A stretch of DNA of 64,000 nucleotides from assembly GCF_032191835.1 (NCBI RefSeq), contig NC_083239.1:56792001-56856000 (forward strand). The letters are read 5' to 3'. Of the stretch, positions 1 through 64,000 are shown one piece after another. Numbering within the stretch: the stretch's first letter is position 1; every line of letters starts with the position of its first letter. The DNA comes from Heteronotia binoei (lineage: Eukaryota). Position numbers and translations under genes: made by a program. The notes under the pieces were generated by a model. The model was not told the DNA's origin. It worked only from the letters and a program-made list of their open reading frames with translations, and did not search any database.

Positions 1-620
1 GTTGTTGGCGCTCCAGAGGAACTGGCTGGCCCCTGTGGGAGACAGGATGCTGGACTAGATGGACCCTCCCTGGTCTGATCCAGCAGGGCTCTTCTGAGGT
101 TCTTCTCAGGGGAAGGCCTCGGCCTCTCTGCCCTGTTGTTGGCCCTCCAGAGGAACTGGGTGACCACTGTGTGAGACAGGAGGCTGGACTAGATGGACCC
201 TCCCTGGTCTGATCCAGCAGGGCTCTTCTGAGGTTCTTCTCAGGGGAAGGCCTTGGCCTCTCTGCCCTGCTGTTGGCCCTCCAGAGGAACTGGCTGGCCA
301 CTGTGTGAGACAGGAGGCTGGACTAGATGGACCCTCCCTGGTCTGATCCAGCAGGGCTCTCCTGATGTTCTTCTCAGGGGAAGGCCACAGCCTCTCTGCC
401 CTGTTGTTGGCCCTCCAGAGGAACTGGGTGACCACTGTGTGAGACAGGAGGCTGGACTAGATGGACCCTCCCTGTTCTGATCCAGCAGGCCTCTTCTGAT
501 GTTCTTCTCAGGGGAAGGCCTCGGTCTCTCTGCCCTGTTGTTGCCCCCCCAGAGGAACTGGGTGGCTCCTTTGTGAGACAGAAGGCTGGACCAGATGGAC
601 TTTCACTGGTCTGATGTTAT
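1..620 (+). repeat. Tandem array with 134-bp period (about 4.6 copies), each unit resembling a CR1 3' end
   Basis: TTCTCAGGGG recurs at 103, 237, 371 and 505. Units carry GGACTAGATGGACC...CTGATCCAGCAGGGCTCTTCT, similar to the 3' tail of the CR1 at 45258. Confidence 0.85.
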
Positions 621-667
621 GGCAGGCCAGATGTGGCACCAAGTGATTGGTTCTCTCTCTCCTGCAG

Positions 668-3600
668 TCTTATGCCCTCTCATCTGCCAAAATGGGGGGG
701 TCTGTCTGAAAAAGGACAAGTGTCTCTGCCCTCCCCACTGGACAGGCAAGTTCTGCCACCTCCCAGCGCTGCCTCACTCCCACAGCCAGGGCCCCACCCG
801 CCGAGGAGCTGAGGAGGCCTCTCCCGCCCAGAGGGCAGTGACCAAGTCCACCTACACCCTGCCCATTGCCAACCATCGCCAGGAGCATGATGGTAAGGGG
901 TGTGCTGGGGGCTCTGGTGGAAGGCTGGGGTGATGGGGGGGACGGAGCCCCTCGGGGCCAGCAGAGGGCACAGAAGGCAGGAGGGGCTCCTTCAGCTGTC
1001 TGGTCTGGCTGGAGCTCCCCCAGGCCCTGCAAAGCAAGAAGGGACCTGGGAGGCTGCCTTGGGTCGAGGTCAAAATGGTCTCCAGTGGGATAAAAGAGAG
1101 GGGAGACGGGGGGGGGGGGGGCTTTTGTGGAGATGTAATCAATAGGGGCCAAATTCTCCCCCCACAACAGACACCCTTGTGAGGTAGGTGGGGCTGAAAG
1201 AGCTCTCCCAGAAGCTGCTCTTTCAAGGACAACTCCTATGAGAGCTCTGGCTGACCCAAGGCCATCCCAGCAGGTGCAAGTGGAGGAGGGGGGAATCAAT
1301 CCTGGTTCTCCCAGATAAGAGTCTGCACACTTAACCACTATACCAAACTGGCTCTCTAAGAAGATGATACTGGATTTATACCCCACCCTTCACTCTGAAT
1401 CTCAGAGCAGCTTACAATCTCCTATATCTTCTCCCGCAACAACAGACACCCTGTGAGGTGGGTGGGGCTGAGAGGGCTCTGACAGAAGCTGCCCTTTCAA
1501 GGACAACTCCTGCGAGAGCCATGGCTGATCCAAGGCCACTCCAGCAGCTGAAAGTGGAGGAGTGGGGAATCAAACCCGGTTCTCCCAGATAAGAGTCCGT
1601 GCACTTCACCACTACACTAGACTGGCTCTCAGCCTGAGAGGGGCATCAGCTGGGTGGACATATCTGGGAGTTTATAATGTTCTCTCTGCTGTTCCTGGAG
1701 GCTGCTGGGCCCGCATGAAGAGGGAGGGAGTGGCTCCAGCAGAGGGCAAAGCCCCCCCCCTTGCCCCTTGCAGGGACAACACCTCTCTCTTTCCCCCTTT
1801 TAGGGGAGGGATGGTGGCTCAGTGATAGAGCATCTGCTTGGTAAGCAGAAAGTCCCAGGTTCAATCCCCAGCATCTCCTCAACTCAAAAAGGTCCAGGCA
1901 AAGAGGCATGAAAAACCTCCCCTGGAGAGCTGCTGCCAGTCTGAGTAGACAAGTCTGACTTGGATGGACCTCAGTAGAAGGCAGCTTCAGATGCTCCTAT
2001 GTTGGTGCACCTGTGACGGCTGTTGTGATCTGTCCCCTTCTCAGGCGTGGCCTCGATGGTGAACGTCCACGTGGAGCACCCCCCGGAGGCCTCGGTGGCC
2101 ATCCACCAAGTGGAGCGGGTGAAGGAGGAGGCGGAGGAGCTGCCCACGGGAGACACCAACGCCCTCCCCTTCGCCCCTCGTGCCCTCTACAGCGTCTTGG
2201 CGCAGAGCAGCTCTCGGGACCCAGGCGGTGGCTACAGCGAGGACTCGGGGTTTGGCTACTGCTTCAGGCACCTGCGGGGCGGAGAGGTGACGGAGGGCTG
2301 GGGCTGCTGCACACCCCCATCCCCCGGGCTGAATCTGACTGCCTTCCCGTTAGTTCCAGGTCACTGAGCAGGGCTGCATTTCCGCTTGGCTCGAGGAGTC
2401 CTCAAGGAAGGAGCCCTCAGCCGTCTTCCCTCTCCATCTTCCTGCCCTGGGCATGCCCACACAAGACAAGTGGGCACATGGGCAAGGGCCTTGAAGGCAC
2501 GCAGGAGGTGGCCCTTGGTGGTCTTGCCTTAGGCCCGGCTCCCCTCAGCAGGGCGGGAGGCAGCTCAGAGACGCTGCCCCACCCCCAGTGCACCCAGGCG
2601 GCTCCCTCTCTGCCCTGCGGCTGAGGCAGGCCCGCTGACCCCCTCCTGCCTCTCCTTTCAGTGCAGCGCCCCCCTGCCTGGCTTGCGCACCCGGGAAATC
2701 TGCTGCCGTGGGCATGGTGTCGCTTGGGGTGTCCAGGATTGCCAGCCGTGCAGCCGTGGGGATGGAGGTAGGGCTCTTTGGGGGGGGGGAGCTCTGCTGC
2801 TTTGGGCTGAGGCCAACCGGGCTTGTGTGCTCCCCCCCCCCCCCCGCAGCTGGAGAGAGAGGGGAGTGGCAAAGGTGACCTCCAGAGCAGGGGGAAAGGC
2901 ACGCTGCAGAGTGGGGGGAGGTTTTTCCTTGTTTGTGGGATGGCTCCTCTCACTCTGGGACTGGGCATGGGGGGGTTGCCATCTGCCCCCAGTTCCTTCC
3001 CTTATTTTACTGCTGTGATTCTCTCTCTGTGCTGTGAGGCAGACAGGATTCACGCAAAGAGGCTGGGTGTGTGGGGAAAAGATAGTTAGCCGTCCTTTTA
3101 ATTGTAGACTTCCTCTGGTGAAAACTCCTGGGTTGGGGGCAGGCCAGTAGCTGTAGCGGGGCCCGGGGGGGGGGGCAGGCCACTCCATTCAACCCCCCCT
3201 CCCATCAGTAGGGCTTCAAGCTGCCCCCTTTGCTCCCCGCCACTTGCTGCCGCTCTGAACAAGTGCAGCATTGCTACTGGAGGGGCTTCAGATCGGCCTG
3301 GGGGGGCGGGTTGGGAAGAGAAGCCTACTTGCAGCCTGACCCCCCTGGAAGGTTTACTGAGTTAGATGGGGCGGTGGGGGGGCTTTGCTTTACAAGAGAA
3401 CCAGAGAAAGTGTTTAGGGCCAAACTGGGTGGCCCCCTGCCCCCCCAAAAGAAAAAATGCTGCAGGAGGCCCTACCACACATGAGCTCCTGCCACGGCCC
3501 TGGCTGGGGGTCTTCAAGGGCTTGGCAGGGGGCAACGGAGGCCCCTCTTCTCTCTCTCAGCCCCCTCTCCCCGCCCCTCAGGGGACCCTGGTGGTGCCGC

Positions 3601-6600
3601 AGGAAGGAACGAGGTGTCTTGTCCCCAGGGCTTTCGGAGGCAGAACGGCTCCTGCGTGGGTGAGTGGGCGGGGGCCTGCGTGGCTCTCCGGTTCTTCCCC
3701 GGGAGGGGGGCTCTCTTGTCATCCCCATTCCCCCGTGCCCCCCCAGCCTTCTGTCTGTCCCCCTCCCCACCTGCCAGATATTGACGAGTGCCAGGAGAGG
3801 CTGTACTGCCGCAGCAACGGGGATTGCACCAACACCCGCGGCAGCTTCGCCTGCCTTTGCCACGAGGGCTACATCCTGGACTCCTCCCGCAGCAGCTGCA
3901 TCTGTGAGTGCCCATCCCTCCCCCCCCCCTGGCCAGGCTGGGCAAGTGCTGCCCCCTGATGTCTGCTGCTGGTAGCGACCCCCAAACCTCCTTGGCCCAC
4001 GTCGGACCGTGGGATTGGGTTTTTCTTGTTTCTCATCAGCTAACCTTCTCCCGACCTCTGGCTGGCCGGCAGGGTGGAGGGAGATGTCAGAAGTCCCAGC
4101 AGCCTGAAGTCTGGGCAGAGACTAGATAAGAATCACAGAAGCATCAAAGAATCACGCAGAGCTGGCAGGGACCATAGAGGCCATCTAGTCCAGCCCCCCA
4201 TCCAAGGCAGGATCAGCCTTCATTGCCAGGACAGCAAAACCGATCCTGTGTGCTGATCCTGTGTGATGGTTTTTGTCTGCGTCAAATGTACAATTGAGAA
4301 ATAACGAGAGAGAGGTTCTTGTGGAACAGATCTGGGCCTCCCTACCCCCAAACTGGAGGTGTTCGGTACTTGCCCACTCCATCTGACCAACAACGTGCAT
4401 CGTGGCTGAAGGGACCCAGGCCCCGGCAGGGAAGCGGCTTCCCACAGCCAGCCAGTGAATTCTGATCCCAGCCCCGCCTCCCACGCAGGAAGGGGCTCAT
4501 CTGCTTCAGAATTGGGGAGGGCAGAGAAGGTTGCCAGGCTCCAGAGGGGCACTGAAGCCTTGGATCTGAAAAAATTGGCTGCCTTCTGCCCTTAAGGGGT
4601 TTGTTTTACCTGTTCCTGAAGGAAGGGGGGAACATGAAGCATTTCAGCTTCAAAGAGGAGGTATAAAGAGTCTCCCCACCACGCTGCTTTGGTGTGGGAA
4701 AACAGGTCAGGGGAGAGAGGTGATGTGATCACCATCCTCAGGTACTTGGAGGGCTGCCCTGTAGAGGATGGTGCAGAATTGTTTTCTGTGGCCCCAGAAG
4801 GCAGGACCAGAACCAAAGGATTGAAATTAAATCAGGAGAGTTTCCGACTCAACATTAGGAAGAACTTCCTGACCATTAGAGCGATTCCTCAGTGGAACAG
4901 GCTTCCTCCTTGGGAGGTGGTGGGCTCTCCTTCCTTGGAGGTTTTTAAACAGAGGCTAGATGGCCATCTGACAGCGATGAAGATCCTGTGAATTTAGGGG
5001 GAGGTGTTTGTTAGTTTCCTGCATTGTGAAGGGGGTTGGACTAGATGACCGTGGAGGTCCCTTCCAACTCTAGGATTCTGTGATTCTTCAGGAGGTGGTG
5101 GGCTCTCCTTCCTTGGAGGTTTTTAAACAGATGGCCATCTGACAGCAATGAAGATCCTGTGAATTTGTGGGGAGGCATTTGTGGGTTTCCTGAATTGTGC
5201 AGGGGGTTGGACTAGATGACCCTGGAGGTCCCTTCCAACTCTAGGATTCTATGAAAGGAGCCCCCCCCCCAGCAGTGTTCTGGGGCTGTCTGGGCTCTCA
5301 TTTATGTGTTCAAAGCTGTGTGGCTATGGGGAACATGGACCCAACTTATACAACCCCCCAGTGTGGAATTTCAAGGCCCTTCACCTTCTCAAATTACACC
5401 TGCTTCCTGCAAGCAGGGCAGCCCCCCCCCCCCCCCCATCTGAAGAAAAGGCAAACACATCGCTTATTTTATTGTCTGCCTTGCTGAGCTGCTGTGCCCT
5501 CTTCCAGCGGCCTTCTTTCCCTCTGTTTCTGGCTGCAAACGGGCAGTCCTTCGGTGCCATTCTGGGTTCCGTGGGCTAAGTGCAGAGTCTGCTTGCCGTC
5601 AGATGTGAGTGGGTGTCTCTGTGTTCCATTGAGCCCCTTGTTCACAAGATGTGAACTTGCAGCCTCCTGGCAGTGGGCCCAGGGTGCGAGTTCTAGCCCC
5701 CTGTTGTGCTGGGGAATGGCTCGGGGTGTCATTGTGGTTTTCTCACAGTTTCCCAGTCTGAGCTCCCTATTGGTAAAATCGGAAGAATGGAACCCCCGCC
5801 CCATTGGGCAGTTGGAGGGGGGGCAAGGGGGTCCTGATTGGGCCCTTTGTGGGTGAAAGGGGGGCCTGAATGCTGAGCAGCCCCGCGGGGGGGGGGGGGC
5901 CCTGAGGCCTGCCCCTCCTCCCTCTCCCTGCCTCTTTCTCCGCAGCCCACCACGTCATCTCGGAGGCCAAAGGGCCCTGCTTCCGGGTGCTGCGGGAGGG
6001 GGGCTGCTCCCTGCCCATCCTCCGCAACATCACCAAGCAGATCTGCTGCTGCAGCCGGGTGGGCAAGGCCTGGGGGCACGGCTGCGAAGGCTGCCCACCT
6101 TTTGGCTCAGGTGAGGCCCTGCCTGGGCAAGCGGGGGCCGGGAAGGGAAGGGAGGGAGCAGAGCGGCATCTGGGCTGCCGTGGAGCTCCGGCTGGGTGCC
6201 GTAGCAGGCCTGGCGCGGGGGGGGGGGGGGGGGCGCAGGGTCCAAAGCAGTGCTGTGAGTCTTGCCTCCCTTGACAGATGGGTTCAAGGAGATCTGCCCG
6301 GCCGGCCCTGGCTACCATTACTCGGCCTCCGACCTCCGCTTTGACACGCGCTACCTGGGCCAGGACCTGCCCCGCGTACCCGTCAGCCACCAGCCCAGTG
6401 GGCGGGAACCCGTGGCCCGCCTGCCACCCCCCACAGCCCCCCCCCACCCGTACGTCCCCCTCCTCCCTCCCTGGGTGCAAGAAGGCCCCCCAACAGCCAG
6501 CCCCACCCTGGGGCCAGCCTAGCCAGCCCTCCTCCAGCCAGGTGTGGGGGGTAAGGGGGCGGCTTTATTCCCGTGGGGGGGCACAGCACCAGCCTCCCCT

Positions 6601-9600
6601 TCCTCCCCTCCCCTGCCCCCTCCTCCTCCTCCTCCTCACGCCAGCCCCGTCTCCTCTGCAGTGCGCTGGAGCCCCCCACCCACAGTCCTGCTGGAGCGCC
6701 AGCCCCCGGGGGCTGTGCCCACTCCGCCGCCTGGCCCTGCAGCGCCAGCAGTGCCCCCAGGTACAGCCTGGGCTGGGCTGGGCGGGGGAGGGAAAGAGGG
6801 CAGGAGGCAGCTGTGGACGTCTCGCCTTCTTCCTGCAGAGGCCGGGCAGGGCATTTGCGAGCGGCGCCCCCAGGTGTGTGGTCCGGGCCGCTGCATTCCC
6901 CGCCAGGGGGGCTACACGTGCGTGTGTGATCGCGGCTACTGGCTGAGCCCGCAGGGCACCCACTGCGTCGGTGAGTGCGGCTGTGGGGCGGGGGGAGCCG
7001 GGGGACGCTGCCATTGGCCAGATGTGCAAGGGAGGGGGGAATGGGGGGCGGCCTGGCAGGCGGTGGCTGAGAAGGGACTCTGCCCCTGGGCCGATGCTCT
7101 GCTTGGGAACAGGCGGGGTGAAAGGCAAGGCAAGGCCTGCTGGAGAGCAGTGTGGCCCCTTCCTCTCCGGAGGGCAGCAGGCTTGGGCTGGGGGGAGGGG
7201 AGGGGGCAGCAGCAGGGTCTTTCCTCTGCTCTCCTCTGTGCCTCACTCCCCAGATGTGGACGAGTGTCGGCGGAGCCCCCGCCCCTGTGCCAACGGCTAC
7301 TGTGAGAACACCCGGGGCAGTTACAGCTGCCGGTGCCGGGCAGGCTACCAGGCTGACCCGTCTGGAACGGAGTGCCAGGGTGAGTCCTGCGGGGGCCCAG
7401 TGGAGGGGGGGCGATGCACAGGGGCTTGGGCCCCCCTTCCTTGACCTGGTACCTTTATCCCCCCCACTGTAGACATTGACGAGTGTGCAAAAAGCCCCTC
7501 GCCCTGTGCCAGCGGGCACTGCCACAACACCCCCGGCTCCTTCCACTGCACCTGCCCTCCCGGCTACCGTCCTGACCCGGCTGGCCTGGAGTGCCGAGGT
7601 AACGGGGCAGGCTCTGGGGAGAGATTTGGGCAAGGCGGGGGGTCCTCCTTCCAGGCTTCGCTGCCTCACGGTGCCCTGAGGCCTTGTTGCCTCCAAGGTG
7701 GCTTCCGAGTCCAGAAGGCCAAGGGGTGTGGTGGTGGCTGGCAGAGGGCTGCTGTGTGAACGGTCTGGGCAGTGCCTGTGCGGGAGCAGAGGGCGGGGTC
7801 GTCTCACGCTCTTTGCCAGCAGTGGAGGCAACAGGGGCAGGTCTGTGCGGACCCCGCAGGGGGTGATCCAGCAGGGCCGCTCTGCAGGGTCTCGCCAGCG
7901 AGCATCAAGCCGTCCCCCACGCCCCCGCATGCAGGAGGCTGAAGTAGGCGCTGGCACCGTTTTCTTCCCCTATTCTAAGGTGTTATCTCCAGGCAAATGA
8001 GCCCTCCGGGGTGTCCCAAGAAGGCCCAAGACCTTTGTTCTGGGTGCCCCCTGTTGGTGCCCCCCAGCCCTTGAAAGAGGGGGCGGGGTGTGTGACTCCA
8101 TGCCCCAGTCCTTCCTTTCTCTCTGAGCGCCTTGCCTGTGGGGAGAACGGGCCAGGCTGCTAGTGCTCAGCCTGCCCCAGTGGCTACCAGCCTGACGCCG
8201 TGGACCCCGAGGGACAGGGGACAAGAGCACCCATGAGAAGTGGCCTCCTGGTGGCCTCCCAACTCCTCGGCAGACCCCCGAGAAGGGGGCGTGGTTTCTC
8301 GGGTCAGCCTGGAGGCTGCGGTAAAGCAGGGTTGCCTCTGAGCATGTGCAGAGAGCCCATCTTCCCCCTGCTGCCAGGAGGAGGAGAATGCCAAGGCCTC
8401 TTGTGCTCCCCCAGATGTGGATGAGTGCCGGGAGAGCCCGTCCATCTGCCACCCGGGCCGCTGTGAGAACCTGCCTGGGAGGTACCAGTGCTCCTGCCCC
8501 ATAGGCTACCAGCCCAGCCCCCAGGGGGCCCACTGTGTGGGTAAGATTACCCCAACCAGGGGGGGAGTGGTTGGCAGGGTGGGGGGGAGTGGAGCTGCTG
8601 TCCCAGCTGGGTTTCCTTTGGGCTCAGAAACTGGACAGCCCGGCTGGAGCTCGCCCTTGGTGACGGAGAGTGTCTGGCCATGTGCAGAGTTCATGGCCTT
8701 CTATGCTCCCTAGCCAGATAATCTGGGCCCTGGGGGTGCATCTCTGTGCCCTCTGCAGATGTGGATGAATGCCAGCAAGAGCCCCCGCCCTGTGGCTCTG
8801 GGCGCTGTGAGAATGTGGCTGGCGGGTACCGCTGCCTTTGCCCCCCCGGATTCCGAGCCAGCCTGACGGAGAACCAGTGCCTGGGTGAGAGCAGCGGCTG
8901 GTGGGGAGGGGGCTTCTGAGGGGGTCTCCTGGCCGCCATCACAGGGCTTCTCTTTCCAGACATCGACGAGTGCTCGACCCGGTCGCCTTGTGGCCCCCAC
9001 GGGCTCTGCACCAATGCCGAGGGCTCCTTCCATTGCCAGTGCCGGCAGGGCTACCGGATGGAGGCCCCAGAAGGCCCCTGTGCAGGCGAGTGGCTCTGAC
9101 CCAAACACACCCCTGGCCCAGCGGTGGCCGTTGGGGCATCTTCTTGTTCCCCAGCTGGGTTTTCAAGACTGCCGGGTCCTGGGGGTTTTGGGGGCTGGCT
9201 CCGGCCTGCAGTGTTGGGGGCATCTGTGGAGGAGGAGGGGGTTGGATGGATTTATCAGAGCAGCTTCCCATCTCCTCCCCTTCCTCTCCCCACAACAGAC
9301 AGCCTGTGAGGCAGGTGGGGCTGAGAGAGCTCTTTTGAGAACTGCTCTTGAGAGAACTTGCGGCTGACCCAAGGCCACACCAGCTGGCTGCTTGTGGAGG
9401 AGAGGGGAATCGAAGCCGGTTCTCCCAGATTGGAGCCCCTGCACTTCACCACTGCGATGTCCCCAACATTCTTTGGCGATTCCAGCCTAAGAGAGAATTT
9501 GCTGGGCACGCCTCCACCCCCTGCCCCCCCTCCCCCAATCCACCAGGGCTGCCTGAGGGGCATCAGGGCCTGGCTGGGGGGTTGGGAGGAAGAGGTGCCA

Positions 9601-12600
9601 CTCTGCCAGGGCCTCTTTCTCCGTGGCTCCAAGGAAGAGCCGCCCAGGTCTGTCCTGCTGTGTGAAGGGGCCCAGGCGCTGTCAAAGGGTGGGCCCCGAT
9701 AAGTCGGCCTCCTTCCCTTTGCTGTGGTCGTCAGAGAGGCAGGCCTCGCACAGAGTGCGTCGATAGACACTGAGCCTCCACTGGGCATCCTTTGCACAAC
9801 GCACAAAACCTGTCAGTGCTGGGCAAGGAGGCTGCAGGCTGCTCAGCTGGCAAAGAGACAATCGGGGGGAGGGGGGTCCCTCTCAAGGCACCAAGCCAGG
9901 TTTGCAGCTGCCTGCTGGTCAGAAGTGGACTCATGGCTGGGAGGTGGGTTCTCAGCTGCAAGTGGGGGCTGCCCAGGCTGGACACGGGCAGAAGGGGGGA
10001 GGGGCTCAGCCCAGCCACGCCCTCCTCTTTCCCCTCCCACAGATGTCAACGAGTGCCTGGAGGGGGACTTCTGCTTCCCGCGGGGGGAGTGCCTCAACAC
10101 GGAGGGCTCCTACAGCTGCCTGTGTGCCCCAGGCTTTGCCCCTGGCCCGAGTGGAGCCTCCTGCCTGGGTAAGGGACCCGGGGGAGCAGGGAGGGCTGTG
10201 GGGTACCCTCTGGGGGTCCTGGGCACCCCCCAGCAAGCAGCACATGGCTCCCCCCTCGCCCACAGATATCGATGAGTGCCAGAGCAGTGCCGTGTGTGCT
10301 GGTGGACAGTGTGCCAACACAGAGGGCTCCTTCAGCTGCTACTGCCCCCCGGGCACCCGAAGCAGCCCCAACAAGGCCTCCTGCGATGGTGAGCTGTCTG
10401 GGGACACGAGGACACGAGGCCTGACTCTGCCCCTCTCCACACCTGGGGGGGCCACTGGGAGCCTGCAGACCGGAGATTGCCTCGGCCTTGGAGAGTCCCC
10501 AGGGCTTTGGCTCTTCTCCTCCCGGGCCTGCGGATCATTTGCTGGGCGCTCCCCACCCCCCCGAGATCCAGCAGGGCTGGCTGGGGGGAAGGGGTGCCGC
10601 TCTGCCAGGTCTGTTTTGCTGTGTGCGTCTCCTGAAGGGACTGGGGGCAAGAGGGCCATTCAGCTGCCTTCTCCCTGCCCTCCACCCCAGATATCGACGA
10701 GTGCCAGGAGTATGGGGCCGCCCTCTGTGGCGCCCAGCGCTGTGTGAACTCTCCTGGCTCTTACCGCTGCGTGGCAGAGTGCCAGGGGGGCTTCCAAGTG
10801 AGCCCCAGCGGGGACTGCGTGGGTGAGTCTTGTGGGGTGAAGTACCCGGGGGCAGGGGAGATGGAACTGACCCGCATCCAGAGATGCTGCAGGCAGCCGG
10901 CCTTTGGGGTGGGGCTGGGCCCCCTCTGAGGTGTGGGGCAGGCCCTGGCTGTCCTCCTGTGGCTGAAGGGATGGGGGGCCTCCATCCCAGGGAGCCCCTC
11001 AGCTGGGCTCCCCCTCCCTCCGGAGATTTCCTGCCACTTAGACCCCCCCCTCCTCTCCCCGGCCCCCCTGCTCTCCTTGCAGACATCGACGAGTGCCAGT
11101 TGTATGGGGCCCAGGCGTGTGGGGAGAGGCGCTGTGAGAACACCCCCGGGGCCTTCCAGTGCGTAGCCAGCTGCCAGTCCGGCTACCAGGCCACGGCCAC
11201 TGGGCACTGCGTGGGTGAGTGAGAGAGGGGGGGTTGCCTGGGCCATTGGGGTGGGGCCCAAAGGGCTTGTTGACCCGGCTGCTTTGCCCTGCAGACGTGG
11301 ACGAGTGCCGCAATGCCTCGCTGTGTGGTGCCCACGCCGTCTGCCACAACCTGCCCGGCTCCTTCCAGTGCATCTGCGACCAGGGCTACGAAAGCGCCCA
11401 GGACGGCCACCATTGCTTGGGTAGGGGGCGCTCGGGGGAGGGGAGGCTGCAGCAGGTGTGCGGAGTGGGGGGGGGGTCCCCAGAGGGGCTGAGCTTGCCA
11501 CCTGCCTCCCTCTCCGCACAGATGTGAACGAGTGCGAGACCCTGCAGGGCGTGTGTGGGGCAGCCCCCTGCGAGAACGTGGAGGGCTCCTTCCTCTGCAT
11601 CTGCCCTGGGCCTGCCGAGGAGTTTGACCCCATGACGGGACGCTGCCTTCGCCCCCCGGGAGCCGCAGGTGGGTGCGAGGGGGTGGGGCCGGAGAGGGGA
11701 GGGGGGTCTCAGAGGAGCAGCTAGAGATGCCCCCAAGGCCCTGCTGGTGCCCCCCCGGGGGAGCCTTCCAGCCCTCCATCCGAGTCTGTCTCTTCCAGCG
11801 CGGCCTCCAGCCTCCCCCAGGCGCCCGGGGGTTTCTGTGCCGGAGCCCCCCGCCTCTGGGCCCAGCGACAGCACCCGGCGGGAGTGCTACTATGACCCCA
11901 ACGCCGCCCAGGCCTGTGAGAACGTGCTGGCATGGAACGCCACCCGGCAGGAGTGCTGCTGCTCTCTGGGCCACGGCTGGGGCCTCGACTGCCACATCCA
12001 GCAGTGCCCGCCCCCGGGGACAGGTGAGAGGGCTCCAGGGGAGGGGCGTGGGGGCGTTCAAGGGCTCAGGCGGCGGAGGAGGAGGGGCAGCTTTGTGCTC
12101 CCCCCCAGGGAACAGCTTCCTGCTTCCTCCTCCTCCACGTGGCTGGAGGCTGCTGATGGGGGGAGTCAAGAAGGCCAAGGCTGGCACTAACCCTCTGGTT
12201 TCCCCCAGCGGAGTTCCGGACGCTGTGCCCTCGCGGGAGTGGCTTTGCTGGCCCTGCAGGTGGGCACTCTCTCCCCGCTGCTCTGGGTGGGGGCGGGGGG
12301 CAGCCAGCTCTCCTGGGCAGGCTGGCGGGGGAGGGGCTCAGGAGCTGCTTCTCAGCCGCGTTTTCCCTCCTCCTCCTGGGGCCAGATGTGGACGAGTGCT
12401 CCCTGTTCAGCTCCCAGGTGTGCAAGGGTGGGGTCTGCGTCAACCAGGTGCCCGACTACACCTGCTACTGCCCCAGCGGCTACTACTACGAGACCCAGCA
12501 CCTGGAATGCATCGGTGAGGCAAGGGGGGGGGGTGGCGGCCCCATGGAATCTGAGGAGTGACCCCCACCCCGCCCCGCCCTCCGGATCCTGATGCCCTTC

Positions 12601-15058
12601 TCCCCCCCCCCCCCCGCCCCAGATAATGATGAGTGCCTGGACGAGGAAGCGGAGCCCTGCGTGGGGGGGCACTGCATCAACACCATCGGCTCCTACTACT
12701 GCTCCTGCGCCCCCCCTCTGGTCCTGGACGCTTCTCAGCACCGCTGCGTGGCCAATGACAGCCAAGGTGGGTGCGGGGGGGGGGTCTACTTCCCTCTCTC
12801 TCCTGCCTTGGCTTTTGTCCAAGGGGGGCCGGGGATGGATGAGAGACTCTGGGTGGGGGGCACCTGTGGTAGTGGGATGTGTGTTCCTTAGGAGCATAGA
12901 CTGCAGCTCTCCCCCCCTCCCCATGTCTGCCGCCTTCTGGTGGCCGATCTGCAGGACGGATCCAGATCCAGCTGTTAACCCCCCTGTCTCTGCCTGCCAG
13001 TGGGCACCCCCCCCATAGCAATAATTATTGCATGACATTGTATGTAGAAGAGCCAGGAGACCCGAAGATTGTCCGGCTGCCACAAGTTCTGGATCTTTTT
13101 AGCATTATGCTAGTGGTAACCTAGATTTGGAGGGGAGGCTGGGGGGGACTGAGTGAGAGAACTGGAACTGGCCAGGTCACCCAGCAGGCGTCTTGTGGAG
13201 GAGGGAGAGGAGGGGGGAATCGAACCCGGGTTTCCGGATCAGAGTCTGCTGCTCTGAGCTGGACACCAGACTGGCTCTCTCCGGTTCCAATGTTCTGAAT
13301 TGAAAAGCCTGCCCTCTTGACCCTTCCATCCCAAGAGGCTCCTTTGTATTGGGGGGGCACCTCTCTCAGGCCTGCTCGCTTGTCCCCCCCCCCGCAGATT
13401 CCAACCTGGCCATGTGCTGGCAGGAGGTGGGGCCAGACCTGGTGTGCAGCCGGCCACGCCTGGACCGCCGGGTGACCTACACGGAGTGCTGCTGCCTCTA
13501 CGGAGAGGCCTGGAGCTTGGATTGTGCCCTCTGCCCCGCCCGCGACTCAGGTGAGCCTGGAGGGTTGGGAGGAGAAGGCAGCGAGGCCTCCTGTGTGGAG
13601 CTCATCGCAAGCTGGGGTGGGGGGCCAAGGGCCTGTGCTCCCCCTGCTGGCTGGTAAGGCTTCCGGTCAAACATTGGGGGGGGCTCATCTATGCCTGGGG
13701 GGGGCAGATGCCGTTTCTTCCAGGCTTTGAAGCCCCCGCCCTGCCCTCTGGATCCCCCTCCCAGTTCTCTGCAAAGGACGGCACCGAGGGGGGGGAGCCC
13801 TCCTTTGTCTGTCCCGCGCAGGCTGGCGGAGGGATCATGTGGCCTCTGGGGTCCAGCTCCGATCCCCGGGCTCGGGGGTCCTGCCTCAGAAGGCCCAGTG
13901 TGCTGCAGAACACCTGTTGTGCTTGGGGGGGCGGGGAGAGGTGCTGCGGAGGCTTCCTCCCAGTCCCTCCTGCTGTCTTTCCCTCCCCAGAGGACTTTGA
14001 GGCCTTGTGCAACGTCCTTCGCCCTCCCAGCTACGGGCCTGTGCGTCCCGGGGGCCTGGGGCTGCCCTTTGAGTACGGGGGTGGGGAATTTGTGCCCTAT
14101 GGCCCCGAGATCTTCGCTCCTCCAGCCCGCCCAGCCCCACGGCTCCCTGACTATGACGCATATCCCCGGGAGCTGCTCTACGGCCCATCGCCCTACGAGG
14201 CCAGCGACTTTGAGGACCCTTCCTACGGCGACCTGCGGCAGGACGGCTTGGGGGAGCCCCCCCGTGGAGGATACCCCCCGGAGCCCGAATGGCACTACCC
14301 ACCACGTGGCAGCAGCAGCAGAGTCCCCTTTGAGCGGCCGGGCCGGGCCAGTGAAGACTACCGTGAGTGACTGTGGTGGGCGGGGGGGGGGAGCCAGCTG
14401 GACTCCGGCGTGGCGGAGGAGGAGCCCCCATTCCCCCGTCTGCCCCCTCCAGGCCGTGCTGAGGACTTTGGGGCTGCCCACTCGGAAGAATGTGGCATTC
14501 TGAGCGGCTGCGAGAACGGGCGCTGCGTGCGGGTCGCCGATGGGTTCACCTGCCTCTGCCACGAGGGATACCGCCTGGACCCCACCCGCATGGCCTGCCT
14601 TGGTGAGAGCCGCTCCCTCTGGTCCCACCAGCACGAGGGCGGGCAGGGAAGGCTCACGGACGGTGCAGGGGGGGGGAGGCAGGAAGGCCTTGGAGACAAG
14701 CGGCTGGACAAGGGGGGCTCCCCACCCTCGTCCGGCTGGCCCCTCTGGGGTGCCCCCTGCACTGTCAGCTTGTTTGTCCCGCATACCTGCCTGGCACTTT
14801 GGCCCCAGCATGTCTGGCTGCCCGGCGGGCCTCTCCTTGCCTCCTGGGAGAGCAGGTGGGGTGGGGTGGGGTGGGTGCTGACGGCCTCCCTCCCTCCCCT
14901 CTCTCCCAGATATTGACGAATGCTCCGAAGTGGAGGAGCTCTGCCTGGGAGGTGAATGCTTCAACATGGACGGCCTCTACCGTTGTTTGTGCCCGCGTGG
15001 CACGGTACCCGCTGGGCAGCCTCCCCACTGTGTCCCTGCCCCTCGCAGCCGAGGCTGA
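668..15058 (+). CDS. LTBP4: Latent TGF-beta binding protein 4, 5'-partial, multi-exon
   Basis: Exons: 668-892, 2045-2286, 2662-2767, 3561(or 3582)-3659, 3778-3903, 5946-6110, 6278-6550(?), 6662-6760, 6839-6970, 7254-7379, 7473-7598, 8415-8540, 8759-8884, 8960-9085, 10043-10168, 10266-10388, 10691-10822, 11083-11214, 11295-11420, 11522-11668, 11799(or 11772)-12023, 12209-12259, 12386-12514, 12623-12766, 13398-13550, 13991-14362, 14453-14602, 14910-15058 (TGA). Domains are EGF, hybrid, 8-Cys TB and cbEGF (D[IV]DEC). LTBP4-like peptides include [65 protein letters not shown] and [15 protein letters not shown]3 keeps the CHIQQC insertion typical of TGF-beta-binding TB domains. Confidence 0.97.
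1155..1630 (-). mobile_element. Two adjacent copies of a tRNA-derived SINE with an L2/MIR-type 3' tail (1155-1356 truncated, 1357-1630 near full length)
   Basis: Minus-strand head GAGAGCCAGT..GTGTAGTGGT(T/G)AAGTG..GGAGAACC.GG.TTGATTCCCC with A/B-box-like motifs. The same family recurs at 9246, 13140, 18983, 37735 and 43705. Confidence 0.85.
1802..1998 (+). mobile_element. tRNA-derived SINE (Squam3-like)
   Basis: GGGAGGGATGGTGGCTCAGTGATAGAGCATCTGCTTGG..AGGTTCAATCCC head and GGCAGCTTCAGATG tail. A second copy lies at 50308-50522. Confidence 0.8.
4682..5251 (+). mobile_element. 5'-truncated CR1 LINE 3' end with a duplicated terminal segment
   Basis: Encodes the CR1 ORF2 C-terminus ([51 protein letters not shown]). 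The CCCTTCCAACTCTAGGATTCT(G/A)TG tail occurs twice, at about 5060 and 5230. Confidence 0.9.
9246..9454 (-). mobile_element. tRNA-derived SINE copy in an LTBP4 intron
   Basis: Same family as 1357-1630 (CCCACAACAGAC..GTGAGG..GGGGCTGAGAG..GGTTCTCCCAGA..CACTTCACCACT). Confidence 0.75.
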
Positions 15059-16124
15059 GCTGGGGAGACAGCCCAGTATTTATTGCCTGTACAGATGGGG
15101 AGGGGAGGGAGAAGCACTGCACAGCCTGGTCCTCCCCCCGCCTTCTGTATCTCCTTGGAGGAGGCAGGGAAGAGTGCCTCAGAGGCCCCCAGGGGCTAAG
15201 GGGGGGGGCTTCCTCAGAGGAATGAAGTCCCCCAACCACAGAACAGCAGCTGGAGAACTCGGGTGTCAAACGCAACTTGGAGCTGCTCTCTCCCTCCCCC
15301 ATTGGGAATGCCCTGAGGTCTCCTGCGGTCAAAGCCCACCCCCACTCCTGCCTTCTGGAGCTGGCAGGCCCCCCCAGGTGGAGAGGGAGGGAAGGAAGGG
15401 CCCAGGATGCACCAGCTGCCAACCCCTTTCCAGCAAGGCTCCTGGCTGCCCACTGGAGAGCTGATGGGCTGTGGAGGTTTTGCAAGCAGCATCCCCTTGG
15501 CAGGCACGGCCCCCACAGCCCACGAACCTTCCCCAGGGGACTGAAGGCCAGCTGCGGCAGCCATTGTGCCGTGGCCTTCAGCTTCTGTGGCAGCGACCCC
15601 CACACTGTGTCACCAAAGAGGTCGAGGGCTCCAGGAATTGATCTTGAGTGGTGGGTCTGGGAACAAGCTCTGCCACCATGGTCAGCTGCCCAACAAAGAC
15701 GGTGCCCTGCCTGCCCGGGGACATGGGGCAGGGGTGGAGGGGCCAGAAGGAAGGGCTCAGGCGTCCTCAGAGCTTCAGGGAGCACGTGCCTTACGCAGCA
15801 ACCCCCAACGCAGGTCTGATGCTGAGGTGGGCAGGTGACCTCTCTGGGAGGGAATTGACATTTACTGGCTGGGGGGGGGGGGGGGAAGCAAGACTGGCTT
15901 GGGGAGAGGGGCTAAGCTCTTGGCGTGCACTTGTGCCCCCACTCTCCTTGCCTCTTCTACTCCCTCCCCTCAAGTTCTCCAGCAGGTGGTCTGGTCATTT
16001 CAAGGCAGTATCTCCCCCTCCCCTCCCCCCCGCAGCCTCCTCCATGTCTGCCAGGCTCTCTCCAGCCACACCCAGCTGATCCCAATCTCCCTCCCCCCAA
16101 AAAATTCACCGCTGTTACTGGAAC

Positions 16125-16130
16125 AATAAA
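16125..16130 (+). terminator. LTBP4 polyadenylation signal AATAAA
   Basis: AATAAA about 1.07 kb after the stop codon, followed by a GU-rich element (GGTTTTCTGT). Confidence 0.75.
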
Positions 16131-16580
16131 GGTTTTCTGTTAAAGACTGGTGTTGGCCTCAATTGGGAAATGGGCGGGGGATTGTTGTCCCCATATTTAG
16201 CAGGTTCCCCAGTAGAGCTAAGCAGATGTAGCCAGCGGTGGGTGGGGGCAGTCCAGAAAACTGCTTGTTTAGGGGGCAGCTCCACCCCCCCATGTTAAGG
16301 GGCTGCCAGGTCTTTGAAACTCATGAATATTTGGAAACCCAAGAAACAGAGAATTTGGCCGGCATTCTCTTCCCTGCCACCTGCAAAGTCCAGTCCCCTA
16401 CCGCAAAGGTGTCCAGTCATTCTGCATTACATTAAAGTGTGTGTCAGAAGCCCCAAACAAATGCTTTCCAGGGCAGAGAGTCCATTCGCCCTTCCCGTCT
16501 CTCTTCAGTCCTGTCCCTTGGAAGGTGACTGTGCTTTGTGCTCACCTGGGCCCCGATATTCATCTCTCGAAAAGTTTGTC

Positions 16581-16601
16581 TTTATTGGCAATGACTTTAT
16601 T
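16581..16601 (-). terminator. KCNK6 polyadenylation signals (two AATAAA)
   Basis: TTTATT at 16581-16586 and 16596-16601 on the + strand, about 500 nt past the KCNK6 stop. KCNK6 and LTBP4 are tail-to-tail. Confidence 0.65.
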
Positions 16602-17099
16602 AAAAAATAAAAACCACATTTGTAATCAAATTGATCAGGTTGTGTACAAAACCCATAGAAGACGTGTGTGTGTGTAATCCCCCCCTCCCCCGTGACATTT
16701 CCTCTCTCTAATAAGAAGAGCAGACTGGCCCCAAGGAAGGGGCTTCCTGCCAGATCGGCCAGCGCCAAGCGGAGGGTGCAAAGATGGCAGAAGAAGAGAA
16801 AATGGGACTGTGGCTCCCCTCCCCTGAAGGGACAGGCTGAGCCACGGCCGGATCTTGCCCATCAAGGGCCACAGAGGGCCAGACTCCACTGCCGAGTAGA
16901 GCAGCTGCCTTTAAGCACTAACCCCACACCTGTGCAGGTAAATCTGAACAGCCGCAGAGAGCATCATGCCCCGTTCAAGCCAGAGTATCTGTTTTGCCTC
17001 TGCTGCCGGCCTTGGGAGAGAGGCCCTGCGAAGGGAGGAAGCGAGAAGCTGCCCTTCCAGCAGGTGCCACGCCTGCCAAGGACCGTGGCGCTTCGGCCG

Positions 17100-20000
17100 C
17101 TATCTGCTGATGGAGGCATAGTTTGGCTGCCCCCCAGGGCCGAGCGGGGGCTGGACGGGGGTGGCCTCGGCTGGCGGCTCCCTCGAGGGAGGCCCGTGGC
17201 CCTCCAGGATGCGCTGGTGGCCTTCTTCTTCTTCTTCGTGGGGCGGGTCCTGGGGCAGGAGGACCAGGTCGGAGAGGCCGTGCAGCTCGGCGGCCTTGTG
17301 GAAGGTCTGCAGCAGCAAGAGCATGGCCACCAGGCCCAGCAGCAGGTACACTGGCAGGGGGAGAGACGAGGAGGCGGCAGGTGGAGGAGGTGCATCCCCA
17401 GGAGCTGGGCTCCTGTGCTGCTGCCCCAGCATCCCTTGCCCGACCCCCTGCCAGGGGGAAAGCAGGAAGCCAGCTCCGGCCACACCCCCTAGCAGCCTCT
17501 CTGCTGCCCTCTAGCCACGGCTGGGGGCATTGCATCTAGCCTCCCCGGCTGCATCTTGGCTTCATCCGTCCCCCTGCCCAGCCAAGGTTACTGCCAAGTT
17601 CCCACGGCAGAGTCAGGAACAGAAGGAACAAGCAGGTTTCCTCGGACACAAGGGGTGCCAACCCCAGCTGGGGCAATTCCTGGGCCTTTGAGCGTGAAGC
17701 CTGGGGCTGGCAGAGTTGGGCAAGGGGGTGGAGCGCGGGGGGAGGGGGGGACCACCCACCCAAGCAGCCCCTTTCCCAGCACAGCTGACCTTTGTCACCT
17801 GTGGAGCAGGTGTAATGGCCGGAGGTCTCCCCCCTGGGACTGGCACCCCTCTAGGACTGCAGAGATGGACATCAGGGGACCACAGCCTCTGCCCCCCGTC
17901 CGGTGGCAATTTAATGGGCCGGCCCTGCATGCGGCCTCTGCTGCCCCGCCCCCCGCCCCCCGAACGTACAGGGGTGCTCACCTGTGACTGAGATCTTGTA
18001 GAGGGGGCGGAAGGGCTGCCCCGGCTGCTCTCCCGGGACATAGTCCCCCAGGCCAATGGTGCAAAGGGAGATGAAGCAGAAATAGAAGGCGTCCAGGTAG
18101 CTCCAGGACTCCTCCAGAGTGCTGAAGATGGCCGCGGGCACCAGGAAGAAGGCCACCAGCACCACGGCCGCCAGGACCAGCAGATGCCCGCAGGAGAGGA
18201 TGCGGCGGGTGTAGCCCCACTTCAGGGCCAGGGACTCGAGCGGGCCGGAGGTCAGAGCACTGACGAGGCGCTGCACGGTGGCCGTCAGCAGCAGCATGGT
18301 GAAGGGCACCCCCAGCAGGGCGTAGAAGATGCAGAAGGCCTTGCCGGCATCGGAGAGGGGCGTGGTGTAGCCGTAGCCTTGGCCGAGGAGAGGGGAGGGG
18401 AGGGGAGAAAGGGGCCATCAGCAGGAGCAGAGCCACCGGGAAGGGGGGAGGCTGGCAGAAGCAGAGCAGCCTGGCGTTGGGGTGGGGGGCCCTGCTCCTT
18501 CTCCACCCCCCACCCCCACTCTCTTCCTGGACAACACCCCCCCCCCCACTGGGCACCGCAGAAGTGGGCTCTGGAAGCCGAAGATGTTAGCCTCTGGGAT
18601 GGAAGTCAAAGACCCAGCAGGCCATGGGCTCTTCTGCTTTGCCTCGCCCCCTCCCCCTGGACAGGAGCAGCACTCCAACTCTGCTTTCTTCGAGGAGTCC
18701 TCTCCTATCCCCCTCCAGGAACCAGAACAGCCAGAAACAGAGGAAACCTGCAACCCCCCAGCTCCTGCCAACCACTGCCCCCCCAGCCACCTCAAACTAC
18801 ATCTCCCAGGCACTTGGGGGGGGGGGAGAGGACCCCCAAGTCAGCTGCCCTCAAGTCCGGAACCCAAGGTGGCCAAAGCCTGGGAGACCCTATTGGAGGA
18901 AAGAGCCTGAGGGACATAAAGAAAAACAGGGGTGGGGGGTTTCTAACACAAAGCAGGCAGAGGCAAGAGAAGAGGAGAAGAGACTGGATTTATACCTTTG
19001 CTAGCCAAAGGCGTCTCAGAGTGGCTTCCAATCTCCTTTCCCTTCCCCTCCCCACAAGAGACAACCTGTGAGGCAGGTGGGGCTGAGAGAGCCCTCACAG
19101 AAACTGCTCTTGAGCAGAACAGCCTTGAGAGAGCTTGAGGCTGACCCAAGGTCACACCAGCAGGTGTATGCGGAGGAGGAGTGGGGAATCAATCCCGGTT
19201 CTCCCAGGTAAGAGTCTGCGCACTTCACCACTGTCCCCAACTGGCTCTCAAGAGAGACCTCCTTCTCGGGCTCCCATCACACCAGCACTCTGAGAAGGGA
19301 CAAATGGAGCCCTTCACTATACAACAAACAAGCAAACTGTGGCATTTGTGGCTGGTGGAAGCCGCAATGGCTTTAAAAGGGGGCCAGGCCGATTCACGGA
19401 GGCGAGAGAGGCCCATCTGTGGCTACCAGCTGCCCCCCCTCTGAGGCAGTCCCCCTTGGGGTCCCAGAGCCAGGGGGCAGGAGCAGGGAAGGCCTCGCCC
19501 TCTGTGCCCTGCGGGTGACCCTCACCCAGTGGCAGCAGGGGGGTCATGTGTTAATCCGGCCCAAGCCGTTCCGGGCAGTGGCTTGGGTGAGCGGATTAAG
19601 GCTCCTTTCCAACAACGGGAGCCCCAGTCTGGGGTGGGGTGGGGAGGGGGGCGTGCCAGACAGAGGAGGCCCCAGGCAGCACGCAGGCCAGCTGACCCAC
19701 AGGCGGGGGCTGAATGGGAGCCTTTGTGCCCAGCGGCAGAGGGGAGGGGGAGGCAGCGCCCCTTCCAAGCAGCAGAGGGGACCCACTGATCTTCTACCGG
19801 GGCACGTTCCCTCGGCCACCGGGCAGCCTGGGTGAAGCAGAGACCTGCCAGGAGACTGGCTTGCTCCTTGGCACAGCCGGTGCAGGTGAGGTGGAGACAG
19901 AGGTGGTTTGGCCCACCGGCCCCCAAGGAGAACGCCAAAAGCAGTGGGGATTGCTGCTGGCCAGGGCCCGTTGTTCAGGGGTACAGCTCCAGGCAGAGAC

Positions 20001-21295
20001 CTCTAAGCGGGCTGCTCCCTCCCGGCCACGAAGGCCGAACTCTCCCCACCTTCCTTCAGGCTGCCAGCCGGGCCCTGCCAGCACAGCCCCCCCCCCCCGC
20101 TAAGCCCCAAGGGTGGCAGCAGCAGCAAGGGCCAGCTGGGCTCGGCCAGAGAGGGGTTGCTGGCCCCGGGTGCGGAGGAGAAGATGTGGTCCCTGCCCTG
20201 GAACTGCCGGACGTGGCCCAGCCTCTCCCCAGCGGATGAGTTGGCTCTGCTGGGTGTCACAAGATGAACCGACGTGGCCCTGGCATGGTGCCCGCCCAGG
20301 AAAGAAACAGGGCACAGGGCAAGGGGTGTTGCCCAGGAGGAGTGCCGGCTGCGTGCTCTGGACCCTGCCTCTCTTCCCCTGGGGGGGGGGTGCATCCTCC
20401 AGTCTGCTCCTAGCAGCAGGCTCAGCTGAGGGAAGCCCCCCGCCCCATCTCCCACAGGGACTGGCCGAGCTCCCTCCCCCAAGCCCAGCCCCTGAAGGCG
20501 GAAACAGGCGGCCGCTGTCGAGGAAGGAGGAAGCAGGGCACACTCCCCTCCCCAAGGAAGCCAAGGGCCAAGGAAGCGCAGGCAGCCCCTGGAGCCGGGG
20601 CGGGGCGGGGGGGGGGCGGTGTGAAGGCCCCGCACAGCAGCCTGCAGGGCCCGGCCCCGGGGGCTCCTTCCTTCCTTCCTTCCTTCCTCGTTGGGCTGCG
20701 CCGCCCCTGGCGCTCTTTCCTCCGGCGCCTCACTGCGGACTCCGCCTGTTTCGCCCCAGCCGCCCCGGCCCTTCCTCTGCCCGCCAGGCTCGCAGCGCAG
20801 CGCAGCGCAGGACGGTGGAGGCTTGGGGGGCCTCCCGCTTCCTCCTTGCCGTGGGGGGCGGACGGGCCCGAGGGGAGGCGGCTCAAGCGGCGCCCCCAAG
20901 GGAAGCAGAGCGGCCTGGCGTCCCCCCCCTTCCCGCCCCTGCCGGCCCGCGGGGGCTCGCTCACCGACGGTGGTGACGAGGGTGCTGCAGAAGAAGAAGG
21001 CGGAGGCGAAGTCCCAGTTGGACGGGGCGGCGGCGGCGGAGGCGTTGGGGGGCGGCGGGGGCGGCAGGAGGGCGACGCCGTGGCGGTTGGCGCGGAGGAC
21101 GGCGGCGAGGAAGTGCTCGAGGGCGGGCTCGGGCAGGCAGGGGCTGCTGGCCAGGAAGGCGGCCTTGAGATCGCGCAGCTCGGCCCGCAGCTGGCTCTCG
21201 TAGGGCCGCTCGACGGCCGAGATGACCAGCGCGCCCAGCAGCAGGTAGCCCGCGTAGCCCAGCGCGAAGAACGCCAGCAAGGCGCAGCGCCGCAT
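17100..21295 (-). CDS. KCNK6: Two-pore-domain K+ channel TWIK-2
   Basis: Exons 21295-20965, 18377-17982 and 17350-17100, all with GT-AG junctions. Peptides: [23 protein letters not shown], pore 1 [20 protein letters not shown], pore 2 [19 protein letters not shown]-terminus NYASISR. Confidence 0.96.
18983..19250 (-). mobile_element. tRNA-derived SINE copy in KCNK6 intron 1
   Basis: Same family as 1357-1630, from the GGATTTATAC tail to the CTGGCTCTC head. Confidence 0.75.
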
Positions 21296-21560
21296 GGCCC
21301 TCCCGGCAACCCAGCGCCCGCCGCCAGGCCCCGCCCCGCCTCTCTGCCGGCCTCTTTGGCGGCGCCCGTCGGGCGGGGCTGCCGGGGGCGGGGCCTCCAG
21401 GGAGGAAGAGGGCCTCTGGAGAGCCCCCCTAGCCCAGCCTCCACCCCCGTCGCCTCCAGGCGCAGGCAGGAGCGGGTGGCCAAGAAAAAGACCCCGGAGA
21501 GCCGGTTTGGCCAGCGGTCCTGGAGCGGGGTTGTGTCGCCGTCTGGCCACCTTTTGGGCC
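20600..21560. promoter_or_regulatory. CpG island over KCNK6 exon 1 and promoter
   Basis: Dense CpG with GC boxes (GGGGCGGGG, CCCCGCCCC at about 21330-21392) just upstream of the ATG at 21295. Confidence 0.7.
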
Positions 21561-23004
21561 CACTGGGGCTGTGGTAGTTGTGAAGGGCCTGGGTTGCGCT
21601 AGATGACCCTGGAGGGCCCTTCCAGCTCTGGGATCCTCTGAGCAGCCGCTCCTTGAGGGACCCCAGGGGGCTGGTTCAGTGCGGCGGCTTCACGTGCTGG
21701 GGCTCCATGGCAGGGCTGAAGGTCCCCGCTTCAAGCCCCACTGGCAGCTTCTCCGGTGAAAAGAGCCGGGGGGGGGGAGGGGAACCCGGTTCTGCCCCAG
21801 GCCTTGGAGAGAGAGAGCCCGACTGCCAGCCTGGGGGGGTCTGATTCAGCCTCAGGAGCGTTGCCTGTGTGGAATCTCCACAGACCCACGAATGCAGTGG
21901 TGTGGGTCACATGCCCTTTCCCTTTCCAGCCCGTTTCTGCGCCATCCCTATTGAGTGTGGAGGCAGGGCAGGAAGACCAGTGAGGGCAGCACCTTGGGCC
22001 ACTCTAACCCCAGCCCCATAGACACACCTGCAGCGCTGGATGGCCCTTCCCCTCTGTGGGCAGCAGAGGCTGGTCGGGGGCACCTCAGTCAGGTGAGAAG
22101 CCAGCCAGAGTGGCGCCACCAGCCCCAAGGGAGAGCTGAAGCTGACCTACTGGAGACAGAGGACTGGGGAGACACACGGCTGATTCCAGGCAGCCTCTCC
22201 AGGGCCAGAGGAGGGGGAGAGCCCGACTTGCTGGAAGCAGAAATGGAGGCACAAGATCAGCCGTCACCTCGGAGGTGACTGGCCCCACGGCCGGGCCAGA
22301 GAGAAGGGACAAGATAATCCTGGCCAGAGGTTGCCGGGCTGGGCAGGCTCCTCTTTCGCTGGGACAGCAAAAAAGCAAGGATGCCCTGCGCCCCAGCCCA
22401 GTGGCTGGCTGGGTGGGTGGGTTCCACAGTCCACAGTCTGTTGACAAAAAGGCATGAAGGGAGGGCAGCACACAGCACATCACATGCCTGCCCTGGGGCC
22501 CAGCTGGGCCTCTCAACTGGCTTGCAGCAAGACTGGATGGGCACCCCCCACCCCCCCCACACACAGCTAGCCCGGGAATTAGGAGCATCTCTGCCAAGGG
22601 GGGGGGGGAGGCTGGACCACACTGGGACCCCTGCCCCTTAGTGGATCCTGGGCTTGGAGGCTTTCTACTTGCCCCTCCCACAGCAGCTGGTGCTGGGAAA
22701 TGTGCGGTTTCTGGGCAGGGAGGTTCCATTGAGTCATTCTGGCTCAGAGCCCATGATGGAGAGCCCTTCCTTCAAGAAGTGGCCTCTGCCTCTTTTCCAA
22801 AGCTTTGCTTTCCCCAAACTGTGAACACCTGGTGGTCAGAAGTGCTTCCTTCAGCCTGTTTCTGATAGTCCCAAGCACAGAGTTCCCCTTTGCAATAACT
22901 GCTGCCGCAAACGGAAATTGTTTCCTTATTTAAAACATTTATTACCCGCCTTTCTGTCTTGCAGAACTCCTGCCTCCTCACAGTATTCGGAAAAACAGAA
23001 CACT

Positions 23005-23900
23005 TTTTTATTTGATTAATTTTAGGCCGCCCTTCCCTGGCAGCTTACAACAGAAAGGAACATATAATAAATACTGGGAGTTGAAATCCTACAACAAAAA
23101 TACACAATGTATACATCAATAATTCAACCCATTCCAGGGTGATGAGAAAATTTCAAATTTCCGATGTGTGTGTGCGCACGTGTGCAGAGAATGGAGCACA
23201 TGAGAGTACCAGACGACATGCTCTGCTTTTCCTGCCCTGCAGAAACGTAACAAATCTCACAGGGCACAAATGTTCTCTGGCAGAAAGTTCCACCAGGTAG
23301 GGGGCAGGGCCAAAAAAGCCCTGGCTGAGCGCAGCTGGATCTCTCTTGGGCCCAGGTGGTTCTTTCTTCGTGAATGTAACACTCTTCTGGGGGCATACTG
23401 AGAGAGGTGGTCCCAAAGATGTGTGGGTCCCTGACCGCTTAAAGCCTTAAAAGTCAAAACCAACACCTTGAACCTGTTCTGGTGCTCTACCGGAAGTCAC
23501 TGCAGCTCATGCAGTGCAGGTTGAACGTGAGCCATCCCAGAGTCCCTGTCAAGACTCACATGGCTGCATTCTGGATCTGTTGGAGCTTCCAGGTCAGTCT
23601 CGGGTAGGCCCACATCAAGCTAGCTCAGCAGTCTATCCTGGAGGTGGCAGTTGCGTGGGTTACTGTGGCCAGGTCAGAGCGAGACAGGAAGGGAGCCAGT
23701 TGCCTGACCAGGGCAGGAATGTTCAGGTGCCCCAGCCCCAAACCACATCGGGCTTTGAAGATCAAAAACAACACCGTGATTTGGTTTCAGGAGCAGATCA
23801 ATCACCAGTGTATTTGCTGTACTGTCAGGGTCACATGCTCCCAATAGCTGGCCCAGACCAGCAATCTCCCTGCCGCATTCTGCACTACCTACAGCCCCCA
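23005..23900 (-). mobile_element. Decayed L2 LINE ORF2 3' fragment
   Basis: Minus-strand peptides LVLTFKALSGQGPTHLWDHL..RAFLALPPTWWNFLPENI and RQLAPFLSRSDLATVTHA..TSRID are typical of the L2 ORF2 C-terminus, with frameshifts. Confidence 0.7.
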
Positions 23901-24459
23901 AACAGTCTTCAAGGGCAGCCCCAAGTACAACACACTGCAGTAGTCCAGTCCAGGTTAACTAAGGGGCATGGATCACTGTGGCTAGAGCTGACTGGCCCAG
24001 GAACAGACGCAGCCAGAGCTGGGCAAAGGTGCTCCGAGCCACTGCAGCTGCCTGGTTTCCTATGGTGACCACTGTGTCGAGCAGCACTTCCCAGCTGGCT
24101 TTCCAAGGGGAGTGTAGCCGCATCCAAGGCCGGAGAGTGCTCAGGTCCCAGCTCTGCCTTTTGACTAACCCAGAGGACCCCTCTCTTGTCAGGATTGGCT
24201 TTTCTTCATTCCCATTACCTTTTCTTTGCGCTCACCACCACGAGACCTGAAGCTCTCTTTCCTGGTCAGTCACTGCCAGATCAGAACTTATCCCTATTGT
24301 TAATCCAGTTAAGCTTGGCCCTGAAAGGACACAGTTGCAACCTCCGTTTTGGAACACAATGGATTTCAGACCCTGATTCTGTATTGTTTGCCATCAGAAA
24401 CTTTTGCTGTGGCTGCAGCATTAATCTGTCTGAAGTTAGTGTGGAAGTTCAGTTGAGAG

Positions 24460-25500
24460 TCTCTGGGTAAAAATAAAAGGAGTAGGAAATAACAGTGATA
24501 TTACGATGGGGGTCTGCTATCAACCACCAAGCCAGGCAGAGTTGGACGAGGCACTCCTAGAACAGATTACAAAGTTCTCCGAGAGAAGGGACACAGTGGT
24601 CATGAGAGATTTCAATTACCCGGATATCTGTTGGAAGTCCAACTGTGCTAAAAACAAAAGGTCAGATAAATTCCTGACTTATCTTGCTGACTTCATTTGC
24701 CAGAAAGTGGAGAGGGGAACAAGAGGACCTGCTGTCTTGGACTTGATTCTCACCAACGATGACATACTGGTTGATGAGGTAAAAGAAGGGGGTGCCCTGG
24801 GCAGTTGTTACCAGTGTTCCCTCTAAGCTGAGTTCATGGGAGCCAGCTCACAGACTTTTGCCCTCTGGCTCAAACATTTTTGTCTTAGCTCAGGAAAAAC
24901 AGCCCCAAAGCAAACTAATTTATGCAATAGCTCACAACTTTAATGCTGGGAGCTCACAAAGTAGAATTTTTGTTCACAAGACTACATGGCTTAGAGGGAG
25001 CATTAGTAGTGACCATGTAGTTTTGGAATTTACAGACTTGGAGAAGAGAAAAGCTGCATGTAGTCAGATATAGGCAGGACTTCAGAAAGACAAGCTTCGA
25101 CAAACTTAGAACTATGCTGGGTAAAACCCCCTGGTCAGAAATACTTAGGAGGAAGGGGGTTCAAGAGGGATGGGAGCTTCTTAAAAGCCAAATACTGAAA
25201 GCGCAATCCTATGAGAAGAAAAAATGGAAGAAGCCGAGTTGGCTCCATAAACAGCTCTCTAAAGACTTGAGAAATAAAAAAGACTCTTTTAGGAATTGGA
25301 AGGGGCGTTTTATAACCAAGGATGAATATAAACAAATCCCCAGTGCTTGCAGAGAAAAAGCTAGGAAAGCTAAAGCTCAGTGTGAGTTTAAGCTGCCCAA
25401 AGATGCTAAAAGCAGCAAAAAAGGGTTCTTTTCTTACGTTCAGAGTAAGAAAAAGCAGGGCTATGGCAGGCCCATTGCGAGGAAGCGGAATTGTCACAGG
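24460..25500 (+). mobile_element. CR1 LINE endonuclease/tether fragment, interrupted by a hAT MITE
   Basis: GVCYQPPSQ..VVMRDFNYPDICW..TRGPAVLDLILTN..LGS|SDHVVLEF, then KPSWLHKQL..CREKARKAKAQCEFKL..KGFFSYVQSKK. Confidence 0.85.
24812..25005. mobile_element. hAT-type MITE inserted in the CR1 fragment
   Basis: Imperfect TIRs CAGTGTTCCCTCTAAG and CTTAGAGGGAGCATTA, with a degenerate 8-bp TSD (GTTGTTAC / GTAGTGAC). Removing it restores CR1 GS-SDH. Confidence 0.75.
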
Positions 25501-25877
25501 TGACGAAGTGGGCGGAGCTGCTCAGTTCCTGCTCGTCCTCCGCCTTCCCTTCCGAGGGGAAGGGCGCTCAGCTTCAGCAGGGAATGAAGCGAAGTCCTCC
25601 GGGCCAGAGGCGCTGCTGGCGGTGCACGTGGCCCCGCCTGCAGGAGGCGCTTCCGGCCCCGCCAGGAGGGTTTCCGGCTGCAGGCAACTTCCTGTGGGCG
25701 GGGCTCCGCAGCCGCCCTCCCCTCTGACGGCAGGCAGGCAGGCCGGGCGGAGAGCGCCAGCCAATGCGGGGAGGCCCCGCCCCGTCGCCTAGCAACCGCG
25801 CCCCCGGCCGCCCTCCCCGGACGTGCCTTCCCATTGGCCGAGCGTCCTCCCCCCTTCTCTCTCCCGGAGCAGCAGCC
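25500..25877 (+). promoter_or_regulatory. YIF1B CpG-island promoter
   Basis: CpG-rich region with ETS-like CTTCCGG/ACTTCCTG, CCAAT at about 25760, reverse CCAAT at about 25832, GC boxes and a CTAGCAAC X-box half site. Confidence 0.6.
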
Positions 25878-28047
25878 ATGAGCGGCGGGGCCGGGCCGGG
25901 CCGGGCGCGCGAGTGGGGCGGGGCCTCCGGGGTGGGCGGGGCGTCCCCCTCCGCCAGCCCTGCCAGGGAGGCCGTTCCGACCCCTCCCCCGCCGCAGCTC
26001 CCCGCCGCCTTCGCCGCCGCCTACGGCCCCTCCCTGGCCGCCCACGGCAAGCAGCTCGTCCGCGGGAGCGTGAGTCAGGCCCGCCGGGGGGGAGGGGAGG
26101 GGGGGCGGGGCGGCCCTTGGCCACGCCCCCGCTGACCCCCCCTCTCCCCCCCCAGATCGACCGCTTCGTGCCCCTGAGCAAGCTGAAGTGCTACTTCGCC
26201 GTGGACACCCTCTACGTGGGCAGGAAGCTGGGCCTGCTGCTCTTCCCCTTCCTGCACCAGGTGGGGACGGAGGATGCGCCGCTGGCCTCAGGGGCTGCTC
26301 GTGTGGACCTCCTGGTGCCCCCCCTGGGGTCCCTGGGCTGCTCCTTCAGCTCTGTACCGGCAGGACTGGCAGGTCCACCCTCTACGTGGGCAGGAAGCTG
26401 GGCCTGCTGCTCTTCCCCTTCCTGCACCAGGTGGGGACGGAGGATGCGCCGCTGGCCTCAGGGGCTGCTCGTGTGGACCTCCTGGTGCCCCCCCTGGGGT
26501 CCCTGGGCTGCTCCTTCAGCTCTGTACCGCCAGGACTGGCAGGTCCACCCTCTACGTGGGCAGGAAGCTGGGCCTGCTGCTCTTCCCCTTCCTGCACCAG
26601 GTGGGGACGGAGGATGCGTGGCCTGGCCCCGCTGGTGGACCCCCCTGGGGTCCCTGGGCTGCTCCTTCAGCTCTGTACCGGCAGGACTGGCAGGTCCACC
26701 CTCTACGTGGGCAGGAAGCTGGGCCTGCTGCTCTTCCCCTTCCTGCACCAGGTGGGCTCTGCGGGGGCGGGGGGGGGACCTCCTGACCCAACATGGCCTC
26801 CCCCCCCCCAGCCCGCGATAGGAGGGGTCCCTGGGCTGCTCCTTCAGCTCTGTGCTCCCATCTCTATCAGCAGGACTGGCAGGTCCACTACCAGCAGGAC
26901 ACCCCCGTGGCTCCCCGCTTTGACGTCAATGCCCCGGACCTCTACATTCCAGGTACCCCCCCCCCCCCACCGCCAGGGCCTGCTTCTGCTGCTGGTCCAC
27001 CCCGTCTGCCCAGAGAGGCTTGCTCAGCGATGCTAATGCCCCGTGTTCCTCCTCCGCAGTGATGGCCTTCCTCACCTACATCCTGGTGGCAGGGCTGGCC
27101 CTGGGGACGCAGGACAGGTGAGGCCCTCCCGTCAGCCTCTCTGCTGGGATCCCTGGGAGAGGGGAAGGGCCCGGCCAGGCCTGCCCAGTGGCATTTCTGG
27201 GCTAGACCCCCTGCCCCACTGTCACTCCCGGAAACTGGGGCTTCCTGGGCCTCCCTGCTCATTGCCCCAAGATGAGGGAGCCTCCCTTCCCCCCCTCCCC
27301 TCCCCATCTCCCACCCCCTGCAGATTCTCCCCCGACCTGCTGGGCTTGCAAGCCAGCTCGGCCCTGGCCTGGCTCATTGTGGAAGTCCTGGCCATTCTCC
27401 TGAGCCTCTACCTCGTGACGGTCAACACGGATTTAACCACCATCGATTTGGTCGCCTTCTCAGGGTACAAATATGTGGGGTGAGTGGGGGGCAGAGCAGC
27501 CGTGGCATAGCCTGTTCTGGAGGGAGGGAGGGTGGGTCAGTCACGGCTGCCTCACTGCCCTTTGGAGCTGATGCGGGGTGGGGGGGGCATGGGACAGGCC
27601 AGAGGTGCTCCCTGATCATCCCCCCCCCCGCTTCCCCCATGCCAGGATGATTGTGGGCCTTGTGGCTGGCCTGCTTTTTGGGAAAATGGGCTACTTCTTG
27701 CTGCTGAGCTGGTGCTGCCTCTCCATCTTTGTCTTCACGGTAAGAACTGGTGTGGGGGTGGGAGACCTGGAAGGCACGACCGGGGCAGGGACCCGCCGCT
27801 CCTCCTTGGTGTTCCCTGCCCGTGCCCACCCACCTTTCACCGCCATCCTTGCCCAGGGCCTGTTCTCAGCCCCCGTTCCTTCCTGCCACAGATTCGGACT
27901 CTGCGCCTGAAGATCCTGTCGGAGGCAGTGGCAGAAGGGGTGTTGGTGCGGGGGGCCAAGAACCAGCTGCGCATGTACCTGACCATGGCTGTGGCCGGCC
28001 TGCAGCCGATTTTCATGTACTGGCTCACTTTCCACCTTGTTCGCTGA
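25878..28047 (+). CDS. YIF1B: Protein YIF1B (Yip1-interacting factor homolog B)
   Basis: Exons 25878-26069, 26156-26260, 26874-26952, 27060-27117, 27324-27479, 27646-27739 and 27892-28047. Peptides: [119 protein letters not shown]. The start codon is uncertain because AG acceptors at 25872 and 25875 could make the first exon internal. Confidence 0.95.
26205..26751 (+). repeat. Tandem array of about 170 bp (about 3.3 copies) fusing an exon end, an intron and the next exon start in YIF1B
   Basis: CTGCACCAG|GTGGG recurs ending at 26260, 26430, 26600 and 26751. Each copy is preceded by CAG|GACTGGCAGGTCCAC. Confidence 0.95.
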
Positions 28048-28398
28048 TGGTCCAGCTGAGGCTGGGCAGCTCCAGCTAGGAGGCAGGTGTCTCTGGACAT
28101 CGACAGGGCAGCCCCTCTCCAACTCGGCCCAAAGCACATGGGGGGGGGGCAGCAGCCTGCTGGGGGGCATGGTGAGTGGATGCCCTGCACTGTGACTGTC
28201 CGGCTCTCCCCCGTCACTCTGCGTGGACCCCTCAGTGGCCTGTGAGCCTGGCTGGAACATGTCTCCTGGCATCTGTTTACATTCTTGCTAGTTTGTGTGT
28301 CAGTATTACTGTGGCAGAGATCCTGCCCCACCCCTTCAGGGGCTCGCTTTTCTGTTTCAATGCTGCCAGGTGGGTGGCTTGTGTCCCAACATGGAGCA

Positions 28399-28404
28399 AA
28401 TAAA
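28399..28404 (+). terminator. YIF1B polyadenylation signal AATAAA
   Basis: First AATAAA after the stop codon, about 350 nt downstream. Confidence 0.7.
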
Positions 28405-28729
28405 GAGCAACCCCCTGCCCCAGGGGGGCTGGCACACCTCTCTGTTTCTTGAAGGGGGGAGGGCAGAGATCAGCTGGCAGGGGCAGCTTTTTTGGTTCCT
28501 CATGGAAAGGAGGCTCCAACACTCACCCTCACAGTAGCACCTGTCTCTGCTCTGAGGGGCTTCAGTGGGTGGGAGAAGGGGAGGGGGAGGTGGACAGATG
28601 CCTTCTCGGGTGCCTAGTTCTGGGCGGAGTGCACCCGCTTGCTGGGCTCCAAGGCGAGGTTTCTCAGCTCCTTCCTACATAAAGTTGCACAAAGGCAGGA
28701 GTATTCTCTAGGGCAGGGGAGGCCCAGCC

Positions 28730-29525
28730 TTTATTTACAGGGAATCAGCTGGCTGGAGTGAGGTCGTGAGCTGTGCCTTTCCTGGAGCCCTGCTCTGCTC
28801 TGGTGTGGTGGGGGGAGGGGGGCCAGGCAGGGGCTCTGCTTTTTCTCCTCTGCTGCCTTGGGGGCTGAGGGGGAGGGAGGGAGAGCAGAAGAGTGGGGCC
28901 TGGCTACTGCTGGGAAGGGGAAGAGGCTGCAGCGCTTCTCCCCAGCCGCCCTGCTGGGCAGCTTAACCAGGCAGAGGTGCTTTCTCCAGCTGCCTGTCCT
29001 GGCTTGGGCTGGACACAGAGCCCTCCTCGCCCTTGGGAGGCAAACCCCCTCCAGGCAGAGGTGCTACCAGGGGCTTGCCTGGCCGGCCTGCCTCCCTCCC
29101 CCCCCCCCCAGGCCTTCCTAGGCTCGACTGCTGCTGCTGTGGCTGGAGGAGGTGCTGGAAGTGGAGGAGGCTGGGGGGGGAGCGAGCCCCTACTTCCCCC
29201 TCCTCCCACCCCTGCACACGCACCACCATCTCGCCCCTCCGCTCCCCTTCCTGCGGCTGTCTGTGGGGAGGGCTGGCCTGGGGGCCCTCCTCCGCCTTGG
29301 GGGGCTCTGGCTTGATCTCTGCAGGCGAAGGGCAGAGGGGGGGCGGGGGGCGGCATCTCGGGCGCAGCAGAAGCTCCGAGGTCTCGGTGCAGGCGCGGCC
29401 GATGGGCTGGAGGGCGCAGCTGTGCCTCGCTCGCTTCCGGGTCCTCCGGCTCTTTGCAAACCCAGGCTCACCTGCCGAAGGGTTCAGTAGCCTGTCCTCA
29501 GTCTGCCCCCCACATCTTCTGCCAT
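28730..29525 (-). other. Candidate small multi-exon gene or pseudogene at the C19orf33 (IMUP) syntenic position
   Basis: Minus-strand splice signals: donor at 29472 (CAG|GTGAGC); exon-like segments 29318-29224, 29154-29068 and 28864-28731; AATAAA at 28735-28730; ATG at 29525 (MAEDVGG), out of frame by 1 nt at a G6 run. Confidence 0.35.
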
Positions 29526-30310
29526 CAAACAATTCCCAGCCAGAGAATTCAGACCAAGCTCCAGCTTCTGGGGAACCGGTCTGTTTGGGCAGGTGCCAGA
29601 AGGGAGGAGGGTGAGAAGCCCCCTTGGCTGCTCCCTCCACTCCCCACCCCTCCCTTGGCCACAGCTGCACAGGCTCTCCGAGGCAGGAGGGGCCATGGAG
29701 GCCATCTAGTCCAACCCCTGCTCAGTGCAGGATGAGCTTGGAGCATCTCTGACCCTCAGCATTTGTCCAGGCACTGGGAAGCGGGGTTAGAGAAGGCAGC
29801 AGTGGATATCAGCTGCCAGGATCACCTGCCTCTTCTCCACTGCCCCCCTGCCAGAACGCAGGCAGAGTCCCAGATGCTGTAGCACAGCAGGGCAGGAAAG
29901 GGGGGAGCTCACACCTGGCGGGAAGTTTGCCCCCCCCTGCTCATTCAGCACTGGGTGGAGCTCACCCCTTGGACAGCCCCAGCGAGGCAACCCTCAGCTC
30001 TTCAACATCTAGGGCAGCCACCCTGAGCAGTGTCCCCCAGCTCACACATTCTTGTCTTCACGCAGGAAGGAGGGTCCCAGAGCAGAAGTTTCGCTCCCAA
30101 GCCTCCACCGCATGGCTCCTGAGCAGGGCCACTCAGCCCGCCCTGCCAAAGGCCACGCCTCCCAGCTCACCTTTGGGGGGGCGCTTCCCACTCAGCCCCC
30201 ATCTCACTGGGACACATCTGGCAGAAAGCAGCTGCCTCCTCCAGCCCTGAAGCCCCCCCCCCCTCAGACAAGACTGTTCACTCCTACAAGAACACACTTC
30301 CTTTTGTTGG

Positions 30311-30316
30311 TTTATT
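30311..30316 (-). terminator. SPINT2 polyadenylation signal AATAAA
   Basis: TTTATT on the + strand, about 1.15 kb past the SPINT2 stop, at the end of an AU-rich UTR segment. Confidence 0.7.
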
Positions 30317-31459
30317 CAAAGACCTTCTGGTATTAAAAGGATCATCCCACAAATATTTCACACAATCAAGTTTCAATTTCTTAAAAAAGTATAAAAATCC
30401 TCCACATGCAGCACACGGAAGCGGCTCCAGCAGAGGCAGCTCTTCCTCTTCCACTCCTCACTCGGGGCGCCTCCCTGCCCCATGGCTGCCCCTTGGAGGC
30501 AAAGGGGCAGGCAGTGGCTCAAAGGCTGCACCCGGCAGGGCTTGGGCAGGGGGCTGTGCTGGAAGGGAACGCAAGGAGGGCAACGGAGAACCATCTTCTA
30601 CTCAAAGGCCTCCCCCCAGAGAGGAGAGGGCCAGGCTCTGTCCTCAGGAGCCCCCCCCCCCGTTTGCGCTCAGCGGCAGGCACAAGAAGAGCCCACCCTC
30701 TCCTGCCCCAGGCATCTGGTCCTGAGAGCCCCTGGCCCCCACCTCCTCCTAGGAAACACCTCAGCGGCTGGTTTTGCTCCAGAAGGAAGCCGGTGTCCGT
30801 CAGAAGCATGGCATTCAGTGGCGCTCAACCAGAAGTCAGTGCAGCCTGGTGCTCGTCGGCGCCTCTCCGGAGGTCCCATCACCAAGCCTGCTGGCCCTCT
30901 CTTGTAGGGAAGGGGGTGAGCCACAGAGAGGCCCTACAGCCCCCGCCTGAGAGCAGACCCCCTGGCCCCACAGAGGCTGAGAGGAAGGGCTAGCAGGGGG
31001 GAAACAGCAGCATCAGCAGAGCTCACTCCCACCTTCCACAGGCAGCCCCCCCCCCCCCCCGAAGCAGCTGGACCTGGCCGAGACTTCCCTCCTGGGGGGA
31101 GGCAGAGGAGGCTGGAGATGTGACCCCCACCCCGTTGAGCCTTTCCCTGCTTGCACCTCGGCCTCAGAAGAGGAGGGGCTTGCTGACACCTCCCAGGTGG
31201 GCCTCCTTGCAGATGGTGCCAACAGGACAGGTGGGGGGCACTTCTCTCCCCCTGCAGCCTCCCTCACATCCTGGTCATAGCCAGAAGGCAGCCCCCCTCC
31301 CCAGTGGGGGGAGGGGGAGAGCCCCGGGGCAGGAGGAGGGAGCTGTGCAGAAGAGCCGGAAGCCAAAGACCAGACGCAGAGGAGAGGTTGATGATCCATG
31401 TTCCCACAGAGCATGTGCTAGAGACAGCCCCCAGAGTGCGCCCCCCCGCCCCCACCCCT

Positions 31460-34400
31460 TCAGAGGGTGTAGCCGCTGCTCATCAGGAGCTCCTTGTCCT
31501 CCACAGTGGTGCTCCAGACGGTGCTGAGCGAGGGCTCCCGGCCGTGGCGGCAGATCTTCACCCCCACCAGCACCAGAGCGGCCAGCAGGAGAGCCAGGAG
31601 CACAGCCAGAATCACAGCTGCAGAGGGGGAGAAGGGGAGGCGTCAGGCGGGGGAGGAAGAGAATGCCCACCGCCCACGTCTCCCTCTCAGAGAAGCCAGG
31701 AGGGCCACCTCTTTCCACACACCCCCCCCCCGCTCAGCAGCAATGCAGACTGAGGCTGGCCCCGCCTCCTTGGCCAAAGGGGTCCATTCTCTCCTGAATG
31801 AGGCTTGGGTTCCCGACTGACCTCTGGTGGAATGCAGCGTTGCGTCGGGGAAAAGGGGGCCGTGTGTGTTGAGGTCCTCCTCTGGCTCCCTGGGCAGCTC
31901 TACAAGTGTGGGGAGATGAAGGCAGCCTGGTGAGGGGCAGGCCCTCCTCTCCAGAGCCCAGAAGCTGCAGGGCTCTGCTCTTTGCAAGGAGGGAAGCAAG
32001 AGCCCGGGACTGGGGGTGGGCGGAGGGACACGCCAAGATGGCTTCTTCCCTCCCTGTGCCGCCATGAAGCAAACCCAGGAGCCCCCTCAGCCCGGCTGGC
32101 AGAGATGCCACCCTCCCCCCCGCGGCCCGCCTGGCCTTCCTTACGGCCTCCTGCTGCACACTGGGCCAGGCAGTCCTCCTCCAGGAGGTAGTTGTTGCTG
32201 TTGCCCCCGCAGCCCCCGTAGATGAACATCTTGCAGCTCTGGGTCTCCGTGTCAAAGAACCAGCGGGGGAAGGAGGCCCGGCAGTGGCCCGTCACCCGCG
32301 GAGCGGCACAGAATTCTGCCGGGAGACAGAAGCAGCAGGCTGTTGCAGTGGCCCCCTCTTTGCCCCCCACCACGGGAGTGCAGGCCACCCCCAGAGAACA
32401 AAGCCTCACCTTGGAAGCGGATCGTGTCCTCCGCAGGGGGGCGACGGGGGCCGGAGGTGGGCACGGCTGGCAGAAGAGAGCACAGAGCAGGTCAGAGCAC
32501 AGGCTGCTCCCCTGCCCCTGAAGCGACCCCCCCTCGAGTCCCTGCAAAGCCTCCCTGCCCCCCACTGGGGAACAGCTGCCGTTGCCCCCCCCCAAAGACG
32601 GCAGGCAAAGCGGGGGGCCAGGAGCCTGAGCCCAGGCAGGCAAGGACCGTGCCTCCCTCTGCCCTTACCCTCCGTGGCAGGCCTCTCTGCCCCTCCTGGG
32701 TTGGTTAGCCGAGTGCCCGTCACGGCCTCTTCTCCACCTGAAAGCCAAGAGGAGCCCAAGTCAGGCTGAGCCGGGCAGAGGAGCCGCAGCCCGAGTCAGA
32801 CAGACGGACCGGGATCGTTCCTGTGCCCAGGGCCCACTCCCAAACTGGTGTTGGGTTTCCAAGCGCCAGAAGGGGAATTCAGGGCCATCGAGTCTGTTGA
32901 GCTGGACCCCAGCGAGTGACGAAGATGTGCCAGACGTCTCTTTTAAAAATACCTGCTAATACTAGATATACAGGAGTGGCCAACCTTGCTAAATGTAAGA
33001 GCCACATAGAATAAACGTCAGATGTTTGAGAGCTGCAGGACGGACGGACGGAAGGAAGGAAGGAAGGAAGGAAGGAAGGAAGGAAGGAAGGAAGGAAGGA
33101 AGGAAGGAAGGAAGGAAGGAAGATGGGTGAGGGAGAGAGAAAGAAAACAACTTTAACATTAAATGCAATCTCCAAGCAGCCAGCTGGCTTGGCTTGCAGA
33201 AGTGAGTTACAGAGAGCAATGCCTTCTCTAGGCCAGCTGACGGGGTAGTGGGGGCTTTGAGAGCCACGGCAGATGTGTGGAAAAGCCACATGTGGCTCCC
33301 AAGCTGCAGTTAGGCCGCCTGTTGTATTATAAAATTAACATACACAACCTATCAAAATAATCATACAGAAAACACAAAATGTCAGATAAAGAGAGTAATA
33401 TATGCTTAACAGTTAGCATTGCATTAAAACCCAGAAACATTTAACAGAATAGCACCAGAAATGTTAATTTTAAATTGGAATGTTTTAAGCTGATTGTTGA
33501 TTTTAAATTTATGTATAACCTATTGTATGGATTGATATGTTGTTAGCCACCCTGAGCCTGCTTCGGTGGGGAGGGCGGGATATAAATAAAATGTTACAAT
33601 GTTATATAAACCTAGCCAGATCAAAAGTAAATTGTATATAAGGAGTTTACAGGTATAATGTCTTATACAGCGGCACATTTCCGTTCATGTTTTTCAGGAG
33701 TTAACTTTCAAAAATGTGACAAAACTCTGCTTCAAATAAAGTTTTCCCACAATTGGCTTTCCCAAGATGCCAGATGTGGGGGGCGGGGCACTCTGGCTAT
33801 TGACAGCTGGGTCAAAATCAGTTCACTCTTTTAAATTTGAAAACAGACTCTGGTCAGTTATCTAAAAGTAAAACTTCTGGGTTAAACAGAAGATTAATTA
33901 GATAATAAATAGGATTGTTTCCAAAACTGGCTAATAAATGAGCGCAACCACCAACAATGTAGAAAGCCAGCTAACTGGCCACAATTCTTTTCATGTGCCA
34001 TTTGCCAGAGTTTTAGATCTTTATTTGGGATTTGAATATGGGGGGTCTGAAATAAAAACAAATATTTGGGTAGAATAAAAGATTCAATCATAATTAAACT
34101 GTCTGACCAAGTTTCCATTTGTCAAAAGAGATTGTATCTCTTTGTAGATTCTCAAAAAATTCTATTCATAAAATTTGGTGAAGTCCACTGGGAGTTGGAT
34201 TCCTAAATAATGCCAGGAATTTTCAGTCCAATTAAATGTGAATTTCTGTTTGAGAGTATCAATGGTTGTAGGTTTTAAATTAACAGGACACAACATTGAT
34301 CTTGGTGAGGGCCTAAAAGTTTGCTGAAAATATGCCAGACATCTTGGATTTGGAAGAAATCCAGCGAGAAGCCGAGGTCACATGAAAAGAGCCCGAGGCA

Positions 34401-35213
34401 ACCTCTTGCCCGGAGGAGAGGCGCCCCCATTCCGGCCTGTGCAGTGTGGGTCTGAAGGGTGCTGAGGCCAGGCCGGCGTGCTGTGGGGGGCTCAGCACCT
34501 TCGCGGAGGAGGGGGGGGGGATCGGCCCTCACCTGGGACACAGGTCCGGAAGCACTCTTTCTCCGACCAGAAGCTGTTGGAGTTGCCTCCGCAGCCCCCG
34601 AAGATGAACTCCTGGCACAGCTGGGCGGAGGCGTTGTACCACCACTTGGGGAAAGCAGCCCGGCAGCGGCCCACCACGCGGGGCAACAAGCACTCGTCTG
34701 CAAGCACACAGGCACAGCCGCGCCTCAGGGAGGGAGGCCAGCCCCCAGCCGTCGGAGCTCAGCCCCACGGGCCCCGCTGCTGGGGGGGGGGGGAGGGGCA
34801 GGCAGGCGAGAAGGGCACGCCCTCCCCTGCCGCCTGCTGCCAAGCCCGGCCCAGGTGGCTGCTGCGGAGAGAGACTTCCGCTTGGCAGCCCAAAGTGCCC
34901 GAGCAGGTCTGGCGGCCGCTGCGCAGCCCTCGCCTTCGGGGCCGCCGCCTCCCTCCAGCGCCTCTCCGGCAGGGGGGGGGGGAGGTGTGTGTGTGACGCA
35001 GTTCCAGGCGGCCGCCTCCCCCCCCCCCCCGCTGCGCCGCCCTGCCCGAGGAGGAACCCCAGAGCCCCCCGTGCCCCCCTCACCCTCACCTGGCGGCTCT
35101 CTGGCCGCGCCCGTCGCCGTCGCCACCCCCAGCAGCAGCAGCAGCTCCAGCGGCGCCAGTGGCCGCCCGCCTCGGCCTCGTCCCGCTCGCAGCGCCCCGT
35201 CGAGCCAGCCCAT
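31460..35213 (-). CDS. SPINT2: Kunitz-type protease inhibitor 2 (HAI-2)
   Basis: Exons 35213-35090, 34697-34533 (Kunitz 1: [31 protein letters not shown]), 32737-32669, 32466-32410, 32315-32145 (Kunitz 2: [31 protein letters not shown]), 31899-31822 and 31617-31460 (TM helix plus [20 protein letters not shown]). All junctions are GT-AG and phase-compatible, and synteny fits. Confidence 0.93.
32971..33321. mobile_element. hAT-like MITE containing a (GGAA)n microsatellite
   Basis: Imperfect TIRs CAGGAGTGGCCAACC and GTTAGGCCGCCTG, internal GAGCCAC/GTGGCTC motifs, and (GGAA) about 17 times at 33050-33121. Confidence 0.6.
33890..34345 (-). mobile_element. L1/Tx1-type LINE ORF2 fragment in a SPINT2 intron
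   Basis: AT-rich segment. Frameshifted minus-strand peptides [46 protein letters not shown] resemble the L1 post-RT region. Confidence 0.65.
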
Positions 35214-36350
35214 GGCTGCCTCCTTCTCCGACGCCTCCCGAGGCAACTGCGCGGCGCCCGCTCTCGCCGCCCCCCGCCGCCGCCGCCGCCCGCAGGTGAG
35301 CCCCGCCCCCACGCGTCACAAAGGAGGGGAGGGGAGGGGCGGGGCCGCGTGAGACTGGACGGGCCGGCCTGAGCTGCGCTCTCTTGCCGCCGAGGGGCGC
35401 AGGACGCCCGGAGGGATCCTCCCGCGCCAGCCCCCGCCCCCCCGGGGAAGAGCCGCCCAGGTCGGGGGGGGAGGGGAGGGGAGGTCCGAAGAGGGGGCTC
35501 CTGCCCAGCAGGCCACGTGGCCGCCGGACTCCGCGCCGTCGCCCCCCCCCCCCAGGAGGGGTCGCCTGGCCGGTGGAAACAGGACGCGCTCCTGGCCCCT
35601 GCCCCCCTCGCCGCGTCTTCCCAAGGGCAAGCAGGAGGTTCGTGTGGCCCCAAAGGGGCTCCCCGGCCCAGCGCCTGGAGGGGATGGCCGGGCCTTCAGT
35701 CCCGCGGAACCAGCCCGCCGTCGAGCCGAGCTGAGGGTCCGGCCAGGAGGCGGCGCTCGGGAGCAGCCTGCCCCGCCGGAAGGAGCCCCCCGCCCGCGGC
35801 GCCGCCCCCAGCCCGGCCCCGTCCCGCCCCCGCTATAAGTGGCCGCCGGGCGCCCCGTCGGGGCTGTGCAGGCATGGCAGCGAACCGCGTGGGGCGGCGG
35901 CTGGGCCGAGCATCGCCGGCGCGCTCGGGCGGGCTGTCTCCGGCGCTGAGCCGGGCGGAGCGGACCCCCAGCCCGGGCATCCAGCGGCGCCAGGCGCGGG
36001 TCACCGTCAAATATGACCGGCGGGAGCTGCAGCGCCGCCTGGACACGGAGAAGTGGATCGACGGCCGCCTGGAAGATCTCTACCGGGGCAGGGTGAGAAG
36101 GCTGGGGTGGGGGGTTCCTTTCTCCTCGCCCCCCTTCTCTGGACGCCCCCGACGGCGTCTCCTCTCTGCGGGCAGGAACCGCGAGTTGCAGGAGGCCGGG
36201 GGTGGGCGGGGAGGATAGAGAAGGCGCTCCAGAGGCGCTGCGGCCCCTGAGCCCTCTTGGGGGAGGCGTTAGGGGCTGCTGGAGTGTCACCCCCTCCCCT
36301 CTTCGGGCCCAACTCTTCTCTCTTGTAGGGTCTCCCCCCCCCTCCCGGTC
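34600..36350. promoter_or_regulatory. CpG island and divergent promoter shared by SPINT2 and PPP1R14A
   Basis: The two ATGs (35213 on -, 35874 on +) are 660 bp apart. GC boxes are present, with TATAAG at 35834-35839 upstream of PPP1R14A. Confidence 0.8.
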
Positions 36351-38613
36351 AGGTGACGCCATCTGCCTCGCTGGAGGAGAGGGGAGCATCTGGCTGAGGG
36401 GGGCGGGGGGCACGAATGGTGCTGCCTGGAAGTCTCGTCGGCTCCCTCCCCCCCCCCTGTCAATTCTTTCCCCTGGCAGCCAGGAGCGGATGCCCCAGAC
36501 CCCCGCCCCCTTCCAGCGAACACCGGTCTGTGTACAGGGGGGGGGGCTCCTTCCCGTTCCAGCAGCTGGCCCTGGCAGCCAGCTAATGGGTTTGGGGGGG
36601 GGCCTTGCAAGGAGGCCAGGAATCCCTTCCCCCATCCCCCCCCCCCGTTTCTTCTGGACAGATCTTCCCCTCCCCCTCCCCCCGTTGTCCTTCTCACTAC
36701 TTTCCTCTTTGGCGGGGCAGGATTCAGGAGCTCCCAAGGCGCCCATGCCACAGCAAAAGCCCTGGGCCCCTGCCCCTGCGGGGGGGGGGGGCAGCTGGAG
36801 GCCAGATCCTCAGGGCTCGGCCTGCTTTTGCCCCCTAAGTGCGGGGAGGGGGGGCTGCCAGCTCACCCCAAAGAGGTGTGGAGGGCGGCTGGGAGCCTCC
36901 TCTCTCTGCCAAGAGCCAGCCTTGGGCGGAGGGTGCTTTCTAGAGGGGGGCAGCGTCAAGAGAGGGAGTGGGTGCAGGCGGCCCCCTTTGCAGCTGTGCC
37001 TCCTCTCTGGCCCGCTTCCCCCTCCCTCTCCCCCCAGAACAGATTCCTGAAGCCAGGGCGCCTCAACCCTGCCATGAAAGGAAAGGGCCGCTCTCTGCAG
37101 CCTCTCTCGCATCCGGTCCCGGGGGAGCCGACTGGGCCTGAGAGGAAGCCCACAGATGTGCTTGCAGAGCTTGGCTTGGGCTACATTATGGCCCCAATTC
37201 CCCCCTCCCCTCTTCGAGAAGCAGCAGCCTCAGGACTGGGAATGCTGGCAGACACCTCCCACCAGTGCAGAAGGGGGCAGCCCTGCATCCCCCACCCCCT
37301 TGGGAAGCAGTCAGGAGACGGATCTTCCTCCCCCTTGGATGAGCGCCTGCAGAAGGTCCCCAGCAGCGTTTTGCCACAGCCAGGCTGCCTTTGGTGGCCT
37401 CTCCGAGGCGGCTTCCAGGGTGCTCAAGAGGAGACACAGCTGCTCCCGGGCCCTGCCCCCTCTGGCTGGGGGAGCCGGGGGGGGGGGGAGTTAGTAGCAG
37501 CGGCTGGTAGGGACCCAGAAGGGGAGAGGGCACCAGGCTTTCCCGCTGCTAGGTAATTGCCCGGGGCACCAAACTGGGAGCTCCCCATGTGACTCAGTGT
37601 GAGGGGGGGTCCGAAGGTAGCCTTGCCTGGGGGGCCAGAGCGTCTGGGGCCGGCCGTGGCCTCTCTCCTGCACACACCTTCCCCTGAGCACAGAGATGGG
37701 GGGGGGGCGGGGGGGCATGCCTTCCCTCCAGAGAGCCAGCGTGGAGTCATGGTTAAGAGCGCCCACTTTAACCTGGGAGAAGCGGGTTTGAGTCCCCTCT
37801 CCTCCTCCACCTGCAGCCAGCTGGGTGACCACAGCTCTCTCAGAGCTCCCTCAGCCCCACCTGCCCCCCGGGGGAAGGAGACTGGGGGCCACTCTGCGTG
37901 AAGGGCAGGGTCTGCCTCCAAACCTCCTGTCTCCTGGCGCCCCCCTGCTCTTGAAGGAAGGGGCCGGCCAGCCTGACGAACTTTGACTGCTCTTGTTGCA
38001 GGAAGCCGAGATGCCTGAGGAGGTGAACATTGACGATCTTCTGGAGATGGGCACGGATGCGGAGAGGGCCGCCAGGCTGCAGGTGAGGCGGGCAGGCCTT
38101 TGCCTCTCCTCAGGCAACCTGGGTGGGGAGATTTGCTGTTGGGACGATCTCTCATTCTTGTCTCCTCCTAGGGCCTCTTGGAGTCGTGCGGCGATGCAGA
38201 GGTGGGTGTCTGTGCAGGGAGGGGGAGGATGGCTGCTCCCCCCTTTCTGCTCTGCCCTCTCCTTGCCCCCCACAGGTCCAGGAGTAGGGCAGGAGCTGCC
38301 TGGAGGGGGGGCCTTCCTCTCCCAGTTGGCTCTTCCAGAGTGAGTCTGGCTCTGGCTGGCAGCTGGTGAAGGCCAACACGCCTTGGGGACATGGGGAGTC
38401 CCACTGGCCTCCCCTCAGTGGCTGCCCCGTTGGCCGTCCTTGGGGAGGGGGGCAGAGCGGGCTAGACATGCTTTTTCTCCCCCACCCCAGGGCTTCATCC
38501 AGGAGCTGCTTGAGAAGTTGCGTGGCCTCCGGACAGAGCACGTCCTCCGGCGGACAACCAGCCCAGACAGCCTGGAAACCTCCCGCGGGCGGGGCCCGGA
38601 GAGCGGGGAGTAG
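35874..38613 (+). CDS. PPP1R14A: Protein phosphatase 1 regulatory subunit 14A (CPI-17)
   Basis: Exons 35874-36092, 38002-38082, 38172-38201 and 38491-38613. Peptides MAANRVGRR..QRRQARVTVKYDRRELQRRLDTEKWIDGRLEDLYRGR|EAEMPEEVNIDDLL..|GLLESCGDAE|GFIQELLEKL. The PKC-site Thr (RVTVKY) is codon 36003-36005. Confidence 0.95.
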
Positions 38614-38834
38614 GCAAGGGGTGCAGGAGCTCTGGGAAGAGAAGCTGCTGCAGAACGTGGGGAGGGAGGGGGGGAGCCAGCTCAAGGTGCAAGGAGGCAG
38701 CCCCCGGCTGGCCCCTGCCCCAAACGCATCCCTGCCCCCGGAGTCTGATGTCCCGCAGCCCTCCCAAGCCTGCTACTCCTTTTGTATAAAACTCTGTATA
38801 GTAAGATGTGGTCTTTGTGCTGCTTTTACCCTGT

Positions 38835-38840
38835 AATAAA
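38835..38840 (+). terminator. PPP1R14A polyadenylation signal AATAAA
   Basis: AATAAA about 220 nt after the stop codon, preceded by a UGUA-rich region. Confidence 0.75.
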
Positions 38841-39139
38841 ATTGCTCAGTCTTTGCTCCTGCGGGCTCAGCTGTGTGTGTGTGGGGGGGGGGGGGATGGC
38901 GGCACGTGGAGGTTGACTTGCCCCCCCCCCCCATCTCATTGTAGGCTCCCCGGGTGTTTCTTTGGGCTGCCTGGAGGCTGCTGTTGCCTCTGGGTAAACG
39001 AGGGCCCCCCCTGCAGCCCAGCTCTGCTTCTCCACAAGGTCCTGTGCTCCCGGCTCCCCCCTCCGGCCAGTCCAAGAGGAGGGCTTGCTGACCCTTGCCC
39101 TCCAGGAAGATTCTTCACCCCCACCCCAGCTGTGGCCTT

Positions 39140-39830
39140 CTGCTGGCTGGGGCAGTGATGCTCTGTATTCTGGGTGTTTGGGGGGGCACAGTGGGAGGCT
39201 TCTGTGTGACACAGAGTGTTGGACTGGAGGGACCAATGCCCTGATCCAACATGGCTTCTCTTATGTCTGGGGCAGTGATGCTCTGTATTATTGGTGCTCA
39301 GGAGGGGCAACAGTGGGAGGGCTTCTAGTGTCCTGGCCCCACTGATGGATGGACCTCCTGATGGCACCTGGTCTTTTTGGCCACTGTGTCTGTGTGACAG
39401 TGTTGGACTGGATGAGCCATTGGCCTGATCCAACAGGGCTTCTCTTATGTTCTTATGTCTGGGGCAGTGATGCTCTGTATTCTTGGTGCTTGTGGGGGGC
39501 ACAGTGGGAGGCTTCTAGTGTCCTGGCCCCACTGGTGGATGGACCTCCTGATAGCCCCTGGGTTTTGACCACTGTGTGACACAGAGTGTTGGACTGGAGG
39601 GGCCATTGCCCTGATCCAACATGGCTTCTCTTATGTCTGGGGCAGCGATGCTCTGTATTATTGGTGCTCAGGAGGGGCAACAGTGGGAGGGCTTCTAGTG
39701 TCCTGGCCCCACTGATGGATGGACCTCCTGATGGCACCTGGTCTTTTTGGCCACTGTGTCTGTGTGACAGAGTGTTGGACTGGATGGGCCACTGGCCTGA
39801 TCCAAGCGGGCTTCTCTGGTGTTCTGATGG
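39140..39830 (+). repeat. Tandem array of four 120-190 bp units ending in CR1 3' tails
   Basis: GGGGCAG(T/C)GATGCTCTGTATT starts at about 39150, 39270, 39460 and 39640. Units end in GTTGGACTGGA..CCTGATCCAAC..CTTCTCTTATG, the reverse complement of the CR1 tail at 45258. Confidence 0.85.
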
Positions 39831-40949
39831 CTTCCCTCCCTCTCCCAAGGGATCAGGCTGCCTGCTCTGGAGGGGGCGCTGGGTGTAGCTGTGCCCCCCC
39901 CTTGGAAAAAGCAGGTGGACTCTCTTCCTTCCTGGCCACAGCAGCTCCCAAAGGGGAGAGTGGCCAACCTGCCAGGGCCCCACCTCTTAGCTGGGGGGCC
40001 AGCGCAGAACCCCTTGCCGTGTCCCCCCCTGCCCCTCCCCGTGACTGGTGGCTGGGCCACACATGGCAGCCTGCTGGGAAGGGAAGGGGGGGGCTGCCCT
40101 CCCTCTGGACCTTGTTTACAGGGTGCAATAAACAGCTGCACAAAGCTGTTTCTCTCATTTGATGGGGTTTGTATCCTGCCTTTCCCATAAGCTGGCTCAG
40201 GGCGCGGAGGGCGGGGGGGGGGGAGTACAACACAGCAGCTTCCCTGTAGGCCCTCTAGGGAGGCCTCTTCCGGGATACTTCATCCGAGTGGGGGGGGAGC
40301 ATGTGCAAGGTCCCCCCCTCTCCGTGGCCCTGGGATCTAAGCGGGAGTGGGGGGGGGTCTTTCACTTGAGTCTTTTGCCACAATCCCTGGCCGGCCCCCT
40401 CAGTCCAGAATGCAGTTGGGCAGGAGTCCCCGTCCCCCCCCCCCCCACCGCCCTGCCTCTAGGACCCCCAAAGCAGCCCGGGTGTGGAGAGCAGCAGCCG
40501 TGGCCTGTGGAAGCAGAGGGGTCCTTTTGCAGATCACCCTTGCGGGCAGTGCAGCCCCAGCCCCCTCCCTGCCCCCCCTCCATTGTGACAGGGAGCCTTT
40601 CAGTCCCGCCTCTTCTCCCCCCCCCCCGCACACCCCTTGTCTTGCTTCCCATCAAGGAGGGCTTTGTTTGGCCTCGCCAACCTGTGCCAGTCTCTGCCGG
40701 GCCCCTGGTGCATCTGCATCCCCCCCAAGGTGGAGGGCACCAGAAAGCGGAAGGCCCCCTCCCCTGCCCGCCAAGGATGTCAACACCGTCTGCCCGCCTG
40801 CCTCCCTCCCCGAGGGGGTGTCTGCGTGTGGGGGGGGGACAGGCCACCCTCTTCCCTCGGAGGGCTCCTGCCCTTATTTGGGAAAAGGCAGCGCCGCTGG
40901 GCAGGCGGGGGGAGGGGGCAACGGAGGCTGCAGGGGGGGTGGGGTGAAG

Positions 40950-42300
40950 AGGCTACCCAGGCGCGGGGGGGGGGGCGCTTCTCTCGCAGGGCTCCCTCCC
41001 CTCCCTCCCTCCCTCCCGGGCGGAGCCAGTGCTGTTTGCATCTCGTTGCGGGCTGAGTCACCCGCCGGGTCCAGCCAGAGCCCACCCCGGGGAGGGGCCT
41101 GGGAGCAGGAGGGCTCTCTGGAAGGGCGGAGCTTCGAGCGGCGGCTGGGCCAGTCCTTGCCGGGGCGCGTTGAGCCGGGGGCTGGACTAGATGGCCTCGA
41201 CGGCCCCTTCCCCCTCTGGGAATCCCGGCCACTCGGCGGGGGGGGGGCGCAAGTGCCCCTCTTCCTCTGCCCCGCCGTGCGATGACCAGGAGGGGGGAGT
41301 CGCCTTGCCTGCGGGGGGGGGGCTGCCGCTCTGGTCCCTCGGATGCAGCGGCCTGCCTCGCTGGGGGGGGCGGGGGCTGATGAGGCCTGCAGGCGCCCGG
41401 GGCCCAGGAGGTGGGCGGGGTGGCAGTGCTGTCCGAGGTGGGCCCGGGGATCCCGCCAGGCTCAGCGACTCTCCGGGGGCGACTACAAGGGGGGGGGCAT
41501 TCCAGGGGAGAAGATGCGGGTGGACTCCGCCCGACCTCCTGACCTGGGGCGGGGGGCAAAGGAGGCTCTCGGCGGAGCTGCAGGCCGCCCCCCCCCCCCA
41601 AGGCTCTCGGGCCGCCCGAGGCGGGAGGAGAGCAGCTGCCGGCGAGGCCCCTCCCTCGGAAGCCTCTGTCCCTAGACGGCTCAGACGGGGGGGGGGGGGG
41701 TGCCGGGACTTTGGGCAGCCCGAGATGCCCGCTCTGCCAGCCCCCCCCGTGCCCGCCCCGGGGGCGGAGTCTGCTGCCTGCAAGCAAAGGGCACGTCCTG
41801 GTGCCTCCTGGGCATCGCAGGGGGTGGGGGTGGGAGTGGGGGGGTCCCTTCCTCTTCTCTTCGGGAACAAGCTGCTGATCCCCGGAACCGCCTCCGCTCC
41901 CTCCTGCCTGAGGCTCCCCCCTCCCCGGGAGGCTGCCTGCTTCCGGCCCGCCGGGAAAGTCCACCGGCTCAACCGCCTCCCAGGCTGCCTGCCTCCCCGC
42001 AATCCTTCCAAGATGCCCGGCCACGGCCACGGCCAGCTGGCTGCCCGCTCGCTCTGCTCCTGCCCGCACAGCTGCTGTGGGCTGGCCAGCCCCTTCTTCT
42101 CCCCCTCTGCTGGGGGCCCTGCTCCGGGCCTCCTCCTCTCCGGCCCCCCAGCAGCTCCAGAGCCAAGAGGGCAGGGATGCTGCTGCCAGAGGCGGGGCCG
42201 GGGAGGGACTGGGCGGAAAGAGCCCGCTGGCCGCCGGGGCTGAAGGAGCCTCCACAGTCAGGCCCCATAGAATGCACCCCACTCTTGGGGAGGGCACTCT
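40950..42300. promoter_or_regulatory. Orphan CpG island with no recognisable gene
   Basis: High CpG density, AP-1 TGAGTCA at about 41055, GC boxes and ETS-like TTCCGG. No assignable coding exon. Confidence 0.5.
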
Positions 42301-43704
42301 GTTGGGTGAGTTGGAGCCCTCCTTCAAACTGGTGGTGGCAGGAGGTGGGGACGGAGTTGCGCCATCAGGCTCCAAGGACCCCGAGCACTTGGCGGGGCTG
42401 TGGCGAAGAAGCAGGACGATGGTGTCCCCGCCTCACCCCTTGCCAGACAGAGAGGGAAGCAGCCAAATGGCTAGAAAGGATGGCAAGAAGACCTGAAGGA
42501 CTCCAGGATTTGGATCTGCAAATGTCTCAGCCGCGGAGCAGCTCTGGCCAGAGAGAAGCTTTTGACTGGGGAGGGACGAGCCAGGAAGGATTTCACTTTT
42601 GCACAGCGACTCCATCTTGCCCATGTCGAAACTGGGAAAAGTCCAAGTTGTGAGATCTAAAGGAATGCTGCTCCTTCAACATCTTCCTGAGCCTTCAAGG
42701 AAGACCAGCCTGCATTGTGACATTCATGCCAAACGTGTGTGTTTCTCGCACACTTCCCATGACTTTTGTAGAGAGTTCCGCAGCCAGTCAGGAGAAATAC
42801 GGGGTCTCTTTTTGACCGTCAAGAGCAGAATCAATTTTTTTAAAAAAAATTCTAGTGAAGTGCTAAGTATAACCTTTTAATCTTGTTGCAGAAAATTAAT
42901 AAGCTACATTCCAGCTCACTTGTGCAAGATCTTGTGCTTAGGGAACCAATCACTTATCCATAGAACCATCACCTGATAAAGGCGTCATGATTGATCTGAG
43001 TGTGGGCGGGGGAGTCACTTTGGCTGCAAGGGGTGTGGTGCAGCGCGCTTGTTTGAAGTCTGTTGGGGGGACTCTTAGGAAAAGGGTTTGGCTCTGGGCA
43101 TTTCACAGCAGCCCTAGAGGGTCAGTTGTGAGCTGATTCCTTTTGAACTTTGCATATTCAGTCCCCTTTGAAAGGTGTTGGCGTTCTCCAAGCAGTCTTT
43201 TCACGACTTGTAGGGTTAATTAGCATAAGTGCATTTTTAAAAAGTTTCTTTCCTAATAAAAAGATTATTTTTCAGTAAAAGTTTGGTTTTGCCGCAAGAA
43301 GTTCAACTGCTCAGAACCCTTGATAAAGATCCGTTCCCACTTGCCAAGTGTTCTCGCTTATCTGAAATGGATCCTGGGCCCACTTAGCTAAAGAAAATAT
43401 TTGTTACAAGCTAATTGGTTCAGATTTCTGAATAGAATATTACTCCTGCCCTATATAAATACAGTTTGGGGACCCAGTGTTGAGAAAGGAAACTTTTCTC
43501 CATCCCCTTGAGCAGCTTGAGCAGAACAAGAGTCTCGTTTTTTATCCACTGGTTCCATCAGAGGTGTCAAACGCATCTCTTAGGAGTGCCAGATCTGACA
43601 TAAATGTGACTTTGGCTGGCTGGCCTCGTGTGCCATAACACATAATGGCGGGTACCAGAGACACAGACTTTATCAAGGGGAACAGCTGGTAGGCTCAGAG
43701 TTGC

Positions 43705-43970
43705 AAGGAAGATTTTTGGATTTATATCCCGCCCTATACTCTGAATCTCAGAGCGGTCACAATCTCCTCTACCTTCCCCCCCCTCCCGCCACAATAAGCA
43801 CTCTGTGAAATAGGTGGGGCTAAGAGTGCTTTTACAGCAGCTGCCCTTTCAAGGACAACCTCTGCCAGAGCTATGGCTGACCCAAGGCCATCTCAGCAGC
43901 TGCAAGTGGAGGAGTGCGGAATCAAACCTGGTTCTCCCAGAGAAGAGTCCACGCACTCCACCACTACACC
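43705..43970 (-). mobile_element. tRNA-derived SINE copy
   Basis: Same family as 1357-1630 (GGATTTATATCCCGCCC tail to CACTACACCAAA head). Confidence 0.8.
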
Positions 43971-45257
43971 AAAGGCCCCATGGAGGCGGGGGGGGGGGGA
44001 GGCAGAGGAAAGAAACAGGAGAGCCGGTGGTGCAGGGCTGGGCAGATGTTTCCTGTGCTGCCTGGAGGGGGGGCAGCTCCTTCCCCGATCTGCTCCCACT
44101 GCGAATGCTCTGAGCCCCAAGGTAAAAACAAGAAGCAGGTGGCTGTTCCCACCTCCCCCCAAACAGCCATGGAAGGGGACTGAGAAGACAAGCTGAACTC
44201 CGCAGCCAGCCACAAAGCCGTGGGCATGGTGGGGCCAAGGCTACGTAAAACCTGGTAAGCTGGAGATGCCCCCAGCCCCCGCCCAGCATGTGGCAATGGC
44301 TGCCTCCAACCAAGGTCACTGGGCGATCCATAGCAGGGGGATGCTGGGAGTTCAAGGGGCGCCCCCCCCACCGCAGCCATTCCAGGCCGGAGGCCACTGG
44401 CTCATCCGACGGGGGAGGGGGCAGAGCACACACAAGGGCAGAGGCTCCAGCAACCAACAGAGCCAGAGATTGCTTCCCCCCCACCCCAAGGTGAAGGCCA
44501 CCAGGTGCTCCATGGGGGAGGGAGGCCCAGTCAGTGGATCACGTGCCCCGTGACAGAACGATCCCCCAGGGTGTGGAAGAAACTGCCAAAGAATGCCCCC
44601 CATGGACTGCAGTACGGGCCAGTAACAGGCTGCTGCAGAGGATCATCTGTCCCCCCCCCCAAGCACTGATGCCCACGGCCACCCGGGCAGCACCGCAGAG
44701 CTGCAGGCCGAGCAGAGAGGCCTGTGACCCCTCTGGGCGGGGGGTGGGGTGGCTGCAGTGGCTCCCAACTGACCAGGGAGGCTGCCTCTGAAGGGAAGGG
44801 CTGCAGCTACTCGCCCGCTGCAGGCGGGGCTCTTCCACTATCAGAGTGGCTCTGCCATCCCCCCCCCCAGCAACCTCCTGTTCCCTCCCCCACACCAGCT
44901 GCTGATGGGCCAGAGGGGGGGGGGTTGTTCCGTCCCCACCCTGGCCGAACATTTGGCACCCCTTGGTGAAACTGTCCTGTACTTGGGATGCTTTAAGCCT
45001 GACCTCTGGAAATGCATCACCCTAATTCAGCCTCACTCTCTGAAGGGTGGGGCCAGGACAGGCTGGCAGTGGGAAAGGGAAGTCAGGCTAAGGAGGCAGA
45101 GGCTGTGAGTGGCAGTGAGGGCATGGGGGGCAGACTCATGGAAGTGCTCTCAGAGCTTCTGGGGGCTGGGGTAGTTGTCCCCACCTCCCAAAGGGGGCAG
45201 CGGAAAGAGCTGCAGCCACTCCGTTTTCTGGTCTCTTGGCAACCCGGCCCAAAGCAG

Positions 45258-46408
45258 CATAAGAACATAAGAGAAGCCCTGTTGCATCAGGCCAATGGCC
45301 CATCCAGTCCAACACTCTGTGTCACACAGTGGCCAAAAAGAATTTATATATACACACACACTGTGGCTAATAGCCACTGATGGACCTCTGCTCCATATTT
45401 TTATCCAATCCCCTCTTAAAGCTGGCTATGCTTGTGGCCACCACCACCTCCTGTGGCAGTGAATTCCACATGTTAATCACCCTTTGGGTGAAGAAGGACT
45501 TCCTTTTATCCGTTTTAACCTGACTGCTCAGCAATTTAATTGAATGCCCACGAGTTCTTGTATTGTGAGAAAGGGAGAAAAGGACTTCTTTACTTTCTCC
45601 ATCCCATGCATTATTTTGTAAACCTCTATCATTTCACTCCGCAGGCGACGTTTCTCCAAGCTAAAGAGTCCCAAGCGTTTCAACCTTTCTTCATAGGGAA
45701 AGTGTTCCAACCTTTTAATCATTCTAGTTGCCCTTTTCTGGACTTTCTCCAATGCGACCAGAACTGCACACAGTACTCCAAATGAGACCGCACCATCGAT
45801 TTATACAGGGGCATTATGATACTGGCTGATTTGTTTTCAATTCCCTTCCTAATAATTCCCAGCATGGCGTTGGCCTTTTTATTGCAATCACACGCTGTCT
45901 TGACATTTTCAGTAAGTTATCTACCACGACCCCAAGATCTCTCTCTTGGTCAGTCTCTGCCAGTTCACACCCCATCAACTTGTATTTGCAGCTGGGATTC
46001 TTGGCCCCAATGTGCATTACTTTGCACTTGGACACATTGAACCGCATCTGCCATGTTGACGCCCACTCACCCAGCCTCAACAGATCCCTTTGGAGTTCCT
46101 CACAATCCTCTCTGGTTCTCACCACCCTGAACAATTTTGTGTCATCTGCAAACTTGGCCACTTCACTGCTCACTCCCAACTCTAAATCATTGATGAACAA
46201 GTTAAAAAGCATGGGACCCAGTACCGAGCCCTGCGGCACCCCACTGCTTACCGTCCTCCACTGCGAAGACTGCCCATTTATACTCACTCTCTGCTTCCTA
46301 TTACTCAGCCAGTTTTTGATCCACAAGAGGACCTGTCCTTTTACTCCATGACTCTCGAGCTTTCTAAGGAGCCTTTGATGAGGAACTTTATCAAAAGCTT
46401 TCTGGAAG
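45258..46408 (-). mobile_element. CR1 LINE, 5'-truncated, with RT domain and 3' UTR
   Basis: FQKAFDKVPH..GVPQGSVLGPMLFNLFINDL..KFADDTKL..WQMRFNVSKCKVMHIG, then [38 protein letters not shown], ending in an (TTCTTATG)-type tail. Confidence 0.95.
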
Positions 46409-46659
46409 TGCACCAATTCCTTCACATCTCCCTCAATCAGAAACAGCCCAGCCCCCACCTTGCGAGCTCTGCAGGCTCTGTGGCTCAGCTGCACCCAAGT
46501 AGGAAGAAACAACCACTGGATTCCTTGCCTACAAGGGCAAAAGACCAGAGCACCATCCGCAAGTTACTGCTAGAGGACCTCTGGTCTCTTCGACAGGAGA
46601 CCGCAGCTGGGGCCACTCCAGGAGCCTGCAATGCAGCATCTCCCTCAAACACCCTTCCC

Positions 46660-47622
46660 CCCACAGTTCCCTCTAAGCTGCACTATGGGGCATAGCATTT
46701 CAACAGGCCGCTCACAGGTTTCTGCTCTCTGCTCACAACTCCCATTGGATACAACAGAGGATAGGGGCACCTCCTTCTGAGGTCCATAGAACTGGACCCC
46801 CAGTACAATATTTTTGAAACTTGGGGAGGTTTTTTATGAGAGGCACCAGCAGCTATGCTGCAAATTTGGTGATTCCATGCAAAAAACAGCCCCTCCCCGT
46901 CTCAGATACTCCCAGACTAATTCTACATTATAGCCTATGGGGCCTATTGAATGTACTGGTCCCCATAGGCGACAATGGAGTAGGGGGAAAGGCAGGTTTT
47001 TTGCACATCCCTATTATGTTTTCCAGTATGACTTGTAATCTGCCTGGAGCCACAGGGAAAAGTGGAATATAAATATTTGAATACATAAGTAGTTTGGGCA
47101 GGTTGATAACACTGAAGCGACTTCCTGTCTGTTGGGTTAGGCAGGTTCTTGAGAGGCCTTGCTCCGCCTCTGTTCTACTTGACCTGGAATGCTGGCTGTC
47201 CTATTTCACTTTAAAAACCAACCAGCCCTACATCCAAAGAGGACTACAAGAGTCCCTCACCCCCCAAAAGGTGCATGTACGCTTTCCAAGGCTCAGCACA
47301 GGGCAGACCTTACAATACAGTGGACTGGGGTGAAGAGCCTTCTTCTCTGGAGGCCAGGTCTACCAATAGAGTGGCGGGGTGGGCAAAGCTGGACTAAATT
47401 CTGTTTTCTCTCATAATGCTTGAATTGATATTATAGTTCAAATATAATCCAAAATAATTTATTCTGAGTTTTTTTACAAGGCAATGGAAGCAATCTTCTA
47501 AAAGACGAATTTACTCGATAGTCAAATGCATACTTGCTCACAACTTTAATGCTACTAGCTTTTTTCACTCACGGGGTAGAATTTCTGTTCACAACACTGT
47601 GGAGCTCAGAGGGAACATTGGT
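46660..47622. mobile_element. hAT MITE of the 24812 family, split by about 770 bp of nested inserts
   Basis: Left end AGTTCCCTCTAAGCTG at about 46664. Right part GCTCACAACTTTAATGCT..GTAGAATTT.TGTTCACAA..CTCAGAGGGAACATTGG at 47535-47622 matches 24940-25005. Confidence 0.6.
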
Positions 47623-47879
47623 CCACACCTGGGCGTTTCCCAGACAGCAGAGAGTTACTTAATTTCCCCTGCCAAGTAGGACACCTTTCAGGAAAAAGCC
47701 CTGACAGAGAGAGAGAGTGCAGCTTTGAGACCAACACCATTTTATTCCAGGTATAAGCTTTTGAGTGCAAGCACGCTTCTTTGGAGGGACGGAGGGAGGG
47801 TGGATTTTTCTGCCAAGCTCAATGTACATTTTGGCTTAGTCTGAAATTTTTTTAAAAAATATTAGCTTTCTCTGTTCCT

Positions 47880-50800
47880 ATCTGGATTTCTTTTAAAAAG
47901 ACCCTGATTAGGAATTATAACACCTGGATTGGTCCTTCTATCTTGGAAAGTGAAGTGATTTTAGATGCCAAAGGATAACAGCACACAATTCTGTCCAAAT
48001 GACAGCAGCTCTCAGTTCGGTCCAGGAGGATGCATTATCTTGAACACAGGTGTCCCACTCTTTTGTTGTAAGGGCCAGATCTGACTATGCCAGCCGGAGA
48101 ACTGCCCCCACTGATGCTTACAAGATCTCCTTGTGGAGGGGTGGCTTGGGTGGCTGCAGAAGAGCCTCATAAATCTTTCTAGAAAATATCAGATCTTTGT
48201 CCCCAGCCTCCAAGCCATGAGACTGAGGTGGTCCAGATTGGGGTGACGGCAGCTGGCTGATGCTGAGCAAATCTGTGCATATTGGAAGGGGCAAGAACTG
48301 ACCCCAGGAAACCTCCATAAGAATAGGAAACTGTATTTGAGTGCTAGTAGGATAATCTCTGAGCCCTTTCTCCTGGCCTTCTCTATTATCCGGACAAAAA
48401 GTGGAAATGGAATGTGCAAAACAGGGCTTGTTGCCAGCACAGCTGTAACACATCTCCTAGGGAACCCCTCCCTACGCGAGAAAACCACACTGCCGCCTCC
48501 TCCTCCTCCTGTATGGCAAACAGATCAACCTCCAAAGCACCACAGAGGACAAAAAGTGGCTGCAGGTGAGTGGCCTCCACAGACCACTCGTGGGAGAGTG
48601 TTCCGGTCCTGCTCAGCCTGTTGGTTTCCATTTTTCAACTTTCCAGGGCTATGGATTGCTTGAATGGAAACATTTGGCTTTATTGCCATATTCCACGCAA
48701 GAGTGGCTTCTTGACAGACTCTTGGACTCTCTACCACCTTCTTTGTTTAGATAAAACACTACAACTGTGTTGTCCATCCAAATAAGGATAAAACGGTTTC
48801 AAAGAATCTCTGAAAGACAACTAAAGGTATAACACACTCTGCTTGGATTTTAGAGTGTTATTGTGCAGCAGTCTTTCATTTTCTGACCACGTGCCCCTAG
48901 TCAATAACCCCTTGCAGGGAGCCACCTGTCCTGAGAGCGGTGAACATCGCGAGGACTGTGACATGTGGTGGAACCCCGTAAGAAATCACTTTGGATGAAT
49001 CACTGAAGACCATCAAAACAAGGAATGCAGAACAGGTCTGCTATAAGGTATGGAACCCAACTCTACAGCAAGGGAAAACCCTTGAGTTTCAGGGGCTGCA
49101 TATGTAGTGTAGCCATAGGCAAGACTGCAGTTGTGGATGCCATATATCACAAGACGCATACAATCTTTAGAACTTATGGGAAACGGTGCTCTCTGAACTG
49201 TTTAACCAGGGCAAAGATTGCCCATTCCTGCTTGGGAAGCAAAAACCCTTTTTCCTTCCTGAAAATCTAATGTAGCTCCAATAAACTGTATTCTCCGTAT
49301 GAAGGGACTAATCATGATTTCTCCAATTTACCAGTAATCTTGGTGTGTGTGCGTGTTTCTTTACAGGTCTCTAAAACGAACACAACTCAAGCCTTGTCAG
49401 TAGACTCTGCTACCAATCACCAGCCATCCAAATTAGGAAATCTGTGGCCACCCCAGAGGGGGCAGTAAGCAATAACTGGAATTGGATGCTTTGAAAACAC
49501 CCTGGGAGTGGGGGGCTATGTGGCTAGGTCAAAGGGGAGGACTCTATACTGGGAAACTTATTTCGCACAACAAACATTTAAGAATTTGTGATGCTGAGGG
49601 TGGACAGAGACATGGAAACAGGCATTCTTCAAATAAATTACTATGAGCCAACAATTAACTTTTAATTATCGTAAAATTGAAATAATGGACACCATCTGAA
49701 ACAAAGAAAAAAATGGTTTTCTAAGGACTAAAATGGGTCTAACTCCCCAGTTTTCTTATCTACTAGAAAGATACAAGACAAAAGAATCCCTCAGAAGTCT
49801 GAGTCTCAGTAACTTCTTCAGCAGCGCCTTTTTCTATTAAGGAGGCCAAAGCTTAGACAAGGCCTGTATCTGTTTGGGCGGATCTCTTTGACAGTGAAGG
49901 GTGGCGGGGGGGCGGAGTGTGGACTTTGTAGCCAAAGTTGACCCAGTAATCTCCTTCCAGCCTAACTCAAATGGAGCTAGTTGACCCTCAAACTTAACAG
50001 GGATTGGCAATGATCCCAGTCCAAACGCCAGCTCTTGGGCCGAGGTGGGCTTCTTGGGACGGGGTGCTCGTGGATTAGACCTAGGTCGATTAGGGCTCTT
50101 CCGTCTATGAAAGCTTGTCTGCTGGTGGGATGGCTTAGGATACTGCGGCCAAGAGGGGCTGGAAATGTCGCAATCCTTTTGGTAGGGATGCCAGGGCGGT
50201 CTTACAAAGGGTTGTTAAATTATAGCAGGATGTGGACGAATGTGAGACTCCTAAAGACATTGCCATCTGCTTGTTCTTTTTATAATCATAGATAGCGTCT
50301 CATCCATTTTGGGAGGGGCGGTGGCTCAGTGGCAGAGCATCTGCTTGGGAAGCAGAAGGTCCCAGGTTCAATCCCTGGCATCTCCAAAAAAGGCTCCAGG
50401 CAAATAGGTGTGAAAAACCTCAGCTTGAGACCCTGGAGAGCCGCTGCCAGTCTGAGAAGCCAATACTGACTTTGATGGACCAAAGGGCTGATTCAGTAGA
50501 AGGCAGCTTCATATGTTCATATTGGAAGAAAACAGCATGGATCCTTTGAAAGGTCAGTCCTCGACTTTAAGCCTAGTCTCCACAGGCAAAGCTGTAACCT
50601 CACCTAGGTGTGAGTGACGCTGCAGACATTGTGACGTTGGCTCTAGTCGCTGAAGCTGTCGAGTGGCCCCTTGCATTACCCTCAATGGCTTCCACATTGG
50701 TCAGAGGACACAAGCAAAAGTTCTAGAAGCAGAAGAATCCTTTTCGGCAGGAACGACTGATATCGTCACAGTGGCTTCACAATGAGCAATCTCGCAGCCC

Positions 50801-52250
50801 GAGGCGCTGCGAAATAGAACTTTCTTCTCAAAACATCAAATCTTCTCCCCTCCCTGTCCGTGGGAGCAGAATGGAGGCCTGCATCTCCTCCATGACCAAA
50901 GAAAACGGAGAAGACCGAGTCGTCAAGTAATTAATCGGCTTTTAAAAATCTTGTTAAAGCGTTCTACCCTTCTGGAAGTGGGCTGAAGGGAGGTGGGTTT
51001 TTGCCACCATCTCTGCATGAGATCTTCAAGACCTCCCAGCGCCAGAGAGGCAACCATTCCAGGAGAGTCCAAATAAAGACAACTCAAATTTTTGCCTCTG
51101 GGCTTGTGCTCAGAAGTAATAACCTCTATTTCGAGGGATTGGGCCATTCAAATAATCTGTTCCCCAAGCATATGGAGATCCTCCGCGGGAGACACTGGGA
51201 TGATTCCACCCACCCTCTCATCTGGGCTTGGCTCCGAAGTCACGTTGAATGTCAGATTCTGCTGCTTCTCCCCTAACTGGTGACCTACACAATGTAGTCG
51301 CAGATGCGGGCAGGACACAGCCTGCTGGGAAGAACGATACACATTTGCATCTCTGGGACACGCACAGTTGTCACCCCACTCCTCCAAATACCCCACCATG
51401 TATGTATGGGCGTGATGGCCATTGTGAAGATGGATGGGCTGTGACCACAGAACTGTAGCCGTCTGATCCAGATCAGGTTCAGGTGGAACCTGGGCCTGTG
51501 GCTAACCTGGATTCCCATCACCTGCAGATGTGGAGCACAGGGATATTGGGCCCAGGGCTTTTCTTGTGAGGCTGGCAATGGCTCAGGCATGGAAACAAGG
51601 CACTGGGTTGTGGCGCCACTTAACGCTTCTCCCTTGTCGTGCTTCGGCTTTAAACGGGAGGTTCAGAAGCAGCACGAGGGATCTGAGGAGAGCATGACGG
51701 CCATTGGTCTCACTGAGACGTGGATCCAGACGACGCCAACTTTGGCGATTTAGTCAGAGGCTCAGACACTTTAAGGGCTTTCCCTCACAAAGCTGCCGTC
51801 ACTTCTGACGCCCCGTTGGCCTGGGCCTTGTGGGCAAAGTGCTAGCAGGCCCCACCCAGCCAGGACAGGCAGAGGCGGCATCATCCTTGCTCCGCAATGG
51901 GAGCTTTTTACAAAGTGCCTCAGAAGCCAGCGGAGTGGCCATGATCTGGCTGGAGACTCTGCCAACGCCTTCGGAAGCGGCAAGAGGGGCAGAGAGGCCA
52001 CGTGGTCCCCGAGTGGGAAGCAGCTTCTGGCTCTGGCGCACAGCACCGCCCCCTGGAGGCTCTTGGCTGTAAAAGCCTCTCTGAGGGCAGTTGCCATGTG
52101 GGCCTGCACAGAAGACACTCGATGAACAAAACTGACTGAGGGCGGCACAAGAGATGCCCAGCTGGATGCCTTGATTCCATCTGCCCCACCCTGTTCGACC
52201 CACTGCAAGCCCCCCCTCAGCTGACCCCATTCCTGCCCCACCCCTCAGTT
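47880..52250 (-). mobile_element. Decayed DIRS-type tyrosine-recombinase retrotransposon (gag, RT, RNase H, MT, start of YR)
   Basis: Minus strand with many stops and frameshifts. gag-like: GGLEDLMQRWWQKPTSLQPTSRRVERF, DREGRRFDVLRRKFYF. RT: LIEKGAAEEV..FLVDKKTG..YLKNACFHVSVHPQHHKFL..QYRVLPF..FPNLDGW..NLEKS..RIQFIGATLD. RNase H: TRGTWSENERLLHNNTL..WMDNTVVVFYLNKEGG..IQAIHSPGKL..HEWS..EVDLFA. MT end: HPNLDHLSLMAWRL. YR start: FSRKIYEALL. Confidence 0.85.
50308..50522 (+). mobile_element. Squam3-like SINE inserted into the DIRS relic
   Basis: GGGAGGGGCGGTGGCTCAGTGGCAGAGCATCTGC..GGTTCAATCCC head and GGCAGCTTCATATGTTCAT tail. Homologous to 1802-1998. Confidence 0.85.
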
Positions 52251-52689
52251 GTCTGTCCTGTAAGGCTAAATCTGGACTAGCTTTCCAACACCAAGATCAG
52301 CATGCAGCTAAGGAAGCCCTGGCCAGAAGCTCAGCACAAGGGGAATATTCTTTTGCCTGGCAAGTCAGAGGGCACTGCCCACGTGCCCGCCACCAGAGAG
52401 CTCTGCCCCTCCTTCCCCTCAGGGCCTGCGTCCCCATCTTGCTCTGCCCCACCACTTGTCATTCACTCAAATGTCCCACACACGCCCTCCCTGGAACTCC
52501 GGGCTGAATTCTGCGAATGGTGGCACTGCCACACCCACCAGCTTCTGCCTCCATCCGCGGAGGTGGGAGAGAAGCGCTGCCTCTTGTCTCTGCTAAAACC
52601 CCTTGGAGTGCAAAAGGCCCGAGGGGCGCAGAGGAGGAAGCGTTCAAAGTGACGCCACACAGGACACACACCTTAAAATCACTGCATCA

Positions 52690-52695
52690 TTTAAT
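52690..52695 (-). terminator. Probable distal ZC3H4 polyadenylation signal ATTAAA
   Basis: TTTAAT on the + strand at the end of a U-rich, UGUA-containing minus-strand tract, implying a 3' UTR of about 2.2 kb. A proximal ATTAAA lies at 54269-54274. Confidence 0.5.
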
Positions 52696-54912
52696 GTCAG
52701 CAGTACAATGATAGGAGTCTCACATCTCTGGGTGACATTGCTGGAAGACAAAATGTGTGATACAAAAGAAAGTCAACAGAGCCATGCAACAAAAAAAGGT
52801 CACTGTAAAAATACCAGTACAATATATACAAACCCCATTTCAAATAATATTTACATTTTACAGCATTTTTATAAAGCTCCACCAGATGGCCAATTCTGTC
52901 AATTAGAGAAAGCTTTACTTCAGCGTAGACCTCTGCCATTTCGCTGTATACTGAAGGGCCTTTGCTGGCTGCTTGTACAAAAGGTCAGTCTGCTGATGAA
53001 AGTGCACTTGACGCCCCCCCCTCCCCGAATCTCACAGGGCAAACTCCTCCTCTCCAGCTCTGCTCTCACCCTCCCACCTCCTCCCAGACCCACAGAACTG
53101 CCAGAGCCTTCCTGAGTGGCCAGCCCGCTTCAGGGGCCCTCCTGCTCTCCCCTGCCCAAAGATGGCCTCTGCACGACACTGGCTCCAAAGAGGCGACAGG
53201 GAAAGACAGAGGAAGGAGCCACCTCTCCCTCCTCTGCTGGGCAACAATGCGAGGAGGCTCACCTTGCCCCCACCTCAAGCACTCCTTTGCCGAGGAGCTG
53301 AGCTGGAGGATTCATTCCCTCAGGAGCCACCTGGGCCCGTGCAGTCCCTCCCTCCCTCCTCCGAAACACAGGTCTTTCCAACCAGCATCGCCCGGGATGC
53401 CAAAACCCAGCGCAGTGCAGGGAAGGTGCTTTCTTCAGCTGCCCCTACCTGGGAGCAAGAAGCAGAGGGCGACATGCAGCCCCCCCCCCCCCCCCCGGAG
53501 GCAAAACGGAAGCAAGGAGCCTCAGACCTGCCTAGAGGACACAGCTTATGCTTTGGGGAAGAAACACTTTTCAAACAACTAACACCTTTTGTGTGAAACA
53601 CTTTGTCAGATTACCCTCCTCCTGCCCCCCTAGTGGCACGCCTCCTCCCTCCGCCTGCCTGGAGAGCCAGGAGGAAGAGTGGCAGCAGTGGCCAGCTGGC
53701 CGAAGGACAAGGAAAAGGGGCTGGGAAGAAGCGGGGGGGGGGGGGGAGAAGCCTGCTTTCATCGCCAAGCTAAGGAGATGCTGCTCTTTGCCAAAGAAGC
53801 CCTTTGGAGAGGAGCCCAGGAGAGCGGCAGCCGAGGCCAGAAGGGCGCAGGACTGGCCGGGGAGCCCTGGGCTGGGAAGGGTTGCAGGCTTTCCAAGCCT
53901 CTGGAAGGCAGATGCTGCAAGTGGCCAGGGGGTGGGGTGGGGTGGGGGACACAGTCCCAGAGGAGCTCCCAAGAGCTCCTCTCCTCTCCTCTCACACCCA
54001 CCTCTGGGCTTCCCTGTCACCCCCTCTAGCAAGACTTGCACCCGGCAGAACTGCCAGTCCTGAGATGGGCTCAGTGTCATGCCTGCACCAGACCCAGCCC
54101 TTGCCCTGTGGCTGTGCCCTCCCCCCAGGACCACTCCTCAGCAGGCTCCTCCCCCCTTGACTGCGATGCCACCTGCCCCAAAGGCCGTCACGCACAGCCC
54201 AGGAGACCCCAAATGCCATCAGGAAGCACCGAGAACATGGACAAATAAAACCAGAGGGGCAGGAATAATTTAATTTCAATACTACACATTCGTTTTTTGG
54301 TAGAATGCTTCGCTTTTGCAAAGGGGCTGTTCCTCCAGACCCAGCCCCCGGCCCACCAGACCCCCTGGAAATGGCAGGAAAACAAGATCCAACACAATTA
54401 CAAAAATAATCCCACATGGTTACTTCTCCATGGTAATCTGCACTGCACTAGATTTCTTTTTTTAAAAGCTATGATACATGTATTTTGTTACAACTGAGAA
54501 ATGAACATAGATCTTTTCTGCTGACCAGCACAGCTGTCTCCTTCCACCCCCCGAGCAAGAAGCAGGGATCGGGTCTCTTTCTTCGGTCTCCTCTCCATCC
54601 CACAGACAATATATGAAGAGGGGAGGGGGGAGGGTACTGGGGGGATCTCCCCACTGTGCAAAAAGGGGTGGCCCAATTTCCCAGAAGAGATTTGAAGACC
54701 TGGATGAGGAAGGGGCTCTCGGGGGGGCATCAGACAATACTGCCCGGTACTACGCTCAAGGGAGGGGATGGCCCTTTGGAAACTGCAGTCGACAGTAATA
54801 GGCAAACCCCAAAGGAAGGACTTCTGTACAATGGGAGGCGGGGAAAGGGGAGCATGAATGGAATAGAAAAAGGTCGTGAACACTGCCGAGGGCTCCCCTT
54901 GGGCTTGGAATA

Positions 54913-57900
54913 CTACTGGCAGAAGGGGGAAGCCGTGGGGTCAAAGCCCTTGAAGACGTCCTTGAGCGAGCCGGCGTCCTGCGGCTCCCCCTCCTGGGCA
55001 GGGCTGTTCCCGGCAAACGGACTGCCTGCGCCAGACTTGGCGGCCTGCTTCACCATGCCATAGACGGGGGGCACGGGGAGGTTGTGGACGCCAGGTTGCG
55101 TGGCAGTCTCTGTGGCAGGGGTGGTGGCCACGGTGGTGGCTGTCTTGGGCCGTGGCCGATTGTAGCTGTTGTACCTGTCGGAGGCGGGGTCAGTGCTGGG
55201 CTTTTCCGGTTCAGGCTGATCCAGGGCCGATCGACGCACAAACAAGGGCTCCTTGCCTCTGCTGCTTTTGCTGCCCTCCGGGCCCCTGGTGGCAGGGCTT
55301 CCCTCGCCAGCCAGCTCCGTGGCCTTGCCAGCGCTGGAAGAGGAGCCCGGAGGAGCCCGGGGGTCATAGAGGCTGATCCCGCTCAGGACGCTGCTCTGGC
55401 TGCCGCCTCCCCCTCTGTTTAAGCCTCCTGCCGTCAGCAGCCGGGGGTCATACGGGGCTATTCCAGGGGCCGCCTCAGAGCCGGCCAGGGGGCCGGCTGC
55501 TGGGGCACTGGCATCAGCCGGCTTGGCAGGCGTCGGGGTCACGGACTCAGCAGCTTTTTGCAGCCGGGGGTCTGCAGGGGCCTTCCGCATCCGGGGGTCA
55601 CTTGGCTTGTCGCTCTGGCCGGGGCTCCCGGCCGCATTGACCGTCTTCAGTATCCTGGAGAGCAGCTCAAAATCCGGGAGGCTGGAGCTGGAATTGGCCG
55701 AGGCTTCAGCGGGGGCTGCGGCCCGTTGCCGGGGGTCCGAAAGGCTGCTGTTCTGTGGCCGGTTAAGGCGTGGATCGAGGGCAGGCAGGGCCTGGAGGGC
55801 AGCTGGGACAGGAACAAACTCCTGCTTAGGGACAGGCAAAGGGATCAGATCCTCTGGACTCCAAAGGACCATGCGGGCAAAGCTGGGCTTGAGCAGGACG
55901 ACGTCTTTCTTGATGTGGCTGAACTGCTGCAGCTGACAGCGGGGGTCCCGCTGGGGGTGATTCGGCAGGGCTTCCAGCGGGATGGGGATGGGCTTATCTC
56001 GGATCTCCCTCTCCCCTTCCTCCTCCTCAGCAATCGTGACCGCCTTCGGGCCGGCAGTGGGGCTGGCGTGCAAAGGTTCTGCTTTCGGGGCAGAGGGAGC
56101 TATGTGCCGGGCCAGTCTCGGGTCACTGGGCCCCGTGTCTCCAGCCCCGGAGGACCCAGTCGTTTCCACGCCCCGAGAGAGCCTGGGGTCCCGCAGGAGA
56201 CGAGGGTCTGCGGGTCGAGCGCCCCCCAGCGCCTGGCTCTTCTGGAGGCGAGGGTCGCTCCTGGCTGGGGCAGGGCTCGTGCTGCCGCCTGGCGTCTCGT
56301 CATGGGGCCTGCTGGAACTCTGTTGCCGCAGCGTCTTCAGAATGGAACTCACGCTGCTGCTGCCATCGTCCTCATCGCTGGAGTACCAGTTCCCAGGATC
56401 ACCTGCATGGAAGGGGAGAGCAACGACCATAAAGACCCCGGCCAGGCTGCCTGCCACAAACAGAGCAAGAATCCTGTAAGAGGGCACAGTCTAGTCTGCC
56501 TTTTCTAGGACCTTCAGGCAAATAACAGCATTCTGAGAAATGACTAAGCCCCTAAGCCTGTGTGGGGAAGTTTTCATTAGAAAACGGCAGGTTCTAAGCA
56601 CATGCACATGTTGCAGAATGGGGGAAAGGGCAACCTTTTACAGATGTGCAGGATCCAAGCTGCCTGCCCCAAAGGCCGTCAGCAGCTGGTTCAGACTAGA
56701 GATGTAAAATTTCAGGAAATATTGAAGCTCGGAAAAAAATCCAGGTTTTTTTTTCCAATTTTTTTTTCGGGGAAAAAAACAGAAATTTTCTGAAAAATTG
56801 GGGAAAAAAATGCTACATTAGCCCTTCTTTTTTCTTTTCCAGATTGAAAGTCAATCTGCTACTTTAGGAACATAAAATATGACTTTGGACAATTTTACTT
56901 GGCATGAAATTATCACAACTAGCATATTAAAAATCTAGTGTAGCCAAACAATTATTACAAAGCGAATTTACTTTTAAAATAATATTTATTTGTAATTGTA
57001 ACAAATGGAGCAACAATCTCCTGAACTGTTTACTAGTTTATGTGGAACAGACAAAAAACCTCCACAAAACAATTTTTAAAAATCCAGAAGTAACCACTAT
57101 TCATATTTCTTCTTCACAGTATTGAATAAAAATAAAAAACCTCATTCTCATAAAAAGGAGGGAAGAGGAGGGAAGGGTCTAGAAGGGAGCGCAGGACTAA
57201 GTTTCAAGGAATGGGCCTGACTAGGACTTGCTTGTCCACAGTGCACAGAAATCAGAACAATCTGATACCAGACATATTTTTTAGAAATGATTTGGAAAAT
57301 ATTTGAACACCTGGTCTTAAAATATTTTATTCATCAAGCTAAAATAAAACATTTCATAATTTCTTTTCTTTTTTTCAATTTTTTGGAAATAACCAAAAGG
57401 CTTCAGGGAAAAAAAGGAAAAAACCTGCCCCCCCCCCAATTTTTCCTGTTTTTTGTCTGGGCCTTCACATCTCTAGTTCAGACTGCCAGCAACAGTCTGT
57501 GTGACTCCAGAGCTGCCTTCTCCCAACAGCCCAGCTTCCAGCAGGCAGAACTCTGACACGGGGGGGGGGGGGGGGGGGGGGCGCTCCCTCCTGCCCAGGG
57601 CCCTGGCACAGACTCCCCCCCACCCTCAGTGAGAAGAACCAGGCCTTGGGCCACAGGAAGGCAGGTGAGAGAGTCACCGCTCAGATGAAGGGTGGCTGGA
57701 GGTCAAGAACAGCACCGGTTGCCACCACCACAAAAACTACAGGCGCAGAGCTCAGGAAGGCAGCCAAACTGGGAACAGAAAATCCACAGCCAAAACCTGC
57801 TCAGTCAGGAGAAAAGCGGTGCTTGTGTCCAGCATCTGGACGCCTCCAGGAGGCCTGCAAAGCAAATGTACATTTGCTAATAAGACATGCGCACTATGAT

Positions 57901-60900
57901 TGTATCCGGCTCACTTAAAATCCTTTTATGTTTAATGAGAAGCTTGTTTTATTTCCAATAGCCTTGAGATCCCTTAGAGTGCGATCCAGGGGGGGGCGGG
58001 AAGTCTTTTGGAAGCAGACGAGCTGCTACGTGGGCGCAGGAAGGGTTTGCGTCGACGTATGACCAGCGCTGCCAGAGCGGAGGGGAGGTACGTGGGTGGG
58101 GGGCTGCCCGAGCGCAGGCAGAAGTGAGGCGGAGCGTGGTGTTCAGGGGGAGGAGGGGGTGGAGTTGGGGGCGCAGCCAGGCTTAGGCAGTTTCCTGAGC
58201 ACTTTGGCCCATGACACGCCCCCCCCCCCCGAGAGGTGCAACTTTACGCCCGCAAAAACGGCAGCGTGCCCCATAGGCACTCGTTGAAACCAAAAACAAA
58301 GGTTGCCTCCGCCGCTGCGGAACCTTGGAAACCCCTTAGGGAGCGGCGTGGTTGCCTCGCCAATCCCCTCGTGCCTCGGGCTGACGAGCCCCCTCCCCAG
58401 CACCCAATCGCGGTCTCCCCCCTCCTAGAAATACTTCCACTCTGGCCTCACACAACTCAGTTGTTAGGGAGAGGAGCCTGTGGAGCGAAGCTCTGCCGGT
58501 GAGCTCCCGACCATAGAGACTTAGAGTGAGGGACATGAAGGCACGTTGGTGACAGGTTTTGCACCTTGCGGTTGCATTGACAGTATCTTTGACATGCAAG
58601 GGGGAGAGAGAGGTCTCTCCCCTGGGGCCAACTGCTCGTTTCCAGGTCTCCACAGGTTCCGGGCTCTGGGAGGCAGCAGGGCAACACCGGGGGGGGGGGC
58701 CTCCGGGTGGTGGGGGTGGTGTCTTTCAGACTTGGTCTGGCTGCTCCCAGACCCACATTCCAGCCGCTGTCTAGGTCAGGGAACTCCTGCACTTGGCACT
58801 TCCTGCTTCTCCACGCATGCCCCTGGCTGCCAGCCTGCCATTGGCAGAGTCTCTGACAGTGGGAGGGAGTGGGGGGATTGACGGCCTCTCAGGCACGGGC
58901 TTTTCGCTCCCTCGTCCAGTCATGTACAACGGGCTGGCCAATCCCGTGGTCCCGCGCGAGCCTGCGCCTCCCCCACCCCCGCCTCAGCAGTGGGCCAATG
59001 GCGTGCGCCTGGGCGGAATCACCATGGCAACGGGTTCTCTCTCGCTCGTGGTGCCCCTCTCCCAGCGTGGCGTACCGACTCCCCTTTGGAAGACGAGCAG
59101 CGCCATAGATCCGCCCTCACCCGAGTGCCCGCCTGCCACGTATGTCTGGATTGGGCTGCCCATAACTTAAGATACAGAAACACAGCTTCTGTGTTTGTCA
59201 ATAAGTTTGTATTGAAGACCAGAACCTGAACTTCCCCCCCTTCCTTTTTTCTCTTTGGTTGTTCTATGTAGATTAAAGATACACAGATTTGGTTTTGTAT
59301 GATTACAGACATGATAGATAAGAATCTGGAATTTGCCATTAAATAGTTTGTAAAATAGTAGGATTTTATAATAATATTAAAAAGGTCATAAAAGACTTGT
59401 AGAATTTAAAGGTAATATCTATGTACTAATTTTGAATACTTGCAGGCATAATGAATTATACTTTTTTCTTTGTCTTTTTAAATGTAGCAGTAACTGTAAT
59501 CTGCTCTTTTATTTTCTGTGCCCTATCCCTGATCCTTTTCCCAATTCTCCAGTTTTCCCTGTAAAACTTAATAAAACTTGTTAAAACAGAAGGCCTGCAA
59601 AGCAGGGCCTGGAGGCCAACGCTTCTCCCTGCTGCCACCCAGCAACTGGCATTCAGAGGCGCCCAGTCCCTGAGCAGGCAGGCTCCATCCAGATGTTAAG
59701 GCAACCGATGGGAAATGTGCCTTTTAACCCAGCGGCCACTGCTACATCTTGCAGCAGTGAATTCTGGGGCTAGTTAACTATGTCTTATGTGTCCTCAGGA
59801 GTCCTTTCGGAAGTTGCAAGCCATCAATTCCACTGGGTTCCCTGAAGCACTACTGGGATGGGGAAGGAGAAAAGTTCCCCTATCCACTTTCTCCACCCCC
59901 TTAGTTCTCTTTCCCCCTAAATTTAAAAGCCCCAACTCTTCAACTTTCCTCGCAGAGATGATTCAGCGCTTCGCTTCCTTCAGCATTCTGATGCTGTTTT
60001 TAAGACCGCAGCGGCAAACCTCTGGACCACACTGCAGATCCCTGCAAGGGCATGAGGACACTGGCTCTTTTATCCTCAACCCCTTCCTCACGATCCCAAG
60101 CATGCCCCTTGTGCTGCCCTCCCTGTCCCCCTCCCCTCTCCATGTCTTTCCTAGCTGGCTGTGCCCAGCAAGACCGCTCCCCCCCTCAGCGTAGTTGTGA
60201 CATTAGGGAGTTCCACCTTCATGCCACAGATAAGAAGCCAAGAGAGACTGAACCTTCCAGCCCTGGGGGGGGGGGGTGGTGGTGGTCTGGAGAGAAGGGC
60301 TGCTGTGGCCCCCTACCTTCCTCCGGCTCCCGCTCCTGCTTGCAGCCCTCCGCCTGACGGCGAGCCCTCTCCTCCTCCTCCTCTTGCTGCTTGTGCTGGA
60401 TCCGCATGTAAAGGGCCCTCTGCGTGGAGGGCAGGAAGTCGGGGATGCTGGCGGGGGGCTTTGCTAGTCGAGGAGCTATGCCCTCCCCTGCGGCGTCAGG
60501 CTCCAAGGAGGGGTCTGGGAAGATGTTCTCTCCGGGCAGCTCCTCCATCTCCTCATAGTTCCCGTAGCCCTCTGCCGCGGAGGAAGCCAGCAAAGAGCCA
60601 GTGAGCGCAGCGCCAAGCCCAGTCGGCCCAGGTCCCTGCCTGAGAGGCGCTGCCTGCCCACGCCCCCCACCGCCCCCCACAGCTCACCTGGGCCACCCAT
60701 CATGCCAGGCTCCATCTCCATGCCTTCAGGGGGGGGGTAGAAGCCGTCATAGAAGTCCTGTGGGGGCGGGCCAGGGGGCAGGTCATCCGGGCCGAAGGGC
60801 ATCATGGGCAGCCCAGGGCCCATCGGAGGGCCGGGGTTCATCCCAGGGCCCATCGGCATGTCTGGGCACATGTCTGGGCACATGTCGGGAGGCATGTCGG

Positions 60901-63646
60901 GGCACATGTCAGGATGCACAGGCCCCGGGAAGCGTGGTGGGGATGGGCCCGGGTGCCTAGAAGACAGGAGGCAGGCAGGCAGGGTCAAGAGCAGCAGAGC
61001 TTCAGTGGAGCTTCCCTCGGCCTCCCCCCTGCTGCTGAAATCTCCCCAGCCCCGGGAGGGAGGGAAGGAAGGAGGCGCTTACCTGACCCCCAGCTTCTCC
61101 GCCAGCTGGCCGGTGGGCCTCACCACGATCTCAAAGAGGGAGGGGATCTTCTTGTACATGTCCTGCTGCAGCTGCTGAGGGGAGAGGGGCTCATGGGGCG
61201 GAGGGGGCATCGGCAGGGCTCCGGGGGGCGGGAGGGGGGGAGGAGCAGGCGGGCCTCCGGGCATCGGCCGGCCGTTGGGAGAGGCCGGTGCCGGGGGCCC
61301 CGGAGGGCGAGGTGGGGTTGGCAGCAGGCCCACCCCGGGAGGCGGCTTGGGCAAGGGGTTGATGCCCTGCTTCTTGAGCTCCTCCACCTCCTTCTCGTCT
61401 TCTGCTCCGGCTTCAGCATCATCAGCCAGCATCTACGGAGCAAGCAGAAGGAAGAAAGAAAGCCCTGTGCAGTCTCTGGACGCTGACCAGGCCTCAAATT
61501 CAGCGGGAGCTCACAGGAGTGCAGCTCCTGAACCTTTCTGAGAGTTCCACCCCCTCCTTCCCACCTTGTCCGCTGAATAACAATCCCTGGAGGAGCTCCA
61601 CCACCTGTTTTTCTACAAAACGACCCCCCCCCCCAATCTGCTGCCATGGTGGCATGGATCCTCCTGGGCCACTCCGGCCCACGGCAGTCCCCCCTTGAGC
61701 ATCCCCCGTCCCGACTCACCTTCTCCAGAAGCTCCCGTGTCTCGTCCGTGAGGGGCTCATGAGAAAACATGCAGTCCGCCCCGTTGATGCAGTTCCCGGT
61801 GGTATGGAAGAGCTTGCAAGGGAAGTCCCGTTCAGGCAGCAGTGTCAAGGAAAGTCACAATGCAAGCCCAGGCCAGGCCTTGTCCCCAGCCAGCATTTCC
61901 TCCAGCCAAAGGCAGAGAGGAGGCTGATGCTACCCTCCCCCCTGCCACAGAAGCCAGCTACCTCAGGCAGGGCTCTCTGCTCCCTTCCAGCCCGAGAAAG
62001 CCCAGCAGGGCAACACACGAGAAGGATATCATGCATGTAGGGACAGTTTTCTGCTCTGGCACAGTAGCCTGTGATGTAGAACTTGCACAACTCCCGCTTC
62101 TTTGGGAGCTCAATGTCATGGCTGAAGTTGCAGTGTTCCCCCTGGGCAGAAAAGCAGAGAGATACAGTGAGCCCCCAAAGACAGCGGGATCTCTCCACCT
62201 CTCCTGGCAGCCTGGGTAGGCGAGCGGCTGCGTGGCCTTGTGCGGCTCCTCTCAGCGAGCAGAGAACAAGCAGGAAAGCAGCAACTGTGCCCTGAAAAAG
62301 GGAGGCTGCTGTGGAAACAACAGAACACAGTACAATCCTGCCCTCGAGTTATGCACATGGAACGCACCTCTAGGACCACTAACGTGTCCCCTTATACCAG
62401 TGGAACCCACCCTTCTGCTGAGAGAGATCTGGCCAGTCGTATCTGCAGGACGCTCCAGGCACAAGGGAGAAAAGTGGTCAGAAACAGAAGCCTTGCGGCA
62501 GAGGGGGGACCCTGCGCATGTCACTTAGAGAGTGACGAGGGCGAAAAGGCACTCTGCGTGTCCTCATGAGTGTCCTGCTGCTCCGGCTTGTCTCCTCAGA
62601 ACCACCCTCCTCAGCTCACAACTGGGCACAAGCCCCCTGAGAGACCCCCCAAGCACAGCTCTGCCCGCCCCCCGGCATTGTTTTGTTTTATCCTTTGCAG
62701 CTGGGAGAGCCAAGGACGGAGGCTGCACACAAAGGAGCCCAGAGGACAAGGCTGCTCCGCCCCCTCTGCCTCTCCTTACCCAGGTGCATCTGCCTTCCAC
62801 AAAGTATTTGCAGATGACTTTGCCTTTCTTGTCCGACTGCTGATGAGACTTCTCATGGTCGCCACGCCTGTAATTCCCGCCTCCATCCTGTGGGAAGTGC
62901 AAGAGGACGCAGAAATGAGGGCGGTGCCTGAGCCGAGTCTGCACAGCCATGGCGGGGGGACCCCTTTGCCAAGAGAGCCACTCACCCCCAGGTCTTCATC
63001 GTAGTAGTCATCATCTTCGTTCATCCCTCCTCCTTTGCCTGTACCCCCTCTGCCACGCCCTCGTCCCCGGCCCATCCCCTTGCCTCGCCCTCTGGAGCCA
63101 CGGCCACGGCCACGGCCCAGTCCTGAAACGACACCAATGAGATCATTCCCTTCCTTCCCCAAGAGATTACAAATTCAGCTGCAAGACAACCCAAGCCAGC
63201 AGAGGCAGCCCAGCCACAGACCCTGCAAGAAGGGCCCCGAGGCCTGGATGTCGGCTGGCTCTCCTGCCAGGGAGACGCCTCTCTTGCTTCTTACGCGTGG
63301 CCGACCCCACCAGGCACGTACCTCGCCCCCTTCCGTCCTTGCTCCTGCGGTACTGGCTCAGCTCCTTGGAGTAGTCGTCATAGTCCTCCTCCCCTCCCGG
63401 CTCTTCTCCTTCGCAGTACTGCAAGGCAGGAAGGGGAGAGGTCAGCACCGGGAGGTTGGGCCCGCCACTGGGAAGTCCCTGCCCCAGCCTGCGTGCACCT
63501 CACCTCCATTTCCTCCTCGTACATTTCTTCCTCGTCCTCAGGATGATCTCCCCGTCCCCTGCCCCGTCCACCTCTGCCCATGCCTCGCCCTCTCGTTCCT
63601 CCTCTGCTGCCACGGCCACGGTACCCTCGGCCACGGCCACGGCCCC
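54913..63646 (-). CDS. ZC3H4: Zinc finger CCCH domain-containing protein 4 (Restrictor subunit), 5'-partial
   Basis: Exons 63646-63504, 63418-63322, 63122-62986, 62887-62780, 62141-62030, 61829-61720, 61432-61083, 60956-60688, 60571-60317 and 56402-54913. Contains RG repeats; three CCCH fingers ([58 protein letters not shown]); [13 protein letters not shown]; DPR repeats; and the C-terminus [17 protein letters not shown]. Confidence 0.97.
56697..57475. mobile_element. Non-autonomous hAT-type DNA transposon with a perfect 8-bp TSD
   Basis: TIRs TAGAGATGTAAA and TTCACATCTCTA. TSD GTTCAGAC at 56689-56696 and 57476-57483. AT-rich interior with no transposase ORF. Confidence 0.85.
57985..59150 (+). 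promoter_or_regulatory. Intronic CpG-rich promoter-like cassette antisense to ZC3H4
   Basis: CCAAT at 58360, 58404, 58938 and 58995; GGGCGG at 59011; X-box-like GTTGCC (58302, 58351) and CCATGGCAAC (59022); donors GTACGT (58088), GTGAGC (58499) and GTATGT (59140). Confidence 0.4.
61830..62029 (-). other. U12-type AT-AC intron of ZC3H4 (200 nt)
   Basis: 5' site ATATCCTTC (62029-62021), branch TTTCCTTGAC (61853-61844) and 3' end AC. Splicing gives in-frame PYMH-G-DFPCKLF. Confidence 0.92.
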
Positions 63647-64000
63647 CTGCGGGCACAAACAACACACTGTTAGTCGGCACTCATCTGACTCCAGCCCCAA
63701 GTCACCGTAAAGTCTCTCTAACAGGAAAAGACAAGCACAAAAAGCATTTTGCATCTCATTTCTCCTCCTGGGAACAGCCAAATTCTCCTGCAGCAGCACA
63801 AGGGACACTGACCGCACAGCCCGCTCCTGCCCAGTCCGTCTGAGTTTTAGGAACTGGCAGATGTGAATCCGCTCTTCCGCTAAGGGAAAGCAAGCAGCAG
63901 AAGCAACAGGCCCCAGGCTCTACAGGGAGCAGAAGGCAGCCACAAAGTCCCACCACTCCCAGGCTGACTGGCCTCCAAAACAAACCCGCAGAGAGTAACT

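Follow-up and report, generated by a model that had tools for sequence, protein, structure and literature searches.

Within the 64,000-nucleotide stretch of Heteronotia binoei DNA that we analyzed (hereafter the window), the gene YIF1B lies on the plus strand between positions 25878 and 28047. This gene assignment, proposed in an earlier note, held up: exon 2 alone matches the Pfam family YIF1 (PF03878) with 42.4 bits over profile positions 27-61, above the gathering cut-off of 27.6, and the exon model corresponds to the annotated YIF1B protein. The model comprises exon 1 (25878-26069, 64 amino acids), exon 2 (26156-26260, 35 codons, phase 0 at both ends), exon 3 (26874-26952, 79 nt), exon 4 (27060-27117), exon 5 (27324-27479), exon 6 (27646-27739) and exon 7 (27892-28047), all on the plus strand. 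Its translation is exactly XP_060113795.1, "protein YIF1B [Heteronotia binoei]", a protein of 279 amino acids that is the sole YIF1B protein annotated in GCF_032191835.1; it derives from a single model, and its protein cluster has one member. The locus is carried by CM063341.1 (GCA_032191835.1), to which the window is identical from position 24378. At the protein level, H. binoei YIF1B is 90% identical to YIF1B of Paroedura picta.

In this model the junction LHQ/DWQVHY falls at 26260/26874, and the exact agreement of the translation means that the annotation treats everything from 26261 to 26873 (plus strand) as one intron of 613 nt. Exon 3 resumes the YIF1 profile at position 62 and follows it to 93; since the profile runs unbroken from 61 to 62 across exons 2 and 3, the native junction requires no insertion. 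The native acceptor of exon 3 is a tandem CAGCAG (NAGNAG, 26868-26873), of which the annotation takes the downstream AG; a transcript spliced at the upstream AG would encode an additional Gln between LHQ and DWQ. The junction of exons 2 and 3 also differs in a Phrynosoma platyrhinos model, which carries an 11-residue insertion there, and in Eublepharis macularius isoform X2, which lacks QDW, indicating that acceptor choice here varies, or is mis-called, in other squamates.

The first exon also deserves comment. H. binoei exon 1 (25878-26069) lacks the KRR..LF(E/D)DTS..FLxxPVSS motifs, which are conserved from fish to birds. The matching Paroedura region (1501-1853 of its locus) consists of two exons separated by a G-rich intron, and the H. 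binoei exon 1 model seems to run through the corresponding G-rich stretch, with homology returning at PPPQL and AAAYG. The absence of these motifs could reflect either a true in-frame loss or a problem with the model.

Intron 2 and the adjoining exon ends are built from a tandem array. A tandem duplication had been claimed for this part of the gene, and TRF, repeat finding and MAFFT resolved it into four head-to-tail copies at 26206-26888. The repeat unit is made up of the final 55 nt of exon 2, all of intron 2 and the opening 15 nt of exon 3; its exon 2 tail runs from CAC CCTCTACG.. through ..CACCAG, and its 15-nt exon 3 head reads GACTGGCAGGTCCAC. TRF reported a period of 170 nt, 2.4 copies and 99% matches over 26206-26618, and the copies are spaced by 170, 170 and 151 nt. 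Copy 1 (26206-26375, plus strand, 170 nt) contains the real exon 2 tail, a 103-nt intron copy and 15 nt of exon 3 start. Copy 2 (26376-26545, plus strand, 170 nt) differs from copy 1 by one substitution, C at 26530 for G at 26360. Copy 3 (26546-26696, plus strand, 151 nt) has the flanks of copies 1 and 2, with changes confined to interior indels that leave an 84-nt intron copy. Copy 4 (26697-26888, plus strand), the native one, combines a 52-nt exon 2 tail look-alike, a diverged 122-nt intron copy that holds the native acceptor, and the authentic beginning of exon 3. The 613-nt composite intron thus contains three pseudo-exons separated by intron copies of 103, 103, 84 and 122 nt, and the extra length contributed by the array is 491 nt. 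Within the 64-kb window, a 30-mer taken from the unit is confined to the four copies (0 occurrences expected by chance), which shows that the unit is no dispersed repeat. The window also holds other long-period tandem arrays, at 1-615 (134 nt x 4.6), 4913-5254 (171 nt x 2.0) and 39202-39817 (186 nt x 3.3).

We considered whether the array, or its copy number, might be an artefact of assembly, or might be present on only one haplotype of the sequenced animal. The region has a composition that could trouble an assembler, with 69% G+C and homopolymer runs of 7-10, and the chromosome record ends about 120 kb away; in addition, two DNA sequencing runs contained just 12% of the sampled words. However, the copies are unequal, with one substitution, a complex indel in copy 3 and a diverged interior in copy 4, which is not what assembly stutter produces, and the extra 491 nt is far below the length of a long read. 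We therefore regard an artefact or a single-haplotype array as highly improbable.

The joints between copies bear on how the array arose. The earlier note had placed them on a CAC microhomology, and CAC is indeed common to exon 2 (26206-26208) and exon 3 (26886-26888). All three internal joints read ..GGTC CAC CCTC.. and are identical over at least 25 nt. The bases around CAC differ between the two parental sites, and three bases by themselves are weak evidence of microhomology. Identical joints that fall on the CAC of both parental sites suggest that the array was founded once and amplified afterwards. One CAC microhomology-mediated event would have duplicated a segment of about 170 nt that begins inside exon 2, includes intron 2 and takes in 15 nt of exon 3, and we infer that unequal exchange or replication slippage then raised the copy number to four.

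We compared the array with the YIF1B gene of Paroedura picta, a gekkonid and the closest relative included. Exons 2 and 3 are single-copy in that species, intron 2 measures 515 nt, and TRF found no such repeat in that intron; the array thus originated in the Heteronotia line, after the two had diverged. The array is real and specific to this lineage. Its youth is apparent from the copies themselves: copies 1 and 2 show 1 difference in 170 positions, and copies 1-3 are separated by just one substitution plus indels. When the intron copies were aligned locally, one by one, with that of Paroedura, the scores were at the level of shuffled sequences, and the ancestral copy was not distinguishable in this comparison. 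A 13-mer in copy 3, TGGCCTGGCCCCG (26619-26631), occurs exactly in the Paroedura intron; its score is within the shuffle range and the match is probably due to chance.

Copy 4 has a mixed character. In its exon parts, in the first 5 bases of the intron and in a block of 30 nt ahead of the acceptor, it agrees with copies 1-3 without a mismatch, while its interior is unalignable without many gaps and 12 additional bases stand before the acceptor. Against copies 1-3 it shows 0 differences at 67 exonic positions and 2 at about 43 alignable intronic positions, counts too small to separate selection from youth. This mosaic might stem from an older first duplication with later homogenization, or from rapid indel change in the G+C-rich tract with its long runs of G and C.

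The duplication left three exon-like segments inside the composite intron, each a chimera of the exon 3 head followed by the exon 2 tail. As had been described, they are preceded by AG and followed by GT, and they are identical 67-mers: pseudo-exon 1 at 26364-26430, pseudo-exon 2 at 26534-26600 and pseudo-exon 3 at 26685-26751, all on the plus strand. An upstream CCTTCAG acceptor extends each to 81 nt, starting at 26350, 26520 and 26671, respectively. The frame arithmetic put forward earlier also proved correct. The 81-nt forms are in frame and encode the peptide beginning LCT(G/A) as quoted. The 201 nt of the three pseudo-exons are free of stops in every frame, so inclusion of all three 67-nt copies preserves the frame and adds 201 nt, giving a protein of 346 aa. 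Inclusion of one or two 67-nt copies shifts the frame, with stops at 26921 in exon 3 and at 27060 in exon 4, respectively. When skipping, the 67-nt form and the 81-nt form are allowed at each of the three positions, 9 of the 27 inclusion patterns are in frame. Retention of intron 2 in the native frame leads to a stop at 26819.

These properties raise the prospect that the pseudo-exons serve as cassette exons, with one or two copies acting as poison exons that send the transcript to NMD, and with three copies, or the 81-nt forms, lengthening the protein. Their AG and GT flanks are intact, their donors are that of the real exon 2, their body is authentic exon sequence, and premature stops or intact frames follow from inclusion as set out above. 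The 201 nt of pseudo-exon are also free of substitutions, although this is expected from youth alone, as the single difference between copies 1 and 2 illustrates. On balance with the acceptor, annotation and conservation data that follow, we judge cassette use to be unlikely.

We next compared the splice signals of the copies. Over at least 18 nt, donors 1-3 share one sequence (CAG/GTGGGGAC), and donor 4 diverges from position +6. The acceptors differ in layout. Past the shared ..CCTTCAGCTCTGT, 8 nt remain before the exon in the pseudo-exons and 20 nt at the native acceptor, a difference that is due to 12 extra pyrimidine-rich bases (26854-26865, plus strand) which the alignment and the acceptor table place before the native acceptor only. 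As a consequence, the A of CCTTCAG stands at -15 from the proximal AG in the pseudo-exons and at -27 at the native 3' splice site. A distance of -27 is usual for a branch-point A. The introns preceding the pseudo-exons are devoid of A from -16 to -55 relative to the proximal AG. By this distance heuristic, 26854-26865 would set a well-placed branch-point A at the native acceptor only. The acceptors of the pseudo-exons are thus predicted to be weaker than the native one, having a polypyrimidine tract shorter by 12 nt and no well-placed branch-point A, and this weakness speaks against cassette use. In copies 1 and 2, a CTCAG at 26286-26290 and again at 26456-26460 could provide the CCTTCAG acceptor with a distal branch site, leading to the in-frame 81-nt form.

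Other features of the array would pull in the opposite direction. Vertebrate splice sites usually pair across introns of 84-122 nt. On sequence alone, the identical donors, the authentic exon sequence and the short intron copies would favor inclusion of the pseudo-exons, or use of the donor nearest the acceptor. Folding of the RNA from 26251 to 26885 gave z = -0.19, a stability no greater than that of shuffled sequences, and so offers no structure that would loop the pseudo-exons out. Rfam returned no match in 25400-26906. Minus-strand open reading frames are present in the region, as expected for G+C-rich DNA, with no sign of a gene there.

To look for products of inclusion, we ran word searches against 5.8 billion proteins, seeded with exon 2 (targets of 188-598 aa and of 55-175 aa) and with the whole of XP_060113795.1. 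No insertion isoform and no array-derived protein was found. The only H. binoei protein recovered in these word searches was the canonical XP_060113795.1, and the fragments of 55-175 aa over the exon 2 region were exclusively genomic ORFs of other species. A HMMER search with the array in the native frame (26261-26818) against 1.84 billion representatives produced 0 hits. These searches of predicted proteins argue against an abundant in-frame isoform and say little on rare or NMD-bound forms. Together with the single annotated isoform, they weigh against the pseudo-exons being used as cassettes.

Conservation at the junction points the same way. Among 14 vertebrate orthologues aligned at the LHQ/DWQ junction, 0 carry an insertion, and the residues on either side hardly change from fish to birds. 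An AlphaFold model of XP_060113795.1, built from a 14-sequence alignment, had a mean pLDDT of 52, too poor to judge how well the protein would tolerate an insertion. Given the near-invariance of this stretch, adding 27-81 residues in frame would probably do harm, which further counts against the longer proteins that cassette use would yield.

We therefore take the three 67-nt pseudo-exons to be, most likely, decoys that are passed over in all or the majority of splicing events, a reading based on the annotated junction. The first donor and the last acceptor of the array are still authentic, so the whole array can be removed as a single intron. According to the annotation, splicing from 26260 to 26874 would do so, excising 613 nt and yielding the canonical 279-aa protein. 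The likely cause of skipping lies in the decoy acceptors, which have neither the 12-nt pyrimidine stretch nor a branch-point A at a suitable distance. If one or two decoys were included through leaky splicing, an early stop would follow and the transcript would be degraded by NMD. Taken together, we think it probable, if by no means certain, that YIF1B in the Heteronotia lineage underwent a young tandem duplication that is neutralized by splicing, the decoys being excised with the intron.

Decoys that are rarely included might still have an effect. They could recruit the splicing machinery and delay excision of the intron, with retention or degradation of a share of the YIF1B pre-mRNA as the result. 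Three extra pairs of donors and acceptors sit in one intron, a retained intron would read into the stop at 26819, and Parra et al. 2018 (PMC6097662) describe a decoy-exon model of this kind. The decoys described there, however, are mostly in introns longer than 1 kb, compared with 613 nt in YIF1B, and the array folds no more stably than its shuffles. Such an effect on intron retention appears very unlikely to us. Like the decoys of that study, the YIF1B units are intronic and exon-like and have both splice sites; the published decoys are described as poorly included and able to bind splicing factors, as conserved, mostly within introns of more than 1 kb (PMC6097662), and as having an effect on retention demonstrated by experiment. 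The YIF1B units, in contrast, are new, confined to one lineage and known here from sequence.

The reading that we prefer, removal of the duplicated material with the intron, has precedents. An intragenic tandem duplication also duplicates splice signals, and use of the outer sites can remove the extra copy and leave the mRNA unchanged (PMC3265369, PMC2891723, PMC4974935). Examples are the Rogers model and the cases of Hellsten et al. 2011 (PMC3265369), Lehmann et al. 2010 (PMC2891723) and the potato RdRp (PMC4974935). YIF1B resembles the Rogers and Hellsten cases in being a short intragenic duplication that, per the annotation, would be spliced from the first donor to the last acceptor. In those cases, however, the duplicated piece is exonic and a new intron appears at an AGGT site, whereas the piece duplicated in YIF1B already spans an intron. 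No intron position was gained; the old intron grew from about 100-120 nt to 613 nt and acquired three pseudo-exons.

A second comparison is with tandem exon duplication, which supplies genes with extra or mutually exclusive exons. The YIF1B array shares with it a local origin and the keeping of splice sites. Classical tandem exon duplication copies a whole exon, whereas the unit here fuses the head of exon 3 to the tail of exon 2. Unlike classical duplicated exons, the unit has a length, 67 nt, that three does not divide, and the annotated protein does not contain it.

A stronger role for the array can be formulated. The decoys might be spliced in at a real level, with copy number varying among sexual and parthenogenetic Heteronotia lineages and either setting the dosage of YIF1B through NMD or adding in-frame 27-residue repeats of a native segment to the protein. 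We hold this to be quite unlikely; if true, it would mean that a coding exon array has been caught at birth. Taken on its own, the array is an ordinary structural variant without a demonstrated effect and not a proven new exon. It is, at the same time, a clean natural example of a gene surviving a duplication across two of its exons by means of its outermost splice sites. The locus also constitutes a natural test of splicing, packing four nearly identical donors and four related acceptors into 700 nt. Its layout could reveal the features that lie behind the choice of the native pair, the candidates here being the 12-nt pyrimidine stretch and the distance to the branch point.
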